Under the pieces are notes generated by a model, which was not told the origin of the DNA, made no database searches, and saw nothing but the letters and a program-made list of their open reading frames with translations. DNA of 58,089 nt from Candidatus Pacearchaeota archaeon (GTDB lineage Archaea > Nanobdellota > Nanobdellia > Pacearchaeales > UBA284): the NCBI GenBank assembly GCA_038894195.1, contig JAWAPZ010000004.1, positions 1 through 58,089 on the forward strand. Reading direction: 5' to 3'. This document shows, piece by piece, positions 1 through 58,089 of the stretch (the stretch's first letter is position 1; every line of letters begins with the position of its first letter). Both the position numbers and the translations under genes were made by a program.

Positions 1-130
1 AAAGAAGTTGCGAGCATCTAATGATATTATTAAAAAATGTTTTTGGATTAGATTCATCGTCAAGCTTATCAATGATACTTTTTGCTTCGTCCAGCCCATC
101 CCAAAGGAATTCCTCTAGATTGTACGTCAT
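1..130 (-). CDS. hypothetical protein, partial (runs off window start)
   Basis: ATG at 130-128, open frame MTYNLEEFLWDGLDEAKSIIDK... to the window edge. Confidence 0.6.
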   Translation of the reverse strand, partial: MTYNLEEFLWDGLDEAKSIIDKLDDESNPKTFFNNIIRCSQLL

Positions 131-258
131 TACCTACAGATGTTAAATTTTATTTTTAAAGATTGTTATACTTAAAAATATATTTATAAATATTGCTAGA
201 GAAATTTTTATAAAGCTTTCTTCTGTCAGTTAGACAGATAAAAAGAGAAAAAATAAAA

Positions 259-1314
259 ATGCTGACCAGGCAACAAGAAGATAAGATAAAAGAACTCCTT
301 GAAAGTTCTTTGAATCCTGTTTTTTTCTTTGATAATGATGTGGATGGTTTGGCAAGTTTTTTGTTGTTGAGAAGGGCGTGTGGAAAAGGGAAAGGGATTG
401 CAATTAAAAGTTTTCCTGAATTAAGTCAAGCTTATTCAAGGAAATTATATGAATTCCGGCCAGATATGGTATTTGTTCTTGATAAACCACTTATTGATCC
501 TAAATTCATAGAAACCATAGAACAACTTTCTTGTCATTTAGTTTGGATAGACCATCATCCACCAACGCAGCTTGAAAAATTTAAAGAAAAGATAGATAAA
601 AACATTTTTTATTTTAATCCTTTGCTAAATGGTCCAAACAACGAGCCAGTAGCGTATTTATGTTATAATGTCACAAAAAATAAGGAAGATGAATGGATCG
701 CATTGCTTGGATCTTTAGCAGATTGGTTTATCCCCCCCTTTGCTCGCGAGTTTTCAGAAAAAAATAAAGAGTTTTTTGAGTACACAGAAGATGCTGGAAA
801 AGCATTCTTCACGACAGAAGCTGGAAAATTAGTAAGGATCCTAAGTTTCGCGTTGAAAGATAGAACAACGAATATAGTTAGGATGATAAATACTTTAATA
901 GGTATTAAAAACTACAAGGAGTTACTTGAAGAAAATCAGAAGACTAAGAATATTTATAGAAGATTTAGGCAAATAAACAAAAGATACCAAAAAATACTTG
1001 AAAAAGCAAAAAAGATAATTGGACAAGGAAAACTAATTTTCTTTAGATATGGTGGCTCACTTTCAGTGTCATCAGAAATCGCAAATGAACTTTTTTATCT
1101 TTATCAAGATAAGGTAGTTGTAGTTGTTTATACGAAAGGAGCAAAAGCGAATGTTTCTGCAAGAGGCTTGATAAATGTTAGGGACCTTATACAAAAAGCC
1201 TTGCAAGATATAGAATCTACAAGCGGCGGTCACAAAAATGCTTGTGGCGCAACTTTAAATGTTGATGATCTAAACAAGTTTCGCAAAAATTTATTGAGAT
1301 TGCTAGAAAAATGA
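259..1314 (+). CDS. DHH/DHHA1 family phosphoesterase (RecJ/NrnA-like)
   Basis: DNDVDG, WIDHH and C-terminal SGGHKNACG motifs. Confidence 0.9.
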   Translation: MLTRQQEDKIKELLESSLNPVFFFDNDVDGLASFLLLRRACGKGKGIAIKSFPELSQAYSRKLYEFRPDMVFVLDKPLIDPKFIETIEQLSCHLVWIDHHPPTQLEKFKEKIDKNIFYFNPLLNGPNNEPVAYLCYNVTKNKEDEWIALLGSLADWFIPPFAREFSEKNKEFFEYTEDAGKAFFTTEAGKLVRILSFALKDRTTNIVRMINTLIGIKNYKELLEENQKTKNIYRRFRQINKRYQKILEKAKKIIGQGKLIFFRYGGSLSVSSEIANELFYLYQDKVVVVVYTKGAKANVSARGLINVRDLIQKALQDIESTSGGHKNACGATLNVDDLNKFRKNLLRLLEK

Positions 1315-2222
1315 AACTCACTCCAGTGAAGCACGTCAAAATAACAAAGAACCTTAAAGTCTCTGAACTTGTGAAACAAATGAAAGGAACAGCTCATAAC
1401 GCTCGCGCTCTTGCAGAAGCAGTAGAAATCCTTTTTCAAGCAAAGAAAGAAAACTGCAAATTGTTTGTTGGAATGGCTGGTGCCTTAGTTCCAGGAGGTA
1501 TGAAACAAATTATAATCGACATGTTAGATAAAAGAATAATCGATGTTTTTGTTACAACGGGGGCCAATTTAACCCATGATTTAATCGAAGCTTTAGGATT
1601 TAAACACTATCAAGGAAATGAACAAGATGATGTTGAACTACATAAAAAAGAATTAGACAGAATTTATAATGTTTTTATGCCTAACAAAGTTTATATTGCT
1701 TTAGAAAAATGGTTCACAAAAAACTTTGATAAGCTGAATGCAGAAACAAATTTGGAATTTTTATGGAATATTGGAAAATTACTTAAAAAAAATTCAATCC
1801 TTGCATCTTGTTATAAAAATAAAATCCCTGTTTTCTGTCCAGCTTTAAGTGATTCCGGAATTGGGTTAATGATATGGAATATTATTTTAAAAAAGAAAAA
1901 ACCTTTAATGAACGAATACCAAGACCTAAACAAAATGTTGGAATTAGCATGGTACAAAAAGAAAGCTGTCTTCTATGTTGGTGGAGGCACACCAAAAAAT
2001 TACATTCAACAGGCAATGCAATTTTCTAAGCCAGCCCTGTATGGAGTGCAAATAACAACGGATGAGCCAAGTTTTGGAGGTTCTTCCGGGGCAAGCCTGA
2101 AAGAAGGGATCTCCTGGGGAAAAATGTCAGAAAAAGGTAAATTTGTTGATATAAGATGTGATGCTACTATAGCTTTGCCTTTAACTTATGCTGCTTTAAT
2201 TGATAGACTAGAGAAACTTTAA
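1311..2222 (+). CDS. dys: deoxyhypusine synthase
   Basis: TTGANLTHD, PALSDSGIG, GGGTPKN, GGSSGASLKEGISWGK (active-site Lys). Confidence 0.93.
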   Translation: MKLTPVKHVKITKNLKVSELVKQMKGTAHNARALAEAVEILFQAKKENCKLFVGMAGALVPGGMKQIIIDMLDKRIIDVFVTTGANLTHDLIEALGFKHYQGNEQDDVELHKKELDRIYNVFMPNKVYIALEKWFTKNFDKLNAETNLEFLWNIGKLLKKNSILASCYKNKIPVFCPALSDSGIGLMIWNIILKKKKPLMNEYQDLNKMLELAWYKKKAVFYVGGGTPKNYIQQAMQFSKPALYGVQITTDEPSFGGSSGASLKEGISWGKMSEKGKFVDIRCDATIALPLTYAALIDRLEKL

Positions 2223-2226
2223 AAGA

Positions 2227-2485
2227 ATGTTTCTTTAGAAAATTGGCTTAAAAATTAAAAGTATTGCCAGAAAAGGAAGCAGATAATTTTGATTCTGAAG
2301 GTTTTGTTGCTGGTTTGGATTTTATCAAAAATCAAGCTATGACAAAAGCATATGAATCAATACATAAACCTACAGAAAATATTTTTTTATCCACTTGGAA
2401 CATGCCTCGAATTAAAAAAAGCGGGCCGCAATGAGCCGTATCCTATATTTCTGGTAAAAAATATAAGAAGTGCTGTTGCAATTAA
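2227..2485 (+). pseudogene. decayed SEC-C motif protein remnant
   Basis: GRNEPYP (2424-2444) then, after a 1-nt frameshift, SGKKYKKCC (2450-2476); 5' boundary uncertain. Confidence 0.6.
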
Positions 2486-2526
2486 ATTACAATAAACCTT
2501 TTAAATTCCTTATTTTAAGATAAATA

Positions 2527-4386
2527 ATGAAAAAACTGGTGTTGATTTTAACTGTGGTTTTATGTTTAACATTATGCGATGCTGACATCGACAAAACAAC
2601 CACGTTTGAGGTTAATATCTCAAACACGGTTTCAAGCACATCTGGTTTTTCAGCCGAGTTGTTTATTTTTCCAAGAAACACAGAAACACAACAAACAACT
2701 CTAGTCACAGAACCTGGAGCACAAATCCAAGATAACAAAATTCTTTTTTCTTTTGAAGAAGGTACACAGACCTTAAACGTCTTCTCAAATGTTGTTGTAA
2801 ACTTTAATCTACCCAAAATAAAAGAGCATATAGATATAAACAAAGTGATAGAAACAAACCCCCACCCCGAGTATCTAGGAGCAACGGAACATATAGATTC
2901 GGACAATCTTCTTATAAAAAACAAAGCTAAGCAATTAAAAGAAAACGCTAAGAGTAATAACACCCTAAAAATTTTATATGAACTTGCTGAATATGTACGT
3001 AAGAGCATATATTATAGCCCATCCTACTCACAACCACAGAAAGCTTCCTGGATTCTAGAAAACAAAATAGGTGTATGCAGTCACTATACAGCTTTATTCA
3101 TTGCCTTTTCTAGAGCTCTCGGAATTCCAGCCCGTTATATCTCTGGGATAGCCTACTCTAGTGATGAACAGAAATTTAGCGAACATGCTTGGGCTGAAGT
3201 CTATCTTGAAAATTACGGTTGGATTCCTTATGATGTAACATTTGGTCAGTATGGTTGGCTTGACTCGTCACACACGTTATTGAAATACGGTAAAGATTCT
3301 GCAGAATCTTCTATAGAATACAAATATAGAGGTATTTTAAATTCAGAAAAAATAAATATAAATGCTAAAATTACAGAAAAATATGGAAAAATCGAAATTC
3401 CATTCCAGATAAGTTTGAACCCTTACAAAAAACAAGTTGCTTTTGATTCTTATGTCCCGCTCGAAGTTCAAATAGAAAATAAAAACGATTTTTATTTTAA
3501 TTTGCCGATCTATTTAGTTACAGCTCCAGGAGTTTATGGAGAAACAACCCAAGTTGCGTTTCTAGAACCAGGACAAAAACAAAAAATTTTCTTCATTTTA
3601 AGAATTCCGGAAAGTACTAGATTAAATGAATGTAAATATGGGTGCGTAGCTACTATAAGCGTAAAAGACTTTTTCAAGAATACAGCCACAGCAACAATAG
3701 AAATTTCAAAACATCATCAACAAATAACCCTTGAACAAGCACAAGACATAATAAACACAAATTTACAGAAAACCAAATTCGATTTTTTCTGCAGTCCAGA
3801 TAAAGATATTTATTATGAAAATGAATCTGTTCAAGTAAGATGTCTTGTAAACAGTCAAAAAAAAGAGAGTTTTGATATTTGCCTAGATGGGAATTGTAAG
3901 AAGGTGATACAAGAAAACAGTTCTATTGTTTATTTTGACGTTCCAGTTAAAGGAATAATTTGTGCAAGAATTACACAAAATCAAGAATTGGTACAAACAA
4001 CTTGTTTAAACATAAATGTAACAACTCAACCAAAAATTGAGATAGAAAATGTAAAGAGTAGTTATACAAAATACGGCGAGCCTCTTAAAATTTATATTAA
4101 TTTTTCAAGTAATAATTTCTTGCAAGGAAAAATAATGCTGAGAAACAAAAAAAATGAAAAAATCTTCGAGCATGATATAAACATTTCACAAGGAAAAAAT
4201 TCTATCTTTCTTGAGCTTAGCAGTTTAAAACTTAAACTAGGAACAAATGTTCTAGATGTTGTAATTCTATACCATGATGAAAGAATAAATTTCAGCGGAG
4301 AATCCAAAAAAACTTTTTCTTTGTATATTGAAGATGTCAACATTTTGAAAAAAATCTGGCTGATGTTTAAAAAACTTTTTATTTAA
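2527..4386 (+). CDS. secreted transglutaminase-like (Cys-His-Asp) domain protein
   Basis: Signal peptide; GVCSHY, GIPAR, HAWAEVY, GWIPYDVT. Confidence 0.88.
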   Translation: MKKLVLILTVVLCLTLCDADIDKTTTFEVNISNTVSSTSGFSAELFIFPRNTETQQTTLVTEPGAQIQDNKILFSFEEGTQTLNVFSNVVVNFNLPKIKEHIDINKVIETNPHPEYLGATEHIDSDNLLIKNKAKQLKENAKSNNTLKILYELAEYVRKSIYYSPSYSQPQKASWILENKIGVCSHYTALFIAFSRALGIPARYISGIAYSSDEQKFSEHAWAEVYLENYGWIPYDVTFGQYGWLDSSHTLLKYGKDSAESSIEYKYRGILNSEKININAKITEKYGKIEIPFQISLNPYKKQVAFDSYVPLEVQIENKNDFYFNLPIYLVTAPGVYGETTQVAFLEPGQKQKIFFILRIPESTRLNECKYGCVATISVKDFFKNTATATIEISKHHQQITLEQAQDIINTNLQKTKFDFFCSPDKDIYYENESVQVRCLVNSQKKESFDICLDGNCKKVIQENSSIVYFDVPVKGIICARITQNQELVQTTCLNINVTTQPKIEIENVKSSYTKYGEPLKIYINFSSNNFLQGKIMLRNKKNEKIFEHDINISQGKNSIFLELSSLKLKLGTNVLDVVILYHDERINFSGESKKTFSLYIEDVNILKKIWLMFKKLFI

Positions 4387-4430
4387 TTTATTTTATAAAA
4401 CTTTTTAAATAAGCTTTTTTTAGTATAAAC

Positions 4431-4841
4431 ATGGATGATTATGAAAAGCTTCTTAATGAAGCCTACTCGAAAATTAAGAAAGTTGAATCAGCCGAAAGAT
4501 TCGAGGTGCCTAAAGTTGAATCCATGATAGAAGGCACAAAAACTCTTGTCTTTAATTTTTTAAATATTTGCTCTGTCCTAAGAAGGGATTGTCAACACCT
4601 ATCTAAGTTTTTATCTAAAGAATTAGCCACACAAATAATTGTCGAAAAAGAAAGGACCATTTTCAATAGAAAACTTAACGCACAACAAATAAATGAAAAA
4701 ATCCAAGAGTATGTTAAAGAATTTGTAATATGCCACGAATGCAAAAAACCAGATACGGAGCTTATAAAAGAAAAAGGATTCTTGTTTTTGCACTGTCTTG
4801 CTTGTGGCGCAAAACATTCTGTGAGAGCAAAAATTGTGTGA
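4431..4841 (+). CDS. eif2b: translation initiation factor aIF2 beta
   Basis: ERFEVP, KELAT, CHECKKPDT...CLACGA zinc ribbon. Confidence 0.95.
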   Translation: MDDYEKLLNEAYSKIKKVESAERFEVPKVESMIEGTKTLVFNFLNICSVLRRDCQHLSKFLSKELATQIIVEKERTIFNRKLNAQQINEKIQEYVKEFVICHECKKPDTELIKEKGFLFLHCLACGAKHSVRAKIV

Positions 4842-4847
4842 AATAAG

Positions 4848-5354
4848 ATGAAATTCAAACTAAGAAGATTCAAAAGAAGAGACCAAGAATCTTTAAGAAG
4901 GAACATAAATGACAAAAAGATAGCAAGGAATACATTAACAATTCCACATCCTTACAAGAAAAAGGATGCTAGATATTGGATTAATCATAACCTAAGGTTG
5001 TACAAATTTAAAAAGCCAAAAGAAATAAATTGGGTAATAGATATTAATGGAGAAGTCGCTGGTTCTGTTGGTTTGGCTAAAATAGACCGAATAAACAAAA
5101 ACGCTGAAATAGGATTTTGGCTAGCAAAGAAATATTGGAATCAGGGAATAATGACAAGGGCAGTTAGACAGATAATTAAATTTGGATTTAAAAAACTTAA
5201 ACTTAAAAGGATTTATGCTTATGTCTTTGTTTTCAACAAAGCTTCACAAAAAGTGTTAGAAAAAACAGGTTTTAAATTAGAAGGAAAATTACAAAAACAT
5301 GTTCTAAAAAATGGAAGATACTATGATGATTTAGTTTATTCCAAAATACATTAA
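4848..5354 (+). CDS. GNAT N-acetyltransferase, RimJ/RimL family
   Basis: AEIGFWL...YWNQGIMT, NKASQKVLEKTGFKLEG. Confidence 0.9.
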   Translation: MKFKLRRFKRRDQESLRRNINDKKIARNTLTIPHPYKKKDARYWINHNLRLYKFKKPKEINWVIDINGEVAGSVGLAKIDRINKNAEIGFWLAKKYWNQGIMTRAVRQIIKFGFKKLKLKRIYAYVFVFNKASQKVLEKTGFKLEGKLQKHVLKNGRYYDDLVYSKIH

Positions 5355-5355
5355 A

Positions 5356-5658
5356 ATGCCAGTCCTGGTAAAAATTCATGATCTTTATAGAAAGATAGTT
5401 GCAGTTTGTGATACAGAACTTCTCGGAAAAAAATTCGAAGAAGAAAACTTACAACTTGATGTGAATGAAAAATTCTATGGCGGCAAGGAATTCAAAGATG
5501 ATCAAGTTATCAAACTTTTAAAAGATGCTCAAACCGACGATGCTTGCTTTAACTTTGTTGGTGAGAATTCTATTGCACTGGGAGTAAAAGCAGGAATAAT
5601 AGATAAGAATTGTGTTATTAAAATTCAGAACATACCTCATGCAATGGCCCTGCTTTAA
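5356..5658 (+). CDS. DUF424 family protein
   Basis: VAVCDTELLGK, FYGG, NFVGE, IPHA. Confidence 0.85.
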   Translation: MPVLVKIHDLYRKIVAVCDTELLGKKFEEENLQLDVNEKFYGGKEFKDDQVIKLLKDAQTDDACFNFVGENSIALGVKAGIIDKNCVIKIQNIPHAMALL

Positions 5659-5703
5659 ACAGAAAAAGCTTTTTATACTCTCTTTCTATATTTCTAGCAT
5701 AAA

Positions 5704-6099
5704 ATGCCATTTAAACTCGACATCGCAGATAAAGGTAGAACGTTTCATGTAGAGACAAGTAGCGAAGCATTCGTAAGAAAGAAACTTGGAGAAACAATTA
5801 AAGGAGAAGTAATTAAAGAAGTAAAAGATTTAAAAGATTACGAATTTGTAATAACCGGGGCAAGTGACAATGCCGGATTTCCTTGTTTGCCGAATATCGA
5901 AGGTTCTGGAAGAAAGAAAGTTCTTCTTACACGTGGCAAAGGAATGCGAATTAAAAAGCCAAAAGGTTTAAGATTAAGACGCACTGTTCACGGTAATGTT
6001 ATAGATGAAACAATTGTTCAAATAAACCTAAAAGTAATAAAACAAGGTTCTAAGCCTCTGAATGAAATTTTTAAAAAAGAAGAAGTTACAAAAGAGTAA
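5704..6099 (+). CDS. rps6e: 30S ribosomal protein S6e
   Basis: ITGASDNAGFP, GLRLRRTVHGN, QINLKV. Confidence 0.95.
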   Translation: MPFKLDIADKGRTFHVETSSEAFVRKKLGETIKGEVIKEVKDLKDYEFVITGASDNAGFPCLPNIEGSGRKKVLLTRGKGMRIKKPKGLRLRRTVHGNVIDETIVQINLKVIKQGSKPLNEIFKKEEVTKE

Positions 6100-6112
6100 A
6101 TCAAATAGCAAT

Positions 6113-6472
6113 TCAGGGTTCGCCAATTTCCTTTTTCAACACAGAATAGTAATCTTTATCGTAAGATGGGATCCCTAATTTTCTTGCTTCTTCAACGTAA
6201 GATAGATTTCCAGAAACAAGAACAAATCTTGCATTGACGTTATTTTCTTTAAGCTTATCTAAAATGTTTTTCCAGTCACCATCAAGGCCATCAACAAAAA
6301 GAAGTTCTATATTTTTTGTTTGTATGTCTTGAACAATTTTTTCAATGTTGGTCTTTGGATCCAAGTAGTAAACATCTGTAAGATCGATGTTTTTATAAAA
6401 TGTACCTATATAATTTTTTAGCGAATTTATTGTATTGAGGTCATCCTCAACCAGCATTACATTTTTTTTCAT
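6113..6472 (-). CDS. stand-alone response regulator receiver (REC) domain protein
   Basis: VMLVEDD, LFVDG (phospho-acceptor Asp), VLVSG, late Lys (YDK). Confidence 0.7.
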   Translation of the reverse strand: MKKNVMLVEDDLNTINSLKNYIGTFYKNIDLTDVYYLDPKTNIEKIVQDIQTKNIELLFVDGLDGDWKNILDKLKENNVNARFVLVSGNLSYVEEARKLGIPSYDKDYYSVLKKEIGEP

Positions 6473-6567
6473 AAAATGATTAAGAATTTTTCATTTTTAA
6501 ATCTTTCCTTTCTAGATAGTAGTAACAAAAACGAAAAGTTTATAAATACTGGTTTGTTCTTAAAAAT

Positions 6568-7026
6568 ATGAAAACTGAAAAAGAAAACTGGGAAAAAGAA
6601 CGAAGCATTATTTATTTTAAAGAACCTGTAAATGCTTTGATAACGCTCCTTCTTGAAATTGATAAAGGGTTGCGTCGAGGAGAGAATTACGTAACACTAA
6701 GAAGAAAAATAATCAACAATCCAGAATATAGGGATGTAATTAAAACTATCAAAGAGTTAGAAGAAACTTTTGAAAAAGCCAACAATTACTTATCAGGCAA
6801 TAAATATAGCGGTGGAGAAGAAAGTTATAATTTAATCGATATTTTAATAGAAGAAAGTAATAGTCAAGTGCCAGAAAAAAAGAAATTTATTAAAGATTCA
6901 TATTTGGCAATCTGTACTTTGATTGACGAAACTGCTCCAACTGAAAATTATACTAAACATATGGAAACTATAAACGAACTTGGTAAAATGGTTGCTAGTG
7001 CAGAGAGGAATCTGGCAGTATCCTAA
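6568..7026 (+). CDS. hypothetical protein
   Basis: 152-aa ORF preceded by BRE/TATA-like GAAAAGTTTATAAAT. Confidence 0.7.
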   Translation: MKTEKENWEKERSIIYFKEPVNALITLLLEIDKGLRRGENYVTLRRKIINNPEYRDVIKTIKELEETFEKANNYLSGNKYSGGEESYNLIDILIEESNSQVPEKKKFIKDSYLAICTLIDETAPTENYTKHMETINELGKMVASAERNLAVS

Positions 7027-7338
7027 ATAACTAAAAAGACTACGAAACCGCAAAACCTGGAACAAAAAGTTACCTAAGTATATAAAACAAAAAACTAAAA
7101 TCTTAAACTTTTTCTTATTCAAAGCAAGGACTTTAAATATTTTTCTTAAGGCATAATCATCATTATATAAAAACAGCTATGGACTTTTTTGGTTTGATTA
7201 AAAATAATCTGTTAAACTTTAAAAACAGATCTTACTAAATTGGGGTATCTCCTAAAAGAGTAAAAAGTATAAAAAGATGCTCCACAATTAAGAATGGGTT
7301 TAAGAAATATTTAAAAGTAACTTGTTTTTTATCTTCTT

Positions 7339-8559
7339 ATGACAAATCTAAAACAACCAGAACTTAATATAGGGTTAGTCGGCCATATAGATCATGGAAA
7401 GACAACCTTGTTGTATCACCTTACAGGTATCTGGGCAGACAAGCATTCTGAAGAGCTTAAAAGGGGAATAACAATTAAGCTCGGATATGCTGATGCTCTT
7501 ATAAATAAATGTCGAAAGTGTAATTTCTACACAATCAAAAAAGAATGTCCGAAGTGTAACTCAAAAACAGAACCGGCACGTTATGTAAGTTTTGTTGATG
7601 CTCCAGGACATGAGATGTTAATGGCTACAATGCTCGGTGGAGCTGCAATAATCGACGCCGCACTGCTTGTTATTGCTGCTAATGAAGAATTCCCCCAACC
7701 ACAAACAAAAGAACATCTTCTAGCTTTGGAAGCCAAAAATGTCAAACAAATAATAATTGTGCAGAACAAAATTGATCTTGTAACAAAAGAGCAAGCTCTT
7801 GAGCAATACAAACAAATTAAAGATTTTACAAAGAGAACAATAGCACAAGATGCAAAGATTGTACCCGTATGTGCACAGCAAGGGGTTAATATAGACAAGT
7901 TACTCGAAGAAATTACGCGATTAGAAATCCCTTCTCGAGACATTAGAGCTGAACCTTTGTTTCTGATAGCAAGAAGTTTCGATGTCAACCTCCCAGGAAC
8001 TGTTCCTGAAAAATTAAAAGGGGGTGTTATTGGAGGAACTTTAAAACAAGGAAAACTCAAACAAGGCGATTTAATTGAAATTAAACCAGGTATGAGTATA
8101 AAACAACACGATAAAATTGTATACAAAACAATAAAAACAAAAATTCTCAGTCTAAGAGCTGGAAATAATGATATTCAAGAAGCACTTCCTTCAGGTTCAC
8201 TTGCAATTCAAACTTCTTTAGACCCTTTCATGACAAAAGCTGATGCGTTATCTGGTTGTGTTGCTGCAAGAGAGGGGGCCCTACCAGAAATAACTTATAA
8301 TGTGAAAATAAAATTTAAACTTTTCAAAGAAATTGTAGGTACAAAAGAAAAAATCCAGATTGAACAAATAAAAACAAAAGAATTTCTAATGCTAAGTGTT
8401 AATACAGCAACAACTATAGGTGTTGTTGAAAAACTTGTACAAGATACTGTAGAACTTGTATTGAAAATTCCAATTGTACCTTTCAAAAATGCAAGAGTCG
8501 GTTTAGCAAGAAACTACAAAGGTCATTGGCGTCTTATTGGTTATGGGGAAATTATTTAG
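7339..8559 (+). CDS. eif2g: translation initiation factor aIF2 gamma
   Basis: GHIDHGKTT, RGITIKLGYA, DAPGHE, QNKID, WRLIGYG. Confidence 0.97.
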   Translation: MTNLKQPELNIGLVGHIDHGKTTLLYHLTGIWADKHSEELKRGITIKLGYADALINKCRKCNFYTIKKECPKCNSKTEPARYVSFVDAPGHEMLMATMLGGAAIIDAALLVIAANEEFPQPQTKEHLLALEAKNVKQIIIVQNKIDLVTKEQALEQYKQIKDFTKRTIAQDAKIVPVCAQQGVNIDKLLEEITRLEIPSRDIRAEPLFLIARSFDVNLPGTVPEKLKGGVIGGTLKQGKLKQGDLIEIKPGMSIKQHDKIVYKTIKTKILSLRAGNNDIQEALPSGSLAIQTSLDPFMTKADALSGCVAAREGALPEITYNVKIKFKLFKEIVGTKEKIQIEQIKTKEFLMLSVNTATTIGVVEKLVQDTVELVLKIPIVPFKNARVGLARNYKGHWRLIGYGEII

Positions 8560-8607
8560 ATTTATAAATTCAATGTCCCTATTTGTTTCCAATCTTTTTG
8601 TCTTTAC

Positions 8608-9378
8608 TCAACTCTTTAATTTTCCCCTTATAATCAAAAGCAACGTAATGGAAAATACAATAAAAGCAAGCGAGAACCATTGACTTATTGCTAATCCTAA
8701 AAAGAGTTCTGAGATTTCGTATTCGCGTAAAAAATCAATTAAAAACCTTGCAATGCTGTAATACAGTAAGAAAAATAAAAAGAGTGCACCATCAAAATTT
8801 AGAATGCCTTTACTGCCCCACTCCTTTTTTTTCTGCAATCTCAAAATAATAAAAAAAACAACAAGATTGGTTAAAAGGAGATAAAGTTGTGTTGGATGTC
8901 TCGCAACTCCCTGAACCTGAACAGCCCATGGCGCAGTAGTTGGAATTCCATAACAACACCAATTCAAAAAGCAACCAATCCGTCCAATCGCAAGAGCAAG
9001 AACAACATAGGGTGCAAAAAAATCAAGAATCGCTCCAAAATTTAGTTTGTGTTTTTTAACATAAAGCCATACAAAAAGCAGGGCAAGAAAACCGCCAAAA
9101 CTCGAGCTTCCACCCTCACTAAAAGCAAGAATTCTTAAAGGCTTTTCGAGATAGTAAGAAAAATTAATAAAAACATACAAAAGTCTTGCTCCTACAATTG
9201 CCCCAACAAGAATCAAGATAACTATATTGAAAAAATGCTTTTCTTCAAGTTTATTTCTTGAAGCACGCCACGCAAGCAAGAAGCTTAAAAGAAATGCGAC
9301 CACGAACATTAGACCCCAAACATAAATCTCTATTCCAGCAATACTAAAAAGCACATGAACAGGTTCAAATTGAATCAT
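8608..9378 (-). CDS. lgt: prolipoprotein diacylglyceryl transferase (Lgt) homolog
   Basis: Multi-TM; GARLLYV, GRIGCFLNWCCYG, HPTQLY, YSIARFLIDFLR. Confidence 0.88.
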   Translation of the reverse strand: MIQFEPVHVLFSIAGIEIYVWGLMFVVAFLLSFLLAWRASRNKLEEKHFFNIVILILVGAIVGARLLYVFINFSYYLEKPLRILAFSEGGSSSFGGFLALLFVWLYVKKHKLNFGAILDFFAPYVVLALAIGRIGCFLNWCCYGIPTTAPWAVQVQGVARHPTQLYLLLTNLVVFFIILRLQKKKEWGSKGILNFDGALFLFFLLYYSIARFLIDFLREYEISELFLGLAISQWFSLAFIVFSITLLLIIRGKLKS

Positions 9379-9487
9379 TTTTAAACCATGTTAAAAGAGT
9401 TTAAATAAATTTCGAAATCAAAAACTAAACATTTTTAAATTATGCTTTCCTTGTAAAAACAATAAAAAAAGTAAAAAGGAGGTGTAA

Positions 9488-9820
9488 ATGGAATCCAAAG
9501 TTGGTTTTATCCTTGGATTGATTGGGGGTATCTTAGGAATAATAGGTGGTATAATCCTTACAGTCGTTGCAGGAACTGTAGGTGGAGCTTTAAGCATAAT
9601 TGCCCCCTTTGCAGGCGTTCTAGGTGGTGCAGGTATTGCAATGGGCATCTGGTACATTATCTCTGGCGCTCTAGTAATATGGTTTAGCAGTTGGATGAAA
9701 AAGGCAGATAAATGCAAAACTGGCGGTATCCTAACCCTGATTTTTTCCATAGTCGGATCTGGTGGTCTTCTTGGGATAATAGGGGGTATATTCGGGATTG
9801 TTCAAGGTGCAAAAAAATAA
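9488..9820 (+). CDS. small Gly-rich membrane protein
   Basis: Hydrophobic GxxxG helices; SD AGGAGGTG at 9477-9484; T-tract downstream. Confidence 0.8.
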   Translation: MESKVGFILGLIGGILGIIGGIILTVVAGTVGGALSIIAPFAGVLGGAGIAMGIWYIISGALVIWFSSWMKKADKCKTGGILTLIFSIVGSGGLLGIIGGIFGIVQGAKK

Positions 9821-9926
9821 ATTTTTTCTTTTTATTTAAATTAAATTGTCTTTGAAAAAACTCTAAGTCAGTTTCTGATGACCTGAATAAGAGTATATTT
9901 TTAAACCTAAAAATCTTAGCCATAGC

Positions 9927-10472
9927 ATGGGATTTTTTAATTGGTTATGGAAAAGTAACAGCATATTAAGCTGGGTACTCTTTTTGGTGATTATATTTGT
10001 GATAGTTAAATTTATAATTTTTCCTGTTTCTGGTTTTGTTCTTGGAACCAAGATGCCTTTTGTGATTGTAGAAAGTGGTAGTATGCACCATGAAGGAAAT
10101 CTTTCTGAGTGGTTTGCATTGCACGGTTCTTGGTACCAAGCAAATAATATATCCTATAATGAAATAAAAGAGTACTGGCCTTTCATAAATGGCTTAAACA
10201 AAGGAGATATTGTTGTTGTAAAAGGTTCAAAAGAATATAAAAAAGGCCAAGTAATTGTCTTTAGAGTAGAAGGAAAAAAAATACCAATCATCCATAGAAT
10301 AATTGCAGTAGAAAAAAGCCAAGAAACAATATATTCAACTAAAGGTGACCATAACGACGGCCAGTTACCACAAGAACTTGCAATAAAAAAGGAACAAATA
10401 ATTGGCAAAGCCATTGTAAGAATTCCTGCTCTTGGGTGGATAAAATTATTTTTTGTAGAAATTTTTAAATAA
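9927..10472 (+). CDS. signal peptidase I (S26B, Sec11-type)
   Basis: VESGSM, GDIVVV, IIHR, TKGDHN. Confidence 0.92.
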   Translation: MGFFNWLWKSNSILSWVLFLVIIFVIVKFIIFPVSGFVLGTKMPFVIVESGSMHHEGNLSEWFALHGSWYQANNISYNEIKEYWPFINGLNKGDIVVVKGSKEYKKGQVIVFRVEGKKIPIIHRIIAVEKSQETIYSTKGDHNDGQLPQELAIKKEQIIGKAIVRIPALGWIKLFFVEIFK

Positions 10473-10557
10473 TTAAAATTGCATAGTAAGATACTTACTC
10501 TTAAGTTAATCTCTTTGTTACAAAAGCTTTTTAAACCACTCTGCCTTGAAAAGCAAA

Positions 10558-10866
10558 ATGGAATTTTGTCCTAAATGTGGAACAATTCTTGTGCAAAAAG
10601 TAAAACATTTTGCTTGTCCAAAATGTAAATATATTTCAAAAAATAATATAAAACTGGTGTCTTCTGAAAAAATTCAAGAAAAAGAAAAAATAGGTATTCT
10701 TAAAGAAGAAGAGAGTAATGTTTGGCCAATAGTAAAAGAAACTTGTCCTAAATGTGGTTATGATGAAGCTTATTTTCACAGCGTTCAGATGCGTTCTGGT
10801 GATGAAGGTGAAACATCCTTCTTTAGATGTGTGAAATGCAAAAATACTTGGCGTGACTATAATTAA
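10558..10866 (+). CDS. tfs: transcription elongation factor TFS
   Basis: FCPKCG N-terminal ribbon; QMRSGDEG acidic hairpin; ATG at 10558 preferred over TTG at 10546. Confidence 0.93.
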   Translation: MEFCPKCGTILVQKVKHFACPKCKYISKNNIKLVSSEKIQEKEKIGILKEEESNVWPIVKETCPKCGYDEAYFHSVQMRSGDEGETSFFRCVKCKNTWRDYN

Positions 10867-10910
10867 TTTTTTCTAAAAATTTATAAATTATCTTCACTTG
10901 TTTCTTGAGC

Positions 10911-10999
10911 GGGCCCGTAGCTCAGCCTGGTTAGAGCACCGGCCTCTTAACAAAGATGAAGAAAGCCGGGTGTCGTGCGTTCGAATCGCATCGGGCCCG
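10911..10999 (+). tRNA. tRNA-Lys(CTT) with 14-nt intron (10950-10963)
   Basis: GGGCCCG/CGGGCCC acceptor stem, CCGGC-CT-CTT-A...A-GCCGG anticodon arm, TTCGAAT T-loop. Confidence 0.93.
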
Positions 11000-11012
11000 T
11001 TGAAAATAAAAA

Positions 11013-11378
11013 ATGCATCAAACAAATCTGGCGGAAGAGATTAACAAAACAAAATCCAAAAATTTTTTTGTGATTGTTGAAGGTAAAAATGATCTTCATG
11101 CTCTTGTTGAATTGGGTTTCAATCCAAAAAATATTTTTGTTCTAAAAAATGGAAAAAACATTCAAGAGGATATTGAGTTTATAATAAATGAACTCAAGAA
11201 GAGAAAACAAGAATGTGTTATCCTAACAGACTTAGATTCAGAAGGTAAAAAACTTTACAATATAATAAAAAATGAGCTTAGCAAAGAAGGCATTAAAATA
11301 AATAATTTTCTAAGAAAACAACTATTAAAAGAAAAAATAAGCCACATCGAAGGCCTTGCAACCTTTACACTGAAATAA
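11013..11378 (+). CDS. small TOPRIM domain protein
   Basis: VIVEGKND, ILTDLDSEG. Confidence 0.88.
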   Translation: MHQTNLAEEINKTKSKNFFVIVEGKNDLHALVELGFNPKNIFVLKNGKNIQEDIEFIINELKKRKQECVILTDLDSEGKKLYNIIKNELSKEGIKINNFLRKQLLKEKISHIEGLATFTLK

Positions 11379-11409
11379 AGCCGACTAAATAAATTCTAAC
11401 TTTTTCCAT

Positions 11410-11637
11410 TTATTTATTTTTAAAATTCTGCTTTAGATTATTGCTGCATGCACAACAAAGTGTTCTGCCTCTTTTTTTTGTAACAACGCTTAAAGCGCCA
11501 CATTCATCACATACCCCTTCCCGAGCCATCTCCTTTACTCCTATTCCTTCAAGATTCTCTAGACATTTATTAAATCTCTCTAGTTCGTCAAAATCGAATT
11601 CTAAAGGATTTTCCACAATTTTCTTACGCATTTTCAC
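11410..11637 (-). CDS. small zinc-ribbon protein
   Basis: EGVCDECG...LCCAC. Confidence 0.65.
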   Translation of the reverse strand: MKMRKKIVENPLEFDFDELERFNKCLENLEGIGVKEMAREGVCDECGALSVVTKKRGRTLCCACSNNLKQNFKNK

Positions 11638-11765
11638 CCTTGGCCTTGATGACCATAAAGTTCGAAATGAAACCCATATATATATCTAATGGATATATAA
11701 TATATACAGTATATGCTTGAAAAATCAATACCCTCAGAATTTAGTTAGATTTCTGCAGACTTTGC

Positions 11766-13226
11766 CTATTCTTTGTCAATTTCTTTATAATTCGTTAGTA
11801 AATTTAAACTTTTCCAAAGATCTTTACTAATCAAATTTTCATGATATAGAATATTTGAAACTTTTTGTATATGTGAATTGTACATATTGAATCGTCTCTC
11901 AAGGTCAAATTTTTCTACTTGATTGTAAGTGTTGGAATGGTGTCTCAGAATTCCTGATATTGAACCAGCTGCAAATATTGATCTATCTAAATCGACTAGT
12001 TTATATTTTTTTTGGATAGACAAACTGTCTTTTAAATTTTTAAGCTCTAAACTATTTTTACGTAGACTATTAGAGGTTATATCATCTAACCCACAAAATA
12101 GTTTTAAATGTGTAAGATAATCTACCACATCCGAAAACCAAGGACCTTTTGAACATCTATATAGATCTACAAGATATATTTTAGGATTTTTGTAATCTTC
12201 ATTACCCACCAACATGTTTCCTGGATGGCAATCTCCTTGGATTATAGTTATATCTTCTCTAGACTCGTAAATTGGTGCAATAACTTCTTCAATGTAAGAG
12301 TCCAAAATTTCATTTCTCAAAAATTTGAGAGTATTATTTTTAAGAGCTATGTTTTCTAGTTTAGAAATAAATTCTTCTTTTAAGTTGTCTATGTTTGGAT
12401 CTTTTGGCATGGCCTCCTTGTTAAATTTTGCCTTCTTTGCGTTCTCTTGTAATTTAATTATTGCTTCCAATCCATGGTGTATTAATTTATCCCTTATCAT
12501 TCCAGGTTTGTAAAAATCGTCATTTTCATACTTGTACTGGCCGTGATAGATAAATCTTGTTTCCGGTAAACCACGAGTCAAGGTCAGTTTGTGGTTATTA
12601 GTTCCAGAGTCACCTTTATTATTACCTGTAGAAATAAATCCCAAACTAATTAAATAATCAAGAATTAAAGAATTTTTTTCTCTGTTATTTCCTAGATTAT
12701 TTAAAAGTTCATCTTTTGTTACTGGTTGTATGTTAACAAATCTTTTCAAAACTTCTTTTTCGTCTGGTTCTAACTCACGCAGAATCTTCCCCAAAATACA
12801 CCCCCCTAAATAATAAGTTATTTGAACTATAGGTAAAGAACTATCTGAGTCCAGATTAGGTGGTTGAAAATAAAGAACCCGTGGAACTGGAGATTCTGAC
12901 ACTCTGGACACGGCATATAGACGCTCTCCCTCCAAGATGCACCTTTCTCTACGATTTACCCCGGTGGAGTCTACAGTAGAAAAATAATTTTTGAACCATA
13001 TCTCCAAGGTCTTCTCCTCTAAGACCGGCCCCTTACCTATTTTAACGGTTAGTCTGCACGGAACACCAAAAGAACGATACCCAGAAACAAATGGGCCAAG
13101 AAATTCTATATTTTGAATAGTTATCTTTCTTTTTTCCCCAAACTCTTGTGAAAGGAAGGAAGGCCCTCTTGACCTCAAAAATTCTTCTATATCTTCTTTT
13201 CTAGTGAGTAACTTTGGCGCTTCCAT
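11766..13226 (-). CDS. APH/choline kinase-like phosphotransferase
   Basis: PVPRVL, QGDCHPGNMLV (Brenner-type motif), LVDL. Confidence 0.75.
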   Translation of the reverse strand: MEAPKLLTRKEDIEEFLRSRGPSFLSQEFGEKRKITIQNIEFLGPFVSGYRSFGVPCRLTVKIGKGPVLEEKTLEIWFKNYFSTVDSTGVNRRERCILEGERLYAVSRVSESPVPRVLYFQPPNLDSDSSLPIVQITYYLGGCILGKILRELEPDEKEVLKRFVNIQPVTKDELLNNLGNNREKNSLILDYLISLGFISTGNNKGDSGTNNHKLTLTRGLPETRFIYHGQYKYENDDFYKPGMIRDKLIHHGLEAIIKLQENAKKAKFNKEAMPKDPNIDNLKEEFISKLENIALKNNTLKFLRNEILDSYIEEVIAPIYESREDITIIQGDCHPGNMLVGNEDYKNPKIYLVDLYRCSKGPWFSDVVDYLTHLKLFCGLDDITSNSLRKNSLELKNLKDSLSIQKKYKLVDLDRSIFAAGSISGILRHHSNTYNQVEKFDLERRFNMYNSHIQKVSNILYHENLISKDLWKSLNLLTNYKEIDKE

Positions 13227-13227
13227 C

Positions 13228-14199
13228 TTAACTATAAATCCTCCTAGCTATAGCATGCGTCCCTCTTGCTATATTTTTAAGCTGTTCGCAGATTTCTGGA
13301 ACTCTTTTTTTGTCCCAGTATTTTTCAGAAAGCAGTTTGCATCGTTTTTTTATTTCATCCTTTCGTGTACCAAGCTGTAATGCTAATTTAACATCATTTG
13401 AGTGCCTCGCTTTCATGACCTGCAAATAGGTTTTTTCGAGCTCAGTAAAAATGTCAAGTATTTGTTTTTTAATTTTAGGGTCTTTAAGCATTTTACTCCT
13501 TTGCAACACTTCTGCAATTTCTTTTATTCGGTCCCCAACAAATTCAAGATTAAAATTTGTATGCCAAGATTCAAAAATTTCAGTAAGTTTAGAATTCTTC
13601 ACCAAGAAAGGATTTTCTAATCTTTCTTTCAAAATTTTGTGTGAAAGAAAAAACAAACTATTTAATTCTTCGTCTCGTGTGATAATTTCTTCCATTTCTC
13701 TTTCGGAAAAGTCTCCATCTCTAATCATTTGGATCATATCATGAAAAAGAGACCTAACCATCACATCAATTTTTGTGGTTATTTCTTTAAAATTAATTGT
13801 TTCTGGGTCAAGAAAAACTTTTGCTGTAACCTCTGTTCTTGTCTGATTTACAATTTCCATCGCAATTAAGTTCCTTATGATTGTTTTTATAGCTCTTAAC
13901 TTAGAACCAATTTCTTTACCTATTAACTTAACAGTTGAGTAATTATTCAGATACGCTGCAATTATTTCCCTTCTTAATTTTTCCATATTTTTCCCATCAG
14001 CAGAAATTGTAGTTTCCTTTTCAACTTTTTCTTGGTTTTTTTCATGCGGCTGTACAACTAAATTGTCATTTTCATTTTTTGTTAAATAAACCAAATCTCC
14101 TTTCCCAAGTTTATTTTTATCTATCCACTCCTTTGGAAGAGAGATTACATAAGAAGAATTCCCAAAATGGATTAACTTTCTAACTTCATTTTTTGCCAT
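13228..14199 (-). CDS. phoU: phosphate uptake regulator (AbrB-PhoU fusion)
   Basis: RKLIHFGNSSYVISLPKEW AbrB domain, RDEELN, NLEFVGD. Confidence 0.88.
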   Translation of the reverse strand: MAKNEVRKLIHFGNSSYVISLPKEWIDKNKLGKGDLVYLTKNENDNLVVQPHEKNQEKVEKETTISADGKNMEKLRREIIAAYLNNYSTVKLIGKEIGSKLRAIKTIIRNLIAMEIVNQTRTEVTAKVFLDPETINFKEITTKIDVMVRSLFHDMIQMIRDGDFSEREMEEIITRDEELNSLFFLSHKILKERLENPFLVKNSKLTEIFESWHTNFNLEFVGDRIKEIAEVLQRSKMLKDPKIKKQILDIFTELEKTYLQVMKARHSNDVKLALQLGTRKDEIKKRCKLLSEKYWDKKRVPEICEQLKNIARGTHAIARRIYS

Positions 14200-14208
14200 T
14201 TCCCTTAG

Positions 14209-14250
14209 CCCCTATATATGATATATATACTTTAGATTTATAAGGTTTCA
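14209..14250 (-). promoter_or_regulatory. phoU promoter with putative operator repeats
   Basis: Minus strand GAAACC-TTATAAAT (BRE/TATA), then GTATATATATCATATATAGG before the start codon. Confidence 0.45.
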
Positions 14251-14416
14251 CTAAGCTTTATAAATTTTTCTCTTTAGCAGTACATACAATATATCGAATG
14301 AAAAATAATTTTCTTTTTGGCTAGAGCGTTGAGTTAGTAAAGAATTCATTCTTTTGTTAGCCAAAGCTACCAGCACAATTAATGATGTATTGTCCTAACA
14401 AAACAATAATCAAGAA

Positions 14417-15013
14417 TTAAGTGAAAGGAAGTAATTTAATTGTTCTTTTCTTGCAATTCTCGCACAGATACCTGTCTTCAACTTTATACAACAAATCATA
14501 AACACCACACTCATGACAAGGACCTTCACGAACCCATTTCATCTCATCAACAGCCCTCACACGTTTCTTTTTCTCCCGTTCTTCAGCAATTCTAATTCTT
14601 TGAGCAGAGATAGCCGATAACGCAGGCTCTATTTTCAAAATATCTTTCATAGTTACTAATCCAATAACATTTTTTTTCACAACAACGGGGAGCCATCTTA
14701 TCCTTTTCCTTTTCATTAATTTAAGTGCCTTAACTATATCTTTGCTTGGACCTATTGTGACAACATGCTTGGTCATTATTTTGCTAACGCGATCTGTTAG
14801 CTTTATTCCTCGAGAAATCCCTCGGATTATATCACCTTCTGTTAAAACTCCACGAAGTTGTTGACCTTCTTTTATGATCATTGAACTCACATGTCCCTTA
14901 GTCATCATTTTTGCACAATAAATAATACTTGTATTTGGCCTGACTGCAAGAAAATTTCTTGTCATAATATCACCAACTTTTATTCTTGTCATATCCTTGT
15001 CTAGAATTTTCAT
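14417..15013 (-). CDS. CBS-pair protein with C-terminal zinc ribbon
   Basis: VGDIMTR, GVLTEGDI, RWLPVV; CHECG...LCENC. Confidence 0.9.
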   Translation of the reverse strand: MKILDKDMTRIKVGDIMTRNFLAVRPNTSIIYCAKMMTKGHVSSMIIKEGQQLRGVLTEGDIIRGISRGIKLTDRVSKIMTKHVVTIGPSKDIVKALKLMKRKRIRWLPVVVKKNVIGLVTMKDILKIEPALSAISAQRIRIAEEREKKKRVRAVDEMKWVREGPCHECGVYDLLYKVEDRYLCENCKKRTIKLLPFT

Positions 15014-15040
15014 TTTAAATACTTTTGGTTTTCGGTTCTC

Positions 15041-15541
15041 TCAAAGATTTTTCCTCTTTTTTAAAGCATCACTAACATCCTCTTTGGTAAGCACCACAGT
15101 TTCCTTACCATTTGTGCTAACTATTTTTTCTATCCTTGAATTTAGTATAATCCGTTTACATCTTATGCACGGAATATAAAGTTTTTCAGCTTCTTCTTTC
15201 TGATCTCTAGGGTAAAATTCTAAAATTCCACTACTATATAAATAAAGCGTGCTACCTAAAATACTTGCACCACTTCTTGCAGCATTCACCACGAGATTTT
15301 CCTATGCATGAACTGCACGACAAATATCATAACGTTTTCCAGGAGGAATTTTCAACTTATTCCCTAAACAAATTCCTGTTTCAATGCAATTTTTTTCATT
15401 TCTAGGTGAACCATTGTATCCTGTGCTTATTATAACATCATCTTTAACTGCAATAGCTCCTACTTTTCTCCTTATGCAAGTGCTTCTTCCAGAAACAGCC
15501 TTTGCTATATTCAGATAGTACTCCTCTTTAGCTGGCCTCAT
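15041..15541 (-). pseudogene. dCMP deaminase interrupted by one in-frame TAG
   Basis: RSTC, VGA, TGYNG, AVHA*ENLVVNAAR, PCIRC all in one frame; TAG at 15304-15302. Confidence 0.88.
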
Positions 15542-15705
15542 TTAGTGCTAAATTCAAAGAACTATAAAAGTTTTATTATACTCCAGTAAAAGAGAAAACT
15601 TTTTAAATACTATTTTTAATAATAAATAATAACAAATAATAAGGCTAAGTAAGCATTTTTAAAGCTAACTTAAAAAGTCATAAAATAGTATATCATTTAA
15701 CAAAA

Positions 15706-17346
15706 ATGGCAGAGAAACAACCAGTTTATATTTTGCCTGAGAATGTTCAAAGATTGTTAGGAAGAGATGCTCAAAGGAATAACATTCTTGCAGCAAGATT
15801 AGTTGCTGAAACAGTCAAAACAACTTTGGGCCCTAAAGGAATGGACAAAATGTTAGTTGATAGCATAGGAGATATTACAGTAACAAATGATGGTGTCACA
15901 ATTCTTGAAGAAATGGAAATAGAGCATCCAGCAGCAAAGATGGTTGTTGAAATTGCCAAAACTCAAGAATCTGAAGTAGGTGACGGAACAACAACAGCTG
16001 TGATAATTGCAGGTAAGCTTCTAGAAAATGCTGAAAAGCTTCTTGATGAAAAGATTCATCCAACCGTTATTGCTCGTGGTTATAGAATCGCTGCTGAAAA
16101 AGCCCAGCAAATTGCAAAGAATATTGCTATTAAATTATCTGAAAATCAAGAAGATTTACTAAAACAAGTTAGCATGACTGCTATGGTCGGCAAGGGCGCA
16201 GAAGTCGCAAAAGAAAAACTTGCAGATATAGTAATAAAAGCTGTAAAAAAAGTTATGGAAAAAACAGAAGAAGGAATAATAATTGATAGAAATAATATAA
16301 AATTAGAAAAGAAAAAAGGTGCTGGTGTGGAAGACACTGAACTTATCGAAGGTATTGTCATTGATAAGGCAAGAGTGCATTCCGACATGCCGAGTCAAGT
16401 CAAAAAAGCCAAAATCGCCTTACTTGACTGTGCTCTTGAAATTAAAAGCCCAGAGACTGATACTAAAATCTCCATAACAAGTCCAGATCAGTTTCAAGCA
16501 TTCATGGACCAAGAAGAAAGAATGCTAAAAGAGATGGTCGAAAAGATTAAAAAATCTGGCGCAAAAGTTGTTCTATGTCAAAAAGGTATAGACGACATTG
16601 CTCAGTACTATTTAACTAAAGAAAAAATATTTGCAGCTCGAAGAATAAAAAGAGATGATATGGAAAAACTTGCAAAAGCAACTGGTGCTAAAATAGTAAG
16701 TAATCTTAATGAACTAGGCGAACAAGATCTTGGGTATGCTGAAATTGTTAAAGAAGTAAAAGAAGGTGATGATGAAGGTATGACTTACATAATGGGATGC
16801 ACAAATCCTAAAGCTTTAACAATACTAATTCGTGGTGGGACAGAGCATGTTATAGATGAATTTGAAAGAGCTATTAAAGATGGCATTGGTGGTGTTTCAG
16901 TTGCCTTAGAAAAAGGTTTAATAGTGGCCGGCGGTGGTGCAACTGAAATGGAGATTGCAAAAAAAATTCGCGAATTTTCTCATACTATTTCAGGTCGTGA
17001 GCAACTAGCAATAAATGCATTCGCGGATGCGCTAGAGATTATCCCAAGAACAATTGCTGAAAATGCAGGCCTAGATCCTATTGATATTCTAACAGAACTT
17101 AAGTCACGCCATGACAAAGGCGAAACATTTGCAGGACTAGATGTATCGTCAAGTGCAAAAAATTCTGGAGAGATTTGTGATACATTAAAGCGAGGAATTA
17201 TAGAACCTCTTGAAATAAAAATCCAGGCAATAAAATCGGCAAGCGAAGTTGCTATGATGATATTAAGAATAGATGATGTTATAGCATCGAGTAGAGCTGG
17301 ATCAAGCACACCCAGCACGCCACCAACAGAAATGCCCGAGTACTAA
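15706..17346 (+). CDS. ths: thermosome subunit (group II chaperonin)
   Basis: [24 protein letters not shown]. Confidence 0.97.
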
Positions 17347-17353
17347 TTCTAAA

Positions 17354-17662
17354 ATGGCGGAAAGCAATGTTGGTTTAAAAAACTTCGTTTATAAGTTATG
17401 TGATTTTAAAAATTCTTTCTTAAAAAAAACTGCCGCTTACAAACAAGGTGTTAACGACGCTCGCAAAATGTTGGAATTTTATCAAATCCTACAAAAAGGA
17501 GGTACGTTGCCAGAAATAACTTCAGCATATCAAACTCTTAAAACTTTAAATTTTGAAACATCAATCAAATGCTTTATTAACCCTTTTTATTTATTGGGAT
17601 TTATGGCAGTAGATTTAAGAGAAGTAAGACGCACTTTAGATTCTGTTTTGTTAATTGATTAG
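17354..17662 (+). CDS. hypothetical protein
   Basis: 102-aa ORF directly after the thermosome gene. Confidence 0.6.
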   Translation: MAESNVGLKNFVYKLCDFKNSFLKKTAAYKQGVNDARKMLEFYQILQKGGTLPEITSAYQTLKTLNFETSIKCFINPFYLLGFMAVDLREVRRTLDSVLLID

Positions 17663-17720
17663 AAAGATTTTTTAAACCCTCTTTCTTTAAGGAAAATTGT
17701 AAGAAACCTAAGTTCCTTAT

Positions 17721-17910
17721 GCGCCAGTAGTCTAGTAGTTAGGACACGTCCCTGCCAAATAAGGAACACATTTCCTTATCAACCTTTGGAAAATAAGGAA
17801 CACATTTCCTTATCAACCTTTGGAAAATAAGGAACACATTTCCTTATCAACCTTTAAATTTTAGAGGGCGTGGAACGGACGCAACCCGGGTGCGAATCCC
17901 GGCTGGCGCA
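17721..17910 (+). tRNA. tRNA-Gly(GCC) with 118-nt intron (17758-17875)
   Basis: GCGCCAG/CTGGCGC acceptor stem, CGTCC-CT-GCC-A...C-GGACG anticodon arm, CCGGG-TGCGAAT-CCCGG T-arm. Confidence 0.92.
17758..17875 (+). repeat. tandem 34-bp hairpin repeat inside tRNA-Gly intron (34+34+50 nt)
   Basis: AATAAGGAACACATTTCCTTATCAACCTTTGGAA twice, then a third copy with 16 extra nt before TGGAA. Confidence 0.95.
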
Positions 17911-17948
17911 TGCATAACTTTTAAAAATATTCTTTTTCTGGCTTTTTA

Positions 17949-18434
17949 ATGAACTACTACTATTTTGCTGGAAGAATGTATAAAAAAAATAATTTTGATA
18001 GTAATTTCAAAAATTTTGTACGTGTAAGAGAAGAAGAAAAAATAATTAAAAGTTTAGCAGGCATGGCAAGGGATGGTGTACTGTTAATTTATGAGTCTGA
18101 TTTTCCGCTATATCTTAAAAATGCAGAAGCTGGCCCAGGAAAAACAATAGATTTCATTTTAGATGATGAAACTTATTATCCTAGTTGGCACGGCCCATGC
18201 AAACTCGCTTGCCTTACTGTGAGATTATTAATAAATAAAACAAAAATAATTAACTCAGAAACAAACGTCGTGCCAAAAGGGCTTTTATTCTTGAATGATG
18301 GGCAACACCAAGGGTTCTTCAGAGAAAATGGGAGGATTATCTGGAGACCTTATGAAAAATGGTTTTTCCTTGTCTCAAAAGAAGAGTATAGTAAATTAAA
18401 CAGAGCAATCCAAGCCGAACTGCTACGCCTATAA
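17949..18434 (+). CDS. hypothetical protein
   Basis: 161-aa ORF. Confidence 0.65.
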   Translation: MNYYYFAGRMYKKNNFDSNFKNFVRVREEEKIIKSLAGMARDGVLLIYESDFPLYLKNAEAGPGKTIDFILDDETYYPSWHGPCKLACLTVRLLINKTKIINSETNVVPKGLLFLNDGQHQGFFRENGRIIWRPYEKWFFLVSKEEYSKLNRAIQAELLRL

Positions 18435-18501
18435 AACTGAAGCATGCTTAACAAAATATTTAAATCCATATTTCTACTTTTATAGAAAGAGAAATGCGAA
18501 A

Positions 18502-19008
18502 ATGTCTGAAATTTATCCTGTCTATGAAACAAAAATACTACACTCTGGAATTTTTGATTTTAAAAATGTTTATAACTTTATTTTTGAGTGGCTCCGTTCT
18601 TTGGAATATGTTATAATTGAACAGAAATACTCTGAAAAAATAAAACCAGAGGGGAAAGAAATTGAAATAAGTTGGCTATGCCTAAGAGAGATAAACGATT
18701 ATTTTAGATTTAGAATCAAGTTAGGATTGAGAATTCTAAAGATGGTAGATGTAGAAGTTACAGAGGATGGGGTGAAAATAAAAAAGAATAAAGGCGACAT
18801 GGAACTAAAATTTTCAGGTTTTTTAGAAAAAGATTATGAAAATAAATGGGAATCAAACCCAATATCAAAATTCTTACGTGGTCTTTATGATAAATACATA
18901 ATAAAAACAAAGATAGATTCCTACGAAGATAAGCTTGCAGAAGAAGTGAATGAAACTTCAGAACAAATTAAAGCTTATCTTTCCTTAGAAGGTAGAAAAG
19001 GGTTCTAA
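18502..19008 (+). CDS. hypothetical protein
   Basis: 168-aa ORF with typical codon usage; resembles conserved DPANN hypotheticals. Confidence 0.8.
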   Translation: MSEIYPVYETKILHSGIFDFKNVYNFIFEWLRSLEYVIIEQKYSEKIKPEGKEIEISWLCLREINDYFRFRIKLGLRILKMVDVEVTEDGVKIKKNKGDMELKFSGFLEKDYENKWESNPISKFLRGLYDKYIIKTKIDSYEDKLAEEVNETSEQIKAYLSLEGRKGF

Positions 19009-19325
19009 ATTTTTTTGATCATCTCACGTAAATTTTTAAGTTCTTCTTCGTATGTTTTTGGTTTTTGAACCTCTTCCTGCAATTCTTTGATTTTTGGTAC
19101 TACAGTCTCCGGAACTTTAGGTAACAAGTTTCTTAGCTTAAAAAAATCTCCTTCCAATTCTGTTAAAAGAATCCTTAAATTAGCAAGCTCCTTGGCGTAG
19201 TTTTCAGCTTTTTTTATGAATTCTCTTGAATCATTTGAAATTTCAAGAACATCTGATTTAATTTTCTTTAAAGATTGCTGAGACTCAAAAATTTCCCCGC
19301 TATAAACCCTTATAAAAACAGACAT
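19005..19325 (-). CDS. coiled-coil hypothetical protein
   Basis: Heptad-rich E/K/L sequence. Confidence 0.7.
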   Translation of the reverse strand: MSVFIRVYSGEIFESQQSLKKIKSDVLEISNDSREFIKKAENYAKELANLRILLTELEGDFFKLRNLLPKVPETVVPKIKELQEEVQKPKTYEEELKNLREMIKKI

Positions 19326-19327
19326 TT

Positions 19328-19786
19328 TTACAGTTTTTCAGAAAAGTTTTTTTCGAGTACTTTAAGTTGATCCTTAATGTCTTGAATTTCCTGTTGCCAA
19401 TTTGCAAGTTCCTGTGCTTCTTTTTCTTTAATTTCCTCTAATTTCGAAATAATGGATTCAAGATCATCTAATCTTTTTTCCAGGGCAAGGATTGTTTCAA
19501 CTATTTCCTTAAAGTTTTCAACACGTATGAATATTGGTTTTTCAGGACTGTGCTTAAAAACATCTTTAACTATGGCGCCTTCTTTTTTTATCGTTAGAGA
19601 AGAAAGTTCCGATCGAATGTCTGATTTCCAGGGTTCTAATTCCATGCTCCCAAATTCTTTTCTTTTAGCTGATTCCTCTAATTTTTCTCTAGCATGCTCT
19701 TCACTAGCTGGGACATCAAAACCGAAATCTTCAGGACCATAACCAGGAGGCTCTGGAACAATTGTTTTCTTTTTCTTGAATATCAT
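19328..19786 (-). CDS. coiled-coil hypothetical protein
   Basis: PIFIRVENF followed by a long heptad region. Confidence 0.75.
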   Translation of the reverse strand: MIFKKKKTIVPEPPGYGPEDFGFDVPASEEHAREKLEESAKRKEFGSMELEPWKSDIRSELSSLTIKKEGAIVKDVFKHSPEKPIFIRVENFKEIVETILALEKRLDDLESIISKLEEIKEKEAQELANWQQEIQDIKDQLKVLEKNFSEKL

Positions 19787-19883
19787 CTTTGGAAAAATTT
19801 AAAAATATCAAAATATTTTTTCCTTTACAAGCAAAAAGACGAATGCATATAAACCTTTCTTGTCACTCTATTATGACAAAAAA

Positions 19884-20486
19884 ATGAAATTAGGAAAAAA
19901 GGAAAAAGCTAGAGTTTTTGAATTGATTAAAGAACTTATTAAGAAAGTTGGAGGAAAAAACAGCGAGGCTATCGCATCTTTACTCTATGACAAAAAAAAC
20001 GTAAATGAGTTTAAGTTAGCAGACAAACTGAAGATGACAATAAATCAAGTTAGGAACATTCTATACAAGTTGTTAGAGCACAATATACTAAGTTCTACAA
20101 GAAAAAAAGATAAGAAAAAGGGGTGGTATACTTACTACTGGACTCTTGAAACAGACAAGTCACTTGAAGCTCTTAAAAAAATAAAAAAACAAGAGGTTAA
20201 AGCATTAGAACAACTTAAACATAGTAGACAAGTCAAACAATATTATTCCTGCCCAAACAATTGTATAGAGTTAACAGCTGAAACTGCCATGCTGCACGAT
20301 TTTATGTGCCCGGAATGCGGGACACTTTTACAACCATCAAACGAGGACAAAACAATAAAAGAGATATCCTCAAAAATAGAAACTCTTAACCATGAAATAG
20401 AAGAAATAGATTCTTTCTTAAAGCACTTTACAGCAGTGCAGCCTAAAGTGAAAATTAAGAAAGTGAAGAAAAAAAAGAGGAAATAA
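19884..20486 (+). CDS. tfe: transcription factor E (TFE alpha)
   Basis: NEFKLA...INQVRNILYKL, GWYTYYW, FMCPECG; ATG at 19884 preferred. Confidence 0.92.
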   Translation: MKLGKKEKARVFELIKELIKKVGGKNSEAIASLLYDKKNVNEFKLADKLKMTINQVRNILYKLLEHNILSSTRKKDKKKGWYTYYWTLETDKSLEALKKIKKQEVKALEQLKHSRQVKQYYSCPNNCIELTAETAMLHDFMCPECGTLLQPSNEDKTIKEISSKIETLNHEIEEIDSFLKHFTAVQPKVKIKKVKKKKRK

Positions 20487-20487
20487 G

Positions 20488-21132
20488 ATGCGTCACCAAG
20501 CTCATGGTCTAAGTTTAACTGTGTGGATTATAATAATAAATACAATTATATTTTTTTTAGTACTTGTTTTGCAGGCATCTTTTGGTTCAGAATTTTTATA
20601 CAAAATTGCTGTTCAGCCAGCAGCAATTTTAAATGGAAAAAATTTATGGACTCTCGCAACAAATATGTTTGTGCATGCAAGTTCTATTCATTTGTTTGTA
20701 AATATGTTAAGCTTGTATTTTATTGGCACATTTCTTGAAAGATTAATAGGTAAAAAAAGATTTATCCTAATATATCTGCTTTCTGGTATACTGGCCTCTT
20801 TATTTTTTGTGTTTCTTGCGTCACAATCACAACTTGAAATTCCTGCAGTTGGAGCCTCAGGAGCAATCTTCGGAATTGCGGGGGTTCTAGCATTGATAAC
20901 ACCAAGAGTTCCAGTGTACATATTTTTTATTCCAATTGCAATTCCGCTGTGGATCGGCGTTGTTGTAGCGCTTGCAATAATGTGGCTCGCAAGTCTTGCA
21001 GCCGGCCTTCCGATAGGAAATACAGCACATCTTGGAGGCTTGGTAGCTGGTCTTATTTATGGTTATTATCTAAGAAAAAGGCACGCAAAAAAAGTTGCGT
21101 TGCTTGATAGAATGTTCAAGAGAATGTATTAG
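20488..21132 (+). CDS. rhomboid intramembrane serine protease
   Basis: HLFVNM, GASGAIFG, AHLGG. Confidence 0.93.
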   Translation: MRHQAHGLSLTVWIIIINTIIFFLVLVLQASFGSEFLYKIAVQPAAILNGKNLWTLATNMFVHASSIHLFVNMLSLYFIGTFLERLIGKKRFILIYLLSGILASLFFVFLASQSQLEIPAVGASGAIFGIAGVLALITPRVPVYIFFIPIAIPLWIGVVVALAIMWLASLAAGLPIGNTAHLGGLVAGLIYGYYLRKRHAKKVALLDRMFKRMY

Positions 21133-21193
21133 TTCTAATTAAATTTTTCAAAATGCCCAAACTCTTCTAAAATAATCACAGATTTCATAAAAA

Positions 21194-21901
21194 TCAGTGT
21201 AAAAATTCTTCGCCAATCCCTAATTCAGCAGGCACGATCAAACAAAACGGTTCTTTGATTTTGATCTCTTTGTTTATAAGTTGTTTAATTTTTCCTAAAA
21301 AAACTGTCTGTTCTGAAGTTCCGAGTTGAGACGCGACAATAATATCCTTTCCAGTTAATTCATTGCTTTTATCAACCTCGATCAATTCTTGTAGAGCTTC
21401 CCTTAAAGACAAACCAGGATCAATTAACAATAAAGTGTGCGCTCCAATCGACAAATTTTCTTTAATTATCTGAAAAAAACTTGTTGGTTTGTAATTTTCC
21501 TGCCATCTTGGCAAGCTTGTTGTTTTGCCAAATTTATAAAGTGACAAGCCAGTATCAGAAATTACATTTAAGATACTTGTATTGTGAATAACTTGAAATT
21601 TCACTTTTTCTTTTTTAGCCTCGCGCACTAATGCTATATGTGTTGTTGCTGCAAGAGGATCGCCATAAACAAGTAACACGATATCTTGCCTCTTTGCTTC
21701 TTTAATAAGAAAATCTGATTCTACTGTGTCACGATCTAGAGAAATTAAATCTCTTTTTATCAATTTTTCTAACTCACTTATTTTATAAGGTAGAGTTGTT
21801 GTATATGTTTCTAAATAAACCTTGTCACATTTTTTAATCGCTTCTAAAGCTCTCAATGAAATGTCTTTCAAGTCTAGGCCTAAACCGATTATATATAACA
21901 T
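21194..21901 (-). CDS. dph5: diphthine synthase
   Basis: MLYIIGLGL, YLETYT, GDPLAATTH, YKFGKT, HTLLL. Confidence 0.93.
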   Translation of the reverse strand: MLYIIGLGLDLKDISLRALEAIKKCDKVYLETYTTTLPYKISELEKLIKRDLISLDRDTVESDFLIKEAKRQDIVLLVYGDPLAATTHIALVREAKKEKVKFQVIHNTSILNVISDTGLSLYKFGKTTSLPRWQENYKPTSFFQIIKENLSIGAHTLLLIDPGLSLREALQELIEVDKSNELTGKDIIVASQLGTSEQTVFLGKIKQLINKEIKIKEPFCLIVPAELGIGEEFLH

Positions 21902-21906
21902 AAAGA

Positions 21907-22689
21907 TTAAAATAAGATAGTATTTTTAATTTTATTCTTTTCACAATACTCTTGAATTTTTTCTTTTTCTTTTTTATAAAAGGCTATAAGCTGTTGTGCG
22001 TCTAGTTCTTGCTGTAAATTGTGTTTAAAAACAAATTTTTTTATTGCGTCATAAACACCGGCTCTGAAGTTAAGCCGGTCAAAATAATAAAAATCTGTAA
22101 AACTACTTGTATCTTGAATTATTTTTATTGTGTCAGTTATTTTTGGTATTATTGGCCCTACGAAAACGTAAGTCTTAATTCCTCTTTCATGCAACTTCTT
22201 CAAAGCTTTAATTCTTTCAGAAGGCAAATCTGCTTTCGGTTCTAATTCTTTACTCAAAAAATCATCACAAATTATTGTAAAACCAACTTCTGCTTTAAGC
22301 TTTTTGATCAATTCAAGATCCCGTAGAATAAGGATTGATTTTGTTTGTATCGAGATGTCAAATTTTTTATTGCTCCTCGCAAGACTATTTAAGCAAGATT
22401 TTGTTATCTTGCATTTTGTCTCAAGAGGCTGGTAAGGGTCACAAACAGAACCTATTAAAACTGAACCATTTTTTGCTTTTGAAAGATCCTTTTTTAAAAT
22501 TTCTCGAGCATTTTTCTTTACAAAAACGAATTTACCCCACTCATCAAGAGACTTGCCAGCATATTTTCCAATGAATCTTGCATAACAATAAATACAGGCG
22601 TGTTCACAACCAGTATAAGGATTAATACAATAATTACATATTTTTGATCTTGTCAAAATAGTCTGACAATATTTTTCTTTAACTTGCAT
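21907..22689 (-). CDS. radical SAM protein (SplB-like family)
   Basis: NPYTGCEHACIYCYA, DPYQP. Confidence 0.88.
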   Translation of the reverse strand: MQVKEKYCQTILTRSKICNYCINPYTGCEHACIYCYARFIGKYAGKSLDEWGKFVFVKKNAREILKKDLSKAKNGSVLIGSVCDPYQPLETKCKITKSCLNSLARSNKKFDISIQTKSILILRDLELIKKLKAEVGFTIICDDFLSKELEPKADLPSERIKALKKLHERGIKTYVFVGPIIPKITDTIKIIQDTSSFTDFYYFDRLNFRAGVYDAIKKFVFKHNLQQELDAQQLIAFYKKEKEKIQEYCEKNKIKNTILF

Positions 22690-22842
22690 TTAAAATTTAA
22701 GAACACTGATTTAATAATTATTTCGCTTTTCAAAACAATAAGTTTGCCAGGACAAAAAGATTATGTGCACCATTTATTTATTTAATTTTTTATATTTTAA
22801 ATTATAAAAAAGTTTACATATCCTTCTAAAGATGAATTTTTT

Positions 22843-23232
22843 ATGGACAATAAAAAAATTAAAAAGATTACAAATAGCTTAAGTTTAGATGATTTAGTAT
22901 GTATTTATACTCATCCTGATAATGAAAAGAAAAACCAGGTTATCATTATGAGATATCACGGACAAACGGATAAAAATAATAACAAAGAAGTGTATTTAAT
23001 TGGGCCGGGAATTCTGGCAGATATAGTCAATTTGTGGGGAAATAAGCATATAAACAGAATAGAAACTATTAAATGGTATATCATACCTTTAGAAGATGAA
23101 AACCATATTGAAGATCTGACCGTTGGCTTGGATCTTATAGTAGAAAAATTAAACAGAAAAAATTTAACCTATTTAGCTGATCTGGCAAAACATCTATATA
23201 ATAATTTACCTAAAGTGAATAAAGAAAATTAA
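22843..23232 (+). CDS. hypothetical protein
   Basis: 129-aa ORF. Confidence 0.6.
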   Translation: MDNKKIKKITNSLSLDDLVCIYTHPDNEKKNQVIIMRYHGQTDKNNNKEVYLIGPGILADIVNLWGNKHINRIETIKWYIIPLEDENHIEDLTVGLDLIVEKLNRKNLTYLADLAKHLYNNLPKVNKEN

Positions 23233-23492
23233 TTATTCTTTCTTGCCATTATCAATGCAGCAAGTGCAAGTAAAAAAATAAAAACAAAAACAGCAAGTAA
23301 TAACAATAAGTTTGTTCCACTACTAAAAAATAAACTTAAAACAATAACAACAAGACAAGCAAGCATTATTAATTTAAACCACTTGCGACCTGGTTTGAGT
23401 TCTTCTTTGCAAGTATTTGCTATTAATAGGCCAACTGGAAATCCCGACAAGCTAATCAGTCCAACTATTAGATACTGCCATATTTGTATCAT
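23229..23492 (-). CDS. small membrane protein
   Basis: Three hydrophobic segments, EELKPGRKWF loop. Confidence 0.75.
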   Translation of the reverse strand: MIQIWQYLIVGLISLSGFPVGLLIANTCKEELKPGRKWFKLIMLACLVVIVLSLFFSSGTNLLLLLAVFVFIFLLALAALIMARKNN

Positions 23493-24250
23493 CTTAAATT
23501 AAAGAATTCTTGAGCATTTAAATCTGTTTGTTTTTCAACTTCAAGCAAAGAGAGTTTTTTTATTTCAGCAATCTTCTGACAAGCAATTTTAACATTAATT
23601 GGCTCGCCAAATTCTTGTCCTTCTTGCTTGAACCAAGGAGAGTCAGTTTCAAGCAAGATTCTGTTCAAAGGACAATCTCTTGCAATTTTTTTAATGTTTT
23701 TACTTTTCAATATGCTAGGACCAAATGAAACAAACCAGTTATTTTCAATAACCCTAGAAAATTGTTGTTTTTCTTGGAGAAGATGCATCAAAACTTTTTT
23801 TCTTTGCATTTCCTCTTCCTCAAGAATTTTAATAGCCTCTTCACTCGCTTCTCGAGAGTGAACAACAAGAGGTAAGTTTAATTCTTTTGCAAGTTTAATA
23901 AATTTCAAGAACAATTCTTTTTGTTTTTCTCTAGCCTCTTGTTCTTGAACATAATGATAATCAAGGCCAATTTCACCAATTGCTGAGATTTTATTAAGAT
24001 GATAATGAATAAATTGTATTACATGATTGATTTGTTTTTCATTTATATCTTTAATGTAAGTTGGATGCAAGCCAATGCAAATTTTGACAAATGGTTTAAA
24101 TTTTTGATAAATATTCAAAGTTTTTTTCAAATCTTGAGGATGCGCACAAGATGTAACAATAAACCTAAGCTCTTTTCTCCATTTTTCCATAAAGAAATCT
24201 AATTTCCCATCATATTCTTTCTGCTCAAGATGACAGTGGCAATCTATCAT
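23489..24250 (-). CDS. tatD: TatD family hydrolase
   Basis: DCHCH, GLHP, GEIGLD, VHSR, LETDSP. Confidence 0.93.
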   Translation of the reverse strand: MIDCHCHLEQKEYDGKLDFFMEKWRKELRFIVTSCAHPQDLKKTLNIYQKFKPFVKICIGLHPTYIKDINEKQINHVIQFIHYHLNKISAIGEIGLDYHYVQEQEAREKQKELFLKFIKLAKELNLPLVVHSREASEEAIKILEEEEMQRKKVLMHLLQEKQQFSRVIENNWFVSFGPSILKSKNIKKIARDCPLNRILLETDSPWFKQEGQEFGEPINVKIACQKIAEIKKLSLLEVEKQTDLNAQEFFNLR

Positions 24251-24330
24251 AAAAATTAGAACATCTCAAGACTTAAAAAACTTTATAAATACTATAAGTT
24301 TATAATTACTATAAAATAAAATAAGATAGA

Positions 24331-24555
24331 ATGGCAAAAGAGGCTATAAAAAGTAAAAAGCAATTTAGCTTGATTGCTTGGCTTGTTACAACTATCTTAA
24401 TTCTCTTATTTCTATCTTATGTTAGCTATTATAAAGAAGAAAAACTTGCCAGCAAGACAGTTTTTCAGCTGCCTCAACAACCGACAGAGCAAACAATACA
24501 ACAGCCGACAGAAGAATCATCTGAAAGCGGAGCCATTTTTCAGTTGCCAAAATAA
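24331..24555 (+). CDS. small single-TM protein
   Basis: N-terminal TM; QQPTE and FQLP each occur twice. Confidence 0.6.
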   Translation: MAKEAIKSKKQFSLIAWLVTTILILLFLSYVSYYKEEKLASKTVFQLPQQPTEQTIQQPTEESSESGAIFQLPK

Positions 24556-24562
24556 AGATAAC

Positions 24563-24973
24563 TTAAAGTTCATTCCACAATTCAACACATATATGATATC
24601 TAGGAAATTTGCCAGTTTCATAAAGCCAAACATAAACTTCTGTCTTGGTTTTCCATTCCTCACTTTTTTTAAACTTTTCCCATAATGCTGCGTAGATTGC
24701 CTTAATTTCTTTTGGAACATCAAAAGTTACGAAACGCGTATCTGGATATGCTCCTCCTCTTACCTTACTAGCAAGTTCAGAAACTTCTTTGTCAGACAAA
24801 CTTAAAAACTTGGACTCAAGAACATTTAATTCTTCATCTAATTTGTCTAGAATTAATCTTTCTTTTTGAGATTTTCCTTGAAAGTATCTAAATCTTAAAT
24901 CAACATTAGACTCAAGTTTTCTTTTTATCATTAACATGGTTTCATAAGCTTCCCTAAACATTTCGGTTCCCAT
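24563..24973 (-). CDS. hypothetical protein
   Basis: 136-aa ORF. Confidence 0.65.
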   Translation of the reverse strand: MGTEMFREAYETMLMIKRKLESNVDLRFRYFQGKSQKERLILDKLDEELNVLESKFLSLSDKEVSELASKVRGGAYPDTRFVTFDVPKEIKAIYAALWEKFKKSEEWKTKTEVYVWLYETGKFPRYHICVELWNEL

Positions 24974-25067
24974 ATAATTTTCTAAAAATTAAAATTATTA
25001 AATTTTGCTGTTCTAAAAAACAAGATAAAGATAAATTTAAAAATTTCTAATTATTTATTGTTATGAT

Positions 25068-25198
25068 GGGCCCGTAGCTCAGTTGGATAGAGCACTAGCC
25101 TTCTACATAAAAAACCTCCAGCGGTTTTTTATGAATTCCAGCAACCATGCCGAGAAGAGGTTAGCTAGGGGTCGCAGGTTCGAGGCCTGTCGGGCCCG
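25068..25198 (+). tRNA. tRNA-Arg(TCT) with 57-nt intron (25106-25162)
   Basis: GGGCCCG/CGGGCCC acceptor stem, CTAGC-CT-TCT-A...A-GCTAG; CTTC pairs with intron GAGG (BHB-type helix). Confidence 0.92.
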
Positions 25199-25201
25199 TC
25201 T

Positions 25202-26764
25202 ATGTTTGAGATGATAAAAGAAAAAGAAGAGAGCAAATACTGGGCTGATCAAGTTGCAAGAAGAATAGTTGAAAAACACAAAAAAAAGGTCTATGTGTTA
25301 AGAGCAGGTCTCTCAGCAAGTGGCGTAATACATGCTGGAAAACTTAGAGAACCAATGACAGTTCATTTTGTAGAAAAAGCTCTCAAGAATTTAAAAAAGA
25401 AAACAAAATTTATATGCTACTTCGATGATTTCGATAGATTAAGAAAAATTCCATCAAATGTTCCAAAAGAATGGGAAAAATATATTGGTATGCCGGTCTG
25501 CTGGGCCCCAGATCCATGGAAATGCCACAAATCTTATGCAAAACATTTTATAGAACCATTCAAAAAAGAATCTAGTAAACTTGGAATCAAAGCAACTTTT
25601 TTACTAGAATCAGAACAGTATCTAAAATGTGTATATAAAGATGAAATAAAAAAAGCACTACTTGAAAGAGAAGAGTTAAAAAAAATTTTAAATAAATTTA
25701 GAGAAACTCCACTTGAAGAAGATTGGTGGCCTGCGAAAGTTTTCTGTGAAATCTGTAAAAAGGACGATACAAAAATAATAGACTACGATAAAGAGTATAC
25801 CGTAACTTACACATGTAAATGTGACAATAAAAAAAGAATTCTCAACTTTTCACGAAAAGGTTGGATAAAACTTTTATGGCGAATAGAAACCCCAATGAAA
25901 TGGAAATTTTATGATACTGTATTTGAGCCATGGGGCAAAGATCATTTCTCTCCAGGAGGAACTTTTGACACTGGAAAAGAAATAGCAAAAAGTGTATGGC
26001 CCTTTGAAGTGCCTGAGTTAGTCGCTTACAATCAAATACGTTTGAAAGGCCAAGGAGTGAAAATGTCAAGCTCGCAAGGAAACGTTATATCCCCAACCGA
26101 TCTCCTTGAAATTTGGCCAGTTGAAATAATTAAATACATTTACGCAGGAACAAGACCAAACAAAGAATTTGCACTGCCGATAGACGATGATTTTTTAAAA
26201 GTTTATGAGGATTTTTATTTTGCAGAAAGGATATACTATGGAAAAGAAAAAGTAAGTAAGAGAGATGAACAACACTGGAAAAGGGTCTACGAAATGTGCA
26301 TAACTCCAGGAAAAGAAATGCCAGTACAACCAGCAATAAAAACTTGTATTGAATTTTTAAATATATTCAGAAACACGGATAAAGCTGCTGAAAAATATGC
26401 AGAATTCTTTAACATAAAAAAAAGTAAAAGATTAAAACAAATAATGACATGCGTTAAAAACTGGTTAGAAAAATATGCAAAAGAAGATTATAAATTTGAG
26501 TTGCAAGAAGAGCCAAAAGTAATTTTGAAAGAAAACGAGAAAAAAGCAATAAAAGACTTGGCTGAATTCTTAAAAGAAAAAATAAAAGAAGAGGAATTGT
26601 CTCAAGAGCTATATAACATTGCCAAAAAAAATAATCTACAGGTTCCAGAATTCTTCAAAACATGCTACAAGGTTCTTGTAAATAAAGAGCATGGCCCAAG
26701 GCTCGCTCCTTTCATACTGGCAATCGGCCAAGAAAAAATCAGAAAAATTCTAGAAAAGGTTTAG
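25202..26764 (+). CDS. lysS: lysine--tRNA ligase, class I
   Basis: YWAD, SASGVIHAGKLRE (HIGH-like), EPWGKDH, KMSSSQGN, GPRLAPF. Confidence 0.95.
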   Translation: MFEMIKEKEESKYWADQVARRIVEKHKKKVYVLRAGLSASGVIHAGKLREPMTVHFVEKALKNLKKKTKFICYFDDFDRLRKIPSNVPKEWEKYIGMPVCWAPDPWKCHKSYAKHFIEPFKKESSKLGIKATFLLESEQYLKCVYKDEIKKALLEREELKKILNKFRETPLEEDWWPAKVFCEICKKDDTKIIDYDKEYTVTYTCKCDNKKRILNFSRKGWIKLLWRIETPMKWKFYDTVFEPWGKDHFSPGGTFDTGKEIAKSVWPFEVPELVAYNQIRLKGQGVKMSSSQGNVISPTDLLEIWPVEIIKYIYAGTRPNKEFALPIDDDFLKVYEDFYFAERIYYGKEKVSKRDEQHWKRVYEMCITPGKEMPVQPAIKTCIEFLNIFRNTDKAAEKYAEFFNIKKSKRLKQIMTCVKNWLEKYAKEDYKFELQEEPKVILKENEKKAIKDLAEFLKEKIKEEELSQELYNIAKKNNLQVPEFFKTCYKVLVNKEHGPRLAPFILAIGQEKIRKILEKV

Positions 26765-27215
26765 AAGTACATAAGCACGTTAATTTCACTCTAGTAAATC
26801 AAAGGACTCACAAATCATTCATTTTACAATAAAAAATGACGTCCTCTTCAGCTGAGCCGAAGTTTCTTAAATTATGCTCATGGATGAGAAAGGAACGTTA
26901 GATAATACAATTAAAATTTATGAGAAAGCTTGTAAGGAAAGAAAGGCTATGGAACTAAGAAGGAAGACATCTGCAAAAAGGAAGTGATTTAGTTTCTATT
27001 TGAACATTGCCGCAAGATAAAGGCTTTTTCGAGATTTGATTGTTTTTTTTAGTTTTTCATTTCTCACTCAGCATAAACTCGACTTTGGCAATAGACTTCT
27101 TAACTTCATCAAGATAATGGTCAAGTTTCTGCAACAAACTAGCTTAGCGTGCCTTTTTTCCTTTCTTTAACAGATTACCTGTAAAACACGTAGGTGCTTA
27201 TGCGCTTTGCATTTA

Positions 27216-27321
27216 AGCACGGGGAGGGACTTGCACCCCCGAATATCCGCTAACCACACAAGTTAAGGGAATGTGTCCCTTATTCTGCAGGCGGACGCCG
27301 TAGCTACTGGGCCACCCGTGC
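27216..27321 (-). tRNA. tRNA-Cys(GCA) with 33-nt intron (27284-27252)
   Basis: GCACGGG/CCCGTGC acceptor stem, TCCGC-CT-GCA-G...A-GCGGA, U73 discriminator. Confidence 0.92.
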
Positions 27322-27406
27322 ATAAATTTTTATGTTCTAAAACATTATAAATTTTTCCTTACCAAAAAGATTTAAATATAGCTTTTACATTAAATTAAAA
27401 TAAAAA

Positions 27407-27742
27407 ATGCCAAAAAAATTTAAAAAAGAGGACGACTCAAAAGTAGCTGGTTGGTTTTTTTTAATAGCAGTAGTCATAGCTTTAGTCTTTGGAGCAATAT
27501 CAGCTAACTGGACAGTGCCATTACTGCTAGTGATAGGGATCGTACTTGGTTTGTTGTGCTTGGCCATTAGAGAAACAACAGAATTCTTGTTAACTTCTTT
27601 CTTTCTGGTGATTATCGGAGCTATAACTCCTTTAATATTTTCAGAAATAGGAATAGTTGCCTTAATGATAAAGAGCATTGCAGTGATTTTTACGCCAATT
27701 ACGATAATAATAGCCTTAAAACACGTCTTTAGGTCAAGATAA
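27407..27742 (+). CDS. small multi-TM membrane protein
   Basis: Four hydrophobic segments. Confidence 0.75.
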   Translation: MPKKFKKEDDSKVAGWFFLIAVVIALVFGAISANWTVPLLLVIGIVLGLLCLAIRETTEFLLTSFFLVIIGAITPLIFSEIGIVALMIKSIAVIFTPITIIIALKHVFRSR

Positions 27743-27745
27743 AAA

Positions 27746-28534
27746 TTAAGTAAGTTTAAAAGCAGGGAGCAAAAAAGAAGTCATAGCTTTGCTAAAGAAT
27801 GGACTATTAAATAGTATAGCAATATCGTCTTCTTCTGTTTCCGGGGTTATTGTTATAATGGCTTTTTCATTATCAACTATGCAAAATCTTCCATTCACTT
27901 TAATTTTTTTAATAGGAACGCCCAATAACTTTGAAAGATTTACCAAACTTCCATCCTCTCTATCATTTGAACTTGAAGCTATGAGTATTTTAACATTATT
28001 TTGTTTAAGTTTTTCGAAGATTGGTTTTAAGAAGTGTGCCTTTCTTTTAAGTTCTTGTGGGTTTGAAACCATTATGACTTCTTTTTTTGCAGTACTAACA
28101 AGGTCCTTAATATGGCTGTATATGTTCGCGCGCCCCCTAATAGCTGCACTAAGATCCCCTGGATTTACTGGCTTTATGCCATCGTTATAAAGATTTTCTA
28201 GTTCCCTAAAATCCTCTGAATCCCTTATTCCAACAAGATTCTTTACACGAGTCTCTGCTTCCTTAAGAATTCTTCCTTTAATCCTTTCAAGAACAATAGC
28301 TGGCTTAACAGCAATATATTTAACCGGTTTTCCAAGTTTGGCTATTGCAAATCCTTGCTTTTCTAAACTTTCAAGAACATCATAAACTCTGCTACGAGGA
28401 ACACCACTCACTTCAGCAATTTCGCCTACACTGGCCATATTCCTACTAAGAAGGGCAAGCCAAACTTTACTTTCATAGATATTCAAATTAAAGTGATATT
28501 TAACTTTTTTAACTAATTCTGGTTTTATTGTCAT
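27746..28534 (-). CDS. TrmB family transcriptional regulator
   Basis: LNIYESKVW, SGVPRSRVYDVLESLEKQGF, GKPVKY. Confidence 0.92.
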   Translation of the reverse strand: MTIKPELVKKVKYHFNLNIYESKVWLALLSRNMASVGEIAEVSGVPRSRVYDVLESLEKQGFAIAKLGKPVKYIAVKPAIVLERIKGRILKEAETRVKNLVGIRDSEDFRELENLYNDGIKPVNPGDLSAAIRGRANIYSHIKDLVSTAKKEVIMVSNPQELKRKAHFLKPIFEKLKQNNVKILIASSSNDREDGSLVNLSKLLGVPIKKIKVNGRFCIVDNEKAIITITPETEEDDIAILFNSPFFSKAMTSFLLPAFKLT

Positions 28535-28783
28535 TTTAAACTAAATTATTTTACCACTTTAAAAGGAAAACATAATTTATAAATCTTTCGGTATGTAATC
28601 TCTTTTATGTAACAACAAAAATTAAAAAGACTAATAAGTGTTGTAAAATTCATAACAAAAATCCTTTTTTAAAATCAGAAAAACGATTGCACCGCAAAAT
28701 TTTTAAATTTTTTTATCGAAAGATTTAAAAACCATTGTGAATCAATTTTTATAGACGAATATAAGGGATAGACACCTTAAAAA

Positions 28784-28993
28784 ATGCACGTTCTGCAGCC
28801 AAAACACTCTTTGCTTAAACCCGAAGAAGCTGAAAAACTATTTTCAGAATTGAATATAAACAAATTTCAATTACCAAAAATAACAAAGCACGATCCAGCT
28901 TTGCCAAAAGAAGCAAAAATTGGTGACGTAGTAAAAATAGAAAGAAAAGTTGGAGATAAAAAAACGGTGTTCTATCGTGTTGTTGTTCCTTGA
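28784..28993 (+). CDS. rpoH: RNA polymerase subunit H (Rpo5)
   Basis: HVLQPKH, LPKI..DP, GDVVKIER, YRVV. Confidence 0.96.
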   Translation: MHVLQPKHSLLKPEEAEKLFSELNINKFQLPKITKHDPALPKEAKIGDVVKIERKVGDKKTVFYRVVVP

Positions 28994-29004
28994 ATCATTC
29001 AAAA

Positions 29005-32000
29005 ATGATGAAGCACATACTAATTAAAAAATATTTAGAACAGCATTCTCTAGTTGAATCCAATATAAAATCGTACAATGATTTTATAGAAAGAAAATTA
29101 CAAGAAATAGTTGATCACATAAATGAAGAAATCCCCAGAGATGAGGTTGAGTTATGGCTCGGAAGGATTTTTGTTGGAAAGCCACAACTCATCGAGGCTG
29201 ATGGTTCTGTCAGAGAGATACTTCCTATAGAAGCCAAGTTAAGAAAATTGACTTACTCAGCTCCAATTTATCTTGAAATAGGGGTTGGAAGTAAAGAGTA
29301 CACAAAAGTGGAGATAGGAAAAATTCCAGTAATGGTAAAAAGTAAAATCTGCAATTTAAATGGGATGACAAGAGACGAATTAATAAGGCAACAAGAAGAC
29401 CCTTTCGATACTGGCGGCTACTTTGTCATCAATGGAAATTGCAGAGCTCTTGTTATGATAGAAGAGCTTGCACAAAATCAACCTTTCGTTGAAGAAACCC
29501 AGAAAGGAGCAATCCTAAGATTATTCTCTCAGAGAGGAAGTTACAGAATTCCAGTTACTATAAATGAAACAAGTGAGGGAATAATAGCTGTAAACTTCTC
29601 CCGTTTTAAAAACATACCAGCAATCCTTCTTGTAAAATCTTTGGGAATAACAAAAGATTCTGAAATAGCTTCACTAATCGGAAAAGAATCTGATACTGCA
29701 ATAGTAAACTTATATGAATTTAGTTCAGTAAATACCTCTGAAGATGCCTTCCTAAAAATAGCAGAACATATGACGATTCAAGGAACAAAAAAAGAAATTA
29801 TAGACAGGGTTAAATTAAGAATAGATTCTGCATTTTTACCACATATAGGTACAAGTACAACTGCAAGAAAAGAAAAAGCAACGAATCTCTGTAAATTAAT
29901 TAAACTTTTTCTGCTTGCAAAAGAGGGTAAATTTAAGGTCGATAAAGACCACTACGCAAACAAAAGAGTCAAACTAAGTGGTGATTTACTTACAGATCTC
30001 TTTAGAGTAAACTTAACAATACTTATTAGAGATCTCCAGCATAGTCTACAAAAAATAGCCCGCAAGAAAAAATTTTATTCTATAAAAAGTTTAGCAAAAT
30101 CGACATTATTTTCTCATAGAATTGAGAGTGCTTTTGCCACAGGTTCTTGGATCGGTGAGAGGACAGGAGTAACACAAAATATGGACAGAACAAACTGCCT
30201 CTCTATACTTTCACAACTTCAAAGAGTCATAAGTTTACTTCCTGGAGAACAAGAAAATTTCAAAGCAAGGACCCTGCATCCTACACAATTCGGAAGATTT
30301 TGCCCTATCGAGACACCTGAAGGAACTGCAATAGGTCTAAGAAAAAACCTTGCACTTCTCTCTAGAATAAGTACAGACACAAATATGAACGAGAGAGAAT
30401 TTATTTCAGTGCTCGAAAAAATAGGGATGAAAAAACAAGGTAAAACAGATATATACCACAATGGAAAATTTATTGGATGTAGCGACGATGCTGAAAATTT
30501 TATTAATTTGGTAAGAGAAAAAAGACGCGTACAAGAATTTCCTTACGAGTTAAGTGCAAGATACGACAAAACAACAGATAGCATTTTTCTGAGCACAGAT
30601 ACTGGTCGGGTCCTTAGACCATTAATAATTGTAAAAGATGGAAAGTCTACTCTTAAAGAATCTTACGTAAAGGACCTTGAAGACAACAAGATTACATGGG
30701 ACGAATTACTAAAAAAAGGGATTATAGAGTACATAGATGCTGCAGAAGAAGATAATCTTTACGTGGCGTTGTACGAAAAGGATATTACGCCAGAACACAC
30801 TCACCTTGAAATAGATCCAGTAGCTATGTTTGGTTTGATAACCTCTTTAATTCCTTTTGCAAACCACGACCAGTCAGCAAGATTAAACAAAGTAGGTAGA
30901 GCACAAAAACAGGCTCTTGGGGTTTATTCAGCTAACTTTCTAGATTTGATAGACAGTGATGTAAGTTTACTTCATTACCCTCAAAAACCTTTAGTCAAAA
31001 CCTTCGTTTATGATACTGTTAAGATGTACCCTGCTGGTCAGAATGTTGTAGTAGCAATAATGCCATACCAAGGATACAACATGAGTGATGCAATTGTAAT
31101 AAATAAAGGTAGTGTTGACAGAGGGTTTGCAAGAAGCACTTTTTTCAGGCCCTACACTGCAACAGAACTTCATTATACAGGTAACTTGCGTGACAAAATT
31201 TGTATCCCAACTAAAGATATTCGAGGTTACAGAACAGAAAAAAGTTATCGTTTTCTCGAAGAAGACGGGGTTGCTTATCCTGAAGCTGAGCTTACAGAAG
31301 AAGACACAGTAATTGGGAAAATTTCCCCTCCAAAATTCATGTTAGAAATGGAAGAAATTTCTTTAGCCAAAGCAAAAAAAGAAAGTAGTGTAGTTATACG
31401 GCAAGGAGAAAAAGGAATAGTAGATGCTGTATTTACAAGCATAGACGGCGAAGGTCGTAGAATGGTGCATGTAAGGATGAGAGACAACAGAATTCCAGAG
31501 ATAGGTGACAAATTTGCTTCACCACACGGACAAAAGGGGGTTATAGGATTGATCGTTCCTGAAGATGATTTGCCGTTCACAAGTAACGGAGTCCGTCCAG
31601 ATGTTATTTTTAATCCGCATGGAATTCCAAGCAGATTGACTGTGGGCTACCTTCTTGAATTACTTGCAGGAAAAATAGCTTGCTTGCAGGGAAAATGCAT
31701 AGATGGAACTGCATTCAATAACATGAAAGCAGACGAACTCGAAAAAATGTTGCTTGAGCTTGGCTTTAGAAAAGATGGAAAAGAAACATTGTACGACGGT
31801 GTAACGGGCAAACCCCTAGAAGCTAAGATTTTTATTGGTAACATGTATTACTTAAAATTAAAATACATGGTAGCCAATAAGATTCAAGCTCGTGCTACCG
31901 GGAAAGTTACCTTACTTACAAGACAACCTGTAGAAGGAAGAGCAAAAGCAGGAGCATTGCGTTTAGGAGAAATGGAAAAAGATGCTTTAGTTGCGCATGG

Positions 32001-32238
32001 AGCAAGTCTTTTGCTGAAAGAAAGATTCAGCTCTGACAATGTAATAATATACATCTGTTCTAGTTGTGGTGCACTTCTCGGAAAAAGCAAACTAAAGAAA
32101 AAACACCCGTGTCTTGTATGTGGTAGTTACAAGATAGAACCAGTAGAAATATCCTATGCCTCAAAACTATTAATGGAAGAGCTTATCTCATTGCATATTT
32201 TTCCTCATTTTAAATTAAAGAATAAGTACGAAGATTAA
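29005..32238 (+). CDS. rpoB: RNA polymerase subunit B (Rpo2), unsplit
   Basis: GGYFVING, CPIETPEG, GDKFASPHGQKG, LRLGEMEKD; ATG at 29005 preferred over TTG at 28990. Confidence 0.97.
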   Translation: MMKHILIKKYLEQHSLVESNIKSYNDFIERKLQEIVDHINEEIPRDEVELWLGRIFVGKPQLIEADGSVREILPIEAKLRKLTYSAPIYLEIGVGSKEYTKVEIGKIPVMVKSKICNLNGMTRDELIRQQEDPFDTGGYFVINGNCRALVMIEELAQNQPFVEETQKGAILRLFSQRGSYRIPVTINETSEGIIAVNFSRFKNIPAILLVKSLGITKDSEIASLIGKESDTAIVNLYEFSSVNTSEDAFLKIAEHMTIQGTKKEIIDRVKLRIDSAFLPHIGTSTTARKEKATNLCKLIKLFLLAKEGKFKVDKDHYANKRVKLSGDLLTDLFRVNLTILIRDLQHSLQKIARKKKFYSIKSLAKSTLFSHRIESAFATGSWIGERTGVTQNMDRTNCLSILSQLQRVISLLPGEQENFKARTLHPTQFGRFCPIETPEGTAIGLRKNLALLSRISTDTNMNEREFISVLEKIGMKKQGKTDIYHNGKFIGCSDDAENFINLVREKRRVQEFPYELSARYDKTTDSIFLSTDTGRVLRPLIIVKDGKSTLKESYVKDLEDNKITWDELLKKGIIEYIDAAEEDNLYVALYEKDITPEHTHLEIDPVAMFGLITSLIPFANHDQSARLNKVGRAQKQALGVYSANFLDLIDSDVSLLHYPQKPLVKTFVYDTVKMYPAGQNVVVAIMPYQGYNMSDAIVINKGSVDRGFARSTFFRPYTATELHYTGNLRDKICIPTKDIRGYRTEKSYRFLEEDGVAYPEAELTEEDTVIGKISPPKFMLEMEEISLAKAKKESSVVIRQGEKGIVDAVFTSIDGEGRRMVHVRMRDNRIPEIGDKFASPHGQKGVIGLIVPEDDLPFTSNGVRPDVIFNPHGIPSRLTVGYLLELLAGKIACLQGKCIDGTAFNNMKADELEKMLLELGFRKDGKETLYDGVTGKPLEAKIFIGNMYYLKLKYMVANKIQARATGKVTLLTRQPVEGRAKAGALRLGEMEKDALVAHGASLLLKERFSSDNVIIYICSSCGALLGKSKLKKKHPCLVCGSYKIEPVEISYASKLLMEELISLHIFPHFKLKNKYED

Positions 32239-32258
32239 AATGAAAGTTATCCGCTAAA

Positions 32259-35200
32259 ATGCCGCAACCAATATCAAAACAAGTAAAAGAAATAAAATTT
32301 TCATTATTCAGTCCTGAACAAATTAAAAAATATGCCGTAGCAAAAATAGTTACTCCAGAACTTTACGACATGGATGGTTATCCGGTAGATGGCGGCCTTA
32401 TGGACCTAAGACTTGGTGTTATAACCCCTGGTGTAAGATGCAGAATTTGTGGTGGCTTCATGAAAGAATGCTTAGGACATTTTGGTTACATTGAACTTGC
32501 AAGGCCTGTTTTACACATAAAATTTTTGCCATTAATAGAACTCTGCCTAAAAACTACATGCCAGCAATGCGGAAGAATTCTTCTAAATGAAGAAGATATA
32601 GAAAAGAAGAGGATTGATAAGGCAAAACAAGCAAAGAAGTGTCCTTACTGTGGGGCAAAACAAGAAAAAATAAGATTAGAAAAACCATCTTCATTTTATC
32701 AAGATAAAAAAAGACTTTTTCCAACAGAAATCCGTGATATGTTAGTGAAAATAAGCAACGAAGACTGCAAAATTCTTGGAATTGATCCAGAAAGTTGCAG
32801 GCCAGAATGGGCATGTCTCACATTGTTGCTTGTCCCACCAGTCACAACACGTCCTTCAATAACTCTTGAAACAGGGGAGAAAAGTGAAGATGATCTAACA
32901 CATAAATTGTCTGATATTGTGAGAGCGAACCAAAGACTTTGGGAAAACTTGAACGCTGGTGCACCTGAAGTCATAATTGAAGATCTCTGGGACTTATTGC
33001 AGTATCATGTAACAACATTCTTTGACAATACTCTCTCACAGGTGCCACCGGCTCGTCACAGGAGTGGCCAGCCACTAAAAACAATAACCGAAAGAATTAA
33101 AGGCAAAGAAGGAAGAATAAGACATAACCTTGCAGGTAAACGTGTAAATTTTTCCTCGCGTACAGTTGTAAGTCCGGATCCTTTTATAGAACTTAATGAA
33201 GTTGGTTTGCCTTACGAAGTAGCAAAAGTACTCACTATTCCAGAAGTCGTAACATCAACAAATATAAATTATTTAAAAGAACTTGTAAAAAAAGAGGAGT
33301 ACCCCGCGGCTGTTGCTATAGCGCGACCAGATGAAAAAAGAAAAAGGATAACTTCTGATTTAAAAGAACAGCTTGCTGATGAAATAGATGTCGGTTATAT
33401 TGTAGAAAGACAGGTTCGTGACAACGACGTGGTTCTCTTCAACAGACATCCTAGCCTACATAGAATGAGTCTTATGGGGCATTTTTCTAGAGTTTTACCA
33501 GGAAGAACATTCAGGATACACCCGGCAACTTGTTTTCCTTACAACGCTGATTTTGATGGAGATGAAATGAACATACATGTTCCGCAAACAGAAGAAGCAC
33601 GAGCAGAAGCAAAAGTTTTACTTGATGCGGACCAAAATTTGATGTCCCCAAAAATAAATGTAAACATTTTCGGTTGTGTCGATGATGCAATCACTGGCCT
33701 GTACCTTTTGAGTATAGCCGAAAGCATAGAAAAAAAAGAGGCCACACAACTTCTTTCAGAGTGCGGTCTTGAAACTAGTAAAATTTCTTGCGGAAAAGAA
33801 AAAATGTCAGGGAAAGAAATAATTTCAATTATAATGCCAAAAATAACATTTGAAATGCAAAATAAAGCCTGCAGAAAAAAAAATTGCCCTTACTTCAAAA
33901 ATTGTAAGAAACAAGATTGTCCAAATAATGCATACTTCTTAGTAAAAGACGGAAAGATCTTAAGCGGATCTATTGACGAAGAAATCCTTGGGGTAGAAAA
34001 GAATACACTCATCAAAGAGCTTGATAGAGAAGTTGGAAGAAAAGAAACAATGCGCTTCTTGAAAAGAGTTTTCTTGCTTGGAATTCTTTATTTGACTAAA
34101 AAAGGAATTTCAATTGCACTTTCGGATATAGAAACCCCGAAAGAGATTGAAAAACAAGTACAGGAGACTGTAGAAGAGGTCTATAAGAAAGTGCAAGAAA
34201 CTATTAATTCTTACAATAATAAAACAATGGAAATTTTACCAGGAAAAACAGCAGAAGAAACTAGAGAAATAAAATTGCTCCAGACCTTAAATGACACAAG
34301 ACCAAAAGCAAGTGAAATAGTTGAAAAAGGCTTAAAAAGAGATAACCCAGCATATATAATGGTGCTCTGTGGTTCTCGTGGAAGTTTACTTTACATAACA
34401 CAAATGTCCAACATTGTAGGTCAACAAGCTCTCTGGGCAAAAAGAATTAATTTTGGTTACACAAACAGAACTTTATCATTCTACAAAGAACAGGATCTCT
34501 CGCCTCGAGCTCATGGATTTGTAAGGTCAAGCTTCTTGAAGGGTTTAGAGCCAGATGAATTTTTCTTTACATCAATAACTGGACGAGACGGCCTCATGGA
34601 TACTGCATTAAGAACCCCAAAATCTGGTTATTTATCAAGAAGATTAGTGAATGCATTACAAGATATAAGGGTGGAGTATGACAAAACAGTAAGAGACTCT
34701 AACTCAAGTATAATACAATTAAGGTACGGAGACGATGGGATAGACATAACAAAAGAACACTTAAAAGAAAATGAAATAGCTCCAGGAGAAGCTGTTGGTG
34801 TTGTAACAGCGCAAAGCATAGGCGAGCCATCAATGCAAATGACATTGAATGTTTTTCATTTTGCTGGAATTTCAGAGATGCAAATTAGTGTAGGATTACC
34901 TAGGCTCATAGAAATATTCGATGCAAGAAAAAATCCTTCGACTCCTTCAATGGAAATCTATCTTGAAAAAGAATTTAACAATGAAGATGGTGCGAAAAAA
35001 ATTGCAGCACGAATAAAAGAGATTACGTTGCTCGATATAGCTAAAGAAATAACAATAGATTTCACAAATCTGAAAATAAATGTAGAACTAGACAAAGAAA
35101 TGTTAAAAAATTTAAACCTAACAAAAGAAAAAATAATAAACTCTCTCCAGGAAAAACATATAAGTGTAAGTAAAAAGGAAAACAGTTTAATAATTAAAAG

Positions 35201-35774
35201 TAAAAGCGAAGATTATAAAGGAATTTACAGGTTAAAGGAAAGATTGAAAAAAACAACAATAGTTGGGGTAAAAGGAATAACACAGGTACTTCCTGTAAAA
35301 AGAGGTAACGAATATATTATATTGACAGCAGGTTCAAATCTTGAAGAGGTCATGAAAATAAAAGGGGTGGATAAAGAAAGAACAACAACAAACAATATCT
35401 ACGAAATTGCCTCTATTTTAGGAATAGAAGCAGCAAGGCAAGCGATAATTAATGAAGCTATAAAAGTTGTAGAAAAACAAGGTATAGATATAAATAAAAA
35501 GCATATTCAACTTGTTGCGGATGCAATGACATCAAACGGTTATGTTAAGGGCGTTACAAGAGTTGGAATAATAAGTGACAAATCATCGATACTAGCAAGA
35601 GCAAGTTTTGAGACCCCAATAAAACACTTTGTCAATGCTTCTATCAACGGCTCTTCAGACTATCTTGTAAGTGTTGTTGAGAATTTGATCTTGAATCAAC
35701 CAGTCCCGATAGGGACTGGCTTGCCAGGGTTGCTCGTAAAAATAATTGACCAACAAGCTCTAGCAAGGAAGTAA
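32259..35774 (+). CDS. rpoA: RNA polymerase largest subunit, A' and A'' fused (Rpo1)
   Basis: NADFDGD, YGDDG, PGEAVG..AQSIGEP, RASFET and PIGTG in one ORF. Confidence 0.96.
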   Translation: MPQPISKQVKEIKFSLFSPEQIKKYAVAKIVTPELYDMDGYPVDGGLMDLRLGVITPGVRCRICGGFMKECLGHFGYIELARPVLHIKFLPLIELCLKTTCQQCGRILLNEEDIEKKRIDKAKQAKKCPYCGAKQEKIRLEKPSSFYQDKKRLFPTEIRDMLVKISNEDCKILGIDPESCRPEWACLTLLLVPPVTTRPSITLETGEKSEDDLTHKLSDIVRANQRLWENLNAGAPEVIIEDLWDLLQYHVTTFFDNTLSQVPPARHRSGQPLKTITERIKGKEGRIRHNLAGKRVNFSSRTVVSPDPFIELNEVGLPYEVAKVLTIPEVVTSTNINYLKELVKKEEYPAAVAIARPDEKRKRITSDLKEQLADEIDVGYIVERQVRDNDVVLFNRHPSLHRMSLMGHFSRVLPGRTFRIHPATCFPYNADFDGDEMNIHVPQTEEARAEAKVLLDADQNLMSPKINVNIFGCVDDAITGLYLLSIAESIEKKEATQLLSECGLETSKISCGKEKMSGKEIISIIMPKITFEMQNKACRKKNCPYFKNCKKQDCPNNAYFLVKDGKILSGSIDEEILGVEKNTLIKELDREVGRKETMRFLKRVFLLGILYLTKKGISIALSDIETPKEIEKQVQETVEEVYKKVQETINSYNNKTMEILPGKTAEETREIKLLQTLNDTRPKASEIVEKGLKRDNPAYIMVLCGSRGSLLYITQMSNIVGQQALWAKRINFGYTNRTLSFYKEQDLSPRAHGFVRSSFLKGLEPDEFFFTSITGRDGLMDTALRTPKSGYLSRRLVNALQDIRVEYDKTVRDSNSSIIQLRYGDDGIDITKEHLKENEIAPGEAVGVVTAQSIGEPSMQMTLNVFHFAGISEMQISVGLPRLIEIFDARKNPSTPSMEIYLEKEFNNEDGAKKIAARIKEITLLDIAKEITIDFTNLKINVELDKEMLKNLNLTKEKIINSLQEKHISVSKKENSLIIKSKSEDYKGIYRLKERLKKTTIVGVKGITQVLPVKRGNEYIILTAGSNLEEVMKIKGVDKERTTTNNIYEIASILGIEAARQAIINEAIKVVEKQGIDINKKHIQLVADAMTSNGYVKGVTRVGIISDKSSILARASFETPIKHFVNASINGSSDYLVSVVENLILNQPVPIGTGLPGLLVKIIDQQALARK

Positions 35775-35775
35775 A

Positions 35776-36078
35776 ATGACAATTCAAAGCAGTTCAGTTC
35801 AAGAACTTCTTAAAGAAACAAAAAAGAATAGATTTGTAGTTGGTTCAAAAAGGACACTAAAATTTTTTAATAAAAATTTAGTCGAAAAAATTTATCTATC
35901 TTCAGACGCCCCAGCGCAACTAGTAAAGAAGATAGAACAGGAAAAGAAGTACATGAAAAATATCAACATAGTAAAAGTAAATGCAACTAAAGAAGAACTG
36001 AAAGAGCTCTTGAAAAAAAAATTCAATATTTCAGTAATTGCAATTTTAAAAGAAAGTACAGAAAAAACAGAAAAATGA
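35776..36078 (+). CDS. rpl30e: 50S ribosomal protein L30e (divergent)
   Basis: VVGSKRTLK, KEEL...KKFNISVIAI; canonical position after rpoA. Confidence 0.75.
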   Translation: MTIQSSSVQELLKETKKNRFVVGSKRTLKFFNKNLVEKIYLSSDAPAQLVKKIEQEKKYMKNINIVKVNATKEELKELLKKKFNISVIAILKESTEKTEK

Positions 36079-36491
36079 AGGTTAAACTAGACATAAGAAA
36101 GATACAAGCAATCAACCTCTTTGAATACATAATGAATATCAAAGCAACTTACTGTTTCTCGTACAACAATTATATCGTTTTTACAATACCAGTAACAGAG
36201 ATGAAAAAAATAAAAAAATATAAAATAGACTTGCTAGAAAAAAAACTTAATTGCAAAATAAAAATAATTCCATCTCCAAAAGAAAAGAATTTTCAAGAAA
36301 TTTGCAAGTTTATAAAGGCTTTGGTGCCATATGCTTATAAAAAAATTTATCTGAAGAATAAAGAAATTACATTCTTTATACCGTCCTCAAGAGCAAAAGC
36401 GATGTTTATTGGTAAGAGTAAAATAAGATTAAAACAACTGCAAAGCGTGCTTGAAAAATTTTTCGAAATAAAGACAACCTGTGTAAAATAA
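36075..36491 (+). CDS. nusA: archaeal NusA (KH domains), divergent
   Basis: INLFEYIM, KAMFIGKSK; canonical position. Confidence 0.72.
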   Translation: MKVKLDIRKIQAINLFEYIMNIKATYCFSYNNYIVFTIPVTEMKKIKKYKIDLLEKKLNCKIKIIPSPKEKNFQEICKFIKALVPYAYKKIYLKNKEITFFIPSSRAKAMFIGKSKIRLKQLQSVLEKFFEIKTTCVK

Positions 36492-36680
36492 AAAAATTAA
36501 CAATCAATTACTAATCTACTGAAACGTTATTTTTCTTTAATATTTTTTTAGATTAAAATCATCGAATCTTCAAGCAGGGCCACCGCACATGATTACACTA
36601 CGGTGAGAACCTTGTTTAGAATGGTCTCATTTAAAATAGCATAACCATAATTATTTAAAAGGACTCTAATTTAAAAAACT

Positions 36681-36938
36681 ATGGAATATGATTTTGAAAT
36701 AAAAAAAGTGATAAAAAAAATAAAAGCAATGAAAGCAAAACTTGTCTGTTTACAATTCCCAGAAGGTCTAAAACCAAAAGCATTAGAAATCGCGGAAAAA
36801 ATAGAAAAAGAAACGAATGCAAAATGTTTAATCTGGCTTGGTTCTTGTTATGGTTCTTGTGACTTGCCACAAATCAATAATGTTAAACCAAAGATAGACC
36901 TGCTTGTACATTTCGGGCATGCTAAATTTAAAAAATAA
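36681..36938 (+). CDS. dph2: diphthamide synthesis Dph2, N-terminal domain only
   Basis: LQFPEGLK, SCYGSCD, DLLVHFGH; only 85 aa. Confidence 0.85.
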   Translation: MEYDFEIKKVIKKIKAMKAKLVCLQFPEGLKPKALEIAEKIEKETNAKCLIWLGSCYGSCDLPQINNVKPKIDLLVHFGHAKFKK

Positions 36939-36946
36939 ATCATCCA

Positions 36947-37504
36947 TTATTTTTGGCTACAAATCAAAACAGCTGCGGCAACTACTGTTGTCCACAAATT
37001 TTTTTTGCTACCTATTGCAGACTGTGTAATATTTGTTGTTCTGTATATTCCTTTTTCTATTTTCCATATTTTTTTTCTTTCATCGTAGCTTGCATTTGGA
37101 TCAAAGGATATACCTAGAGTCTCTGCAAGCATCATGGCTGCCAAATCTTCAGCATAGTCTCCAGCTTGTTCTGCTGTTTTTCCGTAATCGTGATGTTCAC
37201 TTATATATCCTATTTCAGACCTATTTGTTGGTATTGCTATCCCAACAGATGCTGTAATCAATCTACTAGGCTCATTGGTGTCATTCTGCGACATAACAAC
37301 ATGAAGAATTTGCCCTTTAGTTAGATATTCTAAACCTTTTTCTCTAGAGATTAGCTTGCATTTTGGTGGAAAAATACTAGAAACTCTAACCAAATTATAG
37401 GGCGCAATTTTGGCGTCCCTAAGAGCAGCCTCAAAAGATTTCAATCTTTCAGGACTTTGTCCTACCCCTTTGGTCAAGAAAATTTTGGTTGGAACAAGCA
37501 TCAT
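36947..37504 (-). CDS. pdaD: pyruvoyl-dependent arginine decarboxylase
   Basis: SFEAALRDA, NLVRVSSIFP (Ser-Ser cleavage site), GYISEHH. Confidence 0.92.
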   Translation of the reverse strand: MMLVPTKIFLTKGVGQSPERLKSFEAALRDAKIAPYNLVRVSSIFPPKCKLISREKGLEYLTKGQILHVVMSQNDTNEPSRLITASVGIAIPTNRSEIGYISEHHDYGKTAEQAGDYAEDLAAMMLAETLGISFDPNASYDERKKIWKIEKGIYRTTNITQSAIGSKKNLWTTVVAAAVLICSQK

Positions 37505-37561
37505 TTCTGCGTTTGAGTAATAAAAAATAGAATATAAAAATTCCTTATAAATTTATCGTTT

Positions 37562-38185
37562 TTAGCCTCCTTTGAAATAAGTTTGTGGATCAAGTCTGAA
37601 CCTAGATAATAAAATTTTTTCAAAAATTTTTAACTGCTTTACATGAAAAATATTCTGAATGCTCGAAGAAAAATTAATTAACAAACAGCTGACTTTATAT
37701 TTTCTGCACAATTTTAAATTTTGCATAATTCTTCCAAGTAAAACAGCTCTTTCTCTGTCTTTTTTGTTGAGAATATCAGAAAATCTGAAGATAATCATTT
37801 TCCTAGTCTCCTTCGCAATCTTACAAAGCACATGATTTAAACCAGAATTCCTTTGATTCAAAAAATCTTCTTTCCTGTTAAATTCTGGTGCAACTAAACC
37901 AAAAACTTTTTTATGCTTAAGAGCAGCCCTGTTTATTTCATCATTCAGACCAAGAACAAGAACATAATTAAAGTAATTTGAAGCTTTATCAATCATTCTT
38001 CTCAAAAAATTAACATTTTTAACAGAAAGTAAACAAGCATCATAATCTTTTTGTTCTTTCAAACTTTTAAAATCATTCATATCTTGAATTTCTTTAACAA
38101 ATAAAATTTTCTGAAAACCTTTTTCTCCTGCAAGTGTTATAATCTCTTTGTTCTTTAAACCAAGAAAAAAATCTATTTTTTGCAT
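37562..38185 (-). CDS. rnp3: RNase P protein Rpp30
   Basis: NRAAL, QRNSGLNHVLCKIA, NLKLCRKYKV. Confidence 0.8.
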   Translation of the reverse strand: MQKIDFFLGLKNKEIITLAGEKGFQKILFVKEIQDMNDFKSLKEQKDYDACLLSVKNVNFLRRMIDKASNYFNYVLVLGLNDEINRAALKHKKVFGLVAPEFNRKEDFLNQRNSGLNHVLCKIAKETRKMIIFRFSDILNKKDRERAVLLGRIMQNLKLCRKYKVSCLLINFSSSIQNIFHVKQLKIFEKILLSRFRLDPQTYFKGG

Positions 38186-38217
38186 AATTTTATAAATCTC
38201 AATAATTTTAAAACTTT

Positions 38218-38613
38218 ATGCAACTAACAATAAAAACGAAAAAAAGAGAGGAACTTATTGATATAACTAAAGAAATAGAAGTGCTAATTTCAAAAAGCAA
38301 AATCAAAGAAGGTTTATGTTTCTTGTTTGTGCCACATGCAACTGCCGGCTTAACAATAAATGAAAATGCTGATCCGAATGTAAAACAAGATATCTTAAAT
38401 TTTTTATCAAAACTGGTACCGCAAGGAAAATGGTCTCATGATCAAGTTGACAGAAATGCAGATGCGCATATAAAATCTTCACTTATTGGATCAAGTGTGG
38501 TTGTACCAATCCAGAATGGCAAACTTCAACTTGGAACCTGGCAAGGTATAATGTTTTGCGAGTTCGATGGACCTCGTGAAAGGAAAGTTATACTAACTTG
38601 CATTGAAAGATGA
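38218..38613 (+). CDS. yjbQ: YjbQ/UPF0047 family protein
   Basis: PHATAGLTINENADP, NADAHIKS, LGTWQG..FCEFDGPR. Confidence 0.92.
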   Translation: MQLTIKTKKREELIDITKEIEVLISKSKIKEGLCFLFVPHATAGLTINENADPNVKQDILNFLSKLVPQGKWSHDQVDRNADAHIKSSLIGSSVVVPIQNGKLQLGTWQGIMFCEFDGPRERKVILTCIER

Positions 38614-39218
38614 CTCAAAAAAAACTATTCATCGTCTTTGATGGCATAGATGGAGACGGTAAGACAACTCAAGTAATGTTGCTCAAGGAATATCTGGAAA
38701 AAAGGGGGTTTAAAGTTTTTTCAACATCCGAACCAACGAATAGCGAATACGGAAAACAAATTGATAATCTGCTTAGACAAAAATTTGCCTCAAGAGTGAG
38801 CAAGGAAAAATGGCTCGAGCTCTTTACAAAAGACAGCAAGGAGGACGAAAAATTAATAAAATCTGCTCTTGACTCTGAACAAATAGTTATAGCCGATAGA
38901 TATATTTACAGCACCTTGGCGTATCAACTAGAAGAAAAAGAATGGCAGTCCTATACAGAACAATTCATTAAGCCAGATCTGGTATTCATACTAGACCTAC
39001 CAATAAAGGTTGCAATAGAAAGAATAAAAAAGAAGTATGAAAAAACAAAAGAAAAAAAATCTTATTTCGAAAAAACAAAAATATTAAGAGAAGTGAAAAA
39101 AAAATTTCTTGAACTTCCGAGATTCCTGAATCATAACATAAAAATTATTGATTCTAATAGAAAAATCGAAGAAATTTTTAATGATATTAAAAAAGAGGTT
39201 GAACTTTTACTTCACTGA
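38610..39218 (+). CDS. tmk: thymidylate kinase
   Basis: DGIDGDGKTTQ, DRYIYSTLAYQ, KPDL. Confidence 0.93.
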   Translation: MTQKKLFIVFDGIDGDGKTTQVMLLKEYLEKRGFKVFSTSEPTNSEYGKQIDNLLRQKFASRVSKEKWLELFTKDSKEDEKLIKSALDSEQIVIADRYIYSTLAYQLEEKEWQSYTEQFIKPDLVFILDLPIKVAIERIKKKYEKTKEKKSYFEKTKILREVKKKFLELPRFLNHNIKIIDSNRKIEEIFNDIKKEVELLLH

Positions 39219-40138
39219 ACACCAAGAATTTGTTTAACAAAATCTTGATCAACTAGAATATTTAAATTAAAATCATTATTAATTTTATCTTGTATTTTTT
39301 GTACATTGTCTAAAACAGCATTTACATAGTTTTTATAAGCTTTTGTATTTCTGTAAGTTTCACCCATATGTTTACCAAATCCATAAATATCTTTTTGCTC
39401 TATGGCTTTGCATGCTCTGGCCTTGCTATCTTCCGAAACCACAATTTCTTTTTCCATATCCTCCAACATCTTCGGAAGTTCCCACAGTAAGGCGGTATAC
39501 ATAACCCATTCCCTCACAAGATTAATACTATTATAGCTGGTCCAACCATCTTTTTGTAGAGTTTTTTGAATTTCAAGAATAGAAGCCCTAACACTTGCTG
39601 AATTGTCTGCAACAACTCTGCATGCAAAGAACTGTGCATAGTAGTTTGGATTTGCCAGTATCGGCACTATTAAATTAACAGCATATTCTTTTACAGGCTT
39701 AGAAATTTCTTCAATTCTTCCAAGAAAGTCAGTTATCCCATTGAAATTAAAATTTTTTGTTTGCTCTATCAGATTTCCAAAATATAAAACTAAAGCTTGT
39801 TTTTGTTCTGTCATCATATTACTAAAATTATTAAGTTCTTTCATAAAATCATCAAGCACGGTTTTCGTCTCATAATATCCACTAATGTCCCTTACTTTAC
39901 TTTCTAGATATCTGTTTCTTTTAACTTCATTGTTAAACTTTGGGTCTCTTAAAAAATCAATAAAACACGCTGTTTCTATAGCTTTTTCTATAGTGTCTTT
40001 AGGAACTGGTTCTTTTCCCTCGAATCGCCATACATGCTTCTTGTTGGTTCCAACAAAAAACTTTTTTGCAACAAAAACTTTGTAAGGTTCTGCTAAAAGT
40101 AGAGAAGATAAAAATAAAAGTGAAATTATTTTTTTCAT
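39212..40138 (-). CDS. secreted hypothetical protein
   Basis: MKKIISLLFLSSLLLA signal peptide. Confidence 0.75.
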   Translation of the reverse strand: MKKIISLLFLSSLLLAEPYKVFVAKKFFVGTNKKHVWRFEGKEPVPKDTIEKAIETACFIDFLRDPKFNNEVKRNRYLESKVRDISGYYETKTVLDDFMKELNNFSNMMTEQKQALVLYFGNLIEQTKNFNFNGITDFLGRIEEISKPVKEYAVNLIVPILANPNYYAQFFACRVVADNSASVRASILEIQKTLQKDGWTSYNSINLVREWVMYTALLWELPKMLEDMEKEIVVSEDSKARACKAIEQKDIYGFGKHMGETYRNTKAYKNYVNAVLDNVQKIQDKINNDFNLNILVDQDFVKQILGVQ

Positions 40139-40140
40139 TC

Positions 40141-42252
40141 TTATGCAAGCAAACTTTCAAAAGCCCTATCGACCATACTCTTTGGCCACCCTTTTTCTAA
40201 TAATCTAGATTCTATGTCTTGCTTTGAAAGCCCGGCGCGTAAAGCTTTTTTTATATATTCTAATAATTCATCAAATTTGTTCTTTTCTGTTGCTTGTGAT
40301 GTTGCACGAGCAACTACTTGGCCAGCACCACTAATTGGTCGACTTGTCTTAAAATATTTTTTAGAAAAAAATTCAACTATTTTTGTCTTCATGACAAAAA
40401 GAAAAATAACAACAACCGCAACAATAATAATCAAAACAATAAACAAAAGATTTGAAGTTTTTCTACAACTTTGTTGCTCTGCAGGTTTATTAAATTGTGT
40501 TCCGCAGCCGTTTATTTCATCACATGCTCTGGTTTGAATATTATTCTGGCACTTACTCCATTTACTGCAAGACCAATCCTCAACGCAACAGGTTCTTGTT
40601 TCTTCAACATAGCTTAAATTGTTTGGGTCACATGAAGCAAGATCTGTGCAAACTTTTTCTTGCAAATTGCCTCTACAGTATTGCCATGAACAACTCCAGC
40701 TTGGTGTGCACATGCTGCAATTTCTTAAAAAAGTTCTCACTCCAAAACCACATCTTAGGTCTATACATGTTTGATTTTGCATGTTATTAACACACTCGCT
40801 CCAGTCAGTACAATTTCCCCATTCTGGTGTGCAGTTACAATCCGCATCACTATCACACCCATTTTCACCAGAACCATTAACATACTCACATCTATAATTT
40901 CGACATTCTCTATGCATTTCTTGCGCTATCACAAAAAAACCAGCTCGTACAGAGTCTGGTTCAACAAGAAAAGTGTTGTTGTAATTAAAATTTGCAACAA
41001 CAAGATAATAAGCTGTTTTAGAAGGTGTCTTTAGTCCAATTCCACCAGTTCCAAGAGGAATGCTGTATTGATTGTTCCAACCTGCACAACTACTCTCTTG
41101 CATATTGCATTTCCCTTCGTTACATCCAAGATCGCATGACCTTGTAAAGTTTGTACAGGAGGGTGCATCCAGCCAATAACTATCTCCCGGCCCACCTGAT
41201 TCACAAATAGGAGCATAGTACCTTGGATCAAGACCCTGACATAACTCATATTTAATCAACGTTTCTGCACCATTTTTTGGATCCCCATCACAATCAGCGT
41301 ACCATCCTTGACTTAAACCAGCACCTGTGCAAGTTATATTGACACAATTGTCACAGGGATAGGCCCTAATTCTTAGTCTATCACAATACCACTCCAAAAC
41401 ACCAGAATCACTACAAGAATCATTAACATCCCTGCCTAGCCAATCTTTACAATTTCCTTTTGTAAATGTTTGATTAGACACTGTCAAATTGCCGTCACTA
41501 TCATTACAAGCAAATAAAACTAGTGATCGCGGCTGTGGTTCTACAGACGAAGTATTAAAACAATATCCAACGCCCTGGCCTGAAAGAGTCCCTGACAAAT
41601 TTTCAAGTCTGCCAGAAGTCCGGTTGAAAAATTTGTAAACAGCCTGGGTAAAATTACCTTTGTCTGGTGTGCTTGACTTGCTGATCAATTCTTGTAAAGA
41701 AAAAATTGGGTTAAAAGATGAGCTAGAAGGAACACAATAATCACCACAAAATCCTTGGGGCTCTGGAGTATTAGAACAATTTAAATTAAAATAGACTTTT
41801 CCCTGAACACCATACGGACAGCAAGTTTTGTTGTAATCTCTACATTTTCTTACTACAAAACTATAATCGCCACCACAAAAATCATATTCAGCATACTGCC
41901 AATCCGTTTCACCAAGATAAGTGCCATTAATATCAATCATTTCATATGCGCTTCCACCTTCACAAACGTAATATAGAGGATAAAAGGCAGTAATTAAAAA
42001 ACTTACATTTGTGGTATAAGGTAGAAACTCTCCAGCACTAAAATTAATTTTTATTCTCCCATCTAAATTTTGACTAGCATTATAATATATTCTATTCAGC
42101 GTGAATTCTGAAGTAACGCGAGAAACTATTTTTTGCGAAGGTAAAAGTAATAACACAACTAAAAGTACGAGAATAATAAGCAAAGGGAGCACTGGAATAG
42201 AAAAAATTTTCAATTCTCGCTTTCTTCTATCAAATTTTTGCAGTATCGTCAT
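40141..42252 (-). CDS. Cys-rich membrane-anchored surface protein
   Basis: N- and C-terminal TMs; three CxxxWxCxxWxxC...QxxxCxD repeats; CNDSD module. Confidence 0.85.
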   Translation of the reverse strand: MTILQKFDRRKRELKIFSIPVLPLLIILVLLVVLLLLPSQKIVSRVTSEFTLNRIYYNASQNLDGRIKINFSAGEFLPYTTNVSFLITAFYPLYYVCEGGSAYEMIDINGTYLGETDWQYAEYDFCGGDYSFVVRKCRDYNKTCCPYGVQGKVYFNLNCSNTPEPQGFCGDYCVPSSSSFNPIFSLQELISKSSTPDKGNFTQAVYKFFNRTSGRLENLSGTLSGQGVGYCFNTSSVEPQPRSLVLFACNDSDGNLTVSNQTFTKGNCKDWLGRDVNDSCSDSGVLEWYCDRLRIRAYPCDNCVNITCTGAGLSQGWYADCDGDPKNGAETLIKYELCQGLDPRYYAPICESGGPGDSYWLDAPSCTNFTRSCDLGCNEGKCNMQESSCAGWNNQYSIPLGTGGIGLKTPSKTAYYLVVANFNYNNTFLVEPDSVRAGFFVIAQEMHRECRNYRCEYVNGSGENGCDSDADCNCTPEWGNCTDWSECVNNMQNQTCIDLRCGFGVRTFLRNCSMCTPSWSCSWQYCRGNLQEKVCTDLASCDPNNLSYVEETRTCCVEDWSCSKWSKCQNNIQTRACDEINGCGTQFNKPAEQQSCRKTSNLLFIVLIIIVAVVVIFLFVMKTKIVEFFSKKYFKTSRPISGAGQVVARATSQATEKNKFDELLEYIKKALRAGLSKQDIESRLLEKGWPKSMVDRAFESLLA

Positions 42253-42586
42253 TCTGCCTCTTTTTGTTTTTTCCTTGTCTATATATTTCTTCTTTTGTAA
42301 TAAAATAAAAAGCCATATTTAAAAGTTTCTTATAAAAAGGGTCCTTATTGTCAGTTATTTTAAGATAAGCCAAACTTTCATAAGGGACTGTTGGGACTCT
42401 CTTGAAATGAATCCCTTCTGTGCAATAAAGTATAGATTGTGTTATAAGCATTAATTCATTAAGAACAGCAGAGGACCAAAATTCAAGTTTGGTTTTCAAA
42501 GGAATAACTTTCTTCTCTAGTCCTTCAACTTTATCAGTTTCTGGTATGAGGAAAGTAAAGCATGGGGTTTTAATTTTATATGTCAT
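42230..42586 (-). CDS. hypothetical protein
   Basis: 118-aa ORF coupled to rtcB. Confidence 0.6.
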   Translation of the reverse strand: MTYKIKTPCFTFLIPETDKVEGLEKKVIPLKTKLEFWSSAVLNELMLITQSILYCTEGIHFKRVPTVPYESLAYLKITDNKDPFYKKLLNMAFYFITKEEIYRQGKNKKRQNDDTAKI

Positions 42587-42587
42587 T

Positions 42588-44009
42588 CTAACCCTTTATA
42601 TTTCCTATTGGTTTTAATCTGCAGACTTTTTTAGCTAATCCTGCATTGTGGGTTGAATCAACAACATCCTCTACTGGTTTGTAAGCAAAGGGAGCTTCTT
42701 CAGCAAGTCCTGAAAAACTGTGGCATTTAACATAAATTCCTTTGACATTCAACTCTTCAATAAGTTTTGTGCCTCGCCATTGTTTTTTTGCCTGAGTTCT
42801 TGACATTGCTCGGCCAGCACCATGGCATGAGCTGAAAAAAGCCTTGCTTCCTTCTTTTGTTCCATGTAAAATGTAACTTGCAGTACCCATTGTCCCACCG
42901 ATAAGAACCGGCTGCCCTATGGTTCTATAAGCTTTCGGTAATTCTTTACGTTCAGGACAAAAAGCTCGAGTAGCGCCTTTCCTATGAACATAAACCTCAG
43001 AAATTTTATTATTAACTTTATGCTTTTCAGCCTTACACGAATTATGAGAAACCTCATAAAATGTTTTTATATCAGTCTTAGGAAAAATTTTCTCGCAACC
43101 CTGTCTTACAAGGTGTGCTATAACTTGTCTGTTTGCATGTGCATAGTTAAGAGCACAGCACATTGCTCCAAAATATCTGTGGCCTTCATCGCTTTGGATA
43201 GGAGCGCATACCAATTCGCGATCACGAATAGGAATTTTATACTTTCGAGAAGCTTCGGCCAGCACTTTAAGATAATCCGTACCTATCTGATGTCCTAAAG
43301 CACGAGAGCCACAATGAATCCATATCATTACTTGTCCTTGCTGCAAGCCAAATTTTTTTGCAGCTTGCTCATCATAAATTTCATCGATATAATTTACCTC
43401 AAGATAATGATTTCCAGAACCAAGAGTACCAACCTGCTTTTTTTCTCTTCTTAGAGCAAGATCGCTAACTGCTTCGGGCAAAGCACCCTGAATCGAACCG
43501 CCATCCTCGATGAACTGTAAATCTTCTTCAGTTCCATAGCCTTTTTCAACAACCCATCTAGCTCCAAGACTCAAGACATCATGAACTTCACTGTCCTTCA
43601 ATAAAATTTTTCCTCGAGAACCCAAACCTGCTGGGACGATTCTAAAAAGCTCGTCAATGAGCTCTTTTACCCTGGGCTTTACATCATCAAGCATCAAGTC
43701 AGTTTTTAGAGCACGAACACCACAACCTCCGTCAAAGCCTACGCCACCTACACTTACAACTCCATCTTGAGAAAAAGCAGCAACACCACCAATAGGAAAT
43801 CCATAGCCCCAGTGCGCATCTGCCATTGCTAAAGCTGCAAGTTGTATGCCAGGTAAGCAAGCAACATTACTCAGCTGTTCCCAAACTTTATCATCCATCT
43901 CACGAATAAGTTTTTCAGAAGCAAAAATTTTTCCTGGCACAAGCATTTCGTCCTGCTGTGAGATAAGCCATTCACAATCGCTAATCTTTTTGAATCTTTT
44001 AGGATCCAT
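42588..44009 (-). CDS. rtcB: tRNA-splicing ligase RtcB
   Basis: DAHWGYGFPIGG, GTLGSGNHYLE, HCGSR, HRKGATRA, HGAGR. Confidence 0.97.
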   Translation of the reverse strand: MDPKRFKKISDCEWLISQQDEMLVPGKIFASEKLIREMDDKVWEQLSNVACLPGIQLAALAMADAHWGYGFPIGGVAAFSQDGVVSVGGVGFDGGCGVRALKTDLMLDDVKPRVKELIDELFRIVPAGLGSRGKILLKDSEVHDVLSLGARWVVEKGYGTEEDLQFIEDGGSIQGALPEAVSDLALRREKKQVGTLGSGNHYLEVNYIDEIYDEQAAKKFGLQQGQVMIWIHCGSRALGHQIGTDYLKVLAEASRKYKIPIRDRELVCAPIQSDEGHRYFGAMCCALNYAHANRQVIAHLVRQGCEKIFPKTDIKTFYEVSHNSCKAEKHKVNNKISEVYVHRKGATRAFCPERKELPKAYRTIGQPVLIGGTMGTASYILHGTKEGSKAFFSSCHGAGRAMSRTQAKKQWRGTKLIEELNVKGIYVKCHSFSGLAEEAPFAYKPVEDVVDSTHNAGLAKKVCRLKPIGNIKG

Positions 44010-44151
44010 AATTAAGATAGTAAAAACTAATTTAAAAATTTTTGTTTAGAAACAGTCCAGAATCGAGATTCTCAAAACTCAAAATTTTTTCCCCACCCTA
44101 GATTTTTTCTTTTTGTTTTTTAAAAATAAAAAGAAAAATAAAATTAAAAAA

Positions 44152-44658
44152 CTAAGGGATTATCGTGTGAGTAAAAGCACCTGTAGAAGCTCCTTTATCT
44201 GTAACAATAGTAAGAGTCCCATCTTTAAATCTCTTACCAGCTACTATCGAATCAGTCCCTTGTGCTCCGCAATCTCCGCCAGCAGAAGTACTAAATGCTA
44301 CAGTAATTGATTTCTCCTGTTCTGATGGTAGCGTGTCAGCAACTGGTTTAGAACATGTTATTTTATTTGCATCAACTTTACCAGTAAGGGAAACTGATTG
44401 AACTGTTAACTCACTATCTCCACCATTGTAAACTGTAACGCTCAAAGTTACCTGATCTGGGGTTGAATCCTCCTGCAAGTAACACCCTTTTGCTTCCAAA
44501 GGGGCTGTCAAAGTGCAGATGTTCGCTGCTGTTTTTCCGACATTCAAAACACCAAAAGCTATCAATGCTGCGATTGCTATGATTGCAATTAAAATTGCCC
44601 ATCCATAAGTCATCAAGAACTCCATTGCTGCTTGTCCCTTTTTGTTCTGTCTTGACAT
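44152..44658 (-). CDS. type IV pilin-like protein (class III signal peptide)
   Basis: KKG/QAAMEFLMTYGWAIL; SD GGAGGT at 44669-44664. Confidence 0.9.
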   Translation of the reverse strand: MSRQNKKGQAAMEFLMTYGWAILIAIIAIAALIAFGVLNVGKTAANICTLTAPLEAKGCYLQEDSTPDQVTLSVTVYNGGDSELTVQSVSLTGKVDANKITCSKPVADTLPSEQEKSITVAFSTSAGGDCGAQGTDSIVAGKRFKDGTLTIVTDKGASTGAFTHTIIP

Positions 44659-44849
44659 TTTTAACCTCCTTTCAATTTACCTCTTTTACGATTGAGTATT
44701 GAATTTTTTAAGAATTCTGGATATTTAAAGTTATCGGCGAGGCAACGTAATCTGGTTTTATAAAAGAAATTATTTCAAATAAAAAATCTTTTAACGTTTT
44801 AACATGAGCTGAGAGAAAAATATTTAAACTTACCATCCTGTTAAAAAAC

Positions 44850-46199
44850 ATGATAAATAAAAGAGTGTTACTAATGATATTATTTTTTGCGTTCCTATGT
44901 TCAATTTCTTTGGTCCATGGAGCTGAAATTTCAAAAGAAATAATAACAGATACAATTGCCATAGAACTAACAATACCTGCTCAGTACAATGTAACTTTGA
45001 GAAACAATGCTTCAAGGGGGATAAACTTTTCTATATACAGCATTGCTGACATAAACATAACGCCTGAAAAGATGTTTGTACAAGCAAATTCTGAAGTTAA
45101 TTTTCTGCTTAAAGCACTTCCTGCAAGAAAAAATGAAGGTTACCACCTATATAAATACTATTTCAAAGAGGCTGGTCAACCAGCTTTAGAAGATGAACTG
45201 ATAATAAAAATTCTTCCAGTAAAAAAAATCCTTTCTATGGAAATTCCTGGCGAACTTGCCAGAGACGACAAAGCTATAAACCTCATTGTAAGTAACAAAG
45301 AAAACATAGATCTAGGAACAATTAACCTTACTGTATCATCAGAACTTTTTACTTTCTCTAACACCCTTGACTTAAAACCAAAAGAAACAAAAAATTATAC
45401 AATAAATGTTGACCTGAAAAATAAAATTGCTGGCCCGTATGCAATAACTTTTCAAGCATTTCTCAACAACGAATATCTTTATGAGAAAAAAATAAACGTT
45501 ACGCTAAAAGAAGTTTCAAACATCACAGAAGTTAAAGATAAAAAATGGCACTTCTTCGGTTATACAAACATGATAACAAAGAAAAATGAAGGGAATGCAA
45601 GAAAGATAGTCACAGTAGAACTTCCTCTTGGTTCATTTGAGCAATCATTTACAGATTATAATATTGAGCCAACATCAAAAATAAAACAACAAGGTAAAGT
45701 TTTGGTGACATGGCAGCGCGAGCTACAACCTGGTGAATCATTCACAGTAGAAGCAAGAACAAATTACACCACCTTGGTTGTGGTTGTCATTATTGTTGCG
45801 ATTGTCTTAATATTCTATCTTATCTTCTTTAATAAAAAAGTTCTAATAAAGAAGAAAGCAATAAGACTAAGGACTAAAGGAGACGAATTCGCCGCAAAAG
45901 TCATAATTGTTGCTAAGAATATAGGAAAAGAAATTAGGAATGTTAAATTAACCGACAGATTGCCAATGAATACACAGCTTTATGAAAAGTTTGGAACTGT
46001 GAAACCAGATAAAATCGAGAAAAACCATATAGAATGGAATTTCCCGAACATACTTCCAGGAGAAGAAATTGTCGCATCTTATATTGTTTACAGCAAAGTT
46101 GGCATGACCGGCGTTCAATTACCTCAAGCTTCTTTAAGTTACACTGATGAGAAAGATAAAAGGCGCACAATTAGTTCTGCAAAAGTTCTGGTTTTATAA
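44850..46199 (+). CDS. secreted/membrane Ig-like protein
   Basis: Signal peptide, beta-rich ectodomain, TM, cytoplasmic domain (LTDRLP, IEW, PGEE). Confidence 0.8.
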   Translation: MINKRVLLMILFFAFLCSISLVHGAEISKEIITDTIAIELTIPAQYNVTLRNNASRGINFSIYSIADINITPEKMFVQANSEVNFLLKALPARKNEGYHLYKYYFKEAGQPALEDELIIKILPVKKILSMEIPGELARDDKAINLIVSNKENIDLGTINLTVSSELFTFSNTLDLKPKETKNYTINVDLKNKIAGPYAITFQAFLNNEYLYEKKINVTLKEVSNITEVKDKKWHFFGYTNMITKKNEGNARKIVTVELPLGSFEQSFTDYNIEPTSKIKQQGKVLVTWQRELQPGESFTVEARTNYTTLVVVVIIVAIVLIFYLIFFNKKVLIKKKAIRLRTKGDEFAAKVIIVAKNIGKEIRNVKLTDRLPMNTQLYEKFGTVKPDKIEKNHIEWNFPNILPGEEIVASYIVYSKVGMTGVQLPQASLSYTDEKDKRRTISSAKVLVL

Positions 46200-46303
46200 A
46201 CAAAAAATTCTCTGAAACGGCCTCTGCTTTAAGGCTATAACAGAAACTTCATTAAGTTTAGTCTAAAAGTAAGTTTTAAATAACTCTCTTTCTTGAAGAG
46301 GTT

Positions 46304-47587
46304 ATGGAATTCATTAGTATCGAGCAAGCATTACAAAAGAAAAAAGGCGATGTGGCTATTCGAGGTTGGGTTTATCGCGATAGGAAACATAAAGATAAGG
46401 TATTTCTTGTTATTCGAGATTCAAGCAACATAATACAAGCCGTTATTTCAAAAGATTCTGTAAAAGAGGAGATATGGCAAGATGCTTGTAAAGTCACAAC
46501 CGAATCAAGTGTTGTGTTGCAAGGCAAGCTTCGTCAAGATGTCAGGGCTCCAACCGGATATGAAATTGATGTCAAAAATTTTAAGATAATTGGCTTAGCA
46601 GAGCCATTTCCGATTACTCGAGACTTGAGCGAAGAGTTCTTACTTGACATAAGACATCTTGCATTAAGATCAAGAAAATTAACCTCCTCATTAAAAATTC
46701 GCTCAACAATTCTTTTCGCGTTACATGAATTGCTACGAGAAAAAGGATTTGTTGAAGCTGAAGCACCAAGTTTTAGTGCAGCAACGAGTGAAGGTGGTTC
46801 AGAAACTTTTAGAGTGGATTATTTTGGAAAAAAAGCATTCTTAACACAATCCTGGCAGTTCTATGCAGAAAATCTTGTTAATGTATTTGAAAAGGTTTAC
46901 GCAATTGCTCCCTCGTTCCGTGCAGAAAAATCAAGAACAACAAGACACCTAACAGAATTCTGGCACTGCGAAGTGGAGCAAGCCTGGGTTGGTAGAGAAG
47001 AAATGATTAAACTTGCAGAAGATTGTATTGCACATTGTATAAAAAAGGTCCTTGAAAATAATAAAAATGAGCTAAAAATTCTTGGAGTAGAAGAAAAGCA
47101 TCTAAGAATAAAAACACCATTCCCAAGGATAACATACAAAGAAGCGATTCAATTGCTAAACAAAAAGGGTTCAAAAATAAGATACGGGGAGGATTTCGGT
47201 GCAAAAGAAGAAAGAGAACTAGCAAAGTTTTTTAATAATTTCCTTGTTGTAACAAATTATCCTTTAGAAATTTTAAAGTTTTATCATGGCGAGGATTTAA
47301 AAAATCCTGGAACCGGCATGAACTTCAATGTTCTTGCTCCAGAGGTCGGTGAAATTGTTGATGGTTCTGAGCGTGAACCTAACTTAGAGAAGATAAAAGA
47401 AAGACTAAAAAAAGCAAGAATAGATTTAAAAGATGCTGATTGGTACCTTGATTCTCGAAGATATGGTTCTGTACCGCATGCTGGCTTCGGTCTTGGCACC
47501 GAAAGGCTAGTTCAATGGATCTGCAAGCTTGACAACATTAGAGATGCGATCCCTTTTCCAAGAACAGTTACTAGAATAAAACCCTAA
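46304..47587 (+). CDS. asnS: asparagine--tRNA ligase
   Basis: IRGWV, FRAEKSRTTRHLTEFW, GSERE, WYLDSRRYGSVPHAGFGLGTER. Confidence 0.88.
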   Translation: MEFISIEQALQKKKGDVAIRGWVYRDRKHKDKVFLVIRDSSNIIQAVISKDSVKEEIWQDACKVTTESSVVLQGKLRQDVRAPTGYEIDVKNFKIIGLAEPFPITRDLSEEFLLDIRHLALRSRKLTSSLKIRSTILFALHELLREKGFVEAEAPSFSAATSEGGSETFRVDYFGKKAFLTQSWQFYAENLVNVFEKVYAIAPSFRAEKSRTTRHLTEFWHCEVEQAWVGREEMIKLAEDCIAHCIKKVLENNKNELKILGVEEKHLRIKTPFPRITYKEAIQLLNKKGSKIRYGEDFGAKEERELAKFFNNFLVVTNYPLEILKFYHGEDLKNPGTGMNFNVLAPEVGEIVDGSEREPNLEKIKERLKKARIDLKDADWYLDSRRYGSVPHAGFGLGTERLVQWICKLDNIRDAIPFPRTVTRIKP

Positions 47588-47588
47588 A

Positions 47589-47864
47589 ATGATAAAAATT
47601 CTTGGTGTAATTGACATAATCATAGCGATATTCTTATTGCTCGCATTCTTTTCTTTACATCTAAACCCAATTTTACTGATTTTTGCATTCTATCTTCTTA
47701 TGAAATTCGTAGTCTTCTCTATAGAAAGCACAGGTCTTGGAAATTTCTTTGATTTATTTGCATGCATTATCATTTTTGTTTCACTTGTAATCCCCCTTTC
47801 TAAAATTTTTTTTCTTCTAGCTGCAATTTTAATACTACAAAAAGGAATTTTTAGTTTGCTTTGA
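47589..47864 (+). CDS. small membrane protein
   Basis: Hydrophobic; KILGVID...KGIFSL. Confidence 0.75.
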   Translation: MIKILGVIDIIIAIFLLLAFFSLHLNPILLIFAFYLLMKFVVFSIESTGLGNFFDLFACIIIFVSLVIPLSKIFFLLAAILILQKGIFSLL

Positions 47865-47904
47865 GTGACAAAAAATTTAAAAATTATAAATAATTTCATA
47901 AAGC

Positions 47905-48279
47905 ATGAAAAAAGAGATGCGATTTAAAAAGAAAAAATCAAAAACAGCCTTGATTCTTGCACTGATTGCTTTAGCGATTCTGGCTCTAAACGTAGTCATT
48001 ATTTTTACAAGCCCTCTGTGGATAGAAGAAGTAATGCAAAAAGCTGGTCTCTCTCTTGGCGAGAATTTTTCCGAGACACTTTTTACTCTAGGCACTTTAT
48101 GGCTTGTCTTGGCTATACTTACTGTAATGCTCATACTAATGTTTGAGTCTGGAAAAACAAAAGCGTGGTGGATGATGCTTATACTTGGAATAATAGTTCT
48201 AGTTACCGGAAGAATAGAGACTTGTATACTTTTAATAATAGCTGCCCTTCTCTATAAAAATCAAACAACAAAAAATTAA
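47905..48279 (+). CDS. membrane protein
   Basis: Basic N-terminus plus TM helices. Confidence 0.7.
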   Translation: MKKEMRFKKKKSKTALILALIALAILALNVVIIFTSPLWIEEVMQKAGLSLGENFSETLFTLGTLWLVLAILTVMLILMFESGKTKAWWMMLILGIIVLVTGRIETCILLIIAALLYKNQTTKN

Positions 48280-48280
48280 A

Positions 48281-48946
48281 ATGAAACTGGATGGCCTTGA
48301 ACTTGAGTGGCTTGGGCATGCTGCTTTTAAGATAAAAACACCCAGAGTAATTTATATAGATCCTTATCAGTTGAACAATGACGAAAAAGCAGATATTGTT
48401 TTGATAACGCATAGTCACTATGACCACTGTTCTTTGAATGACATTGAAAAAATTGTTGAGACAGGAACAACAATTGTATGCACACCAGACTGTCAGAGCA
48501 CTATTGCAAGGATAACAAAAAAAATTAATCTTATGCTTGTTGAACCAGGAAAAGAAATTTCTTTAGATAACTTAAAAATCAGGGCAGTTCCTTCTTATAA
48601 TCAAACAAAAAAATTCCATCCAAAATCAGAAAGATATGTTGGCTTCATTTTGCAAATCAAGAATATTGTGATTTATCATGCAGGTGACACCGACTTAATA
48701 AAAGAAATGCAAGAATTAACTGGTTATGGCAAGAAAGGTAACATCTTTATTGCATTATTGCCTGTCGGCGGTACATATACAATGAATGCAGAAGAAGCTT
48801 GCAAGGCAGCGAGCATTTTGAAACCAAGTATTACAGTTCCAATGCATTATGGAAGTATTGTTGGCTCGACAAATGATGCTAAAAAGTTTTCTGAACTTTG
48901 TAAAGAGCAAGGAATTAAAGCTGAGATCCTTGAGAAAAAAGCTTAG
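48281..48946 (+). CDS. MBL-fold metallo-hydrolase
   Basis: WLGHA, IDPY, THSHYDH, YHAGDT, PMHYG. Confidence 0.93.
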   Translation: MKLDGLELEWLGHAAFKIKTPRVIYIDPYQLNNDEKADIVLITHSHYDHCSLNDIEKIVETGTTIVCTPDCQSTIARITKKINLMLVEPGKEISLDNLKIRAVPSYNQTKKFHPKSERYVGFILQIKNIVIYHAGDTDLIKEMQELTGYGKKGNIFIALLPVGGTYTMNAEEACKAASILKPSITVPMHYGSIVGSTNDAKKFSELCKEQGIKAEILEKKA

Positions 48947-49821
48947 TCAAAACTGCCGCCAAAAGCTTCACCAGCGCAATAGCCTGGATAAACAAAACAT
49001 TCATTGTGAAGCATCCAGTCTTTTATGTTATTCCCAGTCGGAACTCTACAGCAAGTGCAGAGAGCTTGCCCAACTGTAGAATTAAATGCACTTTCACAAG
49101 GATATGTCTGTTTTATCTTCCAGCTAGAATTACCCCCATCAACAAGTAGAATGCCACCAATGATGCAGGTACTATTTTCAGAATCATAACATATTTGGTT
49201 ACAGGAAAGGCCCTGAGGATTCGCTCTTTGCACATACTTGCAAGAATTTAACATCTGCAAAACAACCCAATAAATTCCTCGATGTGCAACTAAATCTCGA
49301 ATACTATCGTTAAGGTTCATTGGCCTTTGACAAGCGCCATTATAGCACTCTCCAGTGGAGTTAGTTAAATTCCTGCAATCAATCGTTTGTGTTACACATC
49401 TTTGCTGAGCATTGCATCTGTATTCATAACAAACATGGCTTGTAAATTGCCCTACAGCAAGCCCAGTCAATCTTCTTACTGTAGGATTTTCAAGTGACTC
49501 TTGAAATTCTGGGCTCATTGCTTCGCCCTCACAATAATCCCATTGCTTTGTTGTACTGTTCCCTTCCTGGCAGTATCCTCTAACAAAATACTGGTTTGGC
49601 CACGTTAAATTAGCATCTGAATCATAACAAGTTGAAGTTTGTTTACTACTGAATAAATTTGTAATACTGTCAAATATTCCTTTTCCTTGGATATTTGTAG
49701 ATATACTAAAAGCAAGTGTAACGCCAAGAGCTGCAGCAATAACTACGAACATAAGAAAAATAGCGCTAAAGCGCTTGTTATGTCTGTGCTCAAAATACCA
49801 AGGTTCTAAATGTTTCTTCAT
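48943..49821 (-). CDS. Cys-rich membrane-anchored protein
   Basis: N-terminal TM, CYDSD module, SCNQIC...CTCC. Confidence 0.8.
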   Translation of the reverse strand: MKKHLEPWYFEHRHNKRFSAIFLMFVVIAAALGVTLAFSISTNIQGKGIFDSITNLFSSKQTSTCYDSDANLTWPNQYFVRGYCQEGNSTTKQWDYCEGEAMSPEFQESLENPTVRRLTGLAVGQFTSHVCYEYRCNAQQRCVTQTIDCRNLTNSTGECYNGACQRPMNLNDSIRDLVAHRGIYWVVLQMLNSCKYVQRANPQGLSCNQICYDSENSTCIIGGILLVDGGNSSWKIKQTYPCESAFNSTVGQALCTCCRVPTGNNIKDWMLHNECFVYPGYCAGEAFGGSFD

Positions 49822-49859
49822 TTTCCTCTTTTCTTGACCCCTATAATAATCTTGTATTT

Positions 49860-50798
49860 TTAAACTTTCCTGATAAACCTCTCTTTATTTTTCCCAAGTA
49901 ATATAACTCTTGAGTTTTCTTTTTCATCAAGAATTCTGTACCCAGAGAACTTAGAAATTTGCTTTGCAAAATTTTTAATTTCAGAATGCTGCGGCATATT
50001 TTCTTTTTTTAATCTATGCTGAGAGAACCCTATATGCATGTAAGCTTTCAATTCAACAAACCATGGTTTTGAAATTTTGATTAATTTAGCATATTCTTCC
50101 GGATTCATCATGTTTAAACTTTTAATTAAAGTAATCCTTATAACAGTTCTTGTTTTTAGTTTAGGAAGCAATTGCAGAGTTTTAAGAATATTTGCCCATC
50201 CTCCTGCAATCGGCCTACAAATTTTTTTAAAAATTTTTTCATTGCTTGCATTTAATGAAACATATAATTGTGTTGGCAAAATATTTTCATTTTGCATTTT
50301 TTCTAGCATCTCAGGATTCTCACCGTTGGTCACAAGGAATGAAGTAATTTTTCTTTTTTTCAACTCAAGAATCAATTCGGGGAGTCTTGAATATAACGTT
50401 GGCTCACCTGCCAAACTTATTGCAAAGTGTCTAGGATTCTGAGCTTCAAAGAACTTTGTTTTGTCTGTTTTTCTGTTTCCAAGAAATCCAGACAAAAGTT
50501 TTCTCTGGGCTTTTATACAGCCGTCCACAATTTCTTTTGCATTGTCAGGATTTTTTATTTTTTTAAAAGTAAATTCTATAGGACGCCAGCAGTAAACACA
50601 TCTATGATGACAAAATGCAATTGCTGGTGTCATTTGACAACATCTATATGATTGAATGCCATAAAACTTCTGTTTATAACAAAAATCTTTGTTTCTAAGA
50701 CTTTCCTTTGTATATTTACAAATCTGAACTGCAGAATGTTTCCCGACAAGGGCATAATGCTGCTTTTCTAGCATTGACTTTAATTCTTTTGAAAGCAT
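49860..50798 (-). CDS. taw1: 4-demethylwyosine synthase (radical SAM)
   Basis: HSAVQIC, CYKQKFYGIQS, CHHRCVYCWR, ISLAGEPT, ELKAYMHIG. Confidence 0.95.
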   Translation of the reverse strand: MLSKELKSMLEKQHYALVGKHSAVQICKYTKESLRNKDFCYKQKFYGIQSYRCCQMTPAIAFCHHRCVYCWRPIEFTFKKIKNPDNAKEIVDGCIKAQRKLLSGFLGNRKTDKTKFFEAQNPRHFAISLAGEPTLYSRLPELILELKKRKITSFLVTNGENPEMLEKMQNENILPTQLYVSLNASNEKIFKKICRPIAGGWANILKTLQLLPKLKTRTVIRITLIKSLNMMNPEEYAKLIKISKPWFVELKAYMHIGFSQHRLKKENMPQHSEIKNFAKQISKFSGYRILDEKENSRVILLGKNKERFIRKV

Positions 50799-50822
50799 AG
50801 AATAAATTATAAAAGAAAATTT

Positions 50823-51107
50823 TTATATCTTTTTGTTACACTTTCCGACATAATTTTTTAAATAAAAATTATAAGCTTCAGGAGGTGTAAAATTTTCTAT
50901 TTTCTTCTTGTTATCCCTATAGATTATTTGTCTTTTAACTTCTATATTCTTTCCATTATAATAGATATAAACTTTTAATACTTCTTTAATTTCCAAGCCG
51001 TCTTTGCTTCTATTTGCAGAAGCAAGAGTAGATAAAACTTCATCAGAAAGTTCAGCAGGAAGTTTTTCTTTGGCTATACACAATATAATTTTCTTTTCGA
51101 TTGCCAT
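50823..51107 (-). CDS. hypothetical protein
   Basis: 94-aa ORF. Confidence 0.6.
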   Translation of the reverse strand: MAIEKKIILCIAKEKLPAELSDEVLSTLASANRSKDGLEIKEVLKVYIYYNGKNIEVKRQIIYRDNKKKIENFTPPEAYNFYLKNYVGKCNKKI

Positions 51108-51319
51108 AGTTTTTCGTTTTTTTTAACATTTTTAAATTTATCTCACGAATAGTACCACTCAAAATTACAACAAATACCGACGGTAAAATATATATGTTGA
51201 TTTGCAATAGTGTTTATAAATAAATGTAAGTTTTACTTAAAATCTTTATAATAAGATAATCTTCAAGCTTGATTAGGTTACTAGTGCCTAGCCAAGCATT
51301 GAAAGGAGGTTTTAAAAAA

Positions 51320-54300
51320 ATGGTGACAAAAAGCAAGTTTTTACTTGCTGCTGCAGTGATCTTAGTGATAGCTTTTAGTTTAGTGAGTGTTTCTGCGGCT
51401 ACCCAAAATTTCTATCCAAAGTGGGGAATCGACACTACTTCTGGAGTTTATATCATGAATTCTAGCGATTTAGCAAAAGTCAATTCTAGTGAAGATGATA
51501 GATATTCTACTAAAGGATATTGGTCCTCAAGTTATTGTGATGAATATTTACAATGGAATTTCAGTTCTAGTTTATCTGGGCTCACTATCACAGGATCTTC
51601 CTTGACATTCGAATGGCAAAGAACTAGTTCAACAGAAGCTGAAGCAAGATTAAGAGTATGGGATCATACAGCAGGAAGCTGGAGCAGTTGGTATAATCTC
51701 AGTGCTCCTAATGCTAACCAAGATTACAATTTTACAGTAAATCTCTCTTCTTTTATAAACACAGTAAGTGATATCAATAATTTTAAGGTTCAGTTTCAAG
51801 CAAAAGACGGTTCTGGAGCAAAAACAAAACACGATTTGGTTCAATTGACAGTAAATTATGAAGAACCAGATACTCAAGAGCCAGACACAAATGTAACTCA
51901 TTTCACTAGAGATGATGGAAGTGATAGAAGGAACTGTACTTGGAATGGAACAGCGTATCAAGCATTTGTAAACTTTGCAGATGACGATATAGTTGGAAAC
52001 GGTGTTTCTGCTGATGACCAATCTAACCTATCAAATATTTGGTATATTAGAACCGGCTGGGCCTACTGGGATCCAGCAGGGTATGGAAACCTTAAGCAGG
52101 TAGTTCCATGGTGGACGCATGCTGACGATTTCTGGGGTGGAAGATCTGTTTACAAAGTTTGTGGGAGAGCAAAAGATGTTTATCATAATGAAGAACCAGC
52201 ATTACCAGTTGAAGAAGTCCCAGAAGATGACTGCTGTTGGTTATGTATTGATCGACAAAACCCTGGAACAGTTAGCAATTTAAAGCCAGACGTAGATGAT
52301 TGCTCAGAACAAGGGCATTACTCTAACTCTAGTTGTGTGACATGGACTTGGAACCATGCCATTGATAATGGTTGTGCAGGGATAGATTACTACATCGTTA
52401 AGTTATATTTTTCAAACGGAACTTTTGTAAGTGAAATAGAAACAGAGGATACATCAGAAGAATTTTGTAACTTAGAAGATGGTGAAGACTACTATGTAAC
52501 TGTCGAAGCTGTTGACAAGGCAACAAATGTTGGTAATCCAGTACAATCAGATGAAGTTATAATTGACTTGACAGATCCTGAAGTAACAATTACAGGACCC
52601 GATCCTGAACAATGGTATGATCCTGGATTTTGGGTTTCTGAAACAGATTTTGATGTAAACTTAGATAAGTGTTATTACAAGATAACAGACACTTATGATG
52701 GAAGCCATACAGAATGGATACAAACAACATGCAACCAAGATGTTTATGTTGATCCTGCAATATATTGCCAACATGATGGTGAGTATTGTAAAATTGAGAA
52801 AAAAGCAACTGATTTTGCTTGCAGAGAAGGTTTTGATGATGAAACTTATAAAGTAGATACACATAAACCTACAGTAAATAAAACAGTTGGAGAGCCAAAA
52901 TATCCTGGAAGACAATGGATGCAATGGCTTCTTGATTGGTTTATCACAGATAAAACACCAATAACAATAACTTGTGATGATGGCCAAGGAAGTGGAGTTC
53001 AAGCTATTTATTATAGAATAAATAGCGGAGAATGGTTAACTTCACCAAATCCATTCACACTAAGCCCTGATGGGGTTTATTTTATTGAATATTATTGTGT
53101 TGACAATGTGAACAAAACAAGCGACATGAAGAACGAAACAGATAAAGTTGACACAGAAGGACCGGAAACAACAAAGACAATAAGCGAGCCAAAATATCTT
53201 AACGGAGCTTACATTTCAAGTCAAACTTTATTTACACTTACAGCAGAAGATGAAGAAGTTGGTTGTAAAGAAATTCATTACGAATATGGAAGTCCTGGTT
53301 CTGGTCAGGGAAGTGGACCTTGTAATGGAACATCTTTCCATATTGTAGGACCTGATGGAAATTATACACTTGAATTCTGGGCTTTTGACTTGCTTGATAA
53401 TGAGGAAACACATAAAACACAACATCATTTCTTAGATAACACACCACCACAGATAACAATTGAAAATCCTGATTCGCCTGTAGGATGCGCAATGTTGCAG
53501 TTTGATGTTATTGCTAAAGTTATAGACCCTATTGTGAATGGTGGAGCTTCTGGCGTCAAGAACGTGGAAGTAAGAATTGATGGGGGCAATTGGCAAGAAA
53601 TGATTTATCTTGGAAATAACAGATGGTATGCAAGATTTAGCAATTTAATTGATGCTGGCTATCATAACATTGAAGTAAGAGCTTTTGATAATGTCAATAA
53701 CAGTAATACAAAAATAAAAAATGTTAAATTTGAAGAGGATGTTTACTGGGAAGTTCAACCAAACAATTGTGAAGTTTTGAAGAGTGAGGGCAAAGAATGT
53801 TCATTCAGGTATAAAATGACATTATGCCATGGTGGCAATTCTGTTGCAATGGCAATGCATAAACTATGCTGCTTGACATGGTTAAACCCAAAACTATACA
53901 CTTCAAGTGACTTAGTTGATGTAACAGAACTCTGGAAACTAAACACTTTCTGGTACGAAGGTAGTTTACAAGAAATGTTTGGATGGACACATTTCCCTGG
54001 ATGGTGTGACAATACTGTTGTGCGAGAATGGAATGAAATTGCTTTAGAGAATTTTAATACAACAACAAGAACTGGTTATGTGACACTAAACTTTACAGTA
54101 CCTCAAGGAATAAGTGGTTCTTGCGAGAAAATGTACTATGCTGTAAAACCTAGTTATAAAATACACGAACCTTATGATTCAACACAACAACTAGTACTTG
54201 ACCATATAATACCAAGAGTTAGTTATTTCAGAATCACCTGGCCTACTGGTAAAGTAATTTTTGAACCAGTTGGTCCAAATTATGGAGAGTGTGGCAATGG

Positions 54301-54796
54301 AATTATTGAAGCAGGAGAACAATGTGATCTAAACAATCTTGGAGGCAAGACATGTAGCGATTATGGCTATAATTCTGGAACACTATCCTGCAACAGTGAA
54401 TGCAAGATAGTAACTTCGGCCTGCTATAACACTGGTGGCCAGGGTGGTGGTCACGGTGGTGGTGGCCAAGTAGCAGGCGGTCAAACAACATGCAAGGAGA
54501 ACTGGATATGTACTCCTTGGGGTCCTTGTGTAGCTGGATTTGAATACAGAACATGTAAAGATATCAATAATTGTGGAACAACTCTAGAGAAACCGGATGA
54601 AAAACAAACATGTACAGGAGAAGCTGCAGGGCCTTCAGAAAACAACATAAATTCAGCAACAAGTAACGGAATAACTGGGGCAGCCATTGGTGGAAGAGGG
54701 AATCCTCTTGTTGGGGCACTTATAATGGCGGTTATTGTAGCAGGAGCTTTAGCAATAATGCTTGTAACTAAGAAAAGAGGAAAGAAAAAGTTTTAA
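51320..54796 (+). CDS. large cell-surface protein (Ig/FN3-like repeats, Cys-rich modules, C-terminal TM)
   Basis: SD AGGAGGT at 51304-51310, signal peptide, repeated DxxxP Ig boundaries, CGNGIIEAGEQCD, TM plus basic tail. Confidence 0.88.
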   Translation: MVTKSKFLLAAAVILVIAFSLVSVSAATQNFYPKWGIDTTSGVYIMNSSDLAKVNSSEDDRYSTKGYWSSSYCDEYLQWNFSSSLSGLTITGSSLTFEWQRTSSTEAEARLRVWDHTAGSWSSWYNLSAPNANQDYNFTVNLSSFINTVSDINNFKVQFQAKDGSGAKTKHDLVQLTVNYEEPDTQEPDTNVTHFTRDDGSDRRNCTWNGTAYQAFVNFADDDIVGNGVSADDQSNLSNIWYIRTGWAYWDPAGYGNLKQVVPWWTHADDFWGGRSVYKVCGRAKDVYHNEEPALPVEEVPEDDCCWLCIDRQNPGTVSNLKPDVDDCSEQGHYSNSSCVTWTWNHAIDNGCAGIDYYIVKLYFSNGTFVSEIETEDTSEEFCNLEDGEDYYVTVEAVDKATNVGNPVQSDEVIIDLTDPEVTITGPDPEQWYDPGFWVSETDFDVNLDKCYYKITDTYDGSHTEWIQTTCNQDVYVDPAIYCQHDGEYCKIEKKATDFACREGFDDETYKVDTHKPTVNKTVGEPKYPGRQWMQWLLDWFITDKTPITITCDDGQGSGVQAIYYRINSGEWLTSPNPFTLSPDGVYFIEYYCVDNVNKTSDMKNETDKVDTEGPETTKTISEPKYLNGAYISSQTLFTLTAEDEEVGCKEIHYEYGSPGSGQGSGPCNGTSFHIVGPDGNYTLEFWAFDLLDNEETHKTQHHFLDNTPPQITIENPDSPVGCAMLQFDVIAKVIDPIVNGGASGVKNVEVRIDGGNWQEMIYLGNNRWYARFSNLIDAGYHNIEVRAFDNVNNSNTKIKNVKFEEDVYWEVQPNNCEVLKSEGKECSFRYKMTLCHGGNSVAMAMHKLCCLTWLNPKLYTSSDLVDVTELWKLNTFWYEGSLQEMFGWTHFPGWCDNTVVREWNEIALENFNTTTRTGYVTLNFTVPQGISGSCEKMYYAVKPSYKIHEPYDSTQQLVLDHIIPRVSYFRITWPTGKVIFEPVGPNYGECGNGIIEAGEQCDLNNLGGKTCSDYGYNSGTLSCNSECKIVTSACYNTGGQGGGHGGGGQVAGGQTTCKENWICTPWGPCVAGFEYRTCKDINNCGTTLEKPDEKQTCTGEAAGPSENNINSATSNGITGAAIGGRGNPLVGALIMAVIVAGALAIMLVTKKRGKKKF

Positions 54797-54840
54797 TTTT
54801 TCTTCTTTCTTTTATTTTTGTTTTTTCTTTTTTATTTTTA
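54797..54840 (+). terminator. oligo-T terminator region
   Basis: Long T-rich tract immediately after the stop codon. Confidence 0.55.
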
Positions 54841-54961
54841 TATTAAATTCCTTATTTTTAAATTCTTGAATGTAGTATCATGCTTTTGTTAAAATCCAAA
54901 TGATTTAGACTATGGTAAAATCAAATAACTTATGCAGAAGTTTATATTTTTAGATAACAAT

Positions 54962-57235
54962 TTAGCTAATTTTATCTAAAAATTGTCTAACGCGACTTTT
55001 ACCCTCTTCCCTGATTTGAGAAGGCGCGGGATGCTGCAACAAAAAAGTTTCTATTGCTCTTTTTTCATCAACATAAAGGGGTGTTATTCTCTTTGCTTTT
55101 ATAACAGAAGCAATTTTCATGTAAAGTGGCATGCTTAACAAAATCTCATTCTTAAATGCTTTATTAGCAAGAGCTTCTGAGATTTTTAAAGTTTCATCTG
55201 AAGACACTCTAGCAATTCCTTTATCAACTGTAAATGCAATCAGTCCTGAATGCGCACCTGAGCTTACAGCAAGCTCAAAACCAGCCTCCTTTGTTAGTTC
55301 TCGATTGAATTTTTCTGTAAATGCCTTTATCTCATTCAGTGTTTTTATGAGGTACAATTCCTTGCCTTGTTCAGGGAAAAATATGATTAACTTGTTATTA
55401 TGCAAATCTGCAATACCCCCATAACCTTTGATTATTCTTGTTATCCCATCAAAAAAATTGGTTGTTATTCTTTCAAACATAGCTGTACTTTTCTTCTTTA
55501 GATTTTCTAGCTCGTTAAGACCATGGACCTTAACAAAAGCCAAGCTCACCTCCTGCCTTGAAACTCCAATCAACTTAGCTGTTTCGATATGACAAGCATT
55601 TAGCCTTGACGCATGCTTAAGAAAAATTTTTTTCAAATGATTTTCTTCATCTGCTTGTTTTCTGCCGTAAAAAAGTTGTGAAGGTGGAACACTGGAGGGT
55701 GACTGACCCTTTATTTTGTTTGGTTCAACATATCTGCTCACCATCTTATCTTCAGATTCCTTGACTTTAAATTCTTTTTGCTTTTCTTGTATTGCTTGTT
55801 CTGCTCTCTTTTTACCGCTATCATCAGCATAAGAAAATTTCACGTAACGTTTTCTCTTTTTAAAATGAAATATACTCTCTAAATAACTTTTCAAGTGAAT
55901 TCTTTTTCTCAAGAGATAAACTAAACAAACTACAATAACTAAGATTACCAGCCACAAGTAACTTTTTCTTGCTTCTTGTCCACTTTTATCAAGTTCTATT
56001 GCTGCAACAACGTCTCCTGACAGAGCGACATCGCTAAATTGCTCAACACTACTCAAAAAATCAAAAGAAACATTATAAGTTCCCTTAGGTGCTTGTATTC
56101 TAAACGTTTGTGTTTCATTAACCCTTAAGTTAAGATCAAGTATTAAACTTTTTGAAGAGTTCCCAAAATTTAGTTTCATATTTAGTGGTTTGTTATAAGG
56201 TACATTGCCTACATTTCTCGCAATTAAAGTGCCATTGCTAAGATTGACTTCAATTTTTTCAACCAAGGGCATAACAACTATTTTTTCAGCTTTGAATCCT
56301 TCTGAATAAGCTGTGATCAAATAATCTCCAGGACTGGCAAATAAATCAAACTGAAAATTTGTTGAATTTCCACTTACAAGAAATTCTTCTAGAAGTAAAG
56401 TTTTCCGCTCTAAAGTTAAAAATTTATCCTCCCTTCGAAACAATCTTAAAGAAACATTCTCTGGCAGTGTTGTATTATATTGATCAATAAGTTTCGGTGT
56501 TATTGTTATCATGCTCCCAGGCATTATACTTTCATTATTAATCTCTATGATTAACGAAGAAGGTACAGAGGCAACACTGAAATTCAAAGTAGCTGAACCT
56601 TTATTCCCAAGATCATCTAAAACTTCAACGTAAAATAAATTACTTCCGGGTTTAACGTCCTCAGGGACTTCAGAAGAAAAAACAAAATTTCCTTTGTCAA
56701 CAGAAACTGAAAAATTCTTATTAAAGACAACTAAGTTAGCTATTCCTGTAAATAAAGCACCACTTTTTTTGTAAATTTTTCCTTTCACTTCAAACTTATC
56801 TTTTGGCATAAAAAAAGCTTTATTAAGGCCTAATTCAAAATTTATTGCATCGCTAATTAAAAATTCATCAGAAACTGCTGTTTCTATAACAGCGTTATCT
56901 TTTTCAGTCGAAGCAACGAATTTACATAATCCGGTTGAGTTAAAATTAAAACTCAAGTCTATATTTTTTGTTTCATCTTTCTTCAATTTAATTGGTGCAT
57001 AATAAACTAAAAATTCCTTTTCAGCGCAATTCAGGGTAACTTTCAAAAAACCATCAAAATCTTCATTCACAGCTAAACTTACCGATTGTGCTATCTTATC
57101 TCCTAAGTTATACGTTTTAGAAGGCTTAGTAAAAACAATCTTAGCATCAACAACGCTAAAAAGAATTAAAGTGAAAATTACAAATATAAAAAGAGATACA
57201 AGTTTTTTATTTAACATTTTATTAACCTTATGCAT
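54962..57235 (-). CDS. single-pass membrane protein with Ig-like ectodomain and degenerate class III cyclase-like domain
   Basis: Signal peptide, TM, VSLAFVK...IKGYGG...SGAHSG...EILLS. Confidence 0.7.
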   Translation of the reverse strand: MHKVNKMLNKKLVSLFIFVIFTLILFSVVDAKIVFTKPSKTYNLGDKIAQSVSLAVNEDFDGFLKVTLNCAEKEFLVYYAPIKLKKDETKNIDLSFNFNSTGLCKFVASTEKDNAVIETAVSDEFLISDAINFELGLNKAFFMPKDKFEVKGKIYKKSGALFTGIANLVVFNKNFSVSVDKGNFVFSSEVPEDVKPGSNLFYVEVLDDLGNKGSATLNFSVASVPSSLIIEINNESIMPGSMITITPKLIDQYNTTLPENVSLRLFRREDKFLTLERKTLLLEEFLVSGNSTNFQFDLFASPGDYLITAYSEGFKAEKIVVMPLVEKIEVNLSNGTLIARNVGNVPYNKPLNMKLNFGNSSKSLILDLNLRVNETQTFRIQAPKGTYNVSFDFLSSVEQFSDVALSGDVVAAIELDKSGQEARKSYLWLVILVIVVCLVYLLRKRIHLKSYLESIFHFKKRKRYVKFSYADDSGKKRAEQAIQEKQKEFKVKESEDKMVSRYVEPNKIKGQSPSSVPPSQLFYGRKQADEENHLKKIFLKHASRLNACHIETAKLIGVSRQEVSLAFVKVHGLNELENLKKKSTAMFERITTNFFDGITRIIKGYGGIADLHNNKLIIFFPEQGKELYLIKTLNEIKAFTEKFNRELTKEAGFELAVSSGAHSGLIAFTVDKGIARVSSDETLKISEALANKAFKNEILLSMPLYMKIASVIKAKRITPLYVDEKRAIETFLLQHPAPSQIREEGKSRVRQFLDKIS

Positions 57236-57328
57236 AAAGGTACACCGTTTTTATAAAAAAATCATACAAGCAAGATATTTAAAATTTTGTATGCTAAAAT
57301 ATTTAAAGTATGCCACACAAAAATTAAT

Positions 57329-58089
57329 ATGGGAAATCTGAAAAATGCTTTATCAGCCTTTTTGACTCTTGCAGTTATGGGTGGTGGTCTTTACTACGTT
57401 TACCAAAGAAATAAAAAGCCAGATATAAATTTTTTCGAAATTCCTGAAAAAAAGCAAGCGTATGAACCAGAACCTTCTACAGGACCCATGAGCCAAAGTA
57501 TAGAAAGAGGTGTTGAAAGGAATGTTTCAGAAGAGAAAAATTTGGAGTATGTTGAAAAAGAATTAGCGGGGGGAAGAGTAAAAGAAATTGTTAAAAAAAA
57601 GAAGAAAATCGAAGAACAGCGAGAAATAGCAAGAGAAATGAATGCAAAATTATTGGCACGTCTGAAGGAAAGGGCTGCATGGAGCAGGGAGGAATATACG
57701 CAAAAATATGGGGAAGATCCAATAACTGGAGAGCGGGTTAGCACAGGCACACAAAATCAAAGCCAAACAGAAAATCTTGAAGAAATAATTTTTGATGATA
57801 ACTGGGGTTACTGGGAAAAACAATCCTGGCCAGCCCTTATATTAAAAAACAAGAATGTAGCTATAAGAGTTCTTAGTCAAAGAGTAGAACATTATCCTTA
57901 TATTTTTGGAAATGATACAGAATTAGCACCATATCTTGTTATTAGAGTAGAAGCAAGGGCTTTAAAAGGAATTGCAAAATTTGACTTCTTGAATAACCTC
58001 TGGATTTCTTGTGGTGGTGTAAGAAGAGATATCAGAAGCTATCGTGCAATAGACCTTTACCAAAAATTAAATGGAATACTGCCAGGGAC
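57329..58089 (+). CDS. membrane-anchored hypothetical protein, partial (runs off window end)
   Basis: ATG at 57329, MGNLKNALSAFLTLAVMGGGLYY..., no stop before the edge. Confidence 0.75.
   Translation, partial: MGNLKNALSAFLTLAVMGGGLYYVYQRNKKPDINFFEIPEKKQAYEPEPSTGPMSQSIERGVERNVSEEKNLEYVEKELAGGRVKEIVKKKKKIEEQREIAREMNAKLLARLKERAAWSREEYTQKYGEDPITGERVSTGTQNQSQTENLEEIIFDDNWGYWEKQSWPALILKNKNVAIRVLSQRVEHYPYIFGNDTELAPYLVIRVEARALKGIAKFDFLNNLWISCGGVRRDIRSYRAIDLYQKLNGILPG

Follow-up and report, generated by a model that had tools for sequence, protein, structure and literature searches.

Transposed families of tRNA introns were reportedly described for the Thermoproteales by Fujishima et al. in 2010. In these archaea, near-identical bulge-helix-bulge introns occur across isoacceptors of one genome, at position 37/38 and at non-canonical positions, and their transposition, for which the mechanism is given as unknown, is presumed to take place at the DNA level (PMC4090602; bioRxiv 10.64898/2026.10.13.758758; available parts of both texts). 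The review likewise treats the gain and movement of archaeal tRNA introns as processes of unknown mechanism (PMC4090602, available part). Variants of the tRNA-Thr(GGU) locus in a Caldiarchaeum subterraneum population differ in intron content, pointing to recent gain, and a recombinase-encoding 1.8-kb element is implicated in that case (Sugahara et al. 2012, PMC3293823, available part). In DPANN lineages, single-subunit EndAs with an extra loop are described as accompanying heavily disrupted tRNA genes (PMC5829648, available part).

Here, a tRNA-Gly(GCC) gene with an intron of three head-to-tail units was analyzed together with two intron families, termed A and B, from the same genome. The tandem mini-intron array is a new form of the known transposed bulge-helix-bulge intron families. 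As in the Thermoproteales, families A and B are found in different isoacceptors and at both 37/38 and the T-loop. Unlike the Thermoproteales families, they belong to a DPANN-type genome, the piece that appears to move is a complete 34-35-nt mini-intron multiplying head to tail within one intron, one intron family is exchanged for another between strains that are 98-99% identical, and family A copies also lie outside tRNA genes. The Gly intron resembles a canonical EndA/RtcB-spliced intron in its location at 37/38, in its 4-bp helix between 3-nt bulges beside the anticodon stem and in the presence of genes for both enzymes; it differs in that the intron-side helix by the 5' bulge is an independent hairpin and in that the 3' splice-site half recurs in phase inside the intron. 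Natural variants of one tRNA locus differ in their introns, as at the C. subterraneum tRNA-Thr(GGU) locus, but the family A element measures 34-50 nt and the genome under study yielded no recombinase, transposase or reverse transcriptase (comparison limited to the available part of that account). As a short, hairpin-forming dispersed repeat with tandem clusters, some of them intergenic, family A is also similar to REP/MITE-like elements, from which it is set apart by the lack of a Y1 transposase match, of recognised terminal inverted repeats and of target duplications, and by the placement of most copies at intron base 2 in sense orientation. No description of head-to-tail repeated units in an archaeal tRNA intron was found in the literature searched (supplements and Fujishima et al. 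2010 fell outside its scope), and the words "tandem" and "concatem" have no occurrences in the available text of an Asgard preprint (bioRxiv 10.64898/2026.10.13.758758).

The genome under study (G000) belongs to a small-genome (DPANN-type) archaeon and comprises 535 kb in nine contigs, with 33% G+C and a completeness of about 70% (69.9%). The window, that is, the whole stretch of 58,089 nucleotides that was analyzed, is its contig C4. Sequence of this genome was found in four DNA runs (X1-X4) from one hot-spring metagenome study; the runs were usable as unitigs, and their contigs break within the repeat, so that they provide junction depths only. EndA is encoded by a 189-aa ORF on contig C2 (L037:1219-1788; PF01974, 98.2 bits, one copy), and the RtcB RNA ligase gene that the initial annotation had placed in the window was recovered there by profile search (Table 1).

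By using aragorn with introns allowed, tRNA-Gly(GCC) was called at 17721-17910 with a 118-nt intron at 37/38, and in-script excision of 17758-17875 yielded a 72-nt tRNA-Gly(gcc). Default aragorn returned no tRNAs in the window, and Rfam at the gathering threshold returned two other window tRNAs and missed this one; in both cases the gene was missed because of its long intron. The initial annotation had divided the intron into two identical 34-mers and a 50-mer, and this split proved exact by sequence comparison and by Tandem Repeats Finder (TRF), which reported a single array (17757-17855, period 34, 2.9 copies, 100% matches, score 198). Unit 3 shares its first 30 nt and its last 4-5 nt (TGGAA) with units 1 and 2. 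Folding agreed with the earlier account of a hairpin in every unit (8 bp, 5-nt loop, -6.1 kcal/mol) and of two features restricted to the last Gly unit: a second, 7-bp hairpin (17851-17867) and the GTGG (17870-17873) that pairs with CTGC (17752-17755) to form the central helix. The build of unit 3 is that of the single-copy 37/38 intron of tRNA-Lys(UUU). When unit 1 alone was excised, aragorn still called tRNA-Gly, now with an 84-nt intron.

The splice motif of the Gly intron consists of the CUGC/GUGG helix with bulges CA/A and AA/C (the slash within a bulge marks the cut), stacked on the anticodon stem, and the 5' cut falls within the 3-nt bulge 17756-17758. When enforced, this structure lies 2.3 kcal/mol above the minimum-energy fold. 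The bases 5' of GUGG are unpaired with intron bases 2-5, leaving out the outer helix of a strict bulge-helix-bulge; because the intron-side helix is a separate hairpin, the motif is classed as a relaxed bulge-helix-bulge. The introns of same-sample relatives at Gly 37/38 are very different; one of them, of 24 nt, ends in GCAG-AA before the cut, so that the GG/AG-AA intron end is dictated by the exon. In run X2, the tRNA-Gly(GCC) of another organism lacks an intron, and its acceptor, D and T arms are near-identical to those of the gene studied here (17739 joined to 17883; window 17719-17911). Besides this organism, two relatives have different introns at 37/38.

Table 1. Locations of the features discussed. 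Positions without a contig name refer to the window.
Feature	Location	Strand	Basis or context
tRNA-Gly(GCC) 5' exon, positions 1-37	17721..17757	+	aragorn; spliced product is tRNA-Gly(gcc), 72 nt
CTGC, tRNA positions 32-35, 5' strand of central 4-bp splice-motif helix	17752..17755	+	enforced bulge-helix-bulge fold
Unit 1, 34 nt: hairpin 17759-17779, then linker with TTTGGAA end	17758..17791	+	sequence, TRF, fold
Unit 2, 34 nt, same sequence as unit 1	17792..17825	+	TRF, sequence comparison
Unit 3, 50 nt: first 30 nt of unit 1, second hairpin 17851-17867, GTGG, bulge AA/C	17826..17875	+	sequence comparison, enforced fold
tRNA-Gly(GCC) 3' exon including discriminator A	17876..17910	+	sequence; spliced product
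tRNA-Arg(UCU) intron, 57 nt: AUAA...UUAU hairpin of family A build, different inner stem	25107..25163	+	aragorn, fold
tRNA-Cys(GCA) 37/38 intron, 33 nt (gene 27216-27321)	27252..27284	-	nhmmer E=0.0038, aragorn, fold
RtcB RNA ligase gene	42591..43877	-	PF01139, 548.7 bits, 485-aa open frame
Family A, tRNA-Gly(GCC) intron			3 nhmmer matches
Family A, T-loop intron of tRNA-Ser(UGA)	contig C1 (locus C1:174968-175164)		3 nhmmer matches
Family A, intergenic array of 41-nt units	C1:18890-19038		4 nhmmer matches
Family A, introns of tRNA-Lys(UUU), tRNA-Cys(GCA) and tRNA-Ala(UGC)			1 nhmmer match each
Family A, intergenic, doubtful	C1:142060		1 nhmmer match
Array of 4 x 41-nt module units	G000 C1:18890-19140 (L003 about 1459-1710)		between divergent genes
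Module copy in G035	L007, about 1490-1550	-	
Module copy in G035	L009, about 1490-1550	-	
Family B intron	C1:136450-136621		
Family B intron	C1:115396-115606	-	
Family B intron	C7:389-510		
Family B intron	C1:56611-56737		

The hairpin module of the Gly units recurs elsewhere in the genome. An own-genome BLAST matched the Gly array again at C1:175035-175135 with 98% identity, along with weaker copies; a fuzzy search of the genome gave 11 module copies, and an nhmmer profile gave 14 matches at E<0.01, 12 of them at E<=4.4e-6 (Table 1). The T-loop intron of tRNA-Ser(UGA) measures 116 nt and holds three identical units with a period of 35 and unit ends GGAAG, and its excision restores the tRNA. 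A total of eight units, spread over three tRNA genes and two insertion positions, share 100% identity. Diverged single copies of the module open the introns of tRNA-Cys, tRNA-Lys and tRNA-Ala; in Cys(GCA), the hairpin at the intron start is a GGGA/TCCC variant and the end reads GTGG-TT/A, and in Ala(UGC) the diverged sense copy at the intron start is accompanied by an inverted one. A diverged copy also forms a stand-alone 35-nt family A intron in the T-loop of the tRNA gene C1:133446-133597, which consists of one base, the hairpin, CAACCCUU, AACGAA and AU. Family A thus occupies 37/38 (Gly, Cys, Lys) and the T-loop (Ser, C1:133446 and a tRNA-Pro on contig L020, below), and in most copies the module starts at intron base 2 in sense orientation. 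Genome-wide TRF assigned three of the four tandem repeats with a period >=30 and >=99% match to module arrays, and the 41-nt array is a separate event. Family A has a special tendency to array formation. A perfect 89-bp tandem duplication, intergenic and unrelated to the family A module, was also seen at C8:6955-7132.

An exact 21-mer scan of species-representative genomes led to the 3.1-kb contig L020, which carries two units 34 nt apart and is 98.4-99.5% identical to C1:54860-57985. Its tRNA-Pro(CGG) gene (minus strand, about 1240-1400) has a 79-nt T-loop intron of two units with a period of 34, of which the first equals the Gly 34-mer including the junction and the second has its own tail. 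At the same T-loop site, the orthologue in the genome under study (C1:56611-56737) carries an unrelated 55-nt family B intron, and both alleles splice in silico to a 73-nt tRNA-Pro. Since the Pro introns at this one site belong to different families in the two strains, which come from the same hot-spring study, intron content is subject to turnover even among strains this close. The two alleles also differ at the base of the exon that adjoins the intron and at three positions in the 20 nt that follow, with T at position 65 in L020, a pattern that looks like a recombination tract. Run X3 contains the L020-type tail. Apart from L020, the genome in which that contig was found does not belong to this organism: its other contigs lack the flanks of the Gly, Ser and intergenic loci and match by the repeat alone. 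Among the 23 other genomes of the family, none matched the Gly 5' exon at <=3 mismatches.

In a register scan of the intron arrays, a hypothetical 3' cut was slid through each array, and at each register a count was made of the pairs that the central helix's exon strand would form with the four bases opposite. In Gly (107 registers), four of four pairs formed at the true site only, and three of four formed in five registers, including both unit junctions (UUGG-AA/A). Five of the 105 Ser registers gave four pairs, namely both junctions (UGGA-AG/A), the true site and two in the terminal tail, leaving the unit junction as the sole such register within the repeated part; among the 68 registers in Pro of L020, only the unit junction did so (UGGA-AA/A), with three of four at the true site, and these two fits are not independent given the common tail and similar T-loops. 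Each of the three intron arrays has at its unit junction an in-phase mimic of a 3' splice site that ranks first or close to first. The Ser cut lies one base farther from the hairpin than the Pro cut, and the Ser unit is longer by one base (G), which keeps the junction in phase.

The register fit in three arrays and the stand-alone 35-nt T-loop intron support the view, already taken in the initial annotation, that the units are intron-like, and each of them can be regarded as a complete small intron. That annotation had also derived the units from the Gly intron's own ends, and here the data point elsewhere. The unit tail forms four of four pairs with T-loop exons (UUCA, UUCG) versus three of four with the Gly anticodon loop, and the junction TTTGGAA/AATAAGG is also found inside the Pro intron, which has a different 3' end; because of this better T-loop fit and the shared junction, the Gly units are read as T-loop-type, placed ahead of a resident intron. 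Enforced splice structures cost +2.3 (Gly), 0.0 (Ser) and +3.5 (Pro) kcal/mol at the terminal sites versus +7.9 to +9.4 kcal/mol at the internal sites, the latter being 5.6-9.3 kcal/mol worse, and on these energies the whole array should leave in one piece.

We place a probability of about 0.5 on the reading that family A is a dispersed, recently active family of introns and hairpins, amplified and exchanged at the DNA level. What has been shown is how the array is built, that the module is dispersed, that the intron is swapped between strains, that the junctions fit the splice register and that EndA and RtcB are encoded. Under it, tRNA-Gly(GCC) would be a working gene whose 37/38 intron is a resident 50-nt family A intron with two extra 34-nt units ahead. 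The 34-nt unit would represent a complete T-loop (59/60) mini-intron, composed of a leading base, the AUAAGG...CCUUAU hairpin, CAACCUUU, a 4-nt exon-pairing strand and a 2-nt bulge. Arrays would originate by tandem duplication of whole units, probably helped by the hairpin and by short in-phase A-rich repeats at both splice sites, and would subsequently grow by slippage. Copying between introns could then proceed by recombination across the common 30-nt module, and the two additional Gly units may have been gained from a T-loop array in this way. EndA and RtcB would remove the entire array in a single cut-and-join via the terminal CUGC/GUGG helix, and the internal junctions would act as weaker in-phase alternative sites whose use would still yield the correct tRNA.

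Several observations favor a DNA route: the incomplete genome gave no reverse transcriptase or Y1 transposase match, the last unit of each array is always unlike the others, the identical 30-nt module offers homology for out-of-register recombination between introns, short in-phase A runs are found at both splice sites, and the exon differences between the L020 and G000 Pro alleles resemble a recombination tract. Against it, random duplication need not match intron boundaries, and the in-phase microhomology comprises just 2-3 A's; that three arrays fit exactly in phase is easier to account for by selection or by a process for which excised introns are the substrate. The additional G of the Ser unit, with the register kept, also counts against a DNA route, and neither an intermediate at the DNA level nor a copy-number polymorphism or conversion tract was observed for the Gly locus. 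A purely selfish intron, moreover, sits poorly with a palindrome that in another family directly succeeds TATA boxes and that has been conserved at an orthologous locus. Family A lends itself to testing, since its alleles are polymorphic, its junctions are defined, the EndA to be expressed has 189 aa, and circles are predicted at 34, 35, 116 and 118 nt.

The copies outside tRNA genes bear on a second reading. In the genome under study, the array of 41-nt units comes after a TATA-like box and precedes a class I aminoacyl-tRNA synthetase gene. What comes after the array looks by eye like the degenerate 3' portion of a Gly/Cys-type intron, without recognisable tRNA exons. At <=2 mismatches, the 25-mer module was found in two of 41 relatives and in two of 401 sampled genomes of the order, with zero matches for a reversed-pattern control. 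The second genome with the module, G035, belongs to another family (f8) and carries the 25-mer with 0-2 mismatches at two sites, both right after a TATA box and about 20-30 nt before a start codon; the downstream genes are an 88-aa gene, which matched no Pfam family, and an Hjc resolvase gene. In G045, of the same genus as G035, a TATA-plus-palindrome cassette is present at the Hjc orthologue (G045 C1:79453-79497), and the module is absent from the orthologue of the other site. No convincing bulge-helix-bulge was seen by eye around the G035 promoter copies or the intergenic array. The exact 21-mer scan of genome contigs gave three stretches, from the close strain, from a site identical to that of G035 and from Ruminococcus, the last at an estimated chance-expected level. 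The same scan of metagenome contigs gave one match, which lies inside a coding region and was taken as chance, and zero matches in viral contigs. With respect to a possible guide RNA, no antisense 12-mer targets were found beyond two chance matches and the inverted copy in the Ala intron.

From these copies, the module can be viewed as a functional protein-binding site (a DNA operator or an RNA hairpin) that introns and promoters would keep so as to regulate, for instance, how tRNAs and aminoacyl-tRNA synthetases are expressed, or as a released multi-hairpin RNA, with tandem copies raising occupancy. Such a role for the palindrome is a serious, live rival because of the TATA-adjacent copies in another family, although we consider it unlikely. 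It would account for the near-identical 25-mer behind the TATA box of two G035 genes, for the cassette at the G045 Hjc orthologue, for the four copies that separate a TATA-like box from a class I aminoacyl-tRNA synthetase gene, for the CACAT loop kept in most strict copies and for units that are 100% identical within and between arrays. A conserved regulon is at odds with a module present in only two of 401 sampled genomes of the order and missing at the G045 orthologue of the second G035 site. Hairpins of the same build elsewhere have quite different stems, indicating that structure rather than a fixed binding sequence is retained; a DNA operator would not need to lie always at intron base 2 in sense orientation; the array periods of 34, 35 and 41 share no common helical phasing; and no partner protein was found. 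If the palindrome does act in this way, introns may carry regulator binding sites.

Somewhat less probable still is self-amplification at the RNA level, in which an excised 34/35-nt mini-intron, linear or circularised by RtcB, would be re-ligated at the 5' splice site of another pre-tRNA intron by reversed or mis-joining EndA/RtcB and copied back to DNA, each insertion adding one in-phase unit. This would fit units whose length is exactly that of an intron and which stay in phase across three arrays and three exon contexts, with a 1-nt change in Ser that keeps the register, as well as the precise intron replacement at one site between strains, the encoded EndA and RtcB, and the share of the family A element in the genome's perfect long-period tandem repeats (three of four). 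However, the last unit differs in every array, as it would not in a pure concatemer, the internal junction structures are 5.6-9.3 kcal/mol worse than the terminal ones, and copies also lie outside tRNA genes (the intergenic array and the f8 promoters), where a splice site is not evident by eye. We know of no RNA-to-DNA route for such archaea. Searches of the genome under study, at 69.9% completeness, gave no match to RVT_1 (reverse transcriptase) or to PF01797 (Y1_Tnp, HUH transposase); the missing reverse transcriptase is weak evidence, because the genome is about 70% complete. The boldest form of the idea makes family A a currently mobile 34-35-nt mini-intron that spreads as excised RNA by EndA/RtcB-mediated in-phase re-insertion at 5' splice sites of the T-loop and the anticodon loop, followed by fixation in DNA, with the arrays as footprints of repeated insertion and the Pro swap as a recent event; we hold it to be slightly more doubtful again. 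If RNA-unit mobility were true, it would give the first natural-population view of the long-sought mechanism of bulge-helix-bulge intron gain. Of the self-amplifying mini-intron proposed in the initial annotation, mobility in the broad sense is supported, given identical copies in three tRNA genes at two positions and the strain swap; circles, rolling-circle copying and RNA re-insertion found no direct support.

Replication slippage confined to the Gly intron and without wider meaning, which the annotation had left open, would have a classic substrate in perfect short-period repeats with a hairpin, but it is excluded as a private event by the identical units and the same junction in two other tRNA genes and by the structure of a single-copy 50-nt intron, in which the 34-nt unit is not contiguous and the junction GGA is absent, and we regard it as very improbable. 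An assembly artefact hiding a one-unit intron is equally improbable: short-read unitigs break in the repeat and the array is not covered end to end by any contig, so that copy number is supported and not proven, but in run X1 the Gly-type junction unitig has a depth of 16 versus 7.2-8.2 for the unique flanks, a ratio that fits two junctions and hence three units, a 99-nt array is presumably shorter than usual reads, and independent arrays exist in Ser and, in another assembly, in Pro.

Using aragorn on the genome under study, introns were predicted in 18 of 29 tRNA calls, some with doubtful isotype labels, and many have an AUAA...UUAU hairpin one base after the cut with a varying inner stem, which formed in most of the 18 folded instances. 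A filtered split-T-loop scan placed inserts at 59/60 in nine or more tRNA-like genes on contigs C1, C2 and C3, which aragorn and Rfam miss; isotypes of those at C1:133446, c210985, c149124, c115396, C2:28326 and C3:4980 are by-eye readings. Most of these inserts have GAA-AA before the cut, and several of the genes have at least two introns, with one at 37/38 and one in the T-loop in Lys(UUU). Three scan rows from two loci (C4:22935 and C6:13678/13683) were not tRNA-like and were set aside. The aragorn labels "tRNA-SeC" and "tRNA-Stop(tta)" (C1:56146-56262 and C2:26912-27033, minus strand) probably denote ordinary intron-containing tRNAs with misplaced intron calls.

Family B is defined by the hairpin CAGAAACC-UAC-GGUUUCCG together with CUUUCCC and comprises four introns, at 37/38 in Gly(UCC) and in the T-loop of Lys, Pro and Leu. 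Hairpins resembling those of family B were also seen in f8 genomes (L052, L053, L055 and L057), where they were located within tRNA introns, inverted at a distance of two bases ahead of the 5' ends of tRNAs, and in intergenic DNA.

Position 55 of tRNA is nearly universal. In tRNA-Gly(GCC) (GGGTGCGAATCCC, window 17882-17898) and tRNA-Cys(GCA) (GGGGGTGCAAGTCCC, 27216-27321, minus strand), T-loop positions 54-56 read T-G-C, placing a G at position 55, and the other listed tRNAs read TTC.

Follow-up and report, generated by a model that had tools for sequence, protein, structure and literature searches.

A short hairpin repeat in tRNA introns of a Pacearchaeota archaeon: a candidate tRNA-associated mobile element in DPANN archaea

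Background

In the window studied here (the whole 58,089-nt stretch of DNA that was analyzed), a tRNA-Cys and a tRNA-Gly gene carry introns that open with nearly the same hairpin. This raises a key question: how did one intron sequence come to lie in two tRNA genes of different identity? A preliminary description of the sequence had proposed a mobile intron family that targets compatible anticodon loops and carries a hairpin under structural selection. The origin of archaeal tRNA introns is an open question. Transposition of tRNA introns has been described for Thermoproteales (Fujishima et al. 2010, as described in PMC4090602), and the mechanism by which transposed archaeal tRNA introns arrive is called unknown in the same source, a review of 2014. 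[quoted passage not shown]

Results

The introns of the tRNA-Cys and tRNA-Gly genes

Without its intron option, ARAGORN called no tRNA in the window, and the intron option was used instead. The features of the two genes are as follows.

27216-27321, minus strand: tRNA-Cys(GCA) gene (Rfam tRNA, 42.3 bits; ARAGORN with introns)
27285-27321 and 27216-27251, minus strand: 5' and 3' exons of tRNA-Cys (splice sites from the BHB table)
27252-27284, minus strand: 33-nt intron of tRNA-Cys at 37/38, AATAAGGGACACATTCCCTTAACTTGTGTGGTT
27264-27282, minus strand: Cys hairpin, arms TAAGGGA (27276-27282) and TCCCTTA (27264-27270), loop CACAT (27271-27275)
27252-27257, minus strand: GTGG+TT, of which GTGG forms the 3' strand of the central BHB helix and TT is two bases of the 3' bulge (4/4 pairs with CUGC at 32-35; present in the fold)
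17721-17910, plus strand: tRNA-Gly(GCC) gene (ARAGORN with introns, sequence, BHB table)
17721-17757 and 17876-17910, plus strand: 5' and 3' exons of tRNA-Gly(GCC)
17758-17875, plus strand: 118-nt intron of tRNA-Gly(GCC)
17758-17791, plus strand: Gly unit 1, starting at the 5' splice site (TRF; covariance model R1, 55 bits)
17792-17825, plus strand: Gly unit 2, identical to unit 1 (TRF, R1)
17826-17875, plus strand: Gly unit 3 and a 20-nt host-specific end, the same as unit 1 up to ..CAACCTTT

Both introns lie inside tRNA genes, the joined exons of which form tRNAs of 73 nt (Cys) and 72 nt (Gly); the tRNA-Gly(GCC) gene was missed by Rfam. The Cys intron is a single hairpin copy followed by a host-specific tail, scores 40.8 bits with the covariance model R1 and lacks the TCAACC tail. 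It opens with AATAAGGGACACATTCCCTTA, a 7-bp hairpin with the loop CACAT, situated 2 bases past the splice site. The Gly intron has a structure absent from the preliminary description: it is composed of 2.9 head-to-tail copies of a 34-nt unit (100% matches in TRF), each complete unit consisting of an 8-bp stem (ATAAGGAA/TTCCTTAT), the loop CACAT and the tail CAACCTTTGGAA. The count of three units rests on the assembly, since short-read contigs of the coded DNA runs break within the tandem array. The reads were checked as contigs from four such runs of one study. The joints in these contigs were rejected as a signal of splicing, copy number or polymorphism: their sides measure 21-29 nt or have foreign letters between them, and they resemble tRNA genes of other organisms.

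Over the first 21 nt, the Cys intron and the Gly unit are identical at 19 positions, as claimed at the outset, and the two mismatches, at positions 8 and 16, pair with each other in the stem, as G-C in Cys and as A-U in Gly. A degenerate 21-mer with at most three mismatches found four matches in the window against 0.01 expected, a number reached by 0 of 100 shuffles; genome-wide, it found 12 matches, and the reversed-pattern control found 0. The exons are as dissimilar as first supposed, with 45 of 76 aligned columns identical, so that duplication of a whole gene is excluded. One element thus resides in two unrelated tRNA genes.

Splice geometry and the endonuclease

Another important question is how the introns are arranged for splicing. 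It had been observed that both hosts read CTGC at 32-35 and that both introns end in GTGG-NN. This is correct, and the two motifs are the two strands of the central 4-bp BHB helix, with 4/4 pairs in both genes (the Gly intron ends in GTGG+AA) and with the bulges AG/A and UU/A in Cys and CA/A and AA/C in Gly. The free fold of pre-tRNA-Cys contains the anticodon stem, a 3-nt 3' bulge, the central helix and the hairpin, the last being kept in the minimum-free-energy fold. Among 13 tabulated introns, the central helix has 4/4 pairs in 11 and 3/4 in two. In all sense intron copies, that is, in all but one reversed copy in tRNA-Ala, the element starts at the 5' splice site and its stem stands directly behind the 3-nt 5' bulge, at intron base 3 in Cys and base 2 in the others, while the last six intron bases are host-specific and complementary to the host loop (32-35 or the T-loop).

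This arrangement suggests that the hairpin could act as the outer BHB helix. In the strict sense, the hairpin occupies the right place on the 5' side, from intron base 2-3, but its 3' arm lies 4-6 unpaired bases off the central helix, and because it is not contiguous with that helix on the 3' strand, such a role is only inferred. In Cys alone, an alternative 5-bp pairing, AUAAG/CUUGU, noted by eye from the fold, would give the canonical motif at the cost of the hairpin. The genome encodes a single alpha-type EndA (C2:44416-44985), one protein of 189 aa with the N-terminal and catalytic domains PF02778 and PF01974. According to PMC5829648, as far as that account goes, several DPANN lineages with many disrupted tRNA genes have single-subunit enzymes with an extra loop.

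Copies elsewhere in the genome

Pattern, profile and covariance-model searches agree on 12 copies of the element at five loci and on nothing else significant in this genome.

tRNA-Gly(GCC) and tRNA-Cys introns, both at 37/38: three units and one copy, respectively
tRNA-Ser(UGA), T-loop intron at 59/60: three 35-nt units (gene missed by ARAGORN)
tRNA-Ala(UGC) intron: one reversed copy
Spacer array outside any tRNA, in the 290-nt spacer from a 473-aa ORF to a class-I aminoacyl-tRNA synthetase gene: four 41-nt units and a decayed one

In addition, the intron of tRNA-Lys(UUU) at 37/38 opens with a diverged copy. Similar introns are therefore found in tRNAs of differing identity and at more than one position (Gly, Cys, Ser in the T-loop, Ala and Lys). 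The loop CACAT, said to be invariant, is so in all 12 copies, and two of the eight stem pairs change on both sides, in keeping with the proposed structural constraint. Confinement to CTGC loops did not hold: an identical unit lies in the Ser T-loop intron, and four units lie in a spacer between protein genes. Targeting of compatible anticodon loops was upheld insofar as subfamilies group by bases 32-35 (see below) and failed for the Ser T-loop (UUCG/CGAA), Lys UUU, Ala UGC and the spacer copies; tRNA-Arg(GCG), which also has G34 and C35, is intron-less according to ARAGORN. Thus, the family is mobile and structurally constrained as proposed, but it is not intron-specific, given the spacer array and non-intron copies in other genomes.

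The last, degenerate unit of the spacer array (C1:19055-19098) aligns with the Cys intron together with two 5' and seven 3' exon bases. The score of this alignment, 25, was reached by 2 of 500 shuffles, and the unit may be the relic of a piece of pre-tRNA that was copied.

ARAGORN found introns in 18 of 29 tRNA genes, and at least three further genes were missed. An all-against-all comparison of these introns revealed a second intron family, starting with ATCAGAAACCTACGG.., at three loci.

C7:389-510, C1:~136440-136680 and C1:56610-56738: second intron family, in Gly(UCC) at 37/38, in the T-loop of Lys(UUU) (32/32 identical) and in the T-loop of Pro(CGG)

The tRNA-Lys(UUU) gene hence has two introns, one from each family. 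A further gene in the window has an intron of similar layout.

25068-25198, plus strand: tRNA-Arg(UCU) gene (Rfam), with a 57-nt intron at 25106-25162

This intron consists of one base, the hairpin ATAAAAAACC..GGTTTTTTAT (25107-25132), GAAT and a 3' end that pairs with CUUC. Its layout is that of the element introns and its inner stem differs; it is likely a distant relative and was not scored as a member. At 25105/25163, one low-depth contig (coded run X1) skips exactly the 57-nt intron, with a shorter side of 23 nt, and this joint most likely represents an intron-less gene of another organism. Two genes with introns were named by ARAGORN as 'tRNA-SeC(tca)' (C1:56146-56262) and 'tRNA-Stop(tta)' (C2:26912-27033) and are probably ordinary tRNAs with misplaced intron calls; the latter contains a ATAAAAACC..GGTTTTTAT hairpin followed by GAAT, resembling the Arg(UCU) intron.

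Many introns of this genome open with some hairpin. A broad census of hairpins of the type 'ATAA-stem-TTAT' gave 91 matches against ~ 59 in shuffles, a noisy result in this AT-rich genome, with an enrichment in tRNA genes, in which 21 of the 91 matches fall within 0.67% of the bases. At 27855-27873 (plus strand), ~ 530 nt from tRNA-Cys, the hairpin ATAATGG..TCATTAT followed by CAAC (R1, E = 0.69) is a weak and possibly decayed copy.

An intron swap between near-identical sequences

Does the element still move? A 3.1-kb contig (L026), from a record labelled as a Candidatus Aenigmatarchaeota MAG, matches C1:54860-57985 of this genome at 96.6-99.5% identity, and the 5' flank and 5' exon of its tRNA-Pro gene are identical base for base. 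The T-loop introns of this gene differ: that of the contig is made up of two exact Gly-type units, and an unrelated 55-nt intron, a member of the second family, takes its place in this genome. This comparison indicates that the element has moved recently. The remainder of the MAG (G061) is only 65-72% identical to the window, so that the contig, which is of uncertain provenance, is likely to derive from a strain close to the one studied here. We found no other element copies in that MAG, and it was rejected as a close relative on account of the same low identity, the lack of further copies and a tRNA-Gly that is a different, intron-less gene.

Distribution in the order and the wider family

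The covariance model R1 found matches in 9 of 151 genomes of the same order, and an exact, looser pattern found matches in 12 of 151 against two reversed-control matches. A core of 19-22 nt is identical across different families. Within the same family, copies were found in the genomes G013 and G017, where they occupy the 5' splice site in tRNA genes for Trp CCA, Lys CUU, Gly CCC, Arg UCU and Gly UCC. The introns fall into subfamilies according to bases 32-35 of the host: Gly GCC and Cys GCA share CUGC, pairing with GUGG; GGAGAT closes each of the introns of Lys CUU, Gly CCC and Trp CCA (CUCU/CUCC) in G017 and G013; and a single hairpin subtype is common to Arg UCU and Gly UCC (CUUC) in G017. 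Orthologous tRNAs in relatives have other introns or none. G035 and G045, two species of one genus in another family, have single copies that are preceded by TATA-like boxes; one such copy, upstream of hjc, is common to both. In G016, a copy lies directly past the 3' end of tRNA-Phe. In G050, tandem 61-nt units (hairpin and tail) alternate with a second unit type and extend from gene starts to contig ends (L058, L052).

Beyond the order, a species-level genome collection was searched with the pattern TAAGGG-N5-CCCTTATCAACCC, which combines the hairpin with the TCAACC tail. It matched 58 places in 56 loci, with ~ 4 chance matches expected by rough arithmetic, and all 58 places are in MAGs labelled Woesearchaeota, Pacearchaeota, Nanoarchaeota or uncultured Methanosarcinales. 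Five of these wider-family genomes have 4-13 copies each, with a reversed control of 0. The matches occur in tRNA introns, in spacers on the promoter side of genes and in inserts of ~ 100 nt that lie between duplicated 3' ends of tRNAs. Among 74 distinct sites, five are intron copies and five abut a tRNA 5' end on the opposite strand; many have a TATA-like box just before and a start codon 8-40 nt after the element. The orientation of non-intron copies relative to the neighboring genes varies. The core is conserved across MAGs with different phylum- or class-level labels, and the flanks vary.

The stem covaries strongly in the wider family. Over 36 distinct sequences, the variable inner stem has a total of 63 consecutive Watson-Crick pairs, compared with a mean of 13.5 and a maximum of 29 in shuffles, and the second inner pair occurs as CG (9), TA (9), GC (6) and AT (2). 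The loop is less constant than was supposed: the invariance of CACAT does not extend to these copies, which have CATAT, CAAG, TTC, ACA and others.

Rfam gave no match on the introns (E <= 1), on loci L008 and L001 (E <= 10) or on 12 further loci (E <= 0.1). A scan of viral contigs gave 0 matches, and the four loci found in metagenome contigs were set aside as unrelated by context (a coding region in three, another organism's tRNA cluster in one). In a Nanoarchaeota-labelled MAG with many copies, an Rfam RT-16 RNA was found (L116:761-919; 61.3 bits, above the gathering score), with the nearest copy 2.4 kb away.

Duplicated tRNA ends

If the element inserts as DNA, traces of insertion may be expected at its borders. 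Exact direct repeats of 12-29 nt flank 17 of the 74 distinct sites. The five loci that were inspected (L125, L130, L146, L134 and L143) share one arrangement: a complete tRNA, an insert of ~ 75-105 nt and a duplicate of the 3' part of the tRNA. On the tRNA-sense strand, the insert comprises, in this order, a spacer of ~ 45-70 nt with a second hairpin, the reversed element and 4-10 linker bases, which are of the TGTGG type in four of the five loci; the duplicate follows. Four of the five duplicates start at A57/A58 of the T-loop, and the fifth, that of L143, starts in the T-stem; they extend into the 3' flank, and these duplicated genomic 3' flanks are without CCA. Because each duplicate matches its own host tRNA, it represents a target duplication and thereby favors DNA-level insertion.

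At two loci of another genome (G116; L053 and L057), tRNA genes are preceded by a copy of their own first 12-13 bases, the element, a second hairpin and a stretch complementary to the duplicated bases, an arrangement that resembles target duplication, in this case of the tRNA 5' end. Around the copies of the genome studied here, neither target duplications nor terminal inverted repeats were seen. Inverted ends of 11 nt were noted by eye at the copies of G152, in this one genome only.

Discussion

What kind of sequence is this? The reading now widens from a mobile intron family to a tRNA-associated mobile hairpin element that persists as introns, and we infer its mechanism as follows. The element would be a non-coding repeat with the stem base ATAAGG../..CCTTAT, a short loop and a CAACC tail, which may spread within and between genomes of DPANN-type archaea and prefer sites in or beside tRNA genes. 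A copy that lands inside a tRNA gene would be retained only as a BHB intron, with its hairpin starting from base 2. There, the hairpin could present the single alpha-type splicing endonuclease with an outer helix that is complete in itself, and such a role would let units multiply in tandem behind it without destroying splicing. We give this reading, a miniature mobile DNA hairpin element homing to tRNA genes, an even chance of being correct. Movement at the DNA level is favored by the target duplications, the extragenic copies, the varying orientation of non-intron copies, the tandem amplification and the patchy spread with an identical core. Against it, no mobilizing enzyme was found, and the copies of this genome have no duplications. 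The uniform sense of the intron copies and their fixed start at the 5' splice site are also unlike random DNA insertion and would call for strong selection or an RNA-level mechanism, and the near-identity of the core across families, taken above as a sign of transfer, could reflect a conserved function.

A related and bolder view, which we hold only tentatively, is that a DPANN-wide miniature element homes to the anticodon loop and T-loop and directly yields new BHB introns, in the manner of introners. Eukaryotic introners are small non-autonomous elements whose insertion gives a spliceable intron since they carry part of the splice signal; they rely on the spliceosome, whereas a protein endonuclease and the BHB motif would be involved here, and the creation of an intron by insertion would have to be supposed. 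The hairpin would supply the helix at the 5' splice site, and a match to the host loop would be required of no more than a short 3' strand, which would explain both the subfamilies that follow bases 32-35 and the intron swap between near-identical strains. The head-to-tail units may then be concatenated excised introns.

Rather unlikely, in our judgment, is transposition at the RNA level, in which excised introns, linear or circularized by the tRNA ligase, re-enter BHB-competent loops of further pre-tRNAs, or introns already present at their cleaved 5' splice site, and are copied back into DNA, the head-to-tail units being concatenated whole introns. Every sense intron copy begins at the 5' splice site and the subfamilies track bases 32-35, as this route would predict, and the junction between units, ..TGGAA/AATAAGG.., is that of the 3' end of the Gly intron joined to its 5' end. 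The junction recurs in Gly, in the Pro intron of contig L026 and, with one extra G, in Ser, so that TGGAA stands without a pairing role in two T-loop hosts; the alignment of the spacer-array end with the Cys intron and a few exon bases (score 25; 2 of 500 shuffles) can be counted on the same side. However, the junction can also be read as the element tail, which appears as ..CCTTTGAAT.. in other copies; reverse splicing does not explain the spacer, promoter-side and antisense copies or the duplicated 3' flanks without CCA; and a reverse transcriptase was not found in this 70%-complete genome.

We also consider it unlikely that the hairpin and CAACC form a conserved functional motif, a binding site for a DPANN protein on DNA or RNA that serves, for example, processing, stability or promoter-proximal regulation. 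The conservation of the core amid variable flanks across differently labelled MAGs, the many copies that directly follow a TATA-like box and precede a start codon by 8-40 nt, and the hjc-upstream site common to two species would fit such a role. A conserved requirement is nevertheless contradicted by the presence of the pattern in only 12 of 151 genomes of the order, by the varying orientation to neighboring genes and by the other introns, or none, in orthologous tRNAs of relatives, and tandem identical units with flanking target duplications behave as a repeat element does. Finally, convergence is extremely improbable: a helix past the bulge and a GUGG strand are required of every BHB intron in a CUGC loop, GTGG-NN is dictated by pairing with CUGC and many introns here open with a hairpin, but neither the 19/21 identity, which includes the unpaired loop and the flanking AA (0.01 matches expected), nor the identical 34-nt units in unrelated positions and in non-tRNA DNA would follow.

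Several known classes of sequence were considered and set aside. A CRISPR array does not agree with units that abut directly (34 nt and 100% identical in Gly, 35 and 41 nt elsewhere), nor with the 61-nt arrays of G050, in which the 'spacers' are identical. A C/D box guide RNA is known inside the archaeal tRNA-Trp intron; here, an intron-borne guide RNA of this type was rejected, with no Rfam match on the introns (E <= 1) or on related loci. A plain double-stranded operator leaves the complementarity of the inner stem unexplained, and replication-origin boxes were likewise set aside. A MITE was rejected given that the copies of this genome have no visible terminal inverted repeats or target duplications and that no transposase-encoding partner was found.

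Comparison with known systems and candidate enzymes

The miniature mobile hairpin element preferred here can be compared with two archaeal cases. As in Thermoproteales (PMC4090602; 10.64898/2026.10.13.758758, as far as these accounts extend), the hosts are not paralogues and the BHB motif is present at the junctions. Unlike in Thermoproteales as described in PMC4090602, the host is a DPANN archaeon, the module is a hairpin of 21-34 nt that multiplies in tandem, and the element also occurs outside introns and tRNA genes and is elsewhere flanked by duplicated tRNA ends. In Caldiarchaeum subterraneum, the available account of Sugahara et al. 2012 (PMC3293823) ascribes intron gain and gene fragmentation in tRNA-Thr to a mobile element. 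The Caldiarchaeum case and the present one both show population-level heterogeneity at one tRNA locus, an intron gain tied to a repeated mobile sequence and tRNA fragments beside the gene. The Caldiarchaeum element is 1.8 kb long and encodes a recombinase (PMC3293823), in contrast to the non-coding repeat of 34-110 nt reported here, for which no partner gene is known.

In the literature searched, with most subscription journals and supplements lying outside the search, we found no description of a hairpin element of this kind in DPANN archaea. The element offers a sequence that can be tracked, and it may help to explain intron gain: it occurs at two tRNA positions, grows in tandem, differs between near-identical strains and has relatives with target duplications of tRNA.

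One additional question concerns the enzyme that could mobilize such an element. In this genome (70% complete), a Y1 transposase (PF01797), a reverse transcriptase and a TnpB-type protein were sought, and none was found. Bacterial REP/BIME sequences and the ends of IS200/IS605 elements are short palindromic hairpins next to a conserved flank; they occur in multiple copies, which are often clustered and lie mainly between genes, and the Y1 transposase family defines these systems. The element resembles them as a short multicopy palindromic hairpin with a conserved flank. A REP or IS200/IS605 element was rejected all the same, since Y1 is absent from this genome (0 matches to PF01797) and present in only one of five other carriers (G050), in which no element hairpins lie near the gene; we also know of no REPs that serve as tRNA introns.

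The genome itself encodes one tyrosine recombinase, of Xer size. At three places in two other genomes, an element copy has a tyrosine recombinase gene at a distance of 0.8-2.3 kb, and two of these genes look like ordinary Xer-size ones. In locus L164 (G152:C7:34000-42993), at ~ 5724-7204, a tyrosine-recombinase-like ORF of 388 aa lies ~ 300 nt from an element copy that is itself 11 nt from an apparent tRNA 5' end on the opposite strand, and this ORF together with the copy is possibly an autonomous relative of the element.
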